DNA from: Camelus ferus | Taxonomy: Eukaryota | Assembly (NCBI RefSeq): GCF_009834535.1 | Contig: NC_045696.1 | Span: 7,380,001-7,444,000, forward strand | Direction: 5' to 3' | DNA: 64,000 nucleotides | Translations under genes and position numbers: made by a program | Shown: positions 1 through 64,000 of the stretch, in pieces | Layout of the letters: the number at the start of each line of letters is the position of its first letter | Numbering within the stretch: position 1 is the stretch's first letter | Notes under the pieces: model-generated | What the model was told of the DNA's origin: nothing | Seen by the model: only the letters and a program-made list of their open reading frames with translations | Database searches by the model: none

Positions 1-87
1 AACCTTTAACTTTGGAAATGTCAAATACACAGAAAAGGACAGAGTCATATAGATTATGTCATACACAGAATATGTCTATTTGTTACC

Positions 88-435
88 ATCTTTATTGAGA
101 GAGAATTCATGAACCATAAAATTTACCCATTAAAAATACACACTTCAATACTTTTTTGTATATTCACAGAGTGGGGAACTGTCACCAAAATCCAAATTTA
201 GAACATTTTCTTTACTCCAAAAAGAAACCCTGAATCCATTAGCAGTAAGACCCTTCCTCTCTTAAATCCTAAGCAACCATTAATCTACTTTATGTCTCCG
301 TTGGCTTGCCTCTTCTGGATATTTCATATAAATGCAATCATACCTTATGTGGTCTTTTGTGCCTGGCTTCTGTCACTTAGCATCATGTGTTTAAGGCTCA
401 TCTGCATTGCAATCTGTATCAGTACCTCATACCTT
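88..435 (-). mobile_element. Old L1M (L1MB-like) 3' UTR fragment
   Basis: Typical antisense motifs tttattgag...accataaaatttaccc, ctggatatttcatataaatg, gcctggcttctgtcacttagcat. Confidence 0.7.
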
Positions 436-929
436 TTTTTTTTTTACATTCTTAGGTGTGTTTTTAATTAGTGGGTAATGACTATCTTTTATGAGCAGAT
501 TTCACATAATTAGTTCACACATGCATTTTTTTTATAGAATGAAAAGCTGGAGATAAGGGGTTATGATCTATAAATAGGATACTCTTAGCTTAAAAAAAAA
601 TTATTGCAATTCCTTTCAGATACCAGAACCAGATGTTTTGGTTTGGACTATCAAATAGAAATGGGGAATTCCTTGGCATGCAGACCTAAGTCCATCCTAG
701 AATATGGATGTAAATATATTCCATGGCAGCTTTTATTTATATTTGAATAGACTACAGAGCAGTTAGAAAAATATTCTACAACACTAAGTTAGTAGCTTTA
801 CTGAGCACTTAATGTGGCAGGTGTATTGTGCTATAAACTTTACATAGCTTATTTCGTAATCATTATCAGAAGCTTGTAAAATAGATATTTTTTCATGAGT
901 CATTTTATTTTTATTTATAAGTTGCCTGC

Positions 930-1344
930 TTTTTTTTATTGAGGTATAGTTGATTTACAATATTATGTAAGTTTCAGGTGTACAACACACTAATTCACAA
1001 ATTTTAAAGGTTATACCCCATTCATAGCTAGTATAAAATATTAGCTATATTCCCTGTGCTGTATAATATATCTTTGTAACTTGTTTATTTTATACATAGT
1101 AGTTTATACCTCTTAATCCTGTACTCCTCTTTTGCCCCTCCCCACTCCCCTCTCCCCACTGTTAACCACTAGTTTGTTCTCTATATCTGCGAGTCTTTTT
1201 CTTTTTTGTTATATTTACTAGTTTTATTTCTTAATAACACACATATGTGATAACACAGTATTTGTCTTTCTCTGTCTGACTTATTACACTAAGCATAATA
1301 CCCTCTGGGTCCATCGATACTCTTTTTTATGTCTGAGTATATTG

Positions 1345-1395
<51 letters not shown>

Positions 1396-3095
1396 GCATA
1401 TTCTTTATCCATGTATAGATAGGCATTTAGGTTGCTTCTATGTCATGGCTCTTGTAAATGCTGCAATGAATATAGGGGTGTATGTTTCTTTTTGAGTTAG
1501 TGTTTTTGTTTACTTTGAATAAATACTCAGGAGGGGAATTGCTGGATCATATGGTAGTTCTATTTTTAATTTTTTGAGGAACCTCCATATTGTTTTCTAC
1601 AGTGGCTGCACCAATTTTCATTTGCACCAATAGCATATGAAGTTCCCTTTTCTCCTCATCCTCCAACATTTGATATTTGTACACTTTTTGAAGATAGCCA
1701 TTCTGAGAGGTGTGAGGTGATACTTCATTATGGTTTTCTCCACATCCTTGTCAATACTTATTATTGTCTTTTTGATAACAGTCATTTGACAGGTTCAGGT
1801 AATACCTCATTGTGTTATTGATTTGCATTTCTCTGATGATTAATGATGTTGAGCATCTTTCCATGTACCTGTTGGCCATCTGTATGTCTTATTTGGAAAA
1901 ATGTCTATTCAGGCCTTCTGCCTATTTTTAATCAGGTGGTTTGGTGGTTTTTTTTTGTTTGTTTGTTTTTTTGATGTTGGGTTGTATGAGCTGTTTATAT
2001 ATTTTGGATATTAACCCCTTATCTTCATTTGCAAATATTTTCTCCCAGTTCATAGGTTGTCTTTCCATTTTGTTGTATATTTCCTCTGCTGTGCAAGAGC
2101 TTGTGATTAGGTGCCATTTGTTTGTTTTTGCTTTTGTTTCCTTTGCCTTAAGGGACAGATCCAAAAAAAATTGCTGTGATTTATGTCAATTTATGCCATT
2201 CTTCTTATGCTTATTCTAGGAGTTTTATGATTTCAGGTCTTACATTTAGGTCGTTAATCCATTTTGAGTTTATTTTTGTATATGGTGTTGGAAAAAGTTA
2301 TGATTTCATTGTTTTACATGTACCTGTCCAGTTTTTACTAGCACTACTTATTAAAGAGATTGTTTTTTCTCCATTGTATATTCTTGCCTGCTTTGTTGTA
2401 GAGTAATTGACCATAAATGTGTGGGTTTATTTCTAGGCTTTCTATTTATTTATTTCTGTGTCTGTTTTTTGTGCCAGTATCATACTGTTTTGAATACTGT
2501 AGCTTTGTAGTATAGCCTGGAGTCAGGGAATGTGATTCCTCCAGCTCTGTGCTTCTTTTTCAAGATTGTTTTGTCTATTCAAGGTCTTTTGTGTTTCCAT
2601 ACAAATTTTAAAATGATTTGTTTTAGTTCTGTGAAAAATGCCATTGGTATTTTGATAGGGATTACACTGAATCTGTAGATTGCCTTGGGTAGGTAGTATG
2701 TTCATTTTAACAATATTAATTCTTTCAATCCATGACCATGGTGTATATTCCCAACTGTTCACGTCATCTTTAATTTCTTTCATTGGTTTCTTATCGTTTT
2801 CAGAGTATGGGTCTTTTACCTCCTTAGGTAGGCTTATTCCTAGGTATTTTATTCTTTTTAATGTGATTGTAAATGGGATTGTTTCCTTAATTTCTCTTTC
2901 TGATAGTTCACTGTTAGTGTATAGAAATGCAACAGATTTCTTTGTTATTTTTGTATCATGCAACTTAACTGAATTCGTTGATGAGCTCTAGTAGTTTTTT
3001 GGTGGCGTCTTTAGGATTTTCTATGTAAATATCATGTTATCTGCAAACAGTGACAGTTTCACTTCTTCCTTTCCAATTTAGATTCCTTTTATTTC
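930..3095 (-). mobile_element. 5'-truncated LINE-1 (ORF2 C-terminal part plus 3' UTR), decayed
   Basis: ORF 2523..2963 gives L1 ORF2 peptide ([24 protein letters not shown]); T-tract at about 930. Confidence 0.92.
1348..1394. repeat. (TG)23 microsatellite inside L1
   Basis: Direct reading. Confidence 0.97.
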
Positions 3096-4009
3096 AAATT
3101 ATTAGCCACTGTCTGGGATTCCTAGTGATAGGGGTAAAAAGCATGGTTTTTGTGAAACTGAAAGTCCATAAGTTCTCTGTTAAGAGAAATGTGAGAATAA
3201 AATTCTGTAAGTCCTTTCTTTGATTCAGAAATGTATGAAATCAGAAATGTGAGAATCTTTTTATTTAGAGAAAAATTGTAATGCCAGTCACATGGCCTGT
3301 GATCCTTTTCCTGTTCAGGCTCTGTGTTACACATTTATGTTCTTTTCTAACAATAGAAACTAAGGATACCAGGTATTTATAAATCAAGGAGATAAACAAA
3401 GAACCTGTTGCCAGTGAATCAGATTGAAACCAGCAAGTCACACTCAGTAAACCTAAAACCTGGCTCAGCTCCATGATAAATTCTCTGTGGTGTTACTTTT
3501 TGCTAATCAGTATTACACATCAGTCAATTAATTTACAGATTAATTAGATAAAAGTAAAACTTAAGTCCTCTCTTGTCAAATATTTTAATATGAACAACTT
3601 TTAAAACACTTTTAATACATTCTTTAATTTCTAGGTTTAAATGAATTGCTTGACATAATGAGATGCATTTTGTCAAATTTCAAACTTAAAAAATTTAAAT
3701 ATAATAATGTTCATTCACTAATTATATGCTTGTTATTTCCACCTTAATTATAAATAAGATCACCTCTTTTCTTCTGCTTGCTCTCTTCTCCATTAAGCTT
3801 CTAATTTTTGAGATAGCATCCATGATTGATTATCTCCCTAGCTCCCTTATTAAAAATTTAATAGGTGTATTATAAAGAAATTAAAGTGTGCAACACACAT
3901 TCTAAGCCTACACATAACCTAGATCTTTGTTTACAGATCAACATTACGCCCTCATGGGGTTTAAAATTAGTGATAATGAAAGATACAAATTTTTTAAATA
4001 GCATCTAGG

Positions 4010-5135
4010 AACTTCTGCTTTTACATGAAGGAGTAACTGGTACCAGAGTTGCCCTGTAATCATAATCAACTATAAAACTACTCAAAATATATGCAACACC
4101 TGCATTTAGACATTGGAACAGTCAGTGCAGGACTGAGATCCCTAGAAAAAGAGAAACAAATGTGCTTTGCACATGGCCATAGCACAAGGAGGGTGAACTG
4201 ATCAGAGCCCATCATCTCTGAGTTGAATAGTCAGATAGTTGTTTAGATAGACTGAGGTGGCTGGAATTTGGGAGTCAGAATACTGGAGAGGAGAAATACA
4301 CATACAGAAAGAGCACCAGAAATCTGAAAGGGCTCCCCTGTTCAAGGGGTTGATAAAAACTTAGTTTTGTATTTATAGGGTGGAAACTCCAAAAAATAAG
4401 GAAAAACTACGTATCTGTAAGCTGAATAATTCCCAGAGCAGACACAGTACTGGGAGACATTTAAATCCAAACAGCCAGAGTGAAGATTCTAGAAGGGCTT
4501 TGCATAAGTAGTGGGACTAATCTAAACCCATCCGAAGAAAATGTTTTGCAAGCAGTTTAACTGCCAGCCCAAACAAACTCAACACTCTTTAAAGGAAGCC
4601 ACAAATTCCAGACACCCAACAGTGTAATATACACTAGCTAGCATCCAAACAGAATTACTAGACATTCCAAGAAGCAGAAGAATGTCATCCATAAACAAAA
4701 AGTCAATCAAAAGAAACAGACCCAGAAATGGCAGAAATGATCAAATTAGCAGATGGTAAATTTAAAACTATTAAAAATGTGCTTAAGGACTTACGCGGAA
4801 ACATGAATATTAGGACAAAAGGAATTGAAGATACTAAAAATCAAATCAATTTCTGAGATGAAAAATCTGAAATGAAAATTGACAGGATTAGCTTAATAAC
4901 AGAAAGGCTCTACAGAAGAAAGTCAGTGAACTTGAAAAGAGAACAGTCGAAATTATCCAAACTGAATCACAGAAGGGGAAAAAATGACTGACTGAATAAA
5001 GTCTCACTACCTGTGGGAAGAGGTCAGGTGGTCTGTCACACACATAATTGAAGCCCTAGAAAAAAAGTATTGAGTGGGGGCAAATGTTTGAAGGAATAAT
5101 GACTGAAATTTTTCCAAATTTGATGAAAATCATAG
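4010..5135 (+). mobile_element. Old L1M 5' region / ORF1 remnant
   Basis: A-rich ORF1-like text (agaagaaagtcagtgaacttgaa, tttgaaggaataatgactgaaatttttccaaatttgatgaaaa). Confidence 0.6.
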
Positions 5136-5479
5136 TAGCTAAGTAAATTTTGTTATGTCAGTACTGATATAATGTTGGATAGTTGTTAAATAGGAAAAGA
5201 TAGCTATGTATGAACTTATATGGAAAGGTCACATACATCATAAAGTGAGAAAAGCAAGGTATACAATGATGGATATAGAACAATCTCATCTGTGTAATTT
5301 TGAAAAGTGTGCACATTTGCAAATAGAAAGTGGACATGAAAGTATCCACAATAAACTTTCAGAAGTGGATTATTCTGGGATGGGATCAGGGTAGAGGGTT
5401 ACAGAGGAACAATTCTCTCTTTTTCTTTTTTTACTTTCTGTACTATGTGAAATTTTATCCTATCCATGTGTTTTGATTT

Positions 5480-8118
5480 TAAAAACAAACATGAAACCAC
5501 AATGGGAAAAACAAAAAGAAGAAATGAACAAAGAAGAAATACAAAAACAGCTGGAAAACAAGGAATAAAATGACAATAAGTACATACCTATCAATTACTT
5601 TAAATGTCAATAGACTAAATGCTCCAGTCAAAGATACAGGGTAAATAATTAGATTGAAAAACAAGACCCTTTTTAATATACTGCCTGTAAGAGACTCCCT
5701 TCAGGGCAAAAGACATATACACACAGTGAAATTGAGGGGATGGAAAAAGGTATTTCACACAAATGGAAATGACAAGAAAGAAGGGGTAGTAATAATCATA
5801 TCAGACAAAATAGACTTTGAAACAAAGGCTATAATGAAGGACAAAGGAGGGCATTATGTAATGATAAAGGCATCAATACAAGCAGAGGCTATTACACTCG
5901 TTAACATATACACACCCAATATAGGGGCACATTAATACACAAAGCAAATACTAACAGATGTAAAGGAGAAAGTGACAACAATACAATAATAGTGGAGACT
6001 TTAATCACTGACATTTCTGACAGATCAATGGACAGATCATACAGACAGAAAATCAGTAAGGCAACAGAGATCCTAAGTGACACAGTAGACCAGTTGGACT
6101 TTACTAAGTGGACACATCCAAAATAAGTTGGACACTATATCCAAAAAAAAAGCACAATAAACATTCATTTCAAGTGCACATGGAATGTTCTCCAGGGTAG
6201 ATCATATAATAGGTCACAAAAAGCCTCAAAAAATTTAAGAGGATAGAAATAGCAAGCATCTTTTCTGACCACAATGATACGAAACTAGAAATCAACTAGT
6301 TCCAAACACAAGGAGGAAAAGAACAAACACATGGAGACTAAACAACACGCCATTAAAAAATCAATGGGTCAATGATGAAATCAAAGAAGAAATCAAAAAA
6401 CACCTTGAGACAAATAAAAATGAAAAAACAACTTTCCAAAATCTGTGGGATGCAGCAAAAGCAGTTCTAAAAGGGACGTTCATAGCAACACAGGCCTTCC
6501 TCAAGAAACAAGGAAAGTCTCAAACAACCCAGCCCACCATGTGAAAGAATTAGAAAAGAGGAACAAAGCCCAGCGTCAGCAGAAAGAAGGAAACAGTAAA
6601 TACTAGAGAGGAAGTAAGTAAAACAGATTTAAAACATAGAAAAGATCGATGAAACCGAGAGCTGTTTTTTGAAAAGATCAACAAAATTGACAGAACTCCA
6701 GCCAGGCTCACTGAGAAGAGAGAGAAGACCCAAATAAACTCAGTAAGAAAGGAAACCTGAGGAGAAATAACCAATACCACAGAGATACAAAAAGTCATAA
6801 GAAAATACTATGAACAGTTATATGGCAACAAATTGGACAACCTAGAGGAAATGGTCAAATTTCTAGAAACATACAGCCTAGCAAGATTGATTCAGAAGAA
6901 ACACAATTTGAACAGACTGATAACAAGAAGTGAAATAGAATATGTAATTTAAAAACTCCCCACAAACAAACACAAAAGTCCAGGACCAGATGGTCTCACT
7001 GGGGAGTTCTATCAAATGTATAAAGATGACTGTAGTTCTCAAACTATTCCAAAAATTGAAGAGGAGGAAACACTCCCAAATTCATTCTGTGAGGCCACCA
7101 TTACCTTGATACCAACCAGACGAAGAAGGGGCTCATAGTCTTTAAGGCATTAGCCTGCCCTGCCTCCCTTTGCCTGGCAAAGCAATGAAGCTGTTCTTTT
7201 CTATCCTCCCCTTTCACTGCTTCCACCAAAAAAAAAAAAAAAAAAAAAAATACCAAAAAAAGAAAATTATAGGCCAATATCTTTGATGAATATAGATGCA
7301 AAAATCTTCGACAAAATATTAGCTAGCTGAATCCAACAATGCATTAAAAGGATCATATGCCATGATCAATTTGGATTTATTCCAGGATCACAAGGATGAT
7401 TGAACATATGCACTTCAGTCAGTGTGATATACCACATTAACGAAAGACAGGAAAACACATGATCTTCTCAATAGATGCATAAAAGGCATTTGAAAAAATT
7501 CAACACCCATTCATGATAAAAACTCTCATCAAAATGGTGGGTATAGACGAACATCTCAATGTTAAATAAAGAACGTTTATGACAAACCCACAGCCAATAA
7601 AATACTCAAGATGTGGTATATATATGTGTGTGTATATATATATAAGAATATTTGTATATATATATGATACATATATATAAGAATATTAGCCATAAAAAAG
7701 AATGAAATTCTACCATTTGCAGCAACGTGGATAGACTAAAGATTATGCTTAGTGAAATAAGTGAGACAAAGATAAACACTATATGATATCACTTATATGT
7801 GGAATCTAAAAAATAATACAAATGGATGTATATGCAAAACAGAAACAGACTCACGGTTATAGAAAATAAACTTGTGGTTACCAAATGGGAGAGGGAAGGG
7901 AGGAGGGACAAATTAGAGGCATGAGATTAACAGATACAAACTACTATATATAAAATAGATGAGCAACAAGGATAAACTGTATAGCAAAGGGAATTATACC
8001 CATTATCTTTTAATAATCTATAATGGAATATAATCTGCAAAAATACTGAATCATATGCTATACACTTGAAGCTATCACAACATTGTAAATCAACTAGACT
8101 TCAAAAAAAAAGAAAAAA
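5480..8118 (+). mobile_element. LINE-1 (ORF2 endonuclease to mid-RT, internal deletion at about 7608, then 3' UTR and A tail)
   Basis: ORF 5654..5935 has EN motifs (GWKKVFH.N, ISDKIDF, GHYVMIK, VNIYTPN); L1 3' end aacattgtaaatcaactagacttcaaaaaa. Confidence 0.92.
7122..7250 (+). mobile_element. Short A-tailed insertion, ERV LTR-like, inside L1 ORF2
   Basis: Non-L1 106-nt segment (cctttgcctggcaaagcaatgaagctgttcttt) plus A23 interrupting collinear L1 sequence. Confidence 0.6.
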
Positions 8119-8629
8119 CAATTTAAAAATTTTGATGTGTTCTAATGCATTGCTGATAGGACTGTAAATTGGCATTTATGGACATATATATACACACATA
8201 TACACATATATTTATCATACTGAAAGGGAAAAATAAAAAATATCTACAAAAAATTTTTTAAAGGTAAAGCATGCTATGATAATTTTCACATTACGTGTGA
8301 CGTTAGATCTTGCCAAAATACACAGTTCATCCTGGGATTTAAATAAACCTGAAACAAACAAACCAACAAAATGGAGAAAAGGCTTAGAGAGTGCTTAAAA
8401 AACAGAGCTAGAAAACTGAGTTAGACCTGTGAAGAAGAGATGATGTGACTCAGGGAGTCCTTGGCAGGACTCAAGGATGGTCCTCAACTATTAGGCCTTG
8501 GCGTGCACAACTAAGTCCATGACGACGGGTCCCATCTCCATGGGGCAGCAGTATCTGTGTCCAGGTGAAGTCTCTCAGGCTGGCAGAGAGGAGTAAGGAC
8601 TGCTGTTGTCTCTTTCCTTGTTTTGCTTG

Positions 8630-9430
8630 AGCCTCTAAAGGCGGGAGGGGCGGAGTCTCTCCTGTCTGACGTGTTGTTTGTAAGAACAGCTAACACTTCC
8701 CTAGCACTTACCACGCGGCAGGCACTGTTCCAGGTGCCGTGCGTGTATTCAGTCCTAGTTCTCACTACGAGCCTGTGCAGAGAGTACTCTTATGTCCCCA
8801 TCTTTTAGATGAGGAAACTGAGGCAGTGCGAGGTTGGTGTGACTTGCCCAAGGTCCCCTAGCGGTAAGTGCTTGCGTTCCCACTCCCAGCCACTGGAGTC
8901 CCCAGCAGGCCGCTGCCTTCGGGGAGAGAGGTAACCAGGGCACGTCTCACGGAAACTCCTCCCAGGCCTGATTTGCCTGTGACTGATTCACTCGTCCTGG
9001 GGGCCAGCATCTGCAGGTACCCTGGTCCTCAGCCGCGGTGGCCTGTTGGGGGCCTGTGGGGCGGGGCTTGTAAAAGCCCATAGGCCCCAGTTTGATTGCT
9101 CTAACCACTGAGACGAGAGCCCAGGCCGGGCAGGGGCGCTTCTGCCGCGGAGCCCGAGGCCCACGCCCGCGCTGGGGCGTCACTCGCCGGGGACGGTGCT
9201 TTCTGGCAGCTCTGTAACTTCACCCTCGGATATGGATCAGTAACTTGGGGAACAAGATTTTCCTTCCCCACCCTTGGGTCCAGCTTACATCACACAGCAT
9301 TAGAGGCCTCGGTAAGTCTGCCAGGCCTTGTGCGGGGCAGGTGCTCAGCAAGTGTTTGTTGAATAAAAGCCCGGAGAAGAGCGATGAGATCACCGACCTG
9401 CGGTTAGTGCCGCCGACCTGGCCAGTGCTC
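8630..9430. promoter_or_regulatory. CpG/GC-rich patch with Sp1-type GC boxes; candidate promoter or enhancer
   Basis: GGGGCGGAGT at about 8647, TGACGT at about 8667, GGGGCGGGGC at 9058-9067, CpG cluster 9030-9230 in AT-rich surroundings. Confidence 0.4.
8690..8870 (-). mobile_element. MIR SINE
   Basis: MIR core cccatcttttagatgaggaaactgaggc...gacttgcccaaggtc. Confidence 0.8.
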
Positions 9431-9891
9431 TGAAAAAACAGATGAGCTTAGAACCTGAATTAGCTCAACCACATTTAGTTAGTGACTGCATGTGATCCCC
9501 GGGCCTGCCTCTGCAGCACATAGGAAATAAATCAAATCTTTTCTCATCTATAAAATATGGACCGTCACTCCCACCTCGTAGGAGTCAAACAGCTGGCCCA
9601 GGGCCCCGCCCCCAAAAAGTGCTGGGTGAATGGTGGCCATTATCTCTCCCTCAAAATGTGCAGTGAGGAGTTAAGGACAAACAGAACAACTGAATCAACA
9701 AATACTCATTGCTCACTCACCGTGGGGTGGGGATGGGCCGGTGTTAAGCAGAGGGCTTCTCACTTTAGGGTAAGACCGACTAAAAAATAGAGTTAAAGGG
9801 TCTGAGAAATTCTGAATTTGTATTTGTAATATCCTAAAAATATGTTTTCATGTTGTTCTGTTAGTTACTACATCTGTATTAAGGAGTCGTG

Positions 9892-9961
9892 TTCTTTTAT
9901 TTTTATTGCCGCTGAGAAAAATGTAATTCTTTTATTTTTATTGCCACTGAGAAAAATGTAA
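9892..9961. repeat. 35-bp tandem duplication (2 copies, 1 mismatch)
   Basis: ttcttttatttttattgcc[g/a]ctgagaaaaatgtaa twice. Confidence 0.95.
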
Positions 9962-11049
9962 AAGCCTAAAATACATCTTCCTCTGTAAGCTGCCTAACTG
10001 GGGACTGAGTGATTTCATTACGAAACACTCCGGGGCTTCAAAGGAACAATTAACGGCTCCACCCAACTTTAAAAGGGAAATTCTCAGAGGAGGAAACTCT
10101 TAAGATGCTGGTGGAGGTAATCAGATTAAGACCAGGAAATAGATTCCAAAGTGAGAGGGTGAAAAGAGGGCCTGCTATTTTAAGGTAAATATTTGGTTTG
10201 GTAAGAAAAAAATGGTATTTAAAAAGTCACTTTACATGGGAGGAGATATTTTCTGGGAAAGGCTTTACCTTGGAAAATAATCAGAAGGCATCACCAAGTT
10301 TTCTACAGAGAACTTTTGGTGTGGTATTCATATTTTAAAAAGTGAATAAAGCAAATTATCTGCCCCTTTTCTCCGTCCCAACAATCGAGACCAGTTCTGA
10401 TTTCTTTTCTGCTTCCAGAAAGGGAGGGACTTAACTAAATCAGGGCACATCCTCTGCTCCATGGCCTCCAGGGCCTTTCCCCTGCCTCCAGCACAGCATC
10501 CCTATATTCCTGTATATTTTAATTTATAACCAATATTTACATGATTTGCAATAGTTTTATATTAGTTGAATGTATTTAAATATCTCCTATAGTAACCTGA
10601 TAAGAAATGAATACATGGTAGGAGCCACTTACACACATAATTTTCAAACATTAATGTTCTACTATAACATACAGAAGACATAAAAGTAATGTGTTATAAA
10701 ATAATATGTATTTCAGTAAGTAGACGCATAGGCACAGATAAACTGGAAGACATCAAGACAGAACATTGTCTGTCCCCATAGGTAGGATCACCGTGAATGT
10801 GGCAGTGACAGGTACAGCTGAGTCAGCTGTTTTGTGCTGGGACTCAGACACCATGATGGGAGGCTGTTGGATGATATCATTTTCCAAAATGGTGAATAAT
10901 TCTTGGTAAAGTTCATGAAAAAAAGAAAGTACAGTCAAACCTCAAGCCTCTGTTTGCATAGTAACACATTTCTGGAAAATTCAAGTATATTAAATTTCAA
11001 AAGACACAGGATATTTCTATACAGCAAATGAAGTTAGGACCTCAACCTG

Positions 11050-11340
11050 AACTGTCCAGTTCAGTAACCATAAGCCACAAGCCACATGTGGCTCCTGAGC
11101 ATTTGAAATCTAGCTACTCTGGATGCTGTAGACTAGATTTAGAATTTTTTTTAAAGGATGTAATATATCTCAATAATAACATATTGTTTATGTTGGTTGA
11201 AATATTTTGGATATACTGGGTTAAATAAAATATACTGCCAAAATTAATTTTACTTGTTTTTTTTTTTTTTACTTTTTTAATTCCACTATAAGGAAACTTA
11301 AAATGTGATGTGTGATTTGCATTAATGGACAGCAGCACTA
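11050..11340. mobile_element. hAT-Charlie non-autonomous DNA element (MER3/MER33-like)
   Basis: Inverted ends ctgtcca...tggacag; internal agccacatgtggct and aatattttggatatactgggttaaataaaatat. Confidence 0.7.
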
Positions 11341-11790
11341 ATGTGTACACTGAGCTTGGTGGGACTTTGGAGAGTCTTACTGGGCAACAGGCCAGTCTTC
11401 ACTCTGTGGGATTACCCAGCTCACTGCACAATATCCCACATCTCTGGTCCTCCCCACTTGACTCCCAATCATTGTATCAACCATAAATATCCTCACTTAT
11501 CTCCAAAATACCTACTCTGGGGCTGGCAGCAGGGCACCACCCTGCCCTACAGAATGAAGCTCCCAGGGCCTGCCCATCTCCCAGCCTCCTCCCACCTCTC
11601 AGCTGCACACTCCATGTGTCAGTGGCCCTGAACTCCATGGATGCCCCTCACCCCCCAAGTTTGCCCCTGGATCCCTCTTTGGCAATGTTTCAAATTCCCC
11701 TCTGGTAGCACAGACTCAAGTCACTTAGTATGTTCACCAAGATGGTTCATAAATTGGGCCATAAAACAAATCTCAATGCATTTAAAAGCT

Positions 11791-11929
11791 GGGGAGAGTA
11801 TATCTCAGTAGTTAGAGTACATGCTTAGCATGCAGGAGGTGCTGGGTTCAATCCCTAGTACCTCCATTAAAATAACTAACTAAATAAATAAACCTAATTA
11901 CCTCTCCCCCCAAAAATTAAAAAAAAAAA
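11791..11929 (+). mobile_element. tRNA-Ala(AGC)-derived SINE, camelid Vic-1-like
   Basis: GGGGAG start, A-box-like tatctcagtagttagag, B box GGTTCAATCCC at 11845-11855, AT-rich tail; imperfect TSD aatgcatttaaaag / aatacatttaaag. Confidence 0.85.
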
Positions 11930-13252
11930 TACATTTAAAGTGATTCAAATCATACAATGTTCTCACATCACAATTAAATTATATTAGATCATAGTAGTTC
12001 AATATAATTAAATTATATCACCATAAGATATGTAGATAAACTTCAAATACTGGAAATTAAATACACCTCTAAATAATCCATGGATCAAAGAAAATATCAT
12101 AAGGGAATTTAGAAAATATTTTGCACTGAATGAAAAGGAAAAGAACACATCAAAATTTCTAAGATGCATCTAGAGCATGCCTTAGAGGGAAATTTATCAT
12201 TTAAGTGCATATAGTAGAAATGACAGTAAGTTTAAAACCAATGATCTAAGAAGCCAGAAAAGAACAGCAATAAACAACAGAAAAATTAACAAAGCCAAAA
12301 TTTAGTCCCTCGAAAAGATCAGTAAAATTGATAAGCCAGCAAAACTAATGAAGGAAAAAAAAATAATAACCACTAGTAGGAAAGAAGAAATACCTAACAG
12401 TCCTCTAGATATAAAAAGGATAATAAGGAAATATTTAAATAGCTTTATCTCAAAAAATTTGACAATTTAGATGAACTGGAAAAATTCCTTGAAAGACAAA
12501 AATTACCATAACTGACTCAAAAATGGAAAATGGGAATGTTCCTATATATTTTAAATATATTCACTATAAAAAAAAAAAAAACTTCCAAAGAGGATAATCC
12601 AAATTAGCAAACATTTAACAAAGAAATAATACCAACATTACTCAAACTCTTTAAGAAAAAAGAAACACTTTGCAATTTGTTTTATGAGGTCAACAAAACC
12701 CTAACACCACATCCTGACAAAGACATTCCAACAAAGAAATTTACAGACTCATATCCTTCATGAACACAGATACAAAAATCTTCAATAGAATATTATCAAA
12801 TATATTCTAGCAACATATAAATGTATACATCCTGAACAAATAGGGCTTATTGGAGGTTCAAAATTGAAAATCAATGTGATTTATTGCATTAGCAAAATAA
12901 AAGAGGAAAAAAACCATATGATCACTAAAAAACAGGCAAAATTCAACATCTATTAATGATTAAAAAAAAAGAAAAGAAAAAAACTCTTAACAAACTAGGA
13001 ATATGAAGGAAATTTCCTTAACTGGATAAAGAGCATCCAGTGGACAACCTATAGGTAACATCATATTTAATGATGAAAGACTCAGTTCTTTTCCCCTAAA
13101 ACTGGGAACAAGGTGAGGAGGTTCTAGCCAGTGCATTAAGTCATGAAAAAGATAAAAGCCATAAAATTGGAAGGGAAAAAGTAAAACTGTCTCTACTTCC
13201 AGACATCAATGTCTACATAGAAGATTCTAAGGAATAAAAGATACTACTAGAA

Positions 13253-15942
13253 ACAACCCAGCATACCACCTAAAAGGATTAGAGAAAGAAGAACAAACAA
13301 AACCTGAAGTCAACAGAAAGAAAGAAATAATAAAGATCAGGGGTGAAATAAATAAAATAGAGATTAAAAAAACAGGAAAAAACTCAATAAACCCAAGAGC
13401 TGTTTTTTTGAAAGAGTAAAAAAAAAAATCAAGAAACCTCCAGTTAGGCTCACCAAGAAGAAAAGAGAAAGGACCCAAATAAACAAATAAGGTATGAAAA
13501 GAGGAGAAATTACAACTGATACCACAGAAATACAAAAAAAATAAGCAAATATTATGAACAATTATATGCAAACAAATTGGACAACCTAGAAGAAAGGGAC
13601 ATGTTTCTAGAAACATATAGCCCATCAAAACTGAATCAAGAAGAAATAGATAATATGAATAGACTAATTACAAGAAGTAAAATAGAATCTGTAATTTAAA
13701 AAACTCTCTGCCAACAAAAGTTCAGGACTGGACGGACTTCACTGGGGAATTCTATGAAACATACAAAGAACTTACATGGATCCTTCTCAAACTCTTCCAA
13801 AAGACTGATGAGGAGGGAACACTCCCAAATTCATTCTATGAAGCCCCATTACCCTGATACCAAAACCAGACAAAGACACTACAAACAAAGAAAATTACAG
13901 GCCAATATATTTGGTGAATATAGATGCAAAAATTCACAAGAAAATGTTAGCAAACTGAATCCAACAACACACTAAAAACATCATACACTGATCAAGTCAG
14001 ATTCCTCCCAGGGTCACAAGGTTGGTTCAACAAATGCAAATCAATCAATGCAATACATCACATCAATAAAGAAAGGACAAAAACCACATGATCATCTCAA
14101 TAGATGCAGAAAAATCATTTGATAAACTCAACATCCATTCATGATAAAAACTCTTACCAAAGTGGTTGTAAGAGAGAACATATCTCAACATAATAAAAGT
14201 CATTTATGACAAACCCACAGCCAACATAATACTCAATGGTGAAAACTTGAAAGCCTTTCTGCTAAAATCTGGAACAAGACAAGGATGCCCACTCTTACCA
14301 CTTCTATTCAACATAGTATTGGCAGTCCTAGCCATAGCAATCAGATAAGAAAAAGAAATAAAAGGGATCCAAATTGGAAAGAAGGTAAATTGTCACTATA
14401 TGCAGATAACATGATACAATATATAGAAAACCCTCAAGACTCAACACAAAAACTATAAGAGCTGATAAACAAATCCAGCAAGGTAGCAGGTAACAACATC
14501 AACATACAGAAATCTGTTGCATATCTTTACACTAACAATTAAATATCAGCAAAGGAATGTTAAAAAAAATTCCTTTTGAAATCACATTAAAAAAATACTT
14601 AGGAATAAACTTGACCAAGGAGAAGAAAGACATTGAGAACCATAAAACACTGATAAAGGATATTAAAGATAATTTAAAGATAGCCCATGCTCTTGGATTG
14701 GAAGAATTAATGTTGTTAAAATGGCCATACTACACGAAGCAATCCACAGATTTAATGTAACCCCTATCAAATTAACCAGGACATTTTTCACAGAACTAGA
14801 ACAAATAATCCTAAAATTTATATGAAACCACAAAAGACCCAGAATTGCCAACGCAATACTGAAGAAAAAAGAATGAAGCTGGAGGCGTAACCCTAATTAA
14901 ACTGATAAGCTTTTGCACAACAAAAGAAACCATAAAGAAAACAAAAAGACAATATATGTACTGGGAGAAAACATTTGCAAACAATGTGACTGACAAGAGC
15001 TTAACTTCCAGAATATACAAAGAGCTCACACAACTCAGTAACAAAAAAACAAGCAACCCAATCAAAAAATGGGCAGCAGACTAAAACAGACATTTTCCAA
15101 TGAAGACATACAGATGACCAATAGGCACGTGAAAAGATGCTCAATATTGCTGATTATTTGAGAAAAGCAAATCAAAAACTACAAAGAGGTATCACTTCAC
15201 ACCAGTCAGAATGGCCATCATCAAAAAGTCTACAAACACTAAATGCTGGTGAGGGTGTTGAGAAAAGGGAACCCTCCTACACTGTTGGTGGGGATGAGAA
15301 GTTGTGCAGCCACTATAGAAAACACTATGGAGGTTCCTTAAAAATAGAGTTGCATATGATCCAGCAACCCCATTCCTGAGCATATATCCAGAGAAAACTG
15401 TCATTTGAAAATATACGTGCACCCCAATGTTCATAGCAGCACTGTTTACAATGGCCAAGATATGGAAGCAACCTAACTGTCCATTGACACATGAATGGGT
15501 GAAGAAGATGTGGTGTATATATACAATGGAATACTTCTCAGGTATGAAAAAGAATGAAATATTGCCATTTGCAGCAACATGGATGGACCTAGAGATTATC
15601 ATACTAAGTGAAGTAAGTTAGAGAAAGTTAAATACCACATAATATCAGTTATATGTGGAATCTAAAAAAATGGCACAAATGAAGTTATTTATAAAACAGA
15701 AACAGATTCATAGACATAGAAAACAAACTTATGGTTACCAAAGGAGAAAGACTTGGGGGGTGGGATAAATTGGGAGTTTGGGATTAGCAGGTATAAATTC
15801 TTACATAAAAGTAGATAAACAACAAGGTCCTACTGTAGAGCACAGGGAACTATAGTCAATTGCTTGTAATAGCCTACAATGAAAAAGAATGTTATGATAA
15901 TAACATAAAATGAAAATATATATGAAAATATAACTGAATCAC
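13253..15942 (+). mobile_element. Younger 5'-truncated LINE-1 nested in the older L1
   Basis: RT region (ggaacaagacaaggatgcccactc), ORF2 C-terminus ([19 protein letters not shown]), 18-bp TSD at 13235-13252 and 15943-15960. Confidence 0.92.
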
Positions 15943-16391
15943 TAAAAAATACTACTGGAATTAAAATATTTATCAAGGTTGCAGGATACAAGGTCGGTAT
16001 ACAAAAATTATATTTCTCTGTGCCAGCAATACACTAGTTTTTTTAGATAATGAAGTTTTAAAATAGCATTTCCCGTAGCATCAAAATACATAGAATACTT
16101 AGGATACATTTAATGAAAGATATGAAAGACCAGACTGAAAACGAAACATTGATGAGAGAAATTAAAAATGATCCAAATTAATGGAGAGATATATCCTATT
16201 TAGGAATTGGAAGAATCAACATTGTTCAGGTATTTATTCTTCCAAAATTGATCCACAGATTCAATGCAATCTGAAAACCCCCAGCAGGCTTTATGTAGAG
16301 AGTGACGATCTACTTCTAAATTGTATTTGGAAATGCAAAAAACCTAGAAGAGCCGAAGTTATTCTGAAAAAGGAAAAATGCTGATGCTGGA

Positions 16392-16752
16392 CTGTATTCA
16401 TTTGCAAGGGCTGCCACAGCAAAATGTCACATGCTGGCTGACTTACACAAGAATTCATTCTCTCACAGTTCTGGGAGCTGGAAGTCCCAGGTCCCAGATC
16501 AAGGTGTCTGTAGGTTTGGGTTCTCCTGAGGTCTCCCCGTCTCGTTGGCTTGCAAACAGCTGCCTTCTCACTGTGCCCTCATGGGATCTCTGGTGTCGCT
16601 TCCTTTTCTTATGAGGACACCACCTTATTGGATTAGGGTTCTGCCCTTATGGTCTCATTTAACCTTAATTACCTATTTAAAGGCTCTACTTTGAAGTATA
16701 ATCACATGGGGGTTAAGGCCTCGGAATGTGGGGTGACACAAATCAGGCTATA
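16392..16752. mobile_element. MaLR solo LTR (MLT1-type)
   Basis: tgtattcatttgcaagggctgcc start; ctcacagttctgg, ttggattaggg, catttaaccttaattacc motifs. Confidence 0.8.
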
Positions 16753-19700
16753 ATGTGGCATCTCACCCCTAAAGAAGAAGATTTACTTGGTCTGGGGATC
16801 CTGGTCATAGGATGCTTCCAGGGACTCTCGTTGAGTAGAACATGGTTAAGAACTACTGAGGTTTCCACCTGTGGATGAGCTGAGTCCACAGGCTCTCCTG
16901 GGCCCTGCAAACTCCGACTGAGTGATGGCTTCAACCGGACACCCTGAAGGATACTCTGAAACAAGTCTGGGACAGGAAAGGGTTCTGTTTCAGACACTTT
17001 CCCCACCTTGCACGGTCCTGGGATCAGCTGTGTAATATACTAATGGCTCCGAGCGATGCTCACTAAATGAAGCCATTAGCCAGGCATTAAATTCACATCT
17101 GCTCCTCTCCAAGATTCTGACTCTTTCCACTAGACCCTGGTGATCCTCAGGCTGTGAGGAAACAAGGCGGGAAAAGGGGAGGGAGCAGTTCTGTATTATT
17201 TAGCCCCAAAGTCTAGATGTTAGCGGGGTTTCCTCATGTTACGTTCCTGTGTTTGGACGCTGCCGTCCCGGGGATTGCACCAGCCGAGCGATGGTGAGCC
17301 AGCACCATGTCAGAGGGTTTGACAGCCAGAACCTTGGAGCCTACAGCCAATCTAACACATACGTGAGATTTAAAAATAACCCAGTCAATTTCTCCTCTCA
17401 TGGCTTCCTTAGGATTGTAGAGACTATTTTTAGAATTGGTGTGGTGACAACTGGCAGGAGGCACAGGAGTTTCCAGCTTTTGCATTTATCACCTTTATCG
17501 GGGCTCAGGCTCTGCAGGGCTGTGGTCCTGCCCCCAGTATATTTCACATCACAGGGCAGTGGTTCCCAGGCCCTCCCTCCTGCCCCTCCCCGATCCTGTC
17601 CCGCAGCCTGTGGCTCCTGAGCCTGGCTCTGCCCCCTCAGACCCGCAAACTCATGGTGGCTCCCGTTCTGACAGCCTAAGGAGGAAGGGCAAGGCTTGCT
17701 GAGAATGCACGAGAAAGTCGGGCAGGGCAAGCCACCGAGCCCCAGGGCCAGCCCGCCGGGCCCCAGCCTTGCCCCTCCCGGCTCACGGTGGACATGGGAT
17801 TGCCATATTAGGGGCTCTGTGGGCTCCCCGTTCGCGGGGCCTGGCCCCCAGGCTGGCAGAGCCTCAGGGCTCCGGTTCAGAGCAGCAGACAAGCTGCAGA
17901 TTCCATTCTGCACAGTCATTTTCCTCTCCTCTCCTCCCTGCCCTATGGGGCCCTTTCCTGCAAACGGAGGCCCCCGCCAGCTGCCCTGTCAAGGAGCCCA
18001 AGGCTCGAATATCCTGGCCCCGCCTCTGGGGCGGCCCAGCCAGGCGGCCCTGACATGCAGGAGCGTCCGGGGACAGGAAAAGCCAGCCCCTTTCAGAGTG
18101 TGGCATGGGAGGAAGGGCATTAGGATATAAGAGGGTTTGATATCAGAACTTAAATCTAAAATCTTTTGACCATTCGAGAAAAAAAATCACAGAAATATAT
18201 AGGAAACTAGTCTCTTGTCTTTGAAGTGAGAACAGAAACTCACTTCATTTATTCATTGTGTTTCTGCGATCACTTCTCACTATCTTCTAAGCAGAAGCCC
18301 CTGTCAGGGCTGCGGGGAAGACCGAGGTGCCTGAGGTGTGGGCAGAACTTCTGGGACCTCTGAGTCACACAAGATTAAGTTGAATCCTTTTATTTTGCCC
18401 TGCCCTGTCAAAACCCAAATTTCCTCCAATAATAAATAAACTAGCCAGTTCCACGGGGTTTCTGTTCCTATATCAGCCTTTGCTCCAGGTTTCAGCTGCT
18501 TTGTTCCACACCTCACTGACTCATGACTCTCCTCCTCAATCTGTTCCTCCCACAAAACCATGACTCACACAGATTTGTACCTGCAACAGGTTTCATTAAG
18601 AAGCAGGAGGGCCGAGGAGGCATCTGTAGTACGGAAATGCAGACAACTTCAAATGGTGTGTAGGACATCCTGTTATTTAAATGCTCTCCAGGATTTTCAG
18701 GTCTGGTCAGAACCGAAGAACAGTTCAGGGACTTACTCCCTTCCAATAAAATATAAAATGGACAAATATGAAGCAACTGCTTTCGGACTTTGGGCAAAAA
18801 CCATTATAGGACTATGATGGTCCCCAAGGAAAGTGAAACATGATGTGCGTGGACATTCACCGTGGCTTTCTGCTTGGGGACACTTTCCATCCGGTGGCAC
18901 AGGGAAGGGACCCGACAGCGGCCTGGCTCTCATGGGGCACAGGTAAAAGAGGTGGGAGGTCAGGGCTGCCGAGGAGGCTGGAATCCGCAGGGCAGGCTAC
19001 AAACGAGGGCACAGACTGCACAGAGGGGCCCCAGGAATTGACACGGAAGTTCCCTGGAGCCTGAGCCAAACACGAAGCTGTGTGTGTGGGACAGGCCTCC
19101 ATGGGGCCTGGCAAAGAAGTGCTCCCGGGGGGGCTGTGAGATGGAGATTGGAAATCATACACGATGCTGGAGGCCCCTGGAGTCCCGCCCAGCTGGAGCG
19201 GAGAGACCTTGCCTAAAGTCCTGGTCGTTAGTTGTGACCTGAGAAAGGACAGCCCTCATTAGTGGGGCTCCTCCAGCACCAGGGCAAGGGTGCTCTAAAC
19301 CTCCCCCGACTAAGATTACTAACAAGGCTGGGAAGTTAAGAGCGCTCAGCAAATTAACCGCCTTTCAGAATAAAACTGCACATTCTTTAAGGGAAGACAA
19401 CCAAATACAGACTGTCGGCAATGGAGCAGCCACAGTATCCAGTATATAATCCAAGGGAGCGAGGGTTTAGTGGGTACAGTTTCAGATTGAGAGGATGGAA
19501 AAACTGGCTGTGAGTCTGTCTATTGAGCAGCTACTATGGGCAAGCACACTCACTTAATCCTCGCGGTAAGAACGTGGAAATTGAAGCTCCAAGAGGTTAA
19601 ATAAGTTGCCAAAGCCACACCACTGAGATGCAGGCAGTGTGGCGGGATGAGAGGGGAGCTTCGGGTGTCTGCCCGCGGTGGGAGCACTGGGAGGGCGCTG

Positions 19701-20179
19701 GGTGCTGCAGGCCAGGGGCTGGGTGGGGCAGGTCCAGGTGCGGGACATGAAGTGAGAATGACACTGATGACCTCGGGTGGAGGGTGGCAGTGAGTGATGG
19801 GGCTCTGGCCCAAGATATGTGGGCCCACCAGTGTCCCCATAGCCCTGGAGGGCAGACCCAGTGAAGCTGGGTCTCTGGGGCCTGACTGGGCCCAGAATTC
19901 CAAGTGACTAGAGGGAGGTGGGAGTGGGGCCGGGTGTGGAGGGTGGAAGCAAAGGCTGTTAGGAGGCTGATGGAATACTGCTGATTGTATCAGAAATGCC
20001 CCCTGCTCGGCCTGTGGCCAGTCCCCTGTGACCTGAGCCCATGTGTAGAACTAACATTTAACAAGGGGTCACCCTCATGCCGTGAACTGCCTCCACATCG
20101 GCTGGTCTCAGGCCCAAGCCCCAACCCCTCATCTGGGTGTCCTGTCCCTGCAGGACAGTCCCACCTCTGCACAGTCCCC

Positions 20180-20590
20180 CAGAGCAATGGGTGACCTTGG
20201 CCTCCTGCTCTCCTTAAACACCAGCAGGGCCCTCCTTGGCAGGCTCTGTTCCTGCTGTCCGTCTGCCGGGACTCCCACCCTCCTCCCCTTCCTCCACAGC
20301 TCCGCTTCATCTCCTCCAGGGCTGCACTCAAATTTACCCCGGCCTCTGCCTGAAAACGTGACTCCTCTCCCATACACACTGCCTCATCCCCATCCAGCCA
20401 CATCTTTCTCCAGGTTATCAGACATACCAGGTATCTACTTCCACAGCTGATGCTGGGCTCCCCACTGGAACGTCGAGGACCTAAGGACAGGCCCCTCCTC
20501 TCTTCCGTCCCCTGTTCTAACTCCGGCATCAAGAACATTGCCCGCACTTGCTAGACAGGACAGAGAGGTTTGACGCGTGAATGGATGGAC
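20180..20590 (+). mobile_element. L2 3' fragment
   Basis: Pyrimidine-rich L2-like text ending gtgaatggatgga. Confidence 0.5.
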
Positions 20591-21659
20591 AGCCCATCAA
20601 AATGTCAGGGCCACACGGCTCACTCCCAGGGAGTACCGCCAGGATGCGCGGGGGCTCCCTGGGAGAAGGGAAGGGGTGACGAGGCCCCTGACCCCAGGAG
20701 AGGTCCACAGTGGGGACGAGGAGGAGACAGGCTCAGCAGTCTCATACAGGCCCAGGAAACAGGGTTCAGCGGCCACGTCTCTCACAGGGAAGGGTTGTAG
20801 CAAGTGTTATGCCTCAGCTTCCAAACGTCTGGCCAATTTAGAGGATGTGTGGTAGTTTTGAAACTGGAAGCAAAAGCACTGTGGCCCCCAGTGAGGCCCC
20901 AGTAAAAGCCGGAGTCCCACTGGCGCTGGGGCCGCACCAGTGTCTGGAAGCACAATGCCGGCCTGTTCAGTTGCTTGCTTTCTCCGGGGGCTGCTGGCTG
21001 GCCCACTGGCATGGCCTGGCACTTCAGGACACAGAGCTTGGAGCTGGTGGCAGGGAGATCTAAATTAAGACCTTTCTACCACACCAAATAAACAGAAGCT
21101 GAAATAGAGGGCTGAAGGAATTGGGCAAAATGCCTTTACACATAATTTTTGAAAAATGGAGGGAAAAGAGTTGGAAAACAGAATGGTATTCATTCGAATC
21201 CCACGGTATTTGCTGAAAACAATGACACCTCTGTTTGACACAAAAGCACATGTTAGAAAGAGCAAGCCTGTCTCTTTGAAGTGTCCTGCCCCAGATGCCT
21301 GGGTAATAAATACCAACTGCTCTGTGGAGAAGGCTCTCCTGCCAAGGCCAAGGGCTGGCCCAGTTTCAAGCCCCGGCCTCCCTCCAGGAGGTAAGATGAG
21401 TCAGCTGCTTCTGGCTTGGAGTCGCCCTCATGGGTGTTTCTTGTTTGGCAGCCCTGAAGCACACCTGCTTTGGACTTACCTGCACGTTCCCGAGGCAGGG
21501 CCTCAGCAGAGACAAGGGCGCCTTTCTTGGTTCTCCGCAGAGGAAGACCTCAGCGGGGCGGGCGTGATGGGTGAGCAGAGTTGCAGTGGGCTCCGGGCCT
21601 GCTCCTCCTACAGACAAGACTCCTGCCCTCACAGATTCTGAGCAGGAGAGGGGGTGGGG

Positions 21660-22030
21660 GGTTGGGCTTATATGTAGCGTTTGCTGATTTCTGTGGTATA
21701 AATACTCCCACCACAGCCAGTTTCAAGCCACGTATGTGACACCTATGTAATTTTATGTGACACCATTGAACAGAACTGGGAAGAGATACAGAGAATCCCA
21801 TTACACAGTATTTCCACCATACAGACACTATGCATCTGACCTGCAGAAGTATGGATGATAATAAACTGTAGTAATTGGGAAGTAATTGCCTTTTTTAAAA
21901 AATACAATTTATTTGTAAGCTTATATAATTCAATTTTTAATAGTAGTTGTGTTTAACAGCCAGCTCGAAAAAGTCCTGAAATTGAAACAACTGGCTCTTG
22001 TTACTGTGGCCAGTTTGATGCAGACTCCCA
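21660..22030. mobile_element. hAT DNA transposon relic (MER63-like)
   Basis: tttgctgatttctgtggtataaatactcccacc and gtgtttaacagccagctcgaaaaagtcctgaaa motifs. Confidence 0.65.
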
Positions 22031-22479
22031 CAACCCAGACCTCACCCGTGCCAAGGAGAATGGCCACACCGATTCTTGCAAAGGGCCGGGTCCTCCTTGC
22101 TAGCAGCAGGCAACGCCAGAATGACTGGCACTGCTTTCCTAGCAAAGTGTGGTCTTTGCCTTTTCCTCTGGATTCAGCAGCAATCGCAAGTCTGGCGTCA
22201 GGCTCACGTCTGTGTTCACTGCCCTACAGAGTGACTTCTCAACGAGCTGCTGGCTGGTTAAGGTCCTGCAGGAGCTCACAACCCAAGGAGGTTCTGTGGT
22301 GGGGTGTTCAGGTCAGCTCCCGGCCTCCGGGGGGAACGCAGAGTGACAGCTGTGAGGGCCGTGTGCACACACATGTGAACAGACATGGACCCGCCGCCCC
22401 ACGAGCTTTGCCAGGGACCACATAACCACTATGCTTCAGGGGCCCAGGTTTACTACCTTTTTCTTGCTTTTCACTTTTG

Positions 22480-24960
22480 AGGATTTAGTTTTATTGAAAA
22501 TAATAACTACAGGAAAGTGCACACATTTTAAATGTATAGCTCCATGAATTTTTCAAATGATTCAGGTAAGCACTACTCAGATAAAGATTACAATTAATCT
22601 ACGACAAAGAAGGCAAGAGTACACACTGGAGAAAAGGCAGTCTCTTCTGCAAGTGGTGCTGGGAGAACTGGATGGCTGCATGGAAATGAATGAAATCAGA
22701 ACAATCTCTAACACCATATAGAAAAATAAACTTAAAATAGATTAAATACCTAAATGTAAGACCGAATACTATAAAACTCCTGGAAGAAAACAGAAGCAGA
22801 ACACTCTCTGACATAAATTGCAGCAATGTATTTTTTTGGATCCATCTCTTAAAGCAAAGGAAATATAAGCAAAAATAAATAAGTAGTTAAGTGGGGCCTA
22901 ATTAAACCTAAAAACTTTTGCACAGCAAAGGAAACCGCTGACAAAACGAAAAGACAACCTACTGAATGGGAGAAAACATTTGCAAATGATAGGACAGAAA
23001 AAGGGATTAACATCCAACATATATAAACAGCTCATACAGCTCAACATCAAAAAAAAAATCACCTGATTAAAAAACAGGCGTAAGAACCAAAGACATTTTT
23101 CCAAAGAGCAAATGCAGATGGCCAACAGGTACATGAAAGATGCTCAACATCACTAATCATCAGGGAAATGCAAATCAAAGCCACAATGAGATATCACCTC
23201 ATTCCTGTCAGAATGGCTATTATCAAAAAGACCACAAATAACAAATGTTGACGAGGATCTGGAGGAAATGAAACCCTCCTACACTGTTGGCAGGAATGTA
23301 AATTGGTGCGGCCACTATGGAAAACAGAATGGAGGTTTCTCAAAAAACTAAAAATAGAACTAACATATGATCCACAATTGCACTCCTGGGTATATATCCA
23401 AAAGAAACCAAAAAGACTAATCTGAAAAGATACGTGCACCTCAATGTTCACGGCAGCATTATTTACAACTGCCAAGAAACGGAAGCAACCTAAGTGTCTA
23501 TCAGCAGACAAATGGACAAAGAAGATGGGATGTGATATATTCAAACACACACACATATACACACAATGGAATATTACTCAGTCATAAAAAAGAACAGAAC
23601 TTTGCCATTTGCAGCAACATGGACGCACCTGGAGGGCATTATGCTAAGTGAAATAAGTCAGACAAAGTCAAATACTATATGATATCACTTACATGTGGAA
23701 TCTAAAATATACTAGTGAATATAACAAAAAAAAAAAAGCAGACTCACAGATATAGAGAACAAACTAGTGGTTATCAGTGGGGAGAGGGGAGGGATGGGGA
23801 GTAAGAGGTACAAACTATTAGGCGTAAAATAAGCCACAAGGATGAACTGTACAACACAGGGAATATAGCCAGTATTTTTTAACAACTATAAATGGAGTAT
23901 AAACTTTAAACATTGTAAATCACTATACTGTATATTTGTAACTTATGTAATATCATACAGCAAACATACTTCAATTAAAAAAAAAGATTACATAACATTT
24001 CCAGTGGCCCTTCCCTGTCAGCACCATCACCTCAGAGGTAACAATTCAGACCTTTCCCACCAGCTTCCAGTTGATATTCACAGAAATGGAATTGTTTCGT
24101 TTGGCTGCTTTTGCTCAGTTTTACGTTGTTGAGAACCACCTGTGTAGTTTTTGAAGCCAAAGTTCCTTCATTTCATTACTGAGAACTATTCCATCATGTG
24201 CATAGGCCACGATCTGTCCGTTCTACTGTTGATGGATAGTTGGGTTGTTTCTAGTTTGAGGCTGTTATGAATGAAGTCAGTGCAAAATACTGCACACACT
24301 TCTGCTAAGTGTACGCCCAGGGGTGGGGCTGTGGCATGGAGTAGTACAGGATTAGCCAGCAGTCTGTTTTCTATTTTAGCCATTCTGGTGGGTGTCTGTA
24401 GTGTCACACCGATTTTGATTTCTATTTCACTGATGACAGACGCTGAACAGATTTGACTATCAAAATGCCTACTAAACATCTGGATGTTTGTGAAGAACTT
24501 ACTCAAATCTTTTGCTCATTTCTAAATACATCATCTTTTCTTACTGATATGTACCATTTCATTACATACTATGGAGCCTTTAAAAGTACTGCAAGTGTAT
24601 TCCACTTCATGGCTTAACTCGATAGTTTTTAATTGAAATATAGTTGATTACAATGTTTTGTTAGTTTCAAGTATACAACAGTGATTCAGTTATGTTATGT
24701 ATTTTTTCTCTTTTCCATTATAGGCTATTGTAAGATACAGAATTCTTAATTGTAATCTGTAAGATCTTTAGCTTTATGGTTAATGCTTTAGTGTTTTTTA
24801 TGTCCTAACAAACTTTTGCCTATACCAAGGCCAAGGAGATTATCTGTGCTTTCTGTGGAAGCTTTACTATTTTACTTTTCATGTTTAGGACCATGATCCA
24901 TTTGGAATCGATGTTTGTGTACGGTGCGAGGTCAAGGTTCATTTGTTTTCATATGTGTAT
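22480..24960 (-). mobile_element. Old antisense L1M relic interrupted by younger L1 pieces
   Basis: 3' end at about 22490 continues after 23992 (ctgttgatggatagttgggttgtttctagttt). Confidence 0.7.
22593..23982 (+). mobile_element. 5'-truncated LINE-1 (ORF2 end plus 3' UTR) with 10-bp TSD
   Basis: aaagattaca at 22583-22592 and 23983-23992; intact L1 3' end and A tail. Confidence 0.92.
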
Positions 24961-27064
24961 CCAAAATTACTATTCTTGATGTGGTTAAAACCATTTTTCT
25001 GATTATTCACGGTTGTCCCATTAGGATTTTGTAGTTTACTAGTGCTGCTGGATTTTTGCTGAATGTTTTCTTTCTTTTCTTTTCACCTCAGGGTAAATAG
25101 GGAGAGACAGTGTAAACTGGAGTAATGGTAACAGGAACAATCGTCACCCCAAACCATCGAGCTGGGGTCACACACTCCTTCACGAGGCAGGCCTTGCCCA
25201 TGCTCCAGTACAGACCCCCAAGTGTGCAAAGCACAGAGCTCTGATCCTAAACCCAAACTAAACAGAAAACCCACCTCAATTGCTCATCCAGGTAATGTTG
25301 GAAAGCCAAGGTGAACGTATTCTTTGCTACAGAATCACAATGTCACCGAAGTCAACTCAAGTGAGATTTCAGGAAGTTGCTGTTTTCAAAATGACTTTGA
25401 GGTGATTTAATTTCTTCTCGCTCCTTTCTCCACTTGATGACAGGCTGGGCTACACTGAGGAAACCTACTTCCTAATCTAACAAAGCTTCCTTGTGCAGGG
25501 CCCCCAAGCTCCCTCCCCGTGCAACGCCCAGGGGTACTGATCTCAGAACAACTGCAAGCCCCCCTTCACAAGCCCCCCTTGTGCGCCAGGCACTACTCAA
25601 AACACTTCATGCGAACTTTATTATTAATCCATGTAACTTCCTTGCCACTTCAAAGCCATTCCCACCACCTGAACTTACATTATAAACCTGTTTACTGCCT
25701 GTAACTGGAAGACAAGTTTCATAGAGCCCCTGTCTCTCTCTCACTGCTGTGTCAAGCCCAGGGTGGGTGCACAGTACACGCTTGCTTTCACTGGTGTCCA
25801 GGGCTGCCCATCCTTCTCAGCAAAGCACTGCAGGTACATGGGTACACAAAGGCGACGTGTCCTGAGCAGATCACGTCAAAATCAAGAGGAGAAAACAAAG
25901 AGATTAGATATGACCGATGATCCATTCTTACAATTATTATTTTAATGAAGTTTGATGATTAATATTTATTAATCAGGTTTGATTGAAGTTAAAAATCTGA
26001 AATGTATTTCCTGTTTCTTTCATGAGGGTCACAGTGGAGACGCTCTGCATTCTGACAAGGCTCCCATCCACTTCACAGTGTCTTTGCTTTTGCTCAGCTT
26101 CATCAGCAAGCACTTCATGTGTTGATAAAAGGAATTTCCACCCTTGCTATGGTCTCTTCTTCCTTTAATCCATTTCCCCAGGGAGGGTCATCTGGTTGGA
26201 AAACTACCTAAAGTAATTTCAGTGCTTCAGTTCTGTGGTGATCACTTTGCCCACCTGCTTCCACTATAGTCTTTGAAATTACCTTAAAAACGTAGTAACA
26301 TTTTGCATTGCTGGGGTACCGTTTCAACTTCATATTAGATTTTGCGTTATTTATAGCATAAACTTTTCCACAGAGAAAATACTCTCAACTTTTAGGGAAT
26401 AGTCATTATTTTAAGTTATACGTTATTTTAAATTAAATGCTATCAGATTAAAGACACAGATGGATAATACTGGCTTTTGTCAATCTCCTGGTGCTCAGCA
26501 TACCCAAAAGGTCCTCTGAAAGGAAACCCTCAGTAGTCCATGAATCCGCAAGAACCAAAAGGTCCTTAAAATCTGGTTCAGTCTAAAACATCTATGAGCA
26601 TATCTGATCCATGCCGAATGGCTCTGGACAGGACCAAATATCAAGGACACCTTGGTGTGGACCAGATGTCTGCTAACCATCCACAAGTTCTTAAAAAAAA
26701 AAAAAATCAATAATGAAGAATGCAATTTGGTTAACATTCTCACATGTGCTCACATGAAAAATCTCTTATTCTAGATTACAACAGTAAACTGTATCATCTC
26801 TGTATATACACTTTCCATTTGAAAATTTAAACAGCCAATCTTGCGAACTTGAGTTCAGCCCTCTATTAGGCACAAAGGATGTTTTGATCCAGGCTCTAAA
26901 ATGTCCTGAGATCCTCTGGTTAGACTCCTCAGATGTATCACGGTCCTTCTTTCCAAGTGAAGTCATTTTTTAAAATGTTAGCATCATGTATGTGTACTGA
27001 ATTTTCAAGGAGAACGAACTTTAAAACTACCTGACAAAGAATGAGTAAGCACAGCGGTGAACTG

Positions 27065-28465
27065 ACGTTAGTTCAGAATGCTCTTTATTCAGACGTGACA
27101 TGTGGAAGGTGCGTTCACAAGGATGTGCCTGAAGTTATGCACAGCACACGTGCTCACCCTGCAGCTGCTCCTCTCCCTCTGTACCTGCTGCAGCAAACCC
27201 CTCCCTATGTATCTTACTAGTTACAGTTCGCAGTTATTATGAACATGCAGACAATGTTTTAGGGACCTGATTCAAAATACAGAGTGAACTATGGACCAAG
27301 TCACCAAGACATCAAAACTCACGGGGAACCAAAGCAGAGGAAAGCGACCAAATCAGCTCATGAACTTGGGACTGAGAGCTTCTGGGGGGAACAAAGAACA
27401 CACTGAGAAACATTTGTTGATCCTTCCTGTTTGAGAGAAATGGAATGTGTCCAGAGCTCATGTTTCTACGTTTACTACTGCCTACAGGTCACTAAGGAGA
27501 ATATGTTTCTAAGTCTCTAATGAGTCACAGTTGTGCTCTCAGGTCACAGCACGAGAGCGCATGCATCACTTTACACAGATTTAAATGCGGAACGACTGTA
27601 CAGGGACATGTTGGGCCTGTCTAGTCACACAGGTGTCTCTTCTTGGTGGTGGATAAGGGAAGGGAAAGATGGTGACCTGTGTGCTCGCCAGACATCCAAA
27701 CACTTGTGTAACTCATAAAGAGGGACAAACGTCACTAATGAGAACAGTTAGGTGTTCAAAGAATAAGTTCCAAACGTGGGATTGGGCTGATGAATATGCA
27801 GCCTTGATTTTAGGAGTTAAGAAAAAGTCTTGGCTAATGCTATTTGCCAAAGCCACTATGTCTTTAGAAGATGAAAAATAAGCACTTACAAATCTGCTGC
27901 GGAGAAGTAAAACAACAAATTGAAAAATCAAAGTCAAGTGAAGAAGAGATTTGAATCTTTTGGTCTAAGCCAGTATTTTGACATTAACTACAACTTACTA
28001 AAATGCAGTTTGCTTAAGCCCACTTTTTAAAATGCAGAATCTTTGAGGGAAAATGTAGTCTATGTTCAGGAATACTGTCTCATAAAAATGTTAACCTGGG
28101 GCACTTTAGTAAGTCGAGAATACTTATAATTCAAGTCTTGCTTTGAAGCACTCACCATGCTTTCCTTCCAGCCCACAGAGCTCCTCCGCAGCCCAGCAAT
28201 GGGAGGGCGTGGTGATGTGTAACTCTACCAGTCACCCCTGGGCTGTCACTGAAGGGTTTAATCAGAGCTGGGAGATTTCTTACTCTCAACTATATTAAAG
28301 ATTTCATCTACTAGCACTGTGACACACAGTGCAAAGAATCCTCAAATGTTTGTCCTTATACCAAGGGTAGTGTATGGTTATTCTTCCAACCCAACAAACC
28401 AGTACCCACTCCTTAGTGAGCTGTAACTACCTAGGACAGCAGGTGGGCCTCCTCCAGAGGGCGGG
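27065..28465 (-). other. TTC3: Probable TTC3 3' UTR (about 1.4 kb; could extend further left)
   Basis: Repeat-poor sequence after the stop, ending near a minus-strand AATAAA. Confidence 0.6.
27084..27089 (-). terminator. Candidate polyadenylation signal AATAAA for TTC3
   Basis: TTTATT on the plus strand; first canonical hexamer I found downstream of the stop. Confidence 0.55.
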
Positions 28466-28540
28466 CTACTCTTCTGACAGGAGATCACGGTCCAGGCAGG
28501 CCGGGCAAGTACTCTGCCCCTTAAGCCACTGCTTGAAGCA
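28466..28540 (-). CDS. TTC3: TTC3 last coding exon, CFKQWLKGQSTCPACLDRDLLSEE*
   Basis: tttcag acceptor; completes the RING-H2 (C..W....CPxC); TAG at 28466-28468. Confidence 0.94.
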   Translation of the reverse strand, partial: CFKQWLKGQSTCPACLDRDLLSEE

Positions 28541-29641
28541 CTGAAACGGAGAGAACGCCATCAGTCAATGCCTTTGGGAGCACGTGGCACCTTAGTTCCC
28601 CTCCCTCTCCGCTGCAGACATGGCTGGTGGGGCCTGGAGCTGCCCAGCACTCAGGGACACCAGAGCCTGCTCAGGTGAGGAGTGTGGACCAAGCCCCAGG
28701 GACAAATCTCACCTCAGAACGTGACCATGACTACTTGGGGCACGGCCTCACCTTCCCCTTCCCCTCACTCCGTTCCAGCCTCAGCACTCAGCTGCCCTGG
28801 CTTCTCTATAGAGGCTGGCACCTTCTTTGTCCTTGGGCTCGTCTGCCTTCTCCTTGCCCCCACAACCTGGACACCACACAGCCCTGACTGGAGCCTGTCT
28901 ACGCAGTGTGCTCCCTAGCTGCCCCTGGCTGGCCGGCTGCTGCTACAGAGCCGAGTGTGTGTGCAAAGTCGGAGAGCCCGGGAAGGACGCCGGTACACGG
29001 GAAGGGGGCAGGCCCCGCGAGAGACTGTAGGCCGTCTTGACACCGTCCAGGGAGTGTACAGTGTGTCCTCCTTTTCTCAGGGGTTCATAAACTGACAGGG
29101 CAGAGACCTGACCTGCCCTAACCCAACAGCAGGGGTGCAGGACGCATGCTCACAGCACCCAAGACACCAAAACAGTTAACACAAATCCTGGAAGGGTACA
29201 AACCAGAATCTCCCAGAATCGGGCAAAATGGACCCAGTTAGGCTTAGTTTTTCTCTTCTAAAATGTTACACTGACTTCACATACTTAACTAAATTAACAA
29301 ACTGTGGCACTATATATTTGTTCGGCCATGTGTGTAAGAAATCAACTTTTAAGGAACTAATATTGCTTTGAATTTCAGCACCAACAGCGCTGATGGAGCC
29401 AACTGCTCTTTTCCACCCATGACACTGAGTGGAGGAGAGGCCAGTGCGCAGGGTGCACACCAAGGGGCCAGGAATCTGCTCCCCTCCACAGCACCGACCT
29501 CTGGAAGGGCAGACAATGATCACTTATAAAGAAAATGCTTTGAAAACGCAGTATTGAAGCCTAGGGAAAAAGCCCTCAGCATTTTCAAAACACCCCAGTC
29601 ACAATGCACGACATGACGAGGGCCAAGAGAGAAGTCCTCAC

Positions 29642-29734
29642 CCCTTTGTGACACTTGTGCCCACATTCCAGCACACGCACGTTTTTGGATTTGAATACTT
29701 CGTGGCATATTTCACAGGAATTTGCACCGGACAC
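29642..29734 (-). CDS. TTC3: TTC3 RING-H2 exon 1 (93 nt, phase 0-0), VSGANSCEICHEVFKSKNVRVLECGHKCHKG
   Basis: ccacag acceptor, gtgagg donor; CxxC...CxHxxH motif. Confidence 0.94.
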
Positions 29735-32661
29735 CTGTGGAAATAAATATCCCGATAATAAAGAGTAACTAAACTTCTTTCTACTACGTGAGCTCTTCTA
29801 AAAGTGGCTTTCAAACACTTTTGCAGCTAAGGTGGCAAATATTTCCAATTATAACTAAGCAGACTTTTTAATAACATTTCTTAGGGAAAAAAATAGTTTT
29901 AATTTTCTCAGAGAAAAAAGTTTTATATGGTTAATATGTTTCCAGTTAAAACACTACGAATACTCACTTATCCCATCCCATTCCTTACAAAGCATGGTAC
30001 CACCTGAACATTACAAGTTAGATAAGTAACAGCTGGGGACAGTAACACAGATGATGACACGTCTACACTATGGATCATCACGGGGCTGATTAAAATCACG
30101 ATGGAGATCCATAATCCCTGACACAGAACACTGGTTACAAAAGCTCTCTGAATAAAAGTAGTTTACAAACAGCATCATGTGCTTATATAACTCAATTTTT
30201 TAAAAATAAAAAAAATGTGTATATAGAGAGGCCTAGAAAAGCATCTGGAAAGATGTAAAATGTTAACAGTGGTTACTGGCTCCTTTTGGTTGACAGATTT
30301 AACTTTTTTCTTTGCTGTTTTTCTAAAGTTTCTGTGAATGTGGATTACTTGTACAAATCAAAACAAAACAAACTGATGGCTCATTCAGCAAACATCCAGC
30401 GTCAGGGATTGCGCGGGGCGCGGGGTGAACGGCAGGGCTTCCGGCCCCGGCAGCTCACAGTCTGGTGAGCACAGACGGCGCTTTCTGTGTGAAGCAGAAG
30501 CGGACCAGGCACAAAGTCCTCCCTACCGCTCACAGCGCTTGCCCCAGGCTACCCGCATCACCGACTTCGACTCTCACTCCCCTGTAACTCTCAGCACCCT
30601 GGAGGCAGGGAATGAGCCTTGTTTATTATATGTGTCCTTAGCAGCTGGCAAGGAACCTGGCTCCAAACTGATGTGCATAGACTGTCAAACGAATGAATGA
30701 ATGCAGCCCTCACACTGGATTAAGGTCAGGGAGGAGAGCTAGGGGAGGTGCCTGAAGGCTCTGAAGACCCTGAACTGCTGAATGGGGTTTTCTGTCCAGC
30801 TTTCTGTCCTTCCCAGGGCACTGCCGCTGCTTGGGCAGCGATGGGGCAGATGTGGTGGCATGAGGTGCTCTCATCCCTCTCTGCAGCCCCCGATGGAAGC
30901 GTCTGGGAAGAAATGAAGGCGTCAGCCCTGGGGAAGGGCAGGTTAAGGCCTCTGCAAAGTTCGGGAAAACCCAGTTAACTTGATTATTTCCTAGCCTGGA
31001 AGATAGGCACAATATATATTTAAGTTAAAAAAAGGGGGGGGGATACAAATACATGTACAATGTTGACTAAATTCACACATACACACACATACAAAAGAGT
31101 TTAAAAAATGTATTCCAGTGAGATGATACTGGTTACTGGTTACCCTCAGAGGGTGGGTTTTGGGGTCCTTTATATGGTTTTTTTATTTGTATACTCTATT
31201 ATGAACCATATTACTTTTGTATTTAAAAAATATAAAGAAAATTACTTTTAATTTTTAAAAAACTTACTATGATTAGCAAATTAATACATAGCTTTGGATA
31301 CCTGTTTTACTTATAAGTCAGGTTTTACACCCTTATTACTATCAACATCAGCTGCGAAGCAGAAATGGATCTCTCCTTGAAAGATGATTATGGCCTATCT
31401 CGGGGCGCCCCGCCACACACACTGAGGAGCCATACACATGAACACCCACACACCAGCGGGAATCCTGAGAGGTCGGCCCAGTTGCTGGACCACAGAGCAC
31501 GTGACCAGCAGGGACACGTCTGAGGGAGGAAGGGACTCCAGCCGGGCCTTGCAGGAAACGTCCGAGAGGGATAAAAACAGAGTTCACAAGAAGAGTCAAT
31601 GCCTAGCTCCAGTCAGCAAACCAGCGCTCCGTGTGCAGTCCTGCACTGCTGGCTCTGCCATGGAGCCTGCCGCTCTTCTACAGTTGATTTCACCTAAACT
31701 CTGACACTATAGTTGGACAAAAGGGGAAAAACATTCTCTGCACCAGAATTCAACTTGGAGCCCATGGCCCTGAGCCACCCAGGTGACGGCCTCTCTTTCA
31801 ACCACATGTTCAGTCCCCACTGCATGGTCTCCAGCAGGAGCTGGTCAGTGTGGCGAGGACGGGGAATTACACGCTGCACACTCAACTCAAATGAAGGAAC
31901 ACTGGCAAGATGCATCAGTCAGTCATCCATGCCTTGGTTTCCTCATTTATAACATAAAGGCAATTATAATGCCTTATCAACTGAGAACATAAATATAATA
32001 ATCTTTTATAAAAAGTTCTATGTTAATGTAACATTCTTGTCTAAAAGGACAATATACTTACATCAGTATATCAAATTAAAGGCAAATCTAGCTGATTCCA
32101 CTGTGCCCCCCCACAGCCGTTCCCCAGACACCTGAGGGGAGAGGAAAGGAAAGCATCCAGCCTTTCCCAGGCACAGCGCCTGGCCCTGGCAGCCCTGCCG
32201 CTGGGCTTCATCCAGGCAACAACCTGAACAAGCAGGTATGAGCCGAGCTCACGGTGTTATTAAGTGATGGCCAAGTCTGCATGATTCTAAAGCCCATGGT
32301 CACACAGAAGAAAATTATCCAAAAACCAGTTTTCCCAGCTATTCACACTTGGTATAAAATATGAAAGTACCTGACCACTGACAGGCCCAGTGCCTACAGT
32401 GTGGTCACAGCTCTTCTTGTCACTGTGTGCAAGGGCTCCGAGGCGTTCGCCCAAGTGGAGGGACAGCCTCGCCATTCAGCCTCGCCTGTTTAACCAAACT
32501 ACACCTAACTCTCCATCTACACTTGGTCTCTAATTTTGAGATCAAATAAATTCGGTCTAGAAATGCAAAGAATGGGGCTTAGTCACGGATTAACAATTTG
32601 TTTCCTTCTTGTTCTTCATTAAAAGAACAACCAACGCTGCAATCCTGCGCACAACACTCAC

Positions 32662-32797
32662 ACGGGACACCTTCCGTCTCCTGCCCCCGGGTCTGGGGTG
32701 ACGCTCCAGCAGCCGGGGAGGGCGGGTCCTGGGTGGCCGTGGTCACAGAAGCAGCAGAGCAGAGCTCAGATGGCTGCTTGTCCTTTCCTGGATTTGG
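32662..32797 (-). CDS. TTC3: TTC3 pre-RING coding exon, PNPGKDKQPSELCSAASVTTATQDPPSPAAGASPQTRGQETEGVP; 3' boundary uncertain (32662 or 32653), both out of phase with the next exon
   Basis: ctgcag acceptor, phase 0; donor gtgagt gives 136 nt, donor gtgcgc gives 145 nt. Confidence 0.85.
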
Positions 32798-32978
32798 CTG
32801 CAGTGAGAATGTGGGACAGGGAAGCAAGTTCAGTTATCTCAAAACTTGACCATCTTCCATCTACTACTAAATTGTTCTCCACCTTTTGGCTGGAAGCATT
32901 TTTTTTCATAATTCTCATATTTTATAAATAAGTAAGGATAAAGTAAAACATTTTATTGAATCTAAATGAAATACTGAC

Positions 32979-33105
32979 CTTTTTCTTCTTCTCTTCATCT
33001 AGAATGTGTTCTGCCACTCTTTGGACAATTTCGTCAATACTCAATCCAGAGAGCGAGTTCTTGTTTTTGTTTCTCACTTTTTTAATAAAACCAGCAAGCT
33101 CAGTG
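32979..33105 (-). CDS. TTC3: TTC3 coding exon (127 nt, phase 2-0), TELAGFIKKVRNKNKNSLSGLSIDEIVQRVAEHILDEEKKKK
   Basis: ttttag acceptor, gtcagt donor; conserved helical segment of TTC3. Confidence 0.94.
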
Positions 33106-34668
33106 CTAAAAGGGAAAAGGGGATAACGTCATGAGAAAGTCAAAGTTTTCTACTGCAAATAAATATGAATAAACATTATGTGCCAGTATTAACCCAACAG
33201 CTAGAAGCAACGAGGTCAAATACAAATAACCACACAAATAATTCATTTGTAAACGACAGCATAACTGTATATAAAACTGAGGTCACTCTTCCAAAGTATT
33301 ATGAAAATTCCAGTATTATTTCTAAACATTTGTTTTAATAGACTTTCAAAGTAATAGTGTATCTGCTAGATCCATCTGAGATGTCCACCCCGGCTTAGAA
33401 ACCGTACTTCTTACGGCCGGGACACACTGTAGCTTCAAGCAACATTACTGAGTGATCAGATACCATTGGTTCTGACTTGAAATCAGTAATAAGTCTCTAA
33501 GAACAAACTAGCTTTGTTAACTTCCTCCCTTTAAAAACCAAGTCTTCAAAGCCTGGCTGTTCTGTCAGTGCCCGTGGATGTGATCTGCATCACAGGGACT
33601 TGATATTTACAGCACTAATACCTCAAATGCTTTACTTTTCAGAAAATAGAATGCATTTCTATTTGGTGGTTTATATTCAGCCAAATTTAGTCAGGATTGC
33701 AAACAATTTTATTTGTAAGATATCTTTGGTAATCACAACTTGGCTATTTTTTAAGAACTGGCATGGTAACTGCTCTTGAGATAACTTACGTTTCTCAAAC
33801 GCAGGCAGGGCTAAATACGCCCGTGTGCGGACAAGATATACTTATTTCCATGTGGGCAGGGCTCCACTGACAAATGTAAAACGTTAATTTTGTAAATCAT
33901 AATTTAAGCATGATTTTGTTTCAAAAGGATAATTTCAAAGCCTGTGACTAATACTGTATCCAAGACAGAAATAACACGGGAGGTGCAGAGGGTCATTCCT
34001 GCATGTGGATTCCTCTCTTCTGAGCTGCATCCCAGAGACATCCCCTCCACTTCATCTGCTCTCCTGCAGAGACAAGGGCACCCCTGCCCCTCATACCAAT
34101 CTGGAGAGTTAGGTCAACGGTCAAGGCAGAAGCACCACTGAAGTGTCCGACTGATACAGGCGACTAAGTTAAAAGCAGCTCTCCCCACCCTTATTGGGAC
34201 CGTTCTGTAACATGCTCACACACTTGGTTCACTATCAAATTCTATCCACCTTTTCAACCTCAGACCTCTAACAGCTCAGAGGTACTGTCCACAAGATGTA
34301 AGCTGCTGCTGCCTTCTTTGCTATATGTGATGTTTTTCCCTTGAAACGACACAAAACTAATGTTTTGCAATTCATTTAGTGATTCTGTAACTAGTGTTGG
34401 AGCACCTTACTGAGCTCCTCAAAATCTTAGCAAATTGCCGTGGGTTCTGATGTGTGTTGATTAACCAGTGTTCAATGTTTTCAATCTTTGAAAATGCTCA
34501 CCTCCGTGTTCACAAAAAGGAAAAAAAAAACGTAGCTCTTGTCTTTCTCAGTAAAACAATTATACAGTCCTTTCCACTCCTGCCCCTAATTGGCCATAAT
34601 GTTATCCGATCAGGAATCCTCAGTTCAACAAAGTATTCAGCAGAGGCACAGACATTTTAGATTCGTAC

Positions 34669-35006
34669 CTGCTGTAATATGGGAATACCACTGACAGGTG
34701 CTCGATAATACTATTGAATGGCTTTTTTGGAGACTGGCTTGAACGAGCGGCACGTCCTGGAGCAACAGGTAATTTCTGATCAGCCTCAAGGCTTTGTTTT
34801 GACTGAGCTGCCTGGCCAGAGCTCTCACACACTGGCAGGAGGGCGACTTCTGGCTCACAGGAGGGCAACTCCACCAGGCCCTCAGCGGCAGAGACCAGAG
34901 TCAAGTCCTTGGGAACTGCTGTTCGGTTTCCAGCCCCGTGACTTGCAGAAGTGGAGGGGTCATGAGCATCAAGGTCTGAAGACTCAGGAAGTAACTCAAG
35001 GTGAAT
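34669..35006 (-). CDS. TTC3: TTC3 coding exon (338 nt, phase 0-2), IHLELLPESSD...RSSQSPKKPFNSIIEHLSVVFPYYS(S)
   Basis: Part of ORF 34620..35060; tcacag acceptor, gtacga donor. Confidence 0.93.
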
Positions 35007-35149
35007 CTGTGAGGAACACACCACAGGAGCTGAGTCACTAAGAGTTACATTCATGGACAAAGACTGACAAACGCAGCTGTAATAAAACCTGGCTGCTCAA
35101 GGGCACAGGAAATTTGAATGCAACAAATTAAATGTTTTTGTCCTTAAAA

Positions 35150-36290
35150 ACTACTGGTCACCTACTCTTTCCCAAAATGAGCTATCACGGCTCGGCGCCC
35201 CTGGCCTCCGTTCCTCCTCCTCTGGGCATCTTCTCAGCTCCCCACCCGCAGCGCCTCCTCCTGTCCGAGCCCGAAGTGCTGACTCTCATGTTGTCAGAGG
35301 TGCAAATCCCACCCCATGCTGCACCCTCTCGTGCTTCAGTGAGACCGTGCTCGCTGGGAAGAACACCCACTCTTTCAAAGATTTGTCTAGAATACTTTCC
35401 TGAGATCCAAATTTTAACGGGCAGATCCACTTGCGTGGTTCCAAGGCTTCTCAAACTCAACGTCTTCAAAACTAGCCTCAGGAAGGCCTCCTCGCCCTGC
35501 CCTTTCTCTGGTGCCCACCTCACTGGCAGAAACCCTGATTCATCCTCGACTTCCCAACACACGCACATGGGGCCCCAATCTCACCAACAGCAGTTCTTTC
35601 AACTGACACCCTAAACACCTCTCAAGCCTGTCTCTTCCCTTCAGCCCCACTGCCATTTGCTCCAGGACATGGCTGGTGACAGTGAGCTGTAACTGGTCAA
35701 CTGGAAATCACTCAGGACCTCTCCACCATGTCTCCACACTGCAGCTGAGCCGATCTTGTTCTCATCCTTGAAACCGATCCTGGCTTCTTGGTGACCTGAG
35801 GGAGAGTCCACACTGCTGAACACACCTTGCAGAATAAGGCTCTTTGTTCTGGCCTGTGGGTACAACTTTATAATCTTTCTCCTTATAGCCACTTTTGTCA
35901 TAGGGAACTTCTTTCACAGCTATGAAAGGAGTGTTCTCTTTTTTTTTAGCCTTCAAATATGCTGTTTCTTCCATTTGGAGCACTCTGACCCTGCAAACAC
36001 CACACACGCACCCCTCCTCAAGCACACCCCTACTTACTCCTTTTGCCTGGTTAATTCCTATGCCAGATCTCTGACTCACTAAGACCTCCAACAGGGAATC
36101 TTCTGCTAGGTTGGGTTAGCTCCCCCTCGTTTATGCTGCTATAATGGCATTCTGTGCTCCTATGAAAAACCTTGGTGCACACTGCTTGTAATTACAGGTT
36201 TCAAGTCTCTCGTTCTTGAAACCATATGTACTTTGAGGGCACAAACCACATCTAATCTTGATCACCACTAAATACTTGATGAATGAATAG
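35150..36290 (+). mobile_element. L2 fragment(s) in a TTC3 intron
   Basis: L2-like pyrimidine-rich text ending aaatacttgatgaatgaata. Confidence 0.55.
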
Positions 36291-37011
36291 GGTAAAAATG
36301 ACACACAAAGTCAATTATTTTTAGGGGTATTTATTACTCAAGTTCCTGGCACACTGAGAGTTCCCAAGGTTTTGAATATTAAAATTCTTTTTTGAGCATT
36401 TATAAAATTACATAAGCTAGAATTAAAAACTAATAGTAAAATACTCTACTGCGATCTAATGCTTTTTTCCCCTCCATGTCTGCTCTAAGAACTTGGAAAC
36501 ACTGTAAATAAGTGACCTTTAATTCTAAATAAAATTCTATTTCTTACTCAGTTCTATGGAGAGAAAAAACTTTAGAGCTCAATAGACTATTTTACTCAGT
36601 TCGAGGTAGCTAAACTTTCTAATGTTTTAAATTTTTTTTTTTTTTTTTAAAGATGAGTCCACATACGTTTGAATGCTTACTGTGTGAGGTATTGGGGAGA
36701 AAAAGATGTCCAAGATCAGGCCTCTCACTGCGGCTGCAGAGCTGTATCTCAGTTAAGGGGACTGAATGCACAGGACGGAAGGGCCGGAGGGTGAGGGGCA
36801 AAGACGGGAGCCCTGACAGGGGCTTAGCCTCGGGCTCAATGAAAACACTGAGGTAGTTACCAATCCATCTCATGCTCATACCCAAAACAACAACAACACA
36901 CTGCTCTGGGCAGTTAAGAAAGAAATTGTGCTTCACTAGTTTTCTGTTCTCTTTCCTCCAAAAAAAAAAAAAGGAAAGGAAAGAAAGAAAAAGAAGATGT
37001 GACAGACTTAC

Positions 37012-37113
37012 TGTGTTACAGGCAGGAAACGAAAGGTCAGAAATCTGTACTTTAGAAAGTTCACTGAGCCGAGAACCGTTTTTAATTGCTTGAATTTGTT
37101 CTTCATACTGAGA
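37012..37113 (-). CDS. TTC3: TTC3 coding exon (102 nt, phase 0-0), SQYEEQIQAIKNGSRLSELSKVQISDLSFPACNT
   Basis: ctacag acceptor, gtaagt donor; recognisable peptide. Confidence 0.93.
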
Positions 37114-37530
37114 CTGTAGGTAGAAGGAAAAGTGTAAGTTTTTCTAAGAAATCTCAAGGGAAAACCACATCTGTCAATTAACACTTTCCCCCCATACTGT
37201 ACATTACAAACTATCAACCATTTTCCAAGAAATACAGCTGAGATGCAAGGTTATTTCTTGTAAGGAAAGTAGTTCAAAATAAGTCTTTGTTAGCCAGAAA
37301 GCTCTATAGATCTTTCAAACGTAACTTCCCTAATCTTGTCAATCAAGGGCAGAGTTTAAGATAGTTAAGAAAACAGCATCTTTTTTTTCATGAAAAATTC
37401 TTAATTCCAACAAAAAATATATATTGCCTTTAACCGCTCAAAAAAGAGGCCGTTTCAGTATGACACTACTTCCTTGGAATTATAACCATCAGGTAGATTT
37501 TGACAGAATTATAAAATACCTGTAACTTAC

Positions 37531-37621
37531 CTCTGCTTTCTCCATTTCTTTTCTAACATCAGAAACAAATGATTTCCATGAATGTGTATCAGACTCCACG
37601 TCAGGATATGCTGTAGAATCA
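37531..37621 (-). CDS. TTC3: TTC3 coding exon (91 nt, phase 2-0), DSTAYPDVESDTHSWKSFVSDVRKEMEKAE
   Basis: tctcag acceptor, gtaagt donor. Confidence 0.92.
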
Positions 37622-39361
37622 CTGAGAAAGAAAAATATGAAACTGCTAATGTCCACATAACATTCTTTTTAACTGAAAGCACTAATGTACAAAAGAAAAT
37701 AAATATTTAAACATGAAAGAAACACGATCACAAAAAAAAACCCAACTATTTTTAAAGAACTGTGTATCTTACAAAGTCACCATCAGAGACATCAGGAAAT
37801 TTTAATTACTGATCTGACCAAACCCCGAGAACTTATGGGCAGAAAGCAAATATTCTTCTGAATTTTAATTCCTTTCCCCAAATTTGTAGATTTGACCATT
37901 CTTCATTTGACATTTTCAAGTTTAACATCAAAGGCTATCTTGGCATGGAAAAACAAACAAAAAGGCAGCTTGGAAACATTCCAATAAACATTCTTCCCCA
38001 CCTTATTGTAAAAGAAAGGGTAGGGCCTGACAGGCGATTTAGATTTCTCAGCCCCTCATCCATCTGGTCTATCAACAGTGACGTACAAGTACTCCTAACT
38101 GAGAGGATCAGTAACACCAGCAGCAGGTGACAGTGTGGGTTCTCATCACACACCTTACAGGAACACCAGAACACTGCTTCTGCGGCTGTTCTCTTCACTA
38201 TCCTCTGGGAGAACGAGCAGAATTAGCACAGAATCCCTAAGAAGGGAGCATGAGGCTTCATTAGGAAGCCAGTGCTGTTTGACAGAAAGAAGTCTGAGAT
38301 GTGCTCGTCTCCCAGCTGCACCGCAGGGCACAGCTTATGCTGGGCTGAAAACTGACCACCACCACGAGGTCCCAGCCTCTGCTGTACTGGTCCTGTAATC
38401 TGAGTCAGCACATCAGTCTACTTTTAATCAGAATGGTTTTCTCTAATGGAAAAAACTTAACCTTGGAAAATGAAGAATTATACTAAAACTGTTTTTCCTT
38501 GTCCCACAGAATCTCTGGTTCCACACTGAGGGTTTGAAATTTAGATAAAAAAGTACGAGGAATTAAAACTCAAAACCTGTGTGTGGAATATGATAAAAAG
38601 GCCAGATGAAAGGTGATGCCAGGAGCAAAAATCCACAGTGATGAGACTGACTGCTGATGCCAGACTGCAGGAGGCCCTCTAGGAGTCCCAGGTAAGCCTT
38701 ATCCCAAAACCAACACAAAACAAACAGAAACAGGTGAAGATTATGGAGAGCTGAAAAAAATGACCATGTTTATGTATCTTTTGAAGTGACGGTCCGGTAC
38801 ACTACCAGTAAGACTGCTAAGTAACTGTTCTTAAGGCAACTGTTTAAAAAGCTTTAAAAATGTGATCTTCATTCCAGAAAAGTATTGAATGGAAATGATT
38901 AATAATATGCATAAAAATTTAGCTACAAGGGTATCTGCTACAGTGTAGCTTTTATTAACAAAATTTGTGAATAACCCAACTCTTCCACCTCAGTGGTGTT
39001 TAATAGATCACGACACATTTGTACACTGGAACACGAGTCAGCCTTTCCAAATTAGGTTGGAGAAATGTAATTATTGATAGGAAAGGAAGATTTCTATATA
39101 CTACTTTGTGAAAAACTATATATAAATTTTTGTCAAATTAATTAACAGATTTAGTGCAAAAATATTAACTATAGTTCAATTTAGAGTTATGGATGATTTT
39201 TATCATTTTTGTTTATATGTTTCGATTTTTCTGATTGAACATGCATTAGCCGTATTAACTATCAAAAAATAAAATGGTCCTAATGTAAGTTTTTCTCAAA
39301 TCAGCCTTAACCTCTATTCACTCAAAGACGTGCTGGGAAGACACCTGTGGCACCACAATAC

Positions 39362-39462
39362 CTGCCCAGTAGCTTCAGCTTCTTAAGGAAGCCCTCGGCT
39401 TGTGACTCCATGGTCTGTAACTTCCACACTTCCGTCTCCTTCCAGTTTTCAAGCACAGACAC
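39362..39462 (-). CDS. TTC3: TTC3 coding exon (101 nt, phase 0-2), VSVLENWKETEVWKLQTMESQAEGFLKKLKLLG(S)
   Basis: tggtag acceptor, gtattg donor; recognisable peptide. Confidence 0.92.
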
Positions 39463-40829
39463 CTACCATTAGATTAGAGAACATAAGTATTTTAAAACTG
39501 AAGAAATGAAACTATTTTAAGTTTGTTAAAACAAATATTCTAAACCTGGTTCAAGTTTCTCCTTAAATGACATATAATGAAAGAATTACCAGAACTTAAT
39601 TATAATTTCTCTCAGGTGAGCATGAACTAAAATTAAACTCTTGGATTTGAAAACAGAGTAACAAAATGACAGTAAAATTATGTACCTAAAATGATACTTT
39701 TCTCAGATACAAAACTTTCCACATGGCTTACTGCTTAAGCCATATACAAGCACAGAGCCAGGTTACCTAGATGTATATACCTGGTGTCCTGTCCGTGGCA
39801 AACAGAGGAAAGGAGCTCAAGGAATCACTCCAAGGCTGTGCCCTACTGAATTTAAAGGCTTCAGAGAAGTTGTTCTCATCGAGGGCGTGAAAAGCCTCTA
39901 GGGTGTGTTTTTAAAACTTCAGACTCTCTGACTTCCCCATGAGCCAACTGGCCATTTTTTATATAAAAGTCACTCCAGGAAATGTTGGAAGTGCTGTGTT
40001 TTAATCCAGGTGTCAGTACCCTGACAGTGCCACCAGGCAAAGCTGCTTGCCAAGTGGTGGCAAATGGGAACTGAACGACTCGGGAGTGCAGATGCAGGCA
40101 GAGCGTCCACAAAGTAGAAGTACTTTGAGTTTTTTCTCCTTTTTCTCAGAAGCAGCTGCACAGTTGATATTTAATTGAAAGACTCATGTTTGCAGACTGC
40201 ATAAGCTAAGCTGCTTCTTATTTTCCCAGAACAATCATAGACACATATGCTAATAACATTTACTTCTCAATTAGAAAAACAAAGACAACTATGTTTCAGG
40301 AATTAAATAGAACATAGCCAGAGGTCATTATTTTTATTTTTGTCTCAGTAGTTTCTCAAATAGTATACATTTGAGACACTGATACATATTCTTCTGGGGG
40401 AAGGAGAGACAGCAGATTCTTAATAAATGGATTATTTTCAAGTTTCTTTTCTAGCATTGGCAAATATGTTTTACAGTTGGCTACTTCATGGTACATCACT
40501 TCATTAAACATGATGAAGCCATTCGAAGTGTAGAGCATGGGAAATGACTGAATTATGTTAAGTAAGGAAAGCAGGTTACAAAACGTGGTATACGCTGTGA
40601 GTACAGCTACTTAACAGCATAAGGTAAGGGTGAAAAATGTAAACGCTACAGGTGAGGAAAGAGTGGTTGTTCCAGGGGGGAGGGGTAATGGGCGAAAGGA
40701 TACGCCTTAGCCTCCACATTCTTCTGCCTTTCATTGCACATGTCATGCATGTGAACACACGAATGTGATTAAACACAAAATGAATGACCTCCTGCCATAC
40801 CTGTCCATCACCAAGTGACCTGAACTCAC

Positions 40830-40926
40830 CTCTGCATCCACAGCCCTTCGAAGACTCTCCTCATAATCTTCTTTCCCTTTCTTTATACACTCTTCTATTT
40901 TCATTTTCTCATTTGTAAATGTATTA
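40830..40926 (-). CDS. TTC3: TTC3 coding exon (97 nt, phase 2-0), NTFTNEKMKIEECIKKGKEDYEESLRRAVDAE
   Basis: ttacag acceptor, gtgagt donor. Confidence 0.93.
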
Positions 40927-41887
40927 CTGTAAATATTAAGGGAAAAAAACTTACTGAAAAAAACTTAACCAGTGAGATTATAAAGGCTGAAACCAGATCA
41001 GCTTTGAAGTCTTCTGACAGCCACAAATAGACCTATATAACTGCTTCTAGAGTAACTTCTTGTCTAATATGTGACTACACAAGACCTACAGTGCTCTTTG
41101 CACTTTACAAATGATCAAAGGAAGATATTAAATTAAAAGCGAGTATCTGGTAGGAATGCTGAGAAACTGGTTCACCATTTTTATGAGGTTAAGTGAAGTA
41201 TAATCTGGCTATATTAATAAACTTTATAGAACATCCCTCATCCTTTGAGTCAGAAATTCTATTTTGACACATATAAAGGGTAATAACCCAAAGGAAAAAA
41301 GGGATCTGTACCAAGTTGTTCATGGCAATACATTAATAATAGTTTAAAAAAAAAAAAAAGCCATGGACCATGATTTGAACGGAAATGTTTATAAAACAAT
41401 ATTAAATGAGAAAAGCAGGATACAACTGCTTACTACTGAGTATACTGGTTACTAGTATGTGCAAACACTATTTCCATTAATAAAATTTAAAAGGAAACTT
41501 TTAATAGGTTCACAGTAAGAATTCTTTGATAAATCTGTAATTGCAGAGCAACAAACTAGCATAATATAGTTGAGACTGTTATCTCAAGTAACTCAAAAAG
41601 TTTTTAAAATACATTTTTAGTTTCAAATTAATTAAAAGGAAAATGAGTAGTTCAAGACTTTTTAAACCGATACTGTGAAATAAAAGTGTAAAATAAACTA
41701 AAGATACTTAAAAGGTAAATTTAGTTAAATATTAATTTAAAGAATAAAATAGAAACAAAATTTTAAAAAGAAACATAATTATTTAAAAGAGACAAGCAAA
41801 AATATATTTGGATGTCTAAATATATTAGACTTGTGCCTCTAGTATTAAAAGTATAAGATATTAAAATAAATTTAAGCTTTAATTTGC

Positions 41888-41956
41888 CTGATTTCGAGGG
41901 ACAGATCCAGAAGTAATTCAAGTTCCTTTTCCTTTCCATCATTTTCTAGGGTGTAC
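41888..41956 (-). CDS. TTC3: TTC3 coding exon (69 nt, phase 2-2), YTLENDGKEKELELLLDLSLEI(S); ends at a GC donor
   Basis: tcgtag acceptor; AG|gcaaat donor; length and phase fit both neighbours. Confidence 0.85.
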
Positions 41957-42190
41957 CTACGAAAGCATGATCACCAAATTTTAATTAATTTTCAAAGAAT
42001 TTTAAAAATACAACCCACAAAGTAAATTCTACCTACATCCATGCAAACATTTCTCAAATTCTTTTCATTTCTTTTTGTTTCATATCTAATAACTTCTGAA
42101 TAGGAAAAGAATTTGGGACATTTTCCTTCTAAACCTGGACAGCTCATCACCTTTTTTGTCACTCTAAGCCGTGTGCCTGCAGCACAGTTG

Positions 42191-42210
42191 CCCCCCCCCC
42201 CCCCCCCCCC
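42191..42210. repeat. C20 homopolymer (G20 on the TTC3 sense strand)
   Basis: Direct reading. Confidence 0.95.
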
Positions 42211-42354
42211 GTCCTCTGTAAGAAGCACCTCCAGCTGGTTCAATGCAAGACAGAGGAGCACAGGTGTGGCTGGGTCATCATCAGTGACGAGTGGTTCTCA
42301 CTCAAAATGAAAACAGCCTTCTATTTTTAAAAACAGGACTTAAAGTCCAATTAA

Positions 42355-42377
42355 ACACACACACACACACACACACA
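42355..42377. repeat. (AC)n microsatellite
   Basis: Direct reading. Confidence 0.9.
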
Positions 42378-43324
42378 TTCATGCATGCACACAGTCGGGT
42401 AATTCTTCAAGACAAAGTGTGTAAATCTTTGATTCTTAAGCAATGCCCTGCATCAGATAGGTTCTGCTTTTTTCATGCTCCCCTACACACCTCTTTAGTC
42501 ATCTCTACTTGCTAAAAAATCCCGTTTCCAATAACAACCAGTTTAAGTGCCATTTCACTTCTTTTGTAAAACAGTTCTAAATACTCAATACTGGGTAGCT
42601 CTTCATGGAATTTCTGCCTCCTTTCATAATTTCCTCCGATTTGCATCACTGCACCAACCAGAGCTCCTCCTGACTATTCATTTCTTAAAGAACACTAAGT
42701 ATCATCTAAAGCATAGAAAAATCAATGAAGGCATCCCTCATATCCTCTGTGGTTCTCTAAGAGATCCAAAAAGTTTTAAGGTTTAAATATAAAAATTTAG
42801 CTTTAAAGCATTTATTAGGAAAGTGCATAAAGCAAAGAGAAGCCTATAGCCTAGCTTTAAATTGTGACAGAAAAAAGGAAAGAAATATACTAATAAAGTG
42901 AAAAAAACAATAAAAAGTTTATTCCTAGCAGAAATTGTTAAATTTTTATGCTAGCACAGGAAAAAAAATTTATCAACAGCCTCATTTATTTTGTCTAGTT
43001 TGATAGTATGTTTGAATTGAACATACAAAAATTATGTATTAAAATATTTCAGAATTTTTGAGTAACTTAACAAGACTAGACCTGCTCAAACAGTAAGAAG
43101 TAAAAAGCTTCAAAGACATTATCATTTCTATAAATGCTTCCTTCTGATGAGACTACTTTGAGCATAATCAAAAGTACATGACACAGGCAGTGTTTTACAT
43201 TCATCCTTCTTTAAAGGACTACCTAAAAACTGCCCCAAAATGGAATGCTAGCAAGACTCATAATGAAAGGCGCTTGATCATACAGCATGGCAAATGAGAA
43301 CGACATAAATGCCCTGAAAGGTGA

Positions 43325-43800
43325 GTGTGGACAGTGCTGCCCCTGGTGAACCATGCCTCCCATATTCATGCCCTTCAGTCTGGACCAGACCTGCAAGCTG
43401 CTTGAAACAAGATGTGGCAGAAGTGATACTCTGACAGTTCTGGGCCTGAACCTTCAGAAGGCCTGGCAGCTTCCACTTCTGTGCTCTTGGAAGCCCTGAA
43501 CCACCCCATAAGAGGTCTGGCTACCATGCTGGAGACCCCATGGAGAGATCACATAGACCAAAGTCACATGGAGAAGCCCCGAAACCGCCTGGAGAGAAAG
43601 AGGCCTAGCCATCCCAGCTCCCAGCTGAGCCCAGCTCCAGCCAATTCCCAACCAACGCAGCCGCGTGAGGGACCACGGACAAGACCAGCAGAGGAACGGC
43701 CCAGCCAAACTCAGCCCAGATCGCGAGATCAGGATCAAATAAAAATTAACTTAAGCCACTGAGTTTCAGAAGTTTTGTCCAACAGTAGTAGCTAATAATT
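43325..43800. mobile_element. MaLR solo LTR (MLT1-type)
   Basis: gtggcagaagtgat, gaaggcctggcagcttccact, ttaagccactgagttt motifs. Confidence 0.75.
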
Positions 43801-44341
43801 AAGCTGAGGAGTCATAGGACGTATCCCCGTTTAGGGAAAGAGGGGTTAGGAATGGACCACAAAGATATCAAAGCGAACCCGGCCCGTCTGACCACTGTCC
43901 TGCCTGTGTGCATTACCTAACCCTCACACTACTGGACCAAATCTTAGTAATTTAAAGATTTAGGATGAAAGTAATCATAAATAAAGTGATCATCACAGAA
44001 TCTTAGTGCTGGGAAGAATGCTGGATCTAGACAAACTCCCTCATTTTACAGATAAGGAAAAAGGTTCATAGTAAGAGGTGGCGTTCAGGCTGAAAGGAAG
44101 TCAGTTCTTTGTTAATCTGCAGTCCCATTTTTATTTATCTGTAAGCACGGTAGGTTTAGAGTAAGTTTTAGATGAGATAATTCCCCAAGGGATATTCTTT
44201 AAAACGAAATGAAAACAGAATCTAAAATTTTCACTTTACTTGATATAATTTGAAACTGAGTATCAAAAATGTTAAAATAACCCAAAACACCCCAATTAAA
44301 AAAATAAAGATAAAAATCACTGCCTTTCAATTGTTACTTAC

Positions 44342-44481
44342 ATTTCACTGGCATTTAAGACCTTTTTCATTTTCTTCTTCAGTGCTTTTGTCCTTTCTTG
44401 GATTTCTTTTTTCTCCTGTTGCCATTTTTTAATTTCCTTTTCCAAATCTTCAAGGAACCAGTCTAATTCTGTCTTTGAGAT
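44342..44481 (-). CDS. TTC3: TTC3 coding exon (140 nt, phase 0-2), ISKTELDWFLEDLEKEIKKWQQEKKEIQERTKALKKKMKKVLNASE(M)
   Basis: ttttag acceptor, gtaagt donor; recognisable TTC3 coiled coil. Confidence 0.93.
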
Positions 44482-44528
44482 CTAAAAACATTTTAGAATA
44501 CCTAAATAAATAGGAAGACTTACTTTTT

Positions 44529-44651
44529 TTAAGACATTTTTTTGAGTTATAGTCGTTTTACAATGTTGTGTCAAATTCCAGTGTTAGAGCACAATTTTCA
44601 GTTATACATGAACATACATATATTGTCACTCTTTTTTTTTTTTGCTGTGAG
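44529..44651 (-). mobile_element. About 120-bp L1 3'-terminal fragment (camelid-type) with 18-bp TSD
   Basis: taggaaga[c/t]ttacttttt at 44511-44528 and 44652-44669; close match to the copy at 47459-47595. Confidence 0.85.
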
Positions 44652-47339
44652 TAGGAAGATTTACTTTTTAAAAAAAGAGCCTGAAAGACCAGAATTGTGG
44701 AGTGCTGGCTTAATCAATGACTCCAGTTCAGCAGAAACACCCTCAAGAGCTGGCTGTAGCAGGCTGCCAGCTTGGCTGCACGTGGGACACAAAGTCGCAC
44801 CATACACAGCCGCAGCGGCCCTCATCTGCCCTCACCGAATCACGCTGGATGGGAGGCCATTAAACAAGGATGGACAGAGACATGATCATCTGGTACTTGG
44901 GAACGGCTTCTCAAAATCAGATATTTGATCTCTGTCTTCATAGATGAGTCTGTCACACGGAGAATGAACTCCAAGCAGTGGGAACAGCAAGGCAGAAGGA
45001 TAAAAGAGTAAGGCATGTCTGTACGAGAAAGCAAGAGGAGCTACCTGCTGGAGCACGGGGCGGACGTATGGAAGTCAGGGCAGGAAAAACAGCACCTGAG
45101 GTGCCTTGCATTAAAATTATGAAGGGCCCTGTAAGCCACGCTAAGGAGTGTGGACTTTATCCTGCAGACAACACGGAGTCAGCAGACTCGGCAGTGACAT
45201 GATGAGATTTTTATTTTAGAAAAATAACTCTGAAAGACCCAGAGGTATATTAGGAGTGGGTGAGAGAGTACATGAAAGTGTTAAGACCAGAACAGTGGCT
45301 TTCACATTTTCTTGACTGTGACCCATAACAGCAAATATATTTTAATAATGATCACAGCATATGTATATACCTATGTATGTGTACATGGACACACACACAA
45401 AACTTTAAAAAAAATTGCCTTCGCTTTGAGATGTCTTCTGGTATCTCTACTCTTTTCAGAAAAGCAATTTTAGTCACCATGACTGTACTGATTTCATAGC
45501 CCTTTATGAATTACAACCTTTAATGTTAAGGACTCTGTAATTAGAAGGTAAAAATCTCACTGCAATAGCCCAGGTGAGAGACGATGAGGATGATGGTGGC
45601 AACTGTAGGGATGACAAAAAGAAACAAAGGAAACTTTAGAAGACTGGGATGGGTAAGACCATGTGTCCAGTTCAACATAAGAGGTAGGGCGGAAGGTGAC
45701 AGAGCTAAAAGTAAGCTTCTACCCTCAATAACTAACTCAACAAAATTCTATGAACAAAAAAAAAAAAGAGAGTATGGAAGCTGTACCAGCCTAGGAGGCA
45801 CAGGAAACGGAAATTAACCTAGATATGTGTATTTTTATAAATTTAGGAATGAAAAAATATATACAAGAACTCGGTAATTTTGACCCTGCAAACATTCTGA
45901 TGGGACAGGGCAGAAATTTGTGTTTGACAAAGACTGAGACTGGAAATCAAAGGAATAAAACAGTGAATTCAAATAGCCTTTCAGCATAACCACACAGAGA
46001 GGAATATTCTAAGTCTTGTTTATTCACACATCTTCAAACAGGCTGTTCTAGCACAGGTGAGCAAACCATCAAGCCTGCTGGATTTTCATGAAAATGAGAG
46101 GCTGTGCCCTGCGGCTCTGGACGGTTAGGAGCACCACCACCCGCCACACAGCTTCTGCTACCAGCTGTCTTATGCAGACATCACCTTTTGAAACTTCTTC
46201 TAAACCTACAAATTCTCTAAAAGTTTTTTGTCATTTTTTGAAGTGTCATCTCTTTAATGCTAGCAGACACATAGGTGGCGCGCACGCTTGTAAATGCCAG
46301 TCATTTATAAATAAAATATTCTCCATATTAATATTTCTAACAATTACCATGTGAGTCAGAATGGAGCATCTTTACACTACACTGAAAGAAACAAGTTTAA
46401 ACGTTAATATTTTCCAGTTTGAAATTCTTACTAGTATCAACAACTGCTTAATGAAATCCTAACTTCATTTTTGCTTTAGGGAACCTTATTTTCCACCTCC
46501 TATCAGGTTCCCTGTAGCCTGAACTTCCTGCTTAGGCTTAGAAGGTGACCAGGTCACCGAGGACAAAAGTTCAGCCACAGAAACTCGAGTCCTCCTTCCT
46601 CAGAGAGCACGGTGTACCCAAAGTCAACCTACGCAGGCCCCGTGGAAAATGATAGCTCTCTTGTCAAAAGTGTCACGGAGTTAGGACACTTCTCCCTTGT
46701 CCGCCTCAGACACCAAGGTTCCAGATGTCCCTGGGAGGCAGATTCGCTAACCAGTCCAGGTCCTTAATGACTTTCGAGTCCTACCACAGGAGTAGGGTTG
46801 ATTTCAGTGGCCTTGAGATGCACAGGCCAACTGTTCTTAGGCAGCAGAAGTTCAACAGTTCAGCGACACTCCCTTTAGCATGGGGACAGTTTGAACTCAC
46901 ACATTCCTTGCTGCAACCTTGCTAATCCTGATTTGTTGAGTCATTACTGTGGCTGAGGTGACCACCACTCCTACTCTACTTAAGATCCTGTATTCCACCT
47001 GGCTCACATCTACTGCCACAACCAGTGTCCACATGCACACCTCGCTGCTGGTGGCCAAGCCAACCTTGTTTCCCGCCTACCCTGTGCATCTATTCTGAGC
47101 CAATGACTTCACCTCAGGTTCAGCCCTTCGGCTGGGAGATGACGTACAACCTTAAGGTCATACTGGGGCATAAGAACCTACTCGGCCTCCAGCACCTAAA
47201 GGAGTTCAAGTATCAAAGGCACAAGGCATTATAAACACACACACTTTTATCTCAGCCCCAGAAAATGCTACATGAGTTCATCTGACGTTTGCACTAACCA
47301 CCCCTTAATGACACAGCTGGCCGGGCAGCTATCATGAGC

Positions 47340-48830
47340 TTGTCTCTGGCTACATGACACCAAAAGCATAAGCAACAAAAGAAAAAATAGAGAAACTGGA
47401 CTACGCTGAAATTTAAAACTTGGGTGCTGCAAACAATACCATCAAGAAAGTAAAAAGAGTGGCTCACAGTGAAACAGAATGTGACAATGAATTTATGTAT
47501 GTTCATGTATAACTGAAAAATTGTGCTCTGCACTGGAATTTGACACAACATTGTAAAATGACTATAACTCAAAAAAAAAGGTAAAAAAATTGAAAAAAAA
47601 AGTAAAAAGATAACCTATAAAATGGGAGATAGGAGAAATATATTTGCAAATATGGCAGATGGAAAAGCAGTGGGGGCTGGGAGGGGTAGGGAATTAATTA
47701 GGAGTTCGGAATCAACATACACACTACTATATATAAAATAGATAAACAACAAGGAAAAAGCACAGGAAACTAATCCAATGTCTTGTAATAACCTATAATG
47801 GAAACCTGAAGAAGAATAGATAGATATAACTGTTACGTATAACTGAATCACTTTGCTGTACATCTGACACTAATACAACATTGTAAATTAACTAATTTCA
47901 ATTTTTAAAAATGGTGAAAAATATGCAGAATAGGAGAAAATATTTCTAAATCATATATATGAAACTCTTAATTCAATAATAGAAAGACAAATAATCAAAT
48001 TAACAAATGGGCAAAGGATTAAAACAGGTATTTCTCCAAATTCTCCAAAGACACACGAATGGAATAGCACATGTAAGATGATCAGCACTTTAGGGAAATG
48101 CAAATTAAAACCACAAGGAGAAAACACCTCACACCCATTAGAACAGCTAAAATCAGAAAGATGGATGATAAGAGCGTTGAGAATGTGGGGAGACTGGATC
48201 TCTTGTCCACTGTTGGTGGGAATGTAAGATGGTGTAGCTGTTTGGGAACGGTCTAGCAGTTTCTCAAACCCTTAAATGTGGTGTTAGCATACAACTCAGC
48301 AACTCCACTCCTAGGTATATATCCATAAGAAATGAAAACATACGTCCACAGAAAAACTTGAACTCTGATGCTCACAACAGTATATTCATAATAGTCAAGA
48401 AGTGAAAAGAACTCAAATGTCCATCGACTGATGAACTGATAAAATGTGTCACATCACACAGTAGAGTATCATTCAACATAAAAAGGAAGGACGTACTGAT
48501 ACATGTCACACGGATGGACCTCGAAAACATTATGCGAAGTCAAAGACAGCACTTCACAAAAGACCACATCCGGTATGATTCCACTTACAGAAAATGTCCA
48601 GCATAGGCAAATCCACAGAGTAAATCAGTGGTTGCCTATGGCTTGGGGGGATGGAGGAGACCAGGGAGTGACTGGCAGTGTTAATAAGATTTCTTTCTCC
48701 GGTGATAAAAATGTTCTAAACTTAGATTGTGGTGATTGCTTCACAACTCTGTGCATAATACCAAAAACACTGACTATATACTTTAAATGGATGAATTTTA
48801 CAGTATGAGAATTATATCTCAATAATGATG
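47340..48830 (+). mobile_element. Old L1M (L1MB-like) 3' part with two younger L1 3' fragments nested in it
   Basis: ORF2 end and 3' UTR motifs through tatgagaattatatctcaataa; inserts at about 47459-47595 and 47660-47915. Confidence 0.8.
47459..47595 (+). mobile_element. About 135-bp L1 3'-terminal fragment (camelid-type) with TSD
   Basis: aaagtaaaaaga on both flanks; ends ttgtaaaatgactataactcaaaaaaa. Confidence 0.85.
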
Positions 48831-49199
48831 TTAACAAAATGGTAATTACTGTATAACACAGTGAGGTGTTCATTATAACCACTACATTAACGAGGGTCTT
48901 TAACCAAGACTGAGGTTGCCACCAGTCACTGCTTCCTCAAGAAAGTGATGCCTGAACTGGTCCCAAAGGATGAGCAGGAGTGAGCCAGGCTCCGGGAGGA
49001 AAAAGGCCACTAGATGCAGAAGGAACAGTGCTGGGGAGAGGTCCAAAAGTGAGAAAAATCACATGACAACAATTATTCATTAAGTGTAGAGGACAATGCA
49101 GAGAACTAGTAAGGGAGAAGGCTGAAGATGGAGGTAGGTTTTTAAGTTCTTGGCAATTACTGAGCATTAGTGAATTACTGGTGCTAACCTACTGAGGCA

Positions 49200-49700
49200 G
49201 AGGGATGGCATTCATAGCCCTATCCTTCACCGCCTCCTCCTCGTATCTACACCCTTTGTCATGGGAACTTGGAGCTCCCTTCACTAAAGAGGCAGTCTCT
49301 TTTCCTTACCCCTTGAATCTGGCGGGGCTATGTGACTTGCTTTGCCTAACAGGGATATTAGCAGACCTGATTTAGCAGACTTGAGGAGTGCTTGTGTGAC
49401 AGGCCTTGCTTGCCCTGTACTTCCTGGAAGATGAAAGACATGTGGAGCAAATCTAGTTGCCCCCATTGACCCAGCTGAGGCCATTCCAGATCAGTTCATA
49501 GCCAGCTGACCCCAGATACATGAGCAAGCAGGGCCAAGAACAGCAGAGCCCTAGTTGACCCAAAGGTGAGACAGTCCAGCCAAGCCCACCTGGGATCAGC
49601 TAACCTACAGACTCACACATTTAGTATTTACTGTTACGTGTCACTGAGGTCTTTGTGGGTGGTTGTTACCCGGCATTATCATGGGATCAACTAACTGACA
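49200..49700. mobile_element. MaLR solo LTR (MLT1-type)
   Basis: ccccttgaatctgg...tgtgacttgctttgcc, ccagctgaggcca, ctaactgaca end. Confidence 0.7.
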
Positions 49701-51819
49701 GACTGCTCATGAAGTGCTGAGCAATGTTTTTCAACTGGTTGTGGAAATGACAGTCTCTTGGAGGACAAAAGCAAGGGATTTGGAGTCTGACACTCACCAC
49801 CTGTTCTCCTACTTAGTGCAAGGGTGTCTTGGAGCAAGATGCAGCATCAAATTCTACTCCATAAATTATTCTGGGCCAAAATGATTGACTGTGTTTTAAG
49901 AGTCAATGTCAACTAAAATACCATCTTAGCTATAAGAGAATCTCATTAAAGCACCTTAAGAACATACATCCTAGGAGAGACGGGGAGTGACTGCTGAATG
50001 GGTACAGGGCTTCTTTTTGAGTGATGAAAATGGTTCTGGAATTAGATCATGGTAATGATTATACAACATTGTGAAATATACTGAAAATCACTTAATTGTA
50101 TACTTTATAGTGGTTAAATGTGAATTTTATCTTGATAAAACAAAAAAGAACATATGCCCTTGAGCAATACTGTAACCAGTTATAACCTGCCAGTTGCAGG
50201 TACATTAAAAACCACAGGAGTCTCTGGCTTTAGAATTGCTATTTCCCTCTGGCAGAGACTAGACAACTGGCCTAATTGTCAACAAGGCCATCTCTAGCTC
50301 ATGATAATCAAACCCCATCAGCCATATGCAGTATCGAGCTCAGATGTTTACTGATGCTCTGTAAACACTAAGCGCTCCTCAAGTGCTTTGTAAGTGATTT
50401 TTCTCAAAGAGGGCATGGTGGCATTCTGGGTGGGACAATTCTTCTACTGTACTTATCTCTGGCCATTCCCCACCCTTTTCCAACCACCTCTGTGAGTCCT
50501 CATAGAACTATAAAGTAGAGATTATATTGTTAATGAAGAAACTGAGGGTTGAAGAGGTTGAGTTAATTATCTTGGGTCACAAAGCCATTAAGTGGTGGTG
50601 CTGGAGTCACCAGTCAGGCAGTCTGACTCCAACGCCTGAATTCTCTACAAGGGGGAAAGGTGATTGTGTATCTAATACACCCAAACATGGTATCCAGTAA
50701 CTTTACGTACAAGGATTAGCTCTTAACCTCTGTGATCTAGAGAGTCAAAGGCCAAGGGAGAGATCAATAAAAGCACAAATTTCTTTTTATATTTATAAAA
50801 GATTTTTCCACAAACGAATTATGATCATAATCATGATTAATACAGGAATGGCCACAGCTAAATCTCTACTGCTCTTGTACAGACAACCTAAGGAACTCAG
50901 ATGAGCAATTTATCCTGAGAGGAAACGTGTATACACGTCACATGGGCAGTCTAATGACCTAACCGGCCTGTAATCTGAGGGACTAAATAATGGTTCTTGT
51001 AAAAAAAAAAATGGACTGGCTACTCTTAAGAACAACCACATGGAACCAGACCTCGAGTCTTAGCAAAGTTAAGAAGCAGGTCAGGAGCCGAAGCCCAGCA
51101 GTCAAAGCCGCTGCTCTCTCACAGCCCTCCTCCCTGGGTGCTAACTTACTGAACATTTCTTGGTCAAGTGTACAAAGAAGCTTTGATGAACTGCACTAAA
51201 TACAGGACCCCGTCAGACCAGCAGTTTATAAAGCTGGACAAGCCTCTGCCAGAAAGAAAGAAACCTCAATCACCAGATGCCCATGTTAAATTAAGTGGCT
51301 GTCTGCAAGTCTGCCCTCATCACTTAAGCAGGTGGACACAGGCCTTCCCATACGGATTAAAACTGAAAACTGAACTTTCCTGAGGCAATATGAAGTTTAC
51401 AGAAATATTTTATTTTGTTATGTCCCCAAACAACTTATCCAAACTGGTGTTCTGTAAGTCACTGTGCAGGGTTTTATTTTTGTTCATTTTCTCCTCTTCC
51501 CAATCAAGAAGACTTCAACTAAGGAACTGAACAGAAGGGCTGGTTCCTTCCTTCTAATTCTTCTCATTCTTCAAATCTTCCCCGTCTCATCCCAAGTAAA
51601 AACATATCCTAAGGAATGTTACAACAGTTACTTTTACAAACCAACCCTTTTCTTCTGGGTATACTAAAATCTCAATAAATGAGTTTATTAAGGTCCCAAT
51701 AAGCTGATTTTCTTCTGTTTAACATGTGACCTCAGTTATTGATTCAGCCTTCTGAAACAAACCCTTTCTTTCTTAAATGGACTAACATTCTTATGTTACC
51801 TCTATACAAAAGACCTGTT

Positions 51820-52312
51820 TTTGCAATCCGATTAAAAAATGGGCAGAAGACCTGAACAGACATTTTTCCAAAAAAAACCACATAAAACGTGGTTAACAGG
51901 CACATGAAAAAGATGCTCAACATCACTAATCATGAGAAAAATGCAAACCAAAACCACAATAAGACATCACCTCACACCCATCAGAGTGGCCATCATCAAA
52001 AAGACCACAAATAACAAATGTTGGCAAGGATGTGGAGAAAAGGGAACCCTAGACACTGTTGGTAGAAATGTAAACTGGTGCAGCCACTATGGAAAACAGA
52101 ATGGAGGTTCCTCAAAAAAACTGAAAATAGAGCTACCAACTACCGCATGATCCAGCAATTCTACTCCTGAGTATGTATCTGAAGAACATGAAAACACTAA
52201 TCTGAAAAGACACATGCACCCCAATATTCAGAGCAGCATTATTTACAATAGCCAAGATACGAAACAACCTAAATGTTCATCGATAGACAACTGGATAAAG
52301 AAGTTGTGGTGT

Positions 52313-52351
<39 letters not shown>

Positions 52352-52800
52352 GGAATACTACTCAGCCATAAAAATGAAATTCTGCCACTTGGAAGAACAT
52401 GAATGGACCTAGAGGGTATTATGCTTAGTGAAGTAAGTCAGAGAAAGACAAATACTCTAAGATGTTATCACTTATATTTAGATTCTAAAGTATAAAACAA
52501 ACGAATGAATGTAACAAAACAGAACCAGACTCAGATAAACAGAACAAACTAATGGCTACCAGCAGGGAGAGGGACCGGGGAAGGGGAAAGATAGGAGAAG
52601 GGGATTAAGCAAAACAAACTACTATGTATAAATTAAGTAAGAAACAAGTATATATTGTACAGCACAGAGAAATACAAGCATTATTTTGTAATAACTTTAA
52701 ATGAAGTATAATCTAAAAAATATCAAATCACTATGTTGTATACCTGAAACTAACAATATTGTAAATCAACTAAATCAACTAACTATACTTCAATTTTTTA
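51820..52800 (+). mobile_element. 5'-truncated LINE-1 3' end, antisense to TTC3
   Basis: ORF2 C-terminal peptide ([24 protein letters not shown]) and full 3' UTR; flanks share agacct. Confidence 0.9.
52315..52348. repeat. (AC)17 microsatellite inside L1
   Basis: Direct reading. Confidence 0.95.
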
Positions 52801-53120
52801 AAACAGACCTTAGTTTTAAAAAAGAAATGCACCATGATTTCTTCACACCTATAATTCTATTTTCCCACTAATTCAATTGGGCCTTGCCATTAATCAGTAT
52901 TCCTCCCATAGCCAGTTCCATGTAACTGAAGGTCAGTCTTAGCTAATGGAATTCAAGATCAGTAGACTCAACCAAGACACTCTGGGTGACTTTATAGTTC
53001 TAGTATGCCCAGCCTCCATTTATCATTCTTGTATTTCCTCAGGAGTAAGATGAAGATGATGATAATAGCAGCAGTAGTAATAATGGTGGCAGGCCACACT
53101 TAACCGGGCAATTTTCAGTA

Positions 53121-53296
53121 CAGTTGGCCCTCTGCATCCTCAGATGTGGAACTTGTGCATTCAGAGCAGCATTATTTACAATACACTACATTATTTGCAC
53201 TACACCACTGTGTACAAGGGACTTGAGAATCTGTAGATTTTTGTATCTGTGAGGGAATCCTGGAACCAACCCCCTACAGATACTGAGAGACAACTG
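53121..53296. mobile_element. TcMar-Tigger-type MITE (MER2-like) with TA duplication
   Basis: TA-cagttggccctctgcatc ... gatactgagagacaactg-TA imperfect terminal inverted repeats. Confidence 0.8.
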
Positions 53297-53299
53297 TAC

Positions 53300-53500
53300 T
53301 TCACTTTTCTCAAGTATTAATCTAACCCCACAAAATGGGAGCGATTATTACCCAAATTTTCCAGCTAAGGAACTACAGCACAGAGATGTTAAATAAGTCG
53401 CTCAAGATCGGAACTAGTGTAGAACTGAGCCTGATCTGAACACAGTCAGTCTGACTCCAGGCCTCACATTCTGAACCACTAATGCTACACTGCCTCTCTC
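53300..53500 (-). mobile_element. MIR SINE
   Basis: cacagagatgttaaataagtcgctcaagatc...cagtctgactccag. Confidence 0.65.
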
Positions 53501-53797
53501 GCTATAAATGAGAATTTAACTTGGAACTTAGTCACCAGAAAATAGTTTTAGTTAATCAAGTAAACAATTATAGATAAAATTCATATTCACAACCCTTTTC
53601 TTACATGGCAATTCGCAGAGTTTCTAAAACACTGCAAAAAACAGTCACTTTAATATGTCAGAGAGAATCTGAAATAGGCAACAGTGAGAAAGCCTTTGTT
53701 TAGCCAACAATGCAGTAGCTCACTAACAGAGGCTACACAAACACAGCTCTCCTAACAATGCTGCGTGCTAGTAAAGAAACGTTTCACATAGGATTAC

Positions 53798-53947
53798 CTT
53801 GTTTTCTTCTATGTTCCTTTTCAACTTTTCTTCCAAGTCCCTGGTCTCTTCTGAGCCCTCGTTATTTCTCTGCTCATAATTTTCACGAGCTACCTTAAGC
53901 TGCTCTTGTAAAACCTGGTACTCCTTTTCAATCTGTGAAATATCCCC
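53798..53947 (-). CDS. TTC3: TTC3 coding exon (150 nt, phase 0-0), coiled-coil GDISQIEKEYQVLQEQL...KRNIEENK
   Basis: ttttag acceptor, gtaatc donor, open heptad-like peptide. Confidence 0.92.
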
Positions 53948-56889
53948 CTAAAAGCACAATACAAAATTACCTATTAAAAGTAGTTAAAAATGCCTTTTTC
54001 TGATCTTGTCCTGAACAAGATAAAATAAACAAAGGAGACTATAAGGCAGATGAAAATTCACAAGGGAAATATCACAGTACTTCAAGAATTAAAAACCCCT
54101 TACACTGTTTAGCAAAGCTAGCTCTTAAAAAAAAATTCGTATACTGGAATTCAAAAGGAAACATTTCAAACTGTACTATAATTAGCTCTGAATATTTGTC
54201 TTTGAAGGGTTCAGTATTAAATTAACAGTTTGATGTGAATGACATCCTTCACAATTAACATCAAGAATTATTTATTAGGCTTAAAAACTGTAAATATTAT
54301 TCATATTTTAGATATGAACAGAACATGTTAACTTTGGTCTTACTTTTACAAAGTGTTTCAAATGGATAGTTGCTGATTATTTCAAAAATACAAGTTAAAA
54401 TACTATCAGTGAATTATTTTCAGTTATGTAACTGTCTCCTGGACAGATTTAAAAAAAAGCGAACAGAAGCCATATCGTAATGTGAAATGTTGGCAAACAA
54501 TAAACATCATTTATGTATTTTTTTAAGCCTTTCATACTACTAAGACTGTCAGCAATCACACATTTGTGTCTGAAAGGAGCATCTGTTAGATGCTGGCAAC
54601 TCCTCCCAGCTACAGGTAACTGCTCTACCCAGATACAAGGGGCCTTGGCAGCCAGGCTTCGGAAATCTGTTCCAGTGCACAGACTTGGTCCGTCTTCCCC
54701 ATCTCCCGTACCTCAGCGTCTGCCAAGTGTAAAACGGCAGGGAATCAAGATTCTGAAATTTGTGAATTATCAGTTACAGAACTGTGACCTATGGCCATGG
54801 TGACCATATACGCCCGTTTGCTGTGGAGAGTCCTAGTTTTTGTCTGTCTAGACTGAAAGTTCAGCACTATAAACACAGTCCATGTTTAAATACTCAATTA
54901 CACAACCCACGAGCAAGCTTTTATGGTTTCAGATCTCAGTTATTTCTGTTTTGATTCTCAATTTAGCAAAGGGATCACAATGAATAGCAACTTGTTATTA
55001 TGAATTAAATCATGTGCCCCAGATTGCCAGAGGAGACAGGCAGTGTGTTATATGCCATCTCTGCCATTACACTTAACCTTCACCTCAATTCTGTAAGAAA
55101 TATGTTATTTTCAGTTTTTATAGGTCAGAAAACCAAAGATTAGAGAAGTTAGGCGACTTCTCAAAGTCCCAGGAGAAAGCAGCAGTGCTGGGAATAGCTG
55201 ATAACTCTCACTGCTTAAGAAGCCAGCCATCACCTATGCTAACACCAAGGTCTGGAAAACTAAGAACTAATTTAATAAAATGTCTGTGAATTTTCCCAAC
55301 ACTGATCAAAGTATTAATTCAAGGGTCAAAGACACTGATTCAAGCAACAGCACATACTTGGTTAAAAGCTAAGCACAGTATAAGAAATCAATACCCCTCA
55401 TTCTACTTGGTATACACTCATTGAGGCAAAAATGTTCCCCACAGCACTGTAAGCATGAAAAGCTTTACATAATCTAAATGTTTAAGGATAAGAAACTGGT
55501 CAAATAAATTATCATACCTTCATACAATGGAATACCAAGCATGCATTAAAAATGATGGTAAAGGTCTGTATTTACTGACATGGAAAAAAGTCCACAATCT
55601 ATTAAGACTGAAAGTTTCAAGTACAACATATATGGTACAGTCCCATCTTTTAAAAAACATTGCTTACCCTTTTAAGTGCAAATGTTAAAACAAAGCCTGG
55701 AAGGCTGCACATCAAAATACAAACATAGATGATAGGTATGTAGATGATTTTCAATTTCTCCTTCATAATTTTCAGTATTGTTCATTAACAAAAGTTCGTA
55801 ATTGGCTAAAACTGAAAAGCCATCTGTACAAATAACAGGAGGCAACACAAAATTCTAACCTTACTTCTTCCTACTTAATTACACATCTGATCTTATAAAT
55901 CATTCCTTATCAGAAATGATAGAATTGCTTCATTTTTAAATGACACAGTAATATTCATTATATGGATGTGCCGTAATTCATTTAATTAGTCTAGTATCGA
56001 TGGATATTCAGGTTGTATTCAATTTTTTGTTGACATAAATACAGATAAAACAAATATACAAATATCCTGTTCACCGGTCTCTGTACACATATATGAGAGC
56101 AGGTAAATTCCAAACTGCCTTCCCCAGACATTGACATTTTTATATTCTTTCAATAACGTGTAAGCGATTGTTTTTCTTACTTCATGTGGGGTTGGGCACC
56201 TTTTTATGTGTTTAAAAGTCGTCCATCTTTGTTTTATTGCGGATTGTTACTCCCACCCATTCCCATCTTTGTGTTAGATTATCTTCTTCTTACTAACCTA
56301 CAGAAACTTTGTATGTTAAGCAAGGAAATTAGTTCTCTATCTGTCCTATGCTGTAAATAATTTTTCTAGTTGGTCATGTGTGTTTTGATGTCACATGTAT
56401 GTATATTTGTTCACATATATGTATGTTATGCATAGGTATATGCACATTATATATACCCACATGCATACTTTTTTGTCATGCTGTTCATTAATCCTATGGA
56501 AAAAAGTTCCCTTTTTTCCTGGGTACTTTTCTGGGTCTGTTTTTTTAATATTTAAATCTTTGATCTGCCTGGAATTTATTTTGCTATATGGAAGAGGTAG
56601 GGATTAAAATTAACTTTTTCTAGACGGCAACCTATTTCTCCTAACACCATGTATTTAATAATCTACTTTTTGCTCACCAATAGCTACCATTTTTATTAAA
56701 CCTTGAATTTCCATATTTTGTTCTATTGTTCTCTTATTCTAATGGGCTATTTATGTGCTAACATAGATTTATATTATGTTTTGATATCTAGCTGCACGAC
56801 TCCCCTTTACAGTTTTTTCCATGGGCATTCCTGGTATTTGTTTCTCCGTATGAAGTTTAGAATCAATTTGTCCAGTTTCAAATAAATTC

Positions 56890-57362
56890 TGTGCAGCAGC
56901 CAGCCACCAAGGTGGCCCCCAAGATCCTTGCCTCTTGGCATCATGCCATTGCATAATCCTCTCCCACAATGTTGGTGGGTTGGTCAGTATGACCAACAGG
57001 AGAAGCAATACACTGTGACTTCCTAAAGCAGGTCATGAAAACCATTGCTACTTCTGCCTTGGATCACCTATTCTGTGGAAAGCCAGGCCCCAGCAGGACA
57101 CTTAAGCAGCCCAAGGCGGAGGTCCACAGGCAAGGGACTGAAGGCTTTTGCCAACAGCCAGCACCAATTTGCCAGGCATGTGAGTGAGCCGTCCTGGCAG
57201 CAGAACCTTGGATCCCAGTTATTCCTGCACATGACTGACCATGATCAGCATTTTGACTGCAACTCAAGAGATACCTGGAACCATCGAGCTAAACTGCTCC
57301 TCCATCCCTGACTTGCAGAAATTGTGAGGTCATTTGTTATGCAGCAACAGATAACTAATACA
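56890..57362. mobile_element. MaLR solo LTR (MLT1-type)
   Basis: tgtg start; ttgccaggcatgtgagtgagcc; tttgttatgcagcaacagataactaataca end. Confidence 0.8.
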
Positions 57363-57559
57363 TTCTGTTCATGTTTGTACTGAGATTGTGTTAAATTAAA
57401 AGCCCTAGAGAGAACCAATTTTTTGTTATGTTTAAAGCTAATTCCATGATAACGTTTTGTATGGAGTAACTGGCTTGAAAGAGTTCTAAGTTCGTCTTTC
57501 CCATCTAGTTAAACTAATGAAAATAAACCTTTAAATAGTTTAATATAATTATGACTCAC

Positions 57560-57625
57560 CTGTTGTGCCTCAAAAGGATCATATGGCTCAGTATTGACTT
57601 CCTGATGTGTTGTATTCCAAGACAC
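57560..57625 (-). CDS. TTC3: TTC3 coding exon (66 nt, phase 0-0), VSWNTTHQEVNTEPYDPFEAQQ
   Basis: ccaaag acceptor, gtgagt donor, in frame. Confidence 0.92.
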
Positions 57626-58539
57626 CTTTGGAGTAAAACTAAACACTTAAATTCAATCTATCTCAGCTGCTCTAGTAAAATAAATCCATCGTGTAACAAC
57701 ATTCTGAAACATTACCATAATTTTTTAAAAGGTTTTTTTGGGCCAGTTTAGATAGGGTCTACACTTACTAAAAATATATGTATTAGGAAAGAGCAATCAT
57801 TTAGAATTAGTAAAAATGAAAATGATTTTGGTTCATTGCTCTTAACATATTTTTTCAAAGCTTTTTAGAAAACAAAAAACTTAGAGTAGGGGGATAATCC
57901 AGTAAGAATTTAATGAATTCATGCCTTATAAAGCTAACTATAAACCAACCTTAACTTATCCTCGTGCTTGTTAGGAAGGATCTTTTATTCACATTCCTCT
58001 TGTTTCCTTCCATCTGACTGTCTCTTTTAACTCCCTCACTCCTCCCCTAGTTTTATAGGACAAATTGGGCAGATGTAGTCCACACTCTAATTTTTTTCTT
58101 TCTCTTGGGAATTGCCTATACAGAAAGCACATTTTCCCTTCCTTCTCCATGCAATACATCAATAAGTCTTAGGAGGCAGGCACTCAAGTTCAGAGGCTTC
58201 CTAGGCCAGCTCTAAACTAGGTGAGGAAGCTGGTATGCCACGGGCTTCACTGTTAGGACATGCACTCTCTACGGAAACAGCCACGTTATTAAGGTGATGT
58301 TTGGGCTCCATCTGCTGAGTCCACTATCTTACTTCTCAACTGGTGCAAAATCTGAATAGGGAAGAAGGGTATTATTTACTAAACCCTAAAATTCCTTCTG
58401 ACATTATCTGTCATGCCCTACAAAAGGGTTCATGAAGTCCATCATTTTAAAGAATTTTAGAAATATAATGGCAATGAAAAGTGAAGAGGAAAATTTAACT
58501 TCAGTATTAAAGAAGACCTTTTTCTATTTTTAATCTTAC

Positions 58540-59587
58540 CTGTATGGCAACCATTTGTGTACGTGGAGTATCTGTTACTTCATTGGTGCTTTCCAGATTT
58601 ACTTCCCACTTGGCAGAATTTCCACAATGACCATCACTTCTGCTAGACTCACTCTGGGCTGTGTTAGCATCATCAGTGATGCACGGTGACTTAACTGGTA
58701 TTTCCAAAGAGTCCTGGCAGATCTGTGTTTCAGAGGCAATCTGGTTACCAGGGGCATTCTCAGAACTGAAATGCTGACCCTCAAAATGCACATCTGCTAT
58801 GTCGCTGGCTACAAAAGATGTCACCACTGGTACTGATCTCTGCAGCTGATATTCAGAAGGAATGTTGGCCAGAGGGGTATAGATGCTGTACTGGGGCAAA
58901 CTTGGTAACACGTTTATAAACGCTGGTGGTGTCTGGGTAATGTCAAATCCCCGAAAGGGAAGATATGTACAGTATCCTGTGACCAAATGGGGTTGAGTCC
59001 AATAGGTTGGTTTCATATCCTCAGGAACTGGTTTGGGAGAATTACAGGAGACCTGTTTGTGACTTGCCTCCTCAGAGACTAGTTTGGGAGATTCTGAAGA
59101 AACCCCGTTGGGCTTCTCATCATCAGAAACTGATCTGGAAGAATTATCAGAAATCGGTTTCGGCTTTACAGCTTCACAAGCTGGTTGTGGAGAATTAGTA
59201 GATGTAGGTTTGGGCTTTACATCCTCAGAAGCTGGTGCTGAAGATAAATCAGACACTGGTTTGGATTTTACATCTGGTTTAAATTCCCTAGCGGTTGGAT
59301 TCAGTGGTAACTTAACTCGTAAATACTCTCCTGTTCTTGAAATTTCTTCAACTTTTGTCTTAATGTTTTTCTTCTTTCTCTTTTTCTTAAGCCGTAACGC
59401 AACTTTCTTCAATGCAATACAGTTGTCAATCACAACAAAACGAGGACATCCCAGGAGAAAAGATTTCAAACCTCCTGCTTTTTCTAGTATCTGTCGAGTT
59501 TCTTCTGGGAAGAACTCATATTCTTCAGAAAACATCTTATTACTCATGTCCAAGGGACCATGTTCCTCCAGCAACTGAGAGAAATAA
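58540..59587 (-). CDS. TTC3: TTC3 large coding exon (1048 nt, phase 2-0), YFSQLLEEHGPLDMSNKMF...TQMVAIQ
   Basis: 355-aa ORF 58507..59574 matches TTC3 (LEEHGPLDMSNKMF, LKKKRKKKNIKTKVEE); ttccaag acceptor at 59588-59589, gtaaga donor at 58534-58539. Confidence 0.96.
59008..59274 (-). repeat. Degenerate 51-nt (17-aa) coding tandem repeat, 5 units plus a partial sixth, inside the TTC3 large exon
   Basis: DVKSKPVSDLSSAPASE / DVKPKPTSTNSPQPACE / AVKPKPISDNSSRSVSD / DEKPNGVSSESPKLVSE / EASHKQVSCNSPKPVPE / DMKP. Confidence 0.85.
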
Positions 59588-61218
59588 CTTGGAAAAAATT
59601 TACATTTACCTAAGTTATTATATGGAAGTACTTATACATGTTTATTTGAAAAAAAAAAATTTCTCCCAAATTCTCTGAAAGCAAATACTACTGCATTTCT
59701 AACTGACCTCAACACCTCCCCAACAAACGTATTATACTCAGACTAAATCTAAGAAGGCTAAATGCAAATACATGATACTATAAAACAAAATTTTGTTTAC
59801 CCTTCAGAAAATAATTCTTTAAAAATTTTTCAGGAAAAAAGAGAATAAAAAAATATTTTATATGTTTCAATTAAATCTATTTAAAAAGCAATGAAAAGCA
59901 AGAAAACATTCAATAAAAATAGCAAGACCATCAAATGAGAAAAGGAAATCAAATTTCAAAAGTCCTACTGGAATTTCCATATAGTAAATCTATTAACATA
60001 TTTCTGTTTAAGAATATGCAATGATTCAGAAGTACTGAAATCAACCGGTCTCATCAATAAATCAACACAGTGCAGGATCACATCCACAGTAATGGGGCCA
60101 ATCCCTTAATCTGCCTCCATCTGCAGACTGGGTTTGTTCACTCCAGCTCTGGGGCTATGCTCTTTACCAATTTTTGTGTCAGGTTCAAATAGGCTTTCTT
60201 TTTCATTTGAATTTGGTATTCAGTCTCTTAACATTGGCATAACCAGCAAGAAAGACACATACCATGCACCACTAAGAAAGCTTTTTCAAGAGCAAAAACC
60301 TCCAAAGGAACCTTCTAAGTAAATGAATGCTAACTAGGAAGACAACTTATTTAGGAAGAAGGTAAAAGCAATACTTCTTTGAAGCAAAAGAAACCCACTT
60401 TTATGTGTAGATGCTGCTGCACATAAATACACAGGACAACTTTACAAGTGATTAATGTCTATTCAAAGCACTGATCCACTGATGCACTGAAACATGAAGG
60501 CCAAATGCCACTTCTCTGTCTACACTGCTGGTCTAAATACTTAAAAGTCATCAGTCTCTTTCAAAGTGTTTTTTTGATAAGTATTTTCCCCTTAGAATGA
60601 TCTCCACAACTGAAACTCCCCTACATCCATGATGTTTTGCAAGGCAACAGGTTAAATATGCCTCTGCCTTAAGATGCTCATCACACTTAATTTTTAACGA
60701 GAAATCTCTTAAAAGGAAAGGGTTGAGCAAGGGTGAGGTAAAAAGAAACAAATCATTGTGGTCTCAGGAACAATAATCCTTGTTTCCTTGTTGAGGATTT
60801 TGGCTGACTAGTATAAATAACACCAGCCCCATCATCTGTCCTAAGAGAGACAATGAGATCAAATAATCAATCAATCCTTGTCAAATGTGTATCTTGGAAT
60901 TCATGACAAAAGATTACAGCTGGAAACTTTATCAGTCCTATCAGGCCAAAGCAGGACAGTTTTGGAAATAGAAAGTATCTACATTAGCAGCTCAAACTGA
61001 CAAGACTAATAATCATTAGGAGTCTAAATTTAATAATTAAAAATCCTCAATTAGCTTTGGGCAACACATGACAAAAGCCATAAAAATACTTCTCTTCCCC
61101 AGAGTTTGTGAGCCAATCAGTGATTCCTTTAACAAACATAAGGGACACAAATTAAACAACTTAAGATCTTTAGCCAACAGCCTCGGTATAATAGTTGTAG
61201 GAGTATTAAACAACTTAC

Positions 61219-61386
61219 TCATAAAGAGTTGAACATTTTTGTTTTGGGTTAATGTCCCACAGCTTCTTATTACGAACAACATATTCATTACTACTATGCT
61301 GTTCATACAGAGCTTCAAATTCTTCTACATCTTGCCGAAGATGGTCAGGCACTACAAACGGGCCTGCAGAATTTGAATTGCGTTTG
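61219..61386 (-). CDS. TTC3: TTC3 coding exon (168 nt, phase 2-2), KRNSNSAGPFVVPDHLRQDVEEFEALYEQHSSNEYVVRNKKLWDINPKQKCSTLY(D)
   Basis: aaacag acceptor, gtaagt donor; recognisable TTC3 peptide. Confidence 0.93.
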
Positions 61387-61784
61387 CTGTTTACAAAGAG
61401 AAAAGAAAAAGAAAAAAAAAATCTGTGAATAACAAGCTTTTAGGTGACCCAGAATAACATCAAAATTGAAATAAAGATAGTGAACATATTACTCAGCTTT
61501 AGGATGCAAAAAAACACTACCAGATAATTTAATGCAGAAAAGTTACCTTTCCACAATAATAATCAAGAGATCTATGTACCTGACTACTGAGTAAGCACTT
61601 TTAATTACTTGCTCTTGCTACCAAGGGCAAAAATTTTTTAACTCCTGGTTTTAAAAGAATTAGTGCTACATTAAAATTTTTACTATAACTGCTGTCAACT
61701 TAAAGTGAGACTGAGACTGGTAAAGGGTTCTTAATAAAAAGGTTTTTTTTAAAGAGTGTAAGATTTTAGCACTCTAAAAAGGTT

Positions 61785-62055
61785 AGTAGTTTCAGTGTGG
61801 GCTCTCAACTAGATTGCTGGCTTTAAATTCTGGCTCTGCCATGTACAAGCTTTGTGTCCTTGGGCACGACAGGCTTGACACTAAACAGCACTGTGCCTGA
61901 GCTTCCTTATCTGTAAAATGGACATAGTAGAAGTACTTATCTCCTACGGTGGAAGAGTGGATTAAATGAGTTTATACATGTGAAGCTCTAGGAATACTGC
62001 CTGGTACATAAATGCCTGGTACATGAGTGTATCCAAGTATAGGCTATTGTTACTT
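61785..62055 (+). mobile_element. MIR SINE
   Basis: ctggctctgcca...tgtgtccttgggca...ttccttatctgtaaaatgg. Confidence 0.75.
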
Positions 62056-62670
62056 TAACTTAAAACAACTGCTCCATTTAAAGGATTTGGAAAATGTGCA
62101 AAACAACTGTTATTACAACTCATGTAAGAAATGTAGGGGGAAAAGTTTTGTGGGTTTTTGGTCCACAAAGGAATATGATATAAAAAGGTCACTGCTATTC
62201 ACTAATTTTATTTCTTCTAGTGTCTACCTGTTTTTTTAAAACTCAGTTTCAACAACCAGATGCCACTGGAAATCACTAAAATCTAAGGTTAAATCATAAC
62301 ATATATGCCTCTAAAACATCTATCTAGTAATTATCACTATGACTCTTCATTAAACATTTTAAAGAGTATTTTCTAGGATTTTCCCACAGTATCTTGCACA
62401 TAGCAGGTTCTCAAACTTATCAAATGAATGTCATCAGCCCTGTGATTTTAATGTAGTTTATATGAATTCTTAACATTCTTAAGTCATGCTATAAATTCAA
62501 CCAAGATGGTGTCATAATTACATCAGGTTTGTCATAACAGATGCACATCTTTAGACAATGAAGCAAGGGAAGTAAGACCCAAGTTTAAAGTACATTAAGT
62601 ACATTAATACCACTTTTTAAGTTAAAACACTTGAGTTAAAATAAAACAAAAAATCTTAAATTGTACTTAC

Positions 62671-62744
62671 TTATGGTCTTCACCGGAAGTGACAGTCTCA
62701 TTATTTGCTGTTACTGAAGTTGTTCCAGATCCAACTAACATAGG
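62671..62744 (-). CDS. TTC3: TTC3 coding exon (74 nt, phase 0-2), PMLVGSGTTSVTANNETVTSGEDH(N)
   Basis: aaccag acceptor, gtaagt donor, phases fit both neighbours. Confidence 0.9.
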
Positions 62745-63289
62745 CTGGTTTAAAAGACAGAAAAATGACAATGATTTGCTACCTTAAAATTACCATTAAA
62801 ACTGAAAAATGCTTAAATAAATATGCATGCAAATTGCCAATAATATGACTTATCTAAATATTCTTGTGAACAGGAACATACAGTAATAAAGTTTCAAGAG
62901 CCATAAACAGGCACAAATTCACATTTAGGAGGCTTCCAATGCTCAAAAAAAATTTTAAATTATCACTCAAACTCCTATTTTAGATAAGACATATAGTCAA
63001 AGATAAAAAGAAAAGTTTTATTGGAACTTATAAAGCTGCACTCATCCTCCCCTAACATTTGTTCACTTTCCCAACTCCTGCCTCATATCTGACTCCCAAA
63101 TACACAAGCACTGTGAAGAACCCACCGTAAGACTTAAAAGTAACACCTAGTTGTCTCATGGACTTGAAGTAGAGCCTTAGGTGAGAAGAAGGGAGCCTAT
63201 CAGTCCTGAGACTCTGTCATGATGATTAGTATTCATCATCTTTATTTTGAATATTTTAGATAATAACTCTATGAGTTATTAATAGTAAG

Positions 63290-63440
63290 TACCATGTCTT
63301 ATCATACAGATGATGACACTAGGGTAGAAGGAAGTCAAGCAACTTGGCAAAGATCACAGAGATAATAAAAATAATAATTGATAAACCAAGGTAAGATCTC
63401 AGGTCTGCCTGAGCCTAAAGCAGCCTTGGCCACTCTGCTC
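63290..63440 (-). mobile_element. MIR SINE fragment
   Basis: acagatgatgacact...gaagtcaagcaacttggcaaagatcacag. Confidence 0.55.
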
Positions 63441-63712
63441 TATGACCAGCCATACAAAGCCCTACATTATGACAATGACTTCACTAGGAAATACCTAGAA
63501 AATAAAAAAGATGATAAAGATAAGTGTGTCTTTTAAGAATTATTTATATATGATATGAACTTTAAACTTCCTGGAAATGTGGAAGACCAACACATCTTTA
63601 AAGCCTAGAAAGTCTATAAAATGCTTCAAAATGTTCCAAGAATTGGTTAATTCTAATTTATATATTCAATTAATCACTTTAGACAAGAAATAATACAGAA
63701 AATACTCCATAC

Positions 63713-63769
63713 CTTTGAATCTTTTGGCTTCTTTTTCTTGCCTTTGTTTTTTATCTTGGTAGAGTTAAA
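63713..63769 (-). CDS. TTC3: TTC3 internal coding exon (57 nt, phase 0-0), FNSTKIKNKGKKKKPKDSK; first TTC3 exon inside the window
   Basis: ttttag acceptor, gtatgg donor, open frame in phase with the next exon; lysine-rich peptide matches TTC3 as I recall it. Confidence 0.88.
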
Positions 63770-64000
63770 CTAAAACATAGGGAAAAAATTGCTGAATACT
63801 CAAATAACAGTATTATGAAGCTGCCATATATTATAAAGATACTATACTGATTTTCATAGACTACTCCAAAGTTCAGTTGCATAAAATGTTTAACAAAAAT
63901 AACACTGTGTTAGCCCTAGTGTACTGATGTATAATAGATAATAAGAAAAAGTTTAACAATGACTAATGTTATAGCTAAAGTTAAACCTTGTTGAAAATGA

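What the first reader, a model, noticed from the sequence alone, without database searches (positions are those of the whole stretch)
32647..32670. Apparent +1 frameshift uncouples the TTC3 RING domain
Seen: the exon starts in phase 0 at 32797 and reads ...GGT GTC CCG T|gtgagt gtt|gtgcgc. The strong donor gives 136 nt and the downstream one 145 nt, both 3n+1, while the RING exon (29734) needs phase 0. Splicing as written gives TGT GTC CGG TGC AAA TTC CTG TGA, a stop before any zinc ligand. Removing one base at 32662/32663 makes both donors in frame (135 or 144 nt; I recall a 48-codon exon in human). The only in-frame GT nearby is a poor GGT|gtcccg at 129 nt. Every other junction in the window is in phase. 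Inference: either a 1-nt consensus error or a real allele giving RING-less or NMD-targeted TTC3. Read-through into the intron would end in CECCAQDCSVGCSFNEEQEGNKLLIRD* at 32579.
Basis: partly seen in the sequence, partly recalled or inferred. Interest (0 to 1): 0.7.

Follow-up and report, generated by a model that had tools for sequence, protein, structure and literature searches.

The report
One-base surplus breaks camel TTC3 frame
In this two-humped-camel genome the exon just before the catalytic RING finger of the ubiquitin ligase gene TTC3 is one base too long, which cuts off the RING on paper, but other camel gene models lack the extra base, so it is most likely a sequence-assembly slip and not biology.

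Summary
TTC3 lies on the minus strand. The exon at 32797-32662 is 136 nt and starts in phase 0. The RING exon at 29734 needs phase 0. Splicing as written gives ...GVPCVRCKFL and a stop at 29714-29712, before any zinc ligand.

This is exactly the C-terminus of all 4 listed RefSeq Camelus ferus TTC3 models, which lack the RING in Pfam. The other 14 of 18 camelid models examined reach the RING in frame:
- C. bactrianus: 4 models
- RefSeq dromedary: 3
- alpaca: 4
- GenBank dromedary: 2, which skip the exon
- an older C. ferus model from another assembly: 1

No GT/GC-AG pair on the window gives either in-frame camelid reading. Dropping one C (32664-32666) gives the old C. ferus reading (Arg). Dropping G 32663 or T 32662 gives the C. 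bactrianus reading (Pro). The window is therefore one indel away from two different in-frame alleles. That pattern fits a consensus or haplotype-mixing artefact (about 0.6) better than a real truncating allele (about 0.3).

Interest is low.

The parts
32979..33119 (-). TTC3 exon before the one in question (...STELAGFIKKVRNKNKNSLSGLSIDEIVQRVAEHILDEEKKKK). It ends in phase 0 at 32979, followed by donor gtcagt.
32662..32797 (-). TTC3 exon X, 136 nt, phase 0 at its start. It encodes PNPGKDKQPSELCSAASVTTATQDPPSPAAGASPQTRGQETEGVP plus one surplus base.
32662..32666 (-). CCCGT, the five bases that hold the surplus base. Removing any one of them makes the exon 135 nt and in frame: a C gives Arg, the G or the T gives Pro.
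32656..32661 (-). Strong donor gtgagt, matching GTRAGT at 6 of 6 positions. It gives the 136-nt exon. The C-terminus of the RefSeq C. ferus models is the reading this donor gives when joined to acceptor 29734.
32647..32652 (-). Second donor gtgcgc, 9 nt downstream. It gives a 145-nt exon, also out of frame.
   Evidence: three-residue isoform differences in other mammals
32663..32668 (-). Weak in-frame donor gtcccg after GGT (129-nt exon). It would give ...ETEG|VSGANS.
29642..29734 (-). First RING exon (VSGANSCEICHEVFKSKNVRVLECGHKCHKG). It needs phase 0, is intact, and is identical in translation to C. bactrianus (31 of 31 residues).
29712..29714 (-). Premature TGA reached in the shifted frame. 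It lies 70 nt before the last exon junction at 29642.
   Evidence: product seen
28466..28540 (-). Second RING exon and normal stop (CFKQWLKGQSTCPACLDRDLLSEE, TAG at 28468-28466). It is intact.
32579..32581 (-). Stop that ends the intron read-through frame (...NKLLIRD*).

Best explanation
The extra base at the 3' end of TTC3 exon X (within CCCGT, 32666-32662) is most likely a one-base error of the assembly consensus. It probably arose where two in-frame haplotypes, or two SNP alleles, were merged; the animal need not carry it. The real gene would then have a 135-nt exon, splice from ...|gtgagt to 29734 in phase 0, and make a normal RING-H2 E3 ligase. The truncated RefSeq C. ferus models would be a faithful translation of the erroneous base.

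Shown: the surplus base, its consequence, its absence from the other camelid models, and its position one indel away from two different in-frame readings. Inferred: that the cause is consensus error.
For: 1. Of 18 camelid TTC3 models examined, only the 4 RefSeq C. ferus models carry the shifted ending GVPCVRCKFL*. They sit on a 122,453,268-base contig. The other 14 enter the RING exon in frame. One of these is an older C. ferus model from a different, 5,462,438-base scaffold, which reads GVR|VSGANS.

2. One search tested every GT/GC donor against every AG acceptor on the window as it stands. None gives EGVP|VSGANS or EGVR|VSGANS. Deleting one C (32664-32666) gives the old C. ferus reading. Deleting G 32663 or T 32662 gives the C. 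bactrianus/dromedary reading. If the Pro codon is CCT, the window (CC-CG-T) holds both alleles of a C/G difference (CCT / CGT) in tandem. If it is CCG, the window is a mix of the two haplotypes. Either is a plausible way for consensus and polishing to go wrong at a heterozygous site; I hold this from general knowledge, not from any call. The listing abstracts of PMC8812927, PMC12007338 and 10.1101/2021.07.16.452324 support only that long-read assemblies keep residual homopolymer-length and frameshifting errors.

3. Nothing else in the gene is damaged. The C. ferus model equals the C. bactrianus model at residues 1-1932. Both RING exons in the window are intact and identical in translation to C. 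bactrianus.

4. The RING is conserved: 106 of 120 mammalian cluster representatives keep the full C3H2C3 motif. A review calls it the critical element for E3 function and states that homozygous TTC3 knockout is lethal (PMC9239942, passages). That makes a homozygous truncation in a living animal unlikely.

5. The window is gap-free over 64 kb across long simple repeats. This is weak support for a long-read-based consensus.
Against: No read was seen.

The site is only a 3-base C run, not a long homopolymer. Isolated indels in unique sequence are usually removed by short-read polishing.

I have no call that says how this assembly was sequenced or polished; the paper I looked for is not held.

The DNA of the in-frame alleles was inferred from protein models only. 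The same 'one indel from both' pattern would also be seen if the window were a real evolutionary intermediate.
Confidence: 0.62

Rival explanations
1. The extra base is a real one-base insertion carried by the sequenced animal, heterozygous or polymorphic in wild two-humped camels. Transcripts spliced at gtgagt to 29734 would then end at TGA 29714-29712. They would either be degraded by nonsense-mediated decay or make a TTC3 with all TPR and helical domains but no RING, so no E3 activity. Only exon skipping or a poor donor could bypass the break.
For: The base stands in a chromosome-scale assembly. It is taken at face value in 4 of 4 listed RefSeq C. ferus models, none labelled low quality.

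The rest of the gene is intact, as expected for a young allele.

The premature stop lies 70 nt before the last junction, beyond the 50-55-nt rule for decay (the rule is established knowledge; the coordinates come).

Skipping the exon keeps the frame, because the exons on either side end and start in phase 0. Two GenBank dromedary models do exactly this, so some RING-bearing product could remain. A one-base slip in a C run is also a common real mutation.
Against: It is absent from 14 of 14 other camelid models, including another C. ferus assembly.

The RING is conserved in 106 of 120 representatives. A review says homozygous knockout is lethal (passages).

The in-frame donors that use acceptor 29734 are all poor: TCT|GTGACC, GGT|GTCCCG and AGC|GTTGGT.

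On general grounds (my own estimate, no call), coding indel errors in draft assemblies outnumber true private frameshifts in conserved genes.
Confidence: 0.3
2. The frameshift is fixed in wild two-humped camels, meaning a species-level loss of the TTC3 RING.
For: Only that all 4 listed RefSeq C. ferus models are truncated. These all derive from one genome sequence and are not independent.
Against: An older C. ferus model from a different scaffold-level assembly reads through in frame (GVR|VSGANS). One search shows this reading cannot be obtained from the window's sequence. There is no secondary decay of the RING exons.
Confidence: 0.03
3. The 136-nt exon is real and the frame is restored by an unusual mechanism, such as a non-GT donor, an alternative acceptor or recoding.
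For: None found.
Against: Shifting the acceptor one base later or two bases earlier would not place it after an AG: the bases around 29734 are a c a g | G. The exhaustive GT/GC-AG search found no pair that gives the camelid in-frame peptides. The RefSeq models accept the truncation.
Confidence: 0.02

Closest known systems
RefSeq Camelus ferus TTC3 models (XP_006187537.2 and others; P0122, P0125, P0126, P0129)
   Same: They have the identical C-terminus ...GQETEGVPCVRCKFL*, exactly the reading the window gives with donor 32662 and acceptor 29734. They match the window's exons elsewhere and have no RING in Pfam.
   Different: Nothing differs. They are most likely translations of the same allele, so they are not independent support.
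In-frame camelid TTC3 (C. bactrianus XP_045373748.1 = P0003; dromedary P0128; alpaca P0121)
   Same: P0003 is identical to the C. ferus model at residues 1-1932. It has the same exon X peptide, and its RING exons are identical in translation to the window's.
   Different: They read GVP|VSGANS (alpaca GVP|ASGANS) and carry zf-RING_2 at 1937-1978. This requires a 135-nt exon, one base shorter than in the window.
Frameshifts introduced by assembly consensus or polishing errors
   Same: A single surplus base next to a short homopolymer. It is confined to one assembly, sits in an otherwise intact conserved gene, and is one indel away from two in-frame alleles.
   Different: This is not shown with reads, and the C run is only three bases long. 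The general phenomenon rests on listing abstracts only and on my own knowledge.
Human TTC3, a RING-type E3 ligase in the Down syndrome critical region
   Same: The same domain order (TPR, TTC3/DZIP3, winged helix, helical domains, C-terminal RING) in Pfam. The RING is described as the critical element for E3 activity (PMC9239942, passages).
   Different: The camelid RING reads ECGHKCHKG where most mammals have KCGHK[FY]HKG. Camelid and other artiodactyl proteins end at ...LLSEE, without the longer primate tail.

Membership tests
TTC3 orthologue (E3 ubiquitin-protein ligase TTC3) | TTC3-specific domains (PF24525, PF19179, PF24812, PF24905) plus TPR repeats | tested here: met
   Pfam scan of the C. 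ferus and C. bactrianus models whose exons map to the window. The large exon 58507-59631 hits TTC3 of 120 listed mammalian clusters at E down to 1.8e-231.
TTC3 orthologue (E3 ubiquitin-protein ligase TTC3) | C-terminal RING-H2 (C3H2C3) encoded in frame with the rest of the protein | tested here: not met
   The RING exons are present and intact (29734-29642, 28540-28469) but cannot be reached in frame from the 136-nt exon. PF13639 is absent from P0126 and present in P0003.
TTC3 orthologue (E3 ubiquitin-protein ligase TTC3) | Single-copy locus, not a retrocopy or second copy | tested here: met
   In the window's own genome, all 24 scored matches to P0003 lie in one locus on C1, exon by exon. Exon X DNA matches once. 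The search used a stricter first look, so weak copies could be missed.
Assembly consensus indel artefact | The base is absent from the raw reads of the assembled individual | not testable with these tools
Assembly consensus indel artefact | The change is confined to one assembly, and close relatives and other assemblies of the species are in frame | tested here: met
   14 of 18 camelid models are in frame at the RING exon, including an older C. ferus model. Only the 4 RefSeq C. ferus models are shifted. This is protein-level evidence only.
Nonsense-mediated-decay target | Premature stop more than 50-55 nt upstream of the last exon-exon junction | tested here: met
   TGA at 29714-29712, last junction at 29642, so 70 nt. 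The rule itself is established knowledge. Whether decay occurs was not tested.

The most novel reading that the evidence does not exclude
The 136-nt exon is a real allele still segregating in wild two-humped camels, and it is the uncompensated intermediate of a compensated frameshift. An insertion at the exon's last position broke the frame. A nearby loss of one C restored it and changed the last codon from Pro to Arg, which is the reading of the older C. ferus model. A critically endangered species would then carry both a RING-less TTC3 allele and its repaired descendant.
Probability: 0.08. Interest if true: 0.45.

Novelty: not a real feature. Interest (0 to 1): 0.13.

Why it matters
If it is an artefact, the value is practical. 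The public C. ferus TTC3 models that end ...GVPCVRCKFL are then wrong. They would mislead comparative screens for gene loss or desert adaptation in camels, and the site is a concrete case for re-polishing.

If it is real, an endangered wild camel carries an allele that removes the catalytic domain of a conserved E3 ligase which a review describes as essential when fully knocked out. That would be of some interest for genetic-load studies, but it would be an ordinary kind of loss-of-function variant.

Tried and rejected
Nothing was laid, so the shares of words are no evidence on the base.
- Short ORF proteins from public contigs that would show either allele. A search with the 84-aa ORF 32579-32833 found no candidate at 46-147 aa. 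At 148-2000 aa it found only the two known camel clusters.
- Host contigs in metagenomes. A DNA pattern covering all candidate alleles had 0 matches. A protein-based scan matched 596 pattern stretches, none of them a relative. One search failed because the query was too short.
- Retrocopy or alternative haplotig in the window's own genome that would preserve the ancestral junction: none found.
- Earlier notes of this scan: none.
- Literature on camel TTC3. A search for 'TTC3' plus 'camel' found 36 papers, of which 12 were listed. None was about this site, judging by title and abstract.
- The paper on the chromosome-level wild camel assembly is not held. Passages in four other papers gave no sequencing or polishing details.
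- Alternative splice routes. 82 theoretical in-frame GT/GC-AG pairs exist. With the normal acceptor, only poor GT donors at 51, 129 and 162 nt are in frame. I rejected these as the main route.

Full report
**What is there.** The window carries the 3' half of TTC3 on the minus strand. The 374-aa open exon 58507-59631 hits TTC3 of 120 listed mammalian protein clusters. The best hits are Camelus at 97-99% identity.

tblastn of the camelid models places their exons in order from 63769 down to 28469. The window's exon translations have no internal mismatch to either the C. ferus or the C. bactrianus RefSeq models. Dromedary and alpaca show several substitutions. The window therefore comes from a two-humped camel.

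- The upstream exon ends ...AAG AAA AAG|gtcagt at 32979, in phase 0.
- Exon X runs from 32797 (CCA AAT CCA...) to 32662 (...GGT GTC CCG T), followed by gtgagt. It is 136 nt.
- A second donor, gtgcgc, lies 9 nt further on and gives 145 nt.
- The RING exon begins at 29734 (GTG TCC GGT GCA AAT TCC TGT GAA ATA TGC...) and needs phase 0.
- Joined as written, the frame reads C V R C K F L and stops at TGA 29714-29712. That is before the first Cys of the RING and 70 nt before the last junction at 29642.
- Intron read-through ends at 32581-32579.
- The second RING exon and the normal stop (28540-28466) are intact.

**The shifted reading is already in public gene models.** I examined eighteen camelid TTC3 models from three protein clusters:
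- All 4 listed RefSeq C. ferus models end ...GQETEGVPCVRCKFL, exactly the shifted reading.
- The 4 C. bactrianus and 3 RefSeq dromedary models read GVP|VSGANSCEIC... The 4 alpaca models read GVP|ASGANS...
- The 2 GenBank dromedary models skip exon X and join ...EEKKKK|VSGANS.
- An older GenBank C. ferus model, on a 5.46-Mb scaffold where the RefSeq models sit on a 122-Mb contig, reads GVR|VSGANS.

The C. ferus RefSeq model X1 equals C. bactrianus X4 at all of residues 1-1932 and differs only in the seven shifted residues. Pfam finds zf-RING_2 at 1937-1978 of the C. bactrianus protein and no RING in the C. ferus model. All other domains are the same.

**Where the surplus base sits.** A script tried every GT or GC donor in and after exon X against every AG acceptor before the RING exon.
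- On the window as it stands, no pair gives EGVP|VSGANS or EGVR|VSGANS.
- Removing one C of 32664-32666 gives GTCCGT|GTGAGT and the Arg reading of the older C. ferus model.
- Removing G 32663 or T 32662 gives GTCCCT| or GTCCCG|GTGAGT and the Pro reading of C. bactrianus and dromedary.

The window is thus exactly one indel away from two different in-frame alleles. If the Pro codon is CCT, the two alleles differ by one substitution (CCT/CGT) and the window (CCGT) holds both letters in tandem. If it is CCG, the two alleles differ by a pair of offsetting indels and the window takes one from each. A consensus or polishing step working on a heterozygous site can plausibly produce either pattern; that is my own general knowledge, not a call. 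The abstracts listed say only that long-read assemblies keep residual homopolymer-length and frameshifting errors. The same pattern could in principle be a real intermediate.

**Could splicing rescue the frame?**
- With the normal acceptor, the only in-frame GT donors are TCT|GTGACC (51 nt), GGT|GTCCCG (129 nt) and AGC|GTTGGT (162 nt). All are far from GTRAGT.
- No AG lies one base later or two bases earlier than 29734.
- Skipping exon X keeps the frame, as the two GenBank dromedary models show. Among the 79 of 135 stored proteins that carry the anchor EH[IV]LDE, only those 2 skip it.
- The two tandem donors 9 nt apart seem to be used in other mammals. Isoform pairs differ by three residues at this junction, for example ...DDVS|APDANS against ...DDVSVNP|APDANS. 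In the window both donors are out of frame.

**Conservation and function.** 106 of 120 mammalian cluster representatives keep the full C3H2C3 motif in their last 120 residues. The 14 that do not include low-quality, partial or intron-reading models. A review places the human RING at 1957-1997, calls it the critical element of the E3 activity, and states that homozygous TTC3 knockout is lethal (PMC9239942, passages only).

**What could not be done.**
- Twenty-four coded public runs were listed. No read and no RNA junction was seen.
- Searches for short ORF proteins and for host contigs in metagenomes gave nothing.
- Searches for a retrocopy or haplotig in the window's own genome, for earlier notes and for papers on camel TTC3 also gave nothing.
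- I have no call on how the assembly was sequenced. The window is gap-free over 64 kb across long simple repeats.

**Verdict.** The frameshift is really in the sequence and really uncouples the RING on paper. It is confined to one genome sequence among the camelid models and sits in an otherwise untouched, conserved gene, at a spot where it looks like a blend of two in-frame alleles.
- Consensus artefact: about 0.62.
- Real, non-fixed truncating allele: about 0.30. Such transcripts would be predicted targets of nonsense-mediated decay or would yield RING-less TTC3, with exon skipping as the only good bypass.
- Species-wide loss: about 0.03.
- Unusual rescue mechanisms: about 0.02.

In either of the first two cases it is an ordinary kind of event. 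Its main use is as a flag on the public C. ferus TTC3 models.

Noticed in passing
window 29642-29734 (-): The camelid RING reads VLECGHKCHKGC where most other mammals have VLKCGHK[FY]HKGC. There is an extra Cys between the two His ligands, plus a Lys-to-Glu change. All Camelus and alpaca models share this, and some phyllostomid-type bat models also have CGHKCHKGC.
   Followed up: no
window 32647-32661 (-): Two tandem donors lie 9 nt apart (gtgagt, gtgcgc). Protein isoform pairs in rodents, primates and carnivores differ by three residues at this junction, so both donors are probably used across mammals.
   Followed up: partly
P0002, P0135 (GenBank dromedary models): Both skip exon X entirely and join ...EEKKKK to VSGANS in frame. 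RefSeq dromedary models include the exon.
   Followed up: partly
P0121, P0131-P0133 (alpaca): Alpaca exon X starts PNPNPGKDK. It has one extra Pro-Asn unit compared with Camelus, and its RING exon starts with Ala where Camelus has Val.
   Followed up: no
P0052, P0072, P0073 and others: 14 of 120 mammalian TTC3 cluster representatives lack the full RING-H2 motif. One bat model reads into the intron after exon X, and a tree-shrew model skips the first RING exon. RING-less TTC3 models are therefore not rare among draft annotations.
   Followed up: partly
window 16000-22000: A G+C-rich stretch (0.47-0.51, against 0.32-0.43 around it) with many long open frames on both strands, downstream of the TTC3 3' end. 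It may be a CpG island or another transcription unit.
   Followed up: no
window 38158-38238 and 29588-29641 (-): The older C. ferus GenBank model includes an extra 27-aa exon at 38238-38158 and reads into the intron after the first RING exon (...CHKGVRTSLLALVMSCIVTGVF*). These look like ab initio prediction artefacts.
   Followed up: no
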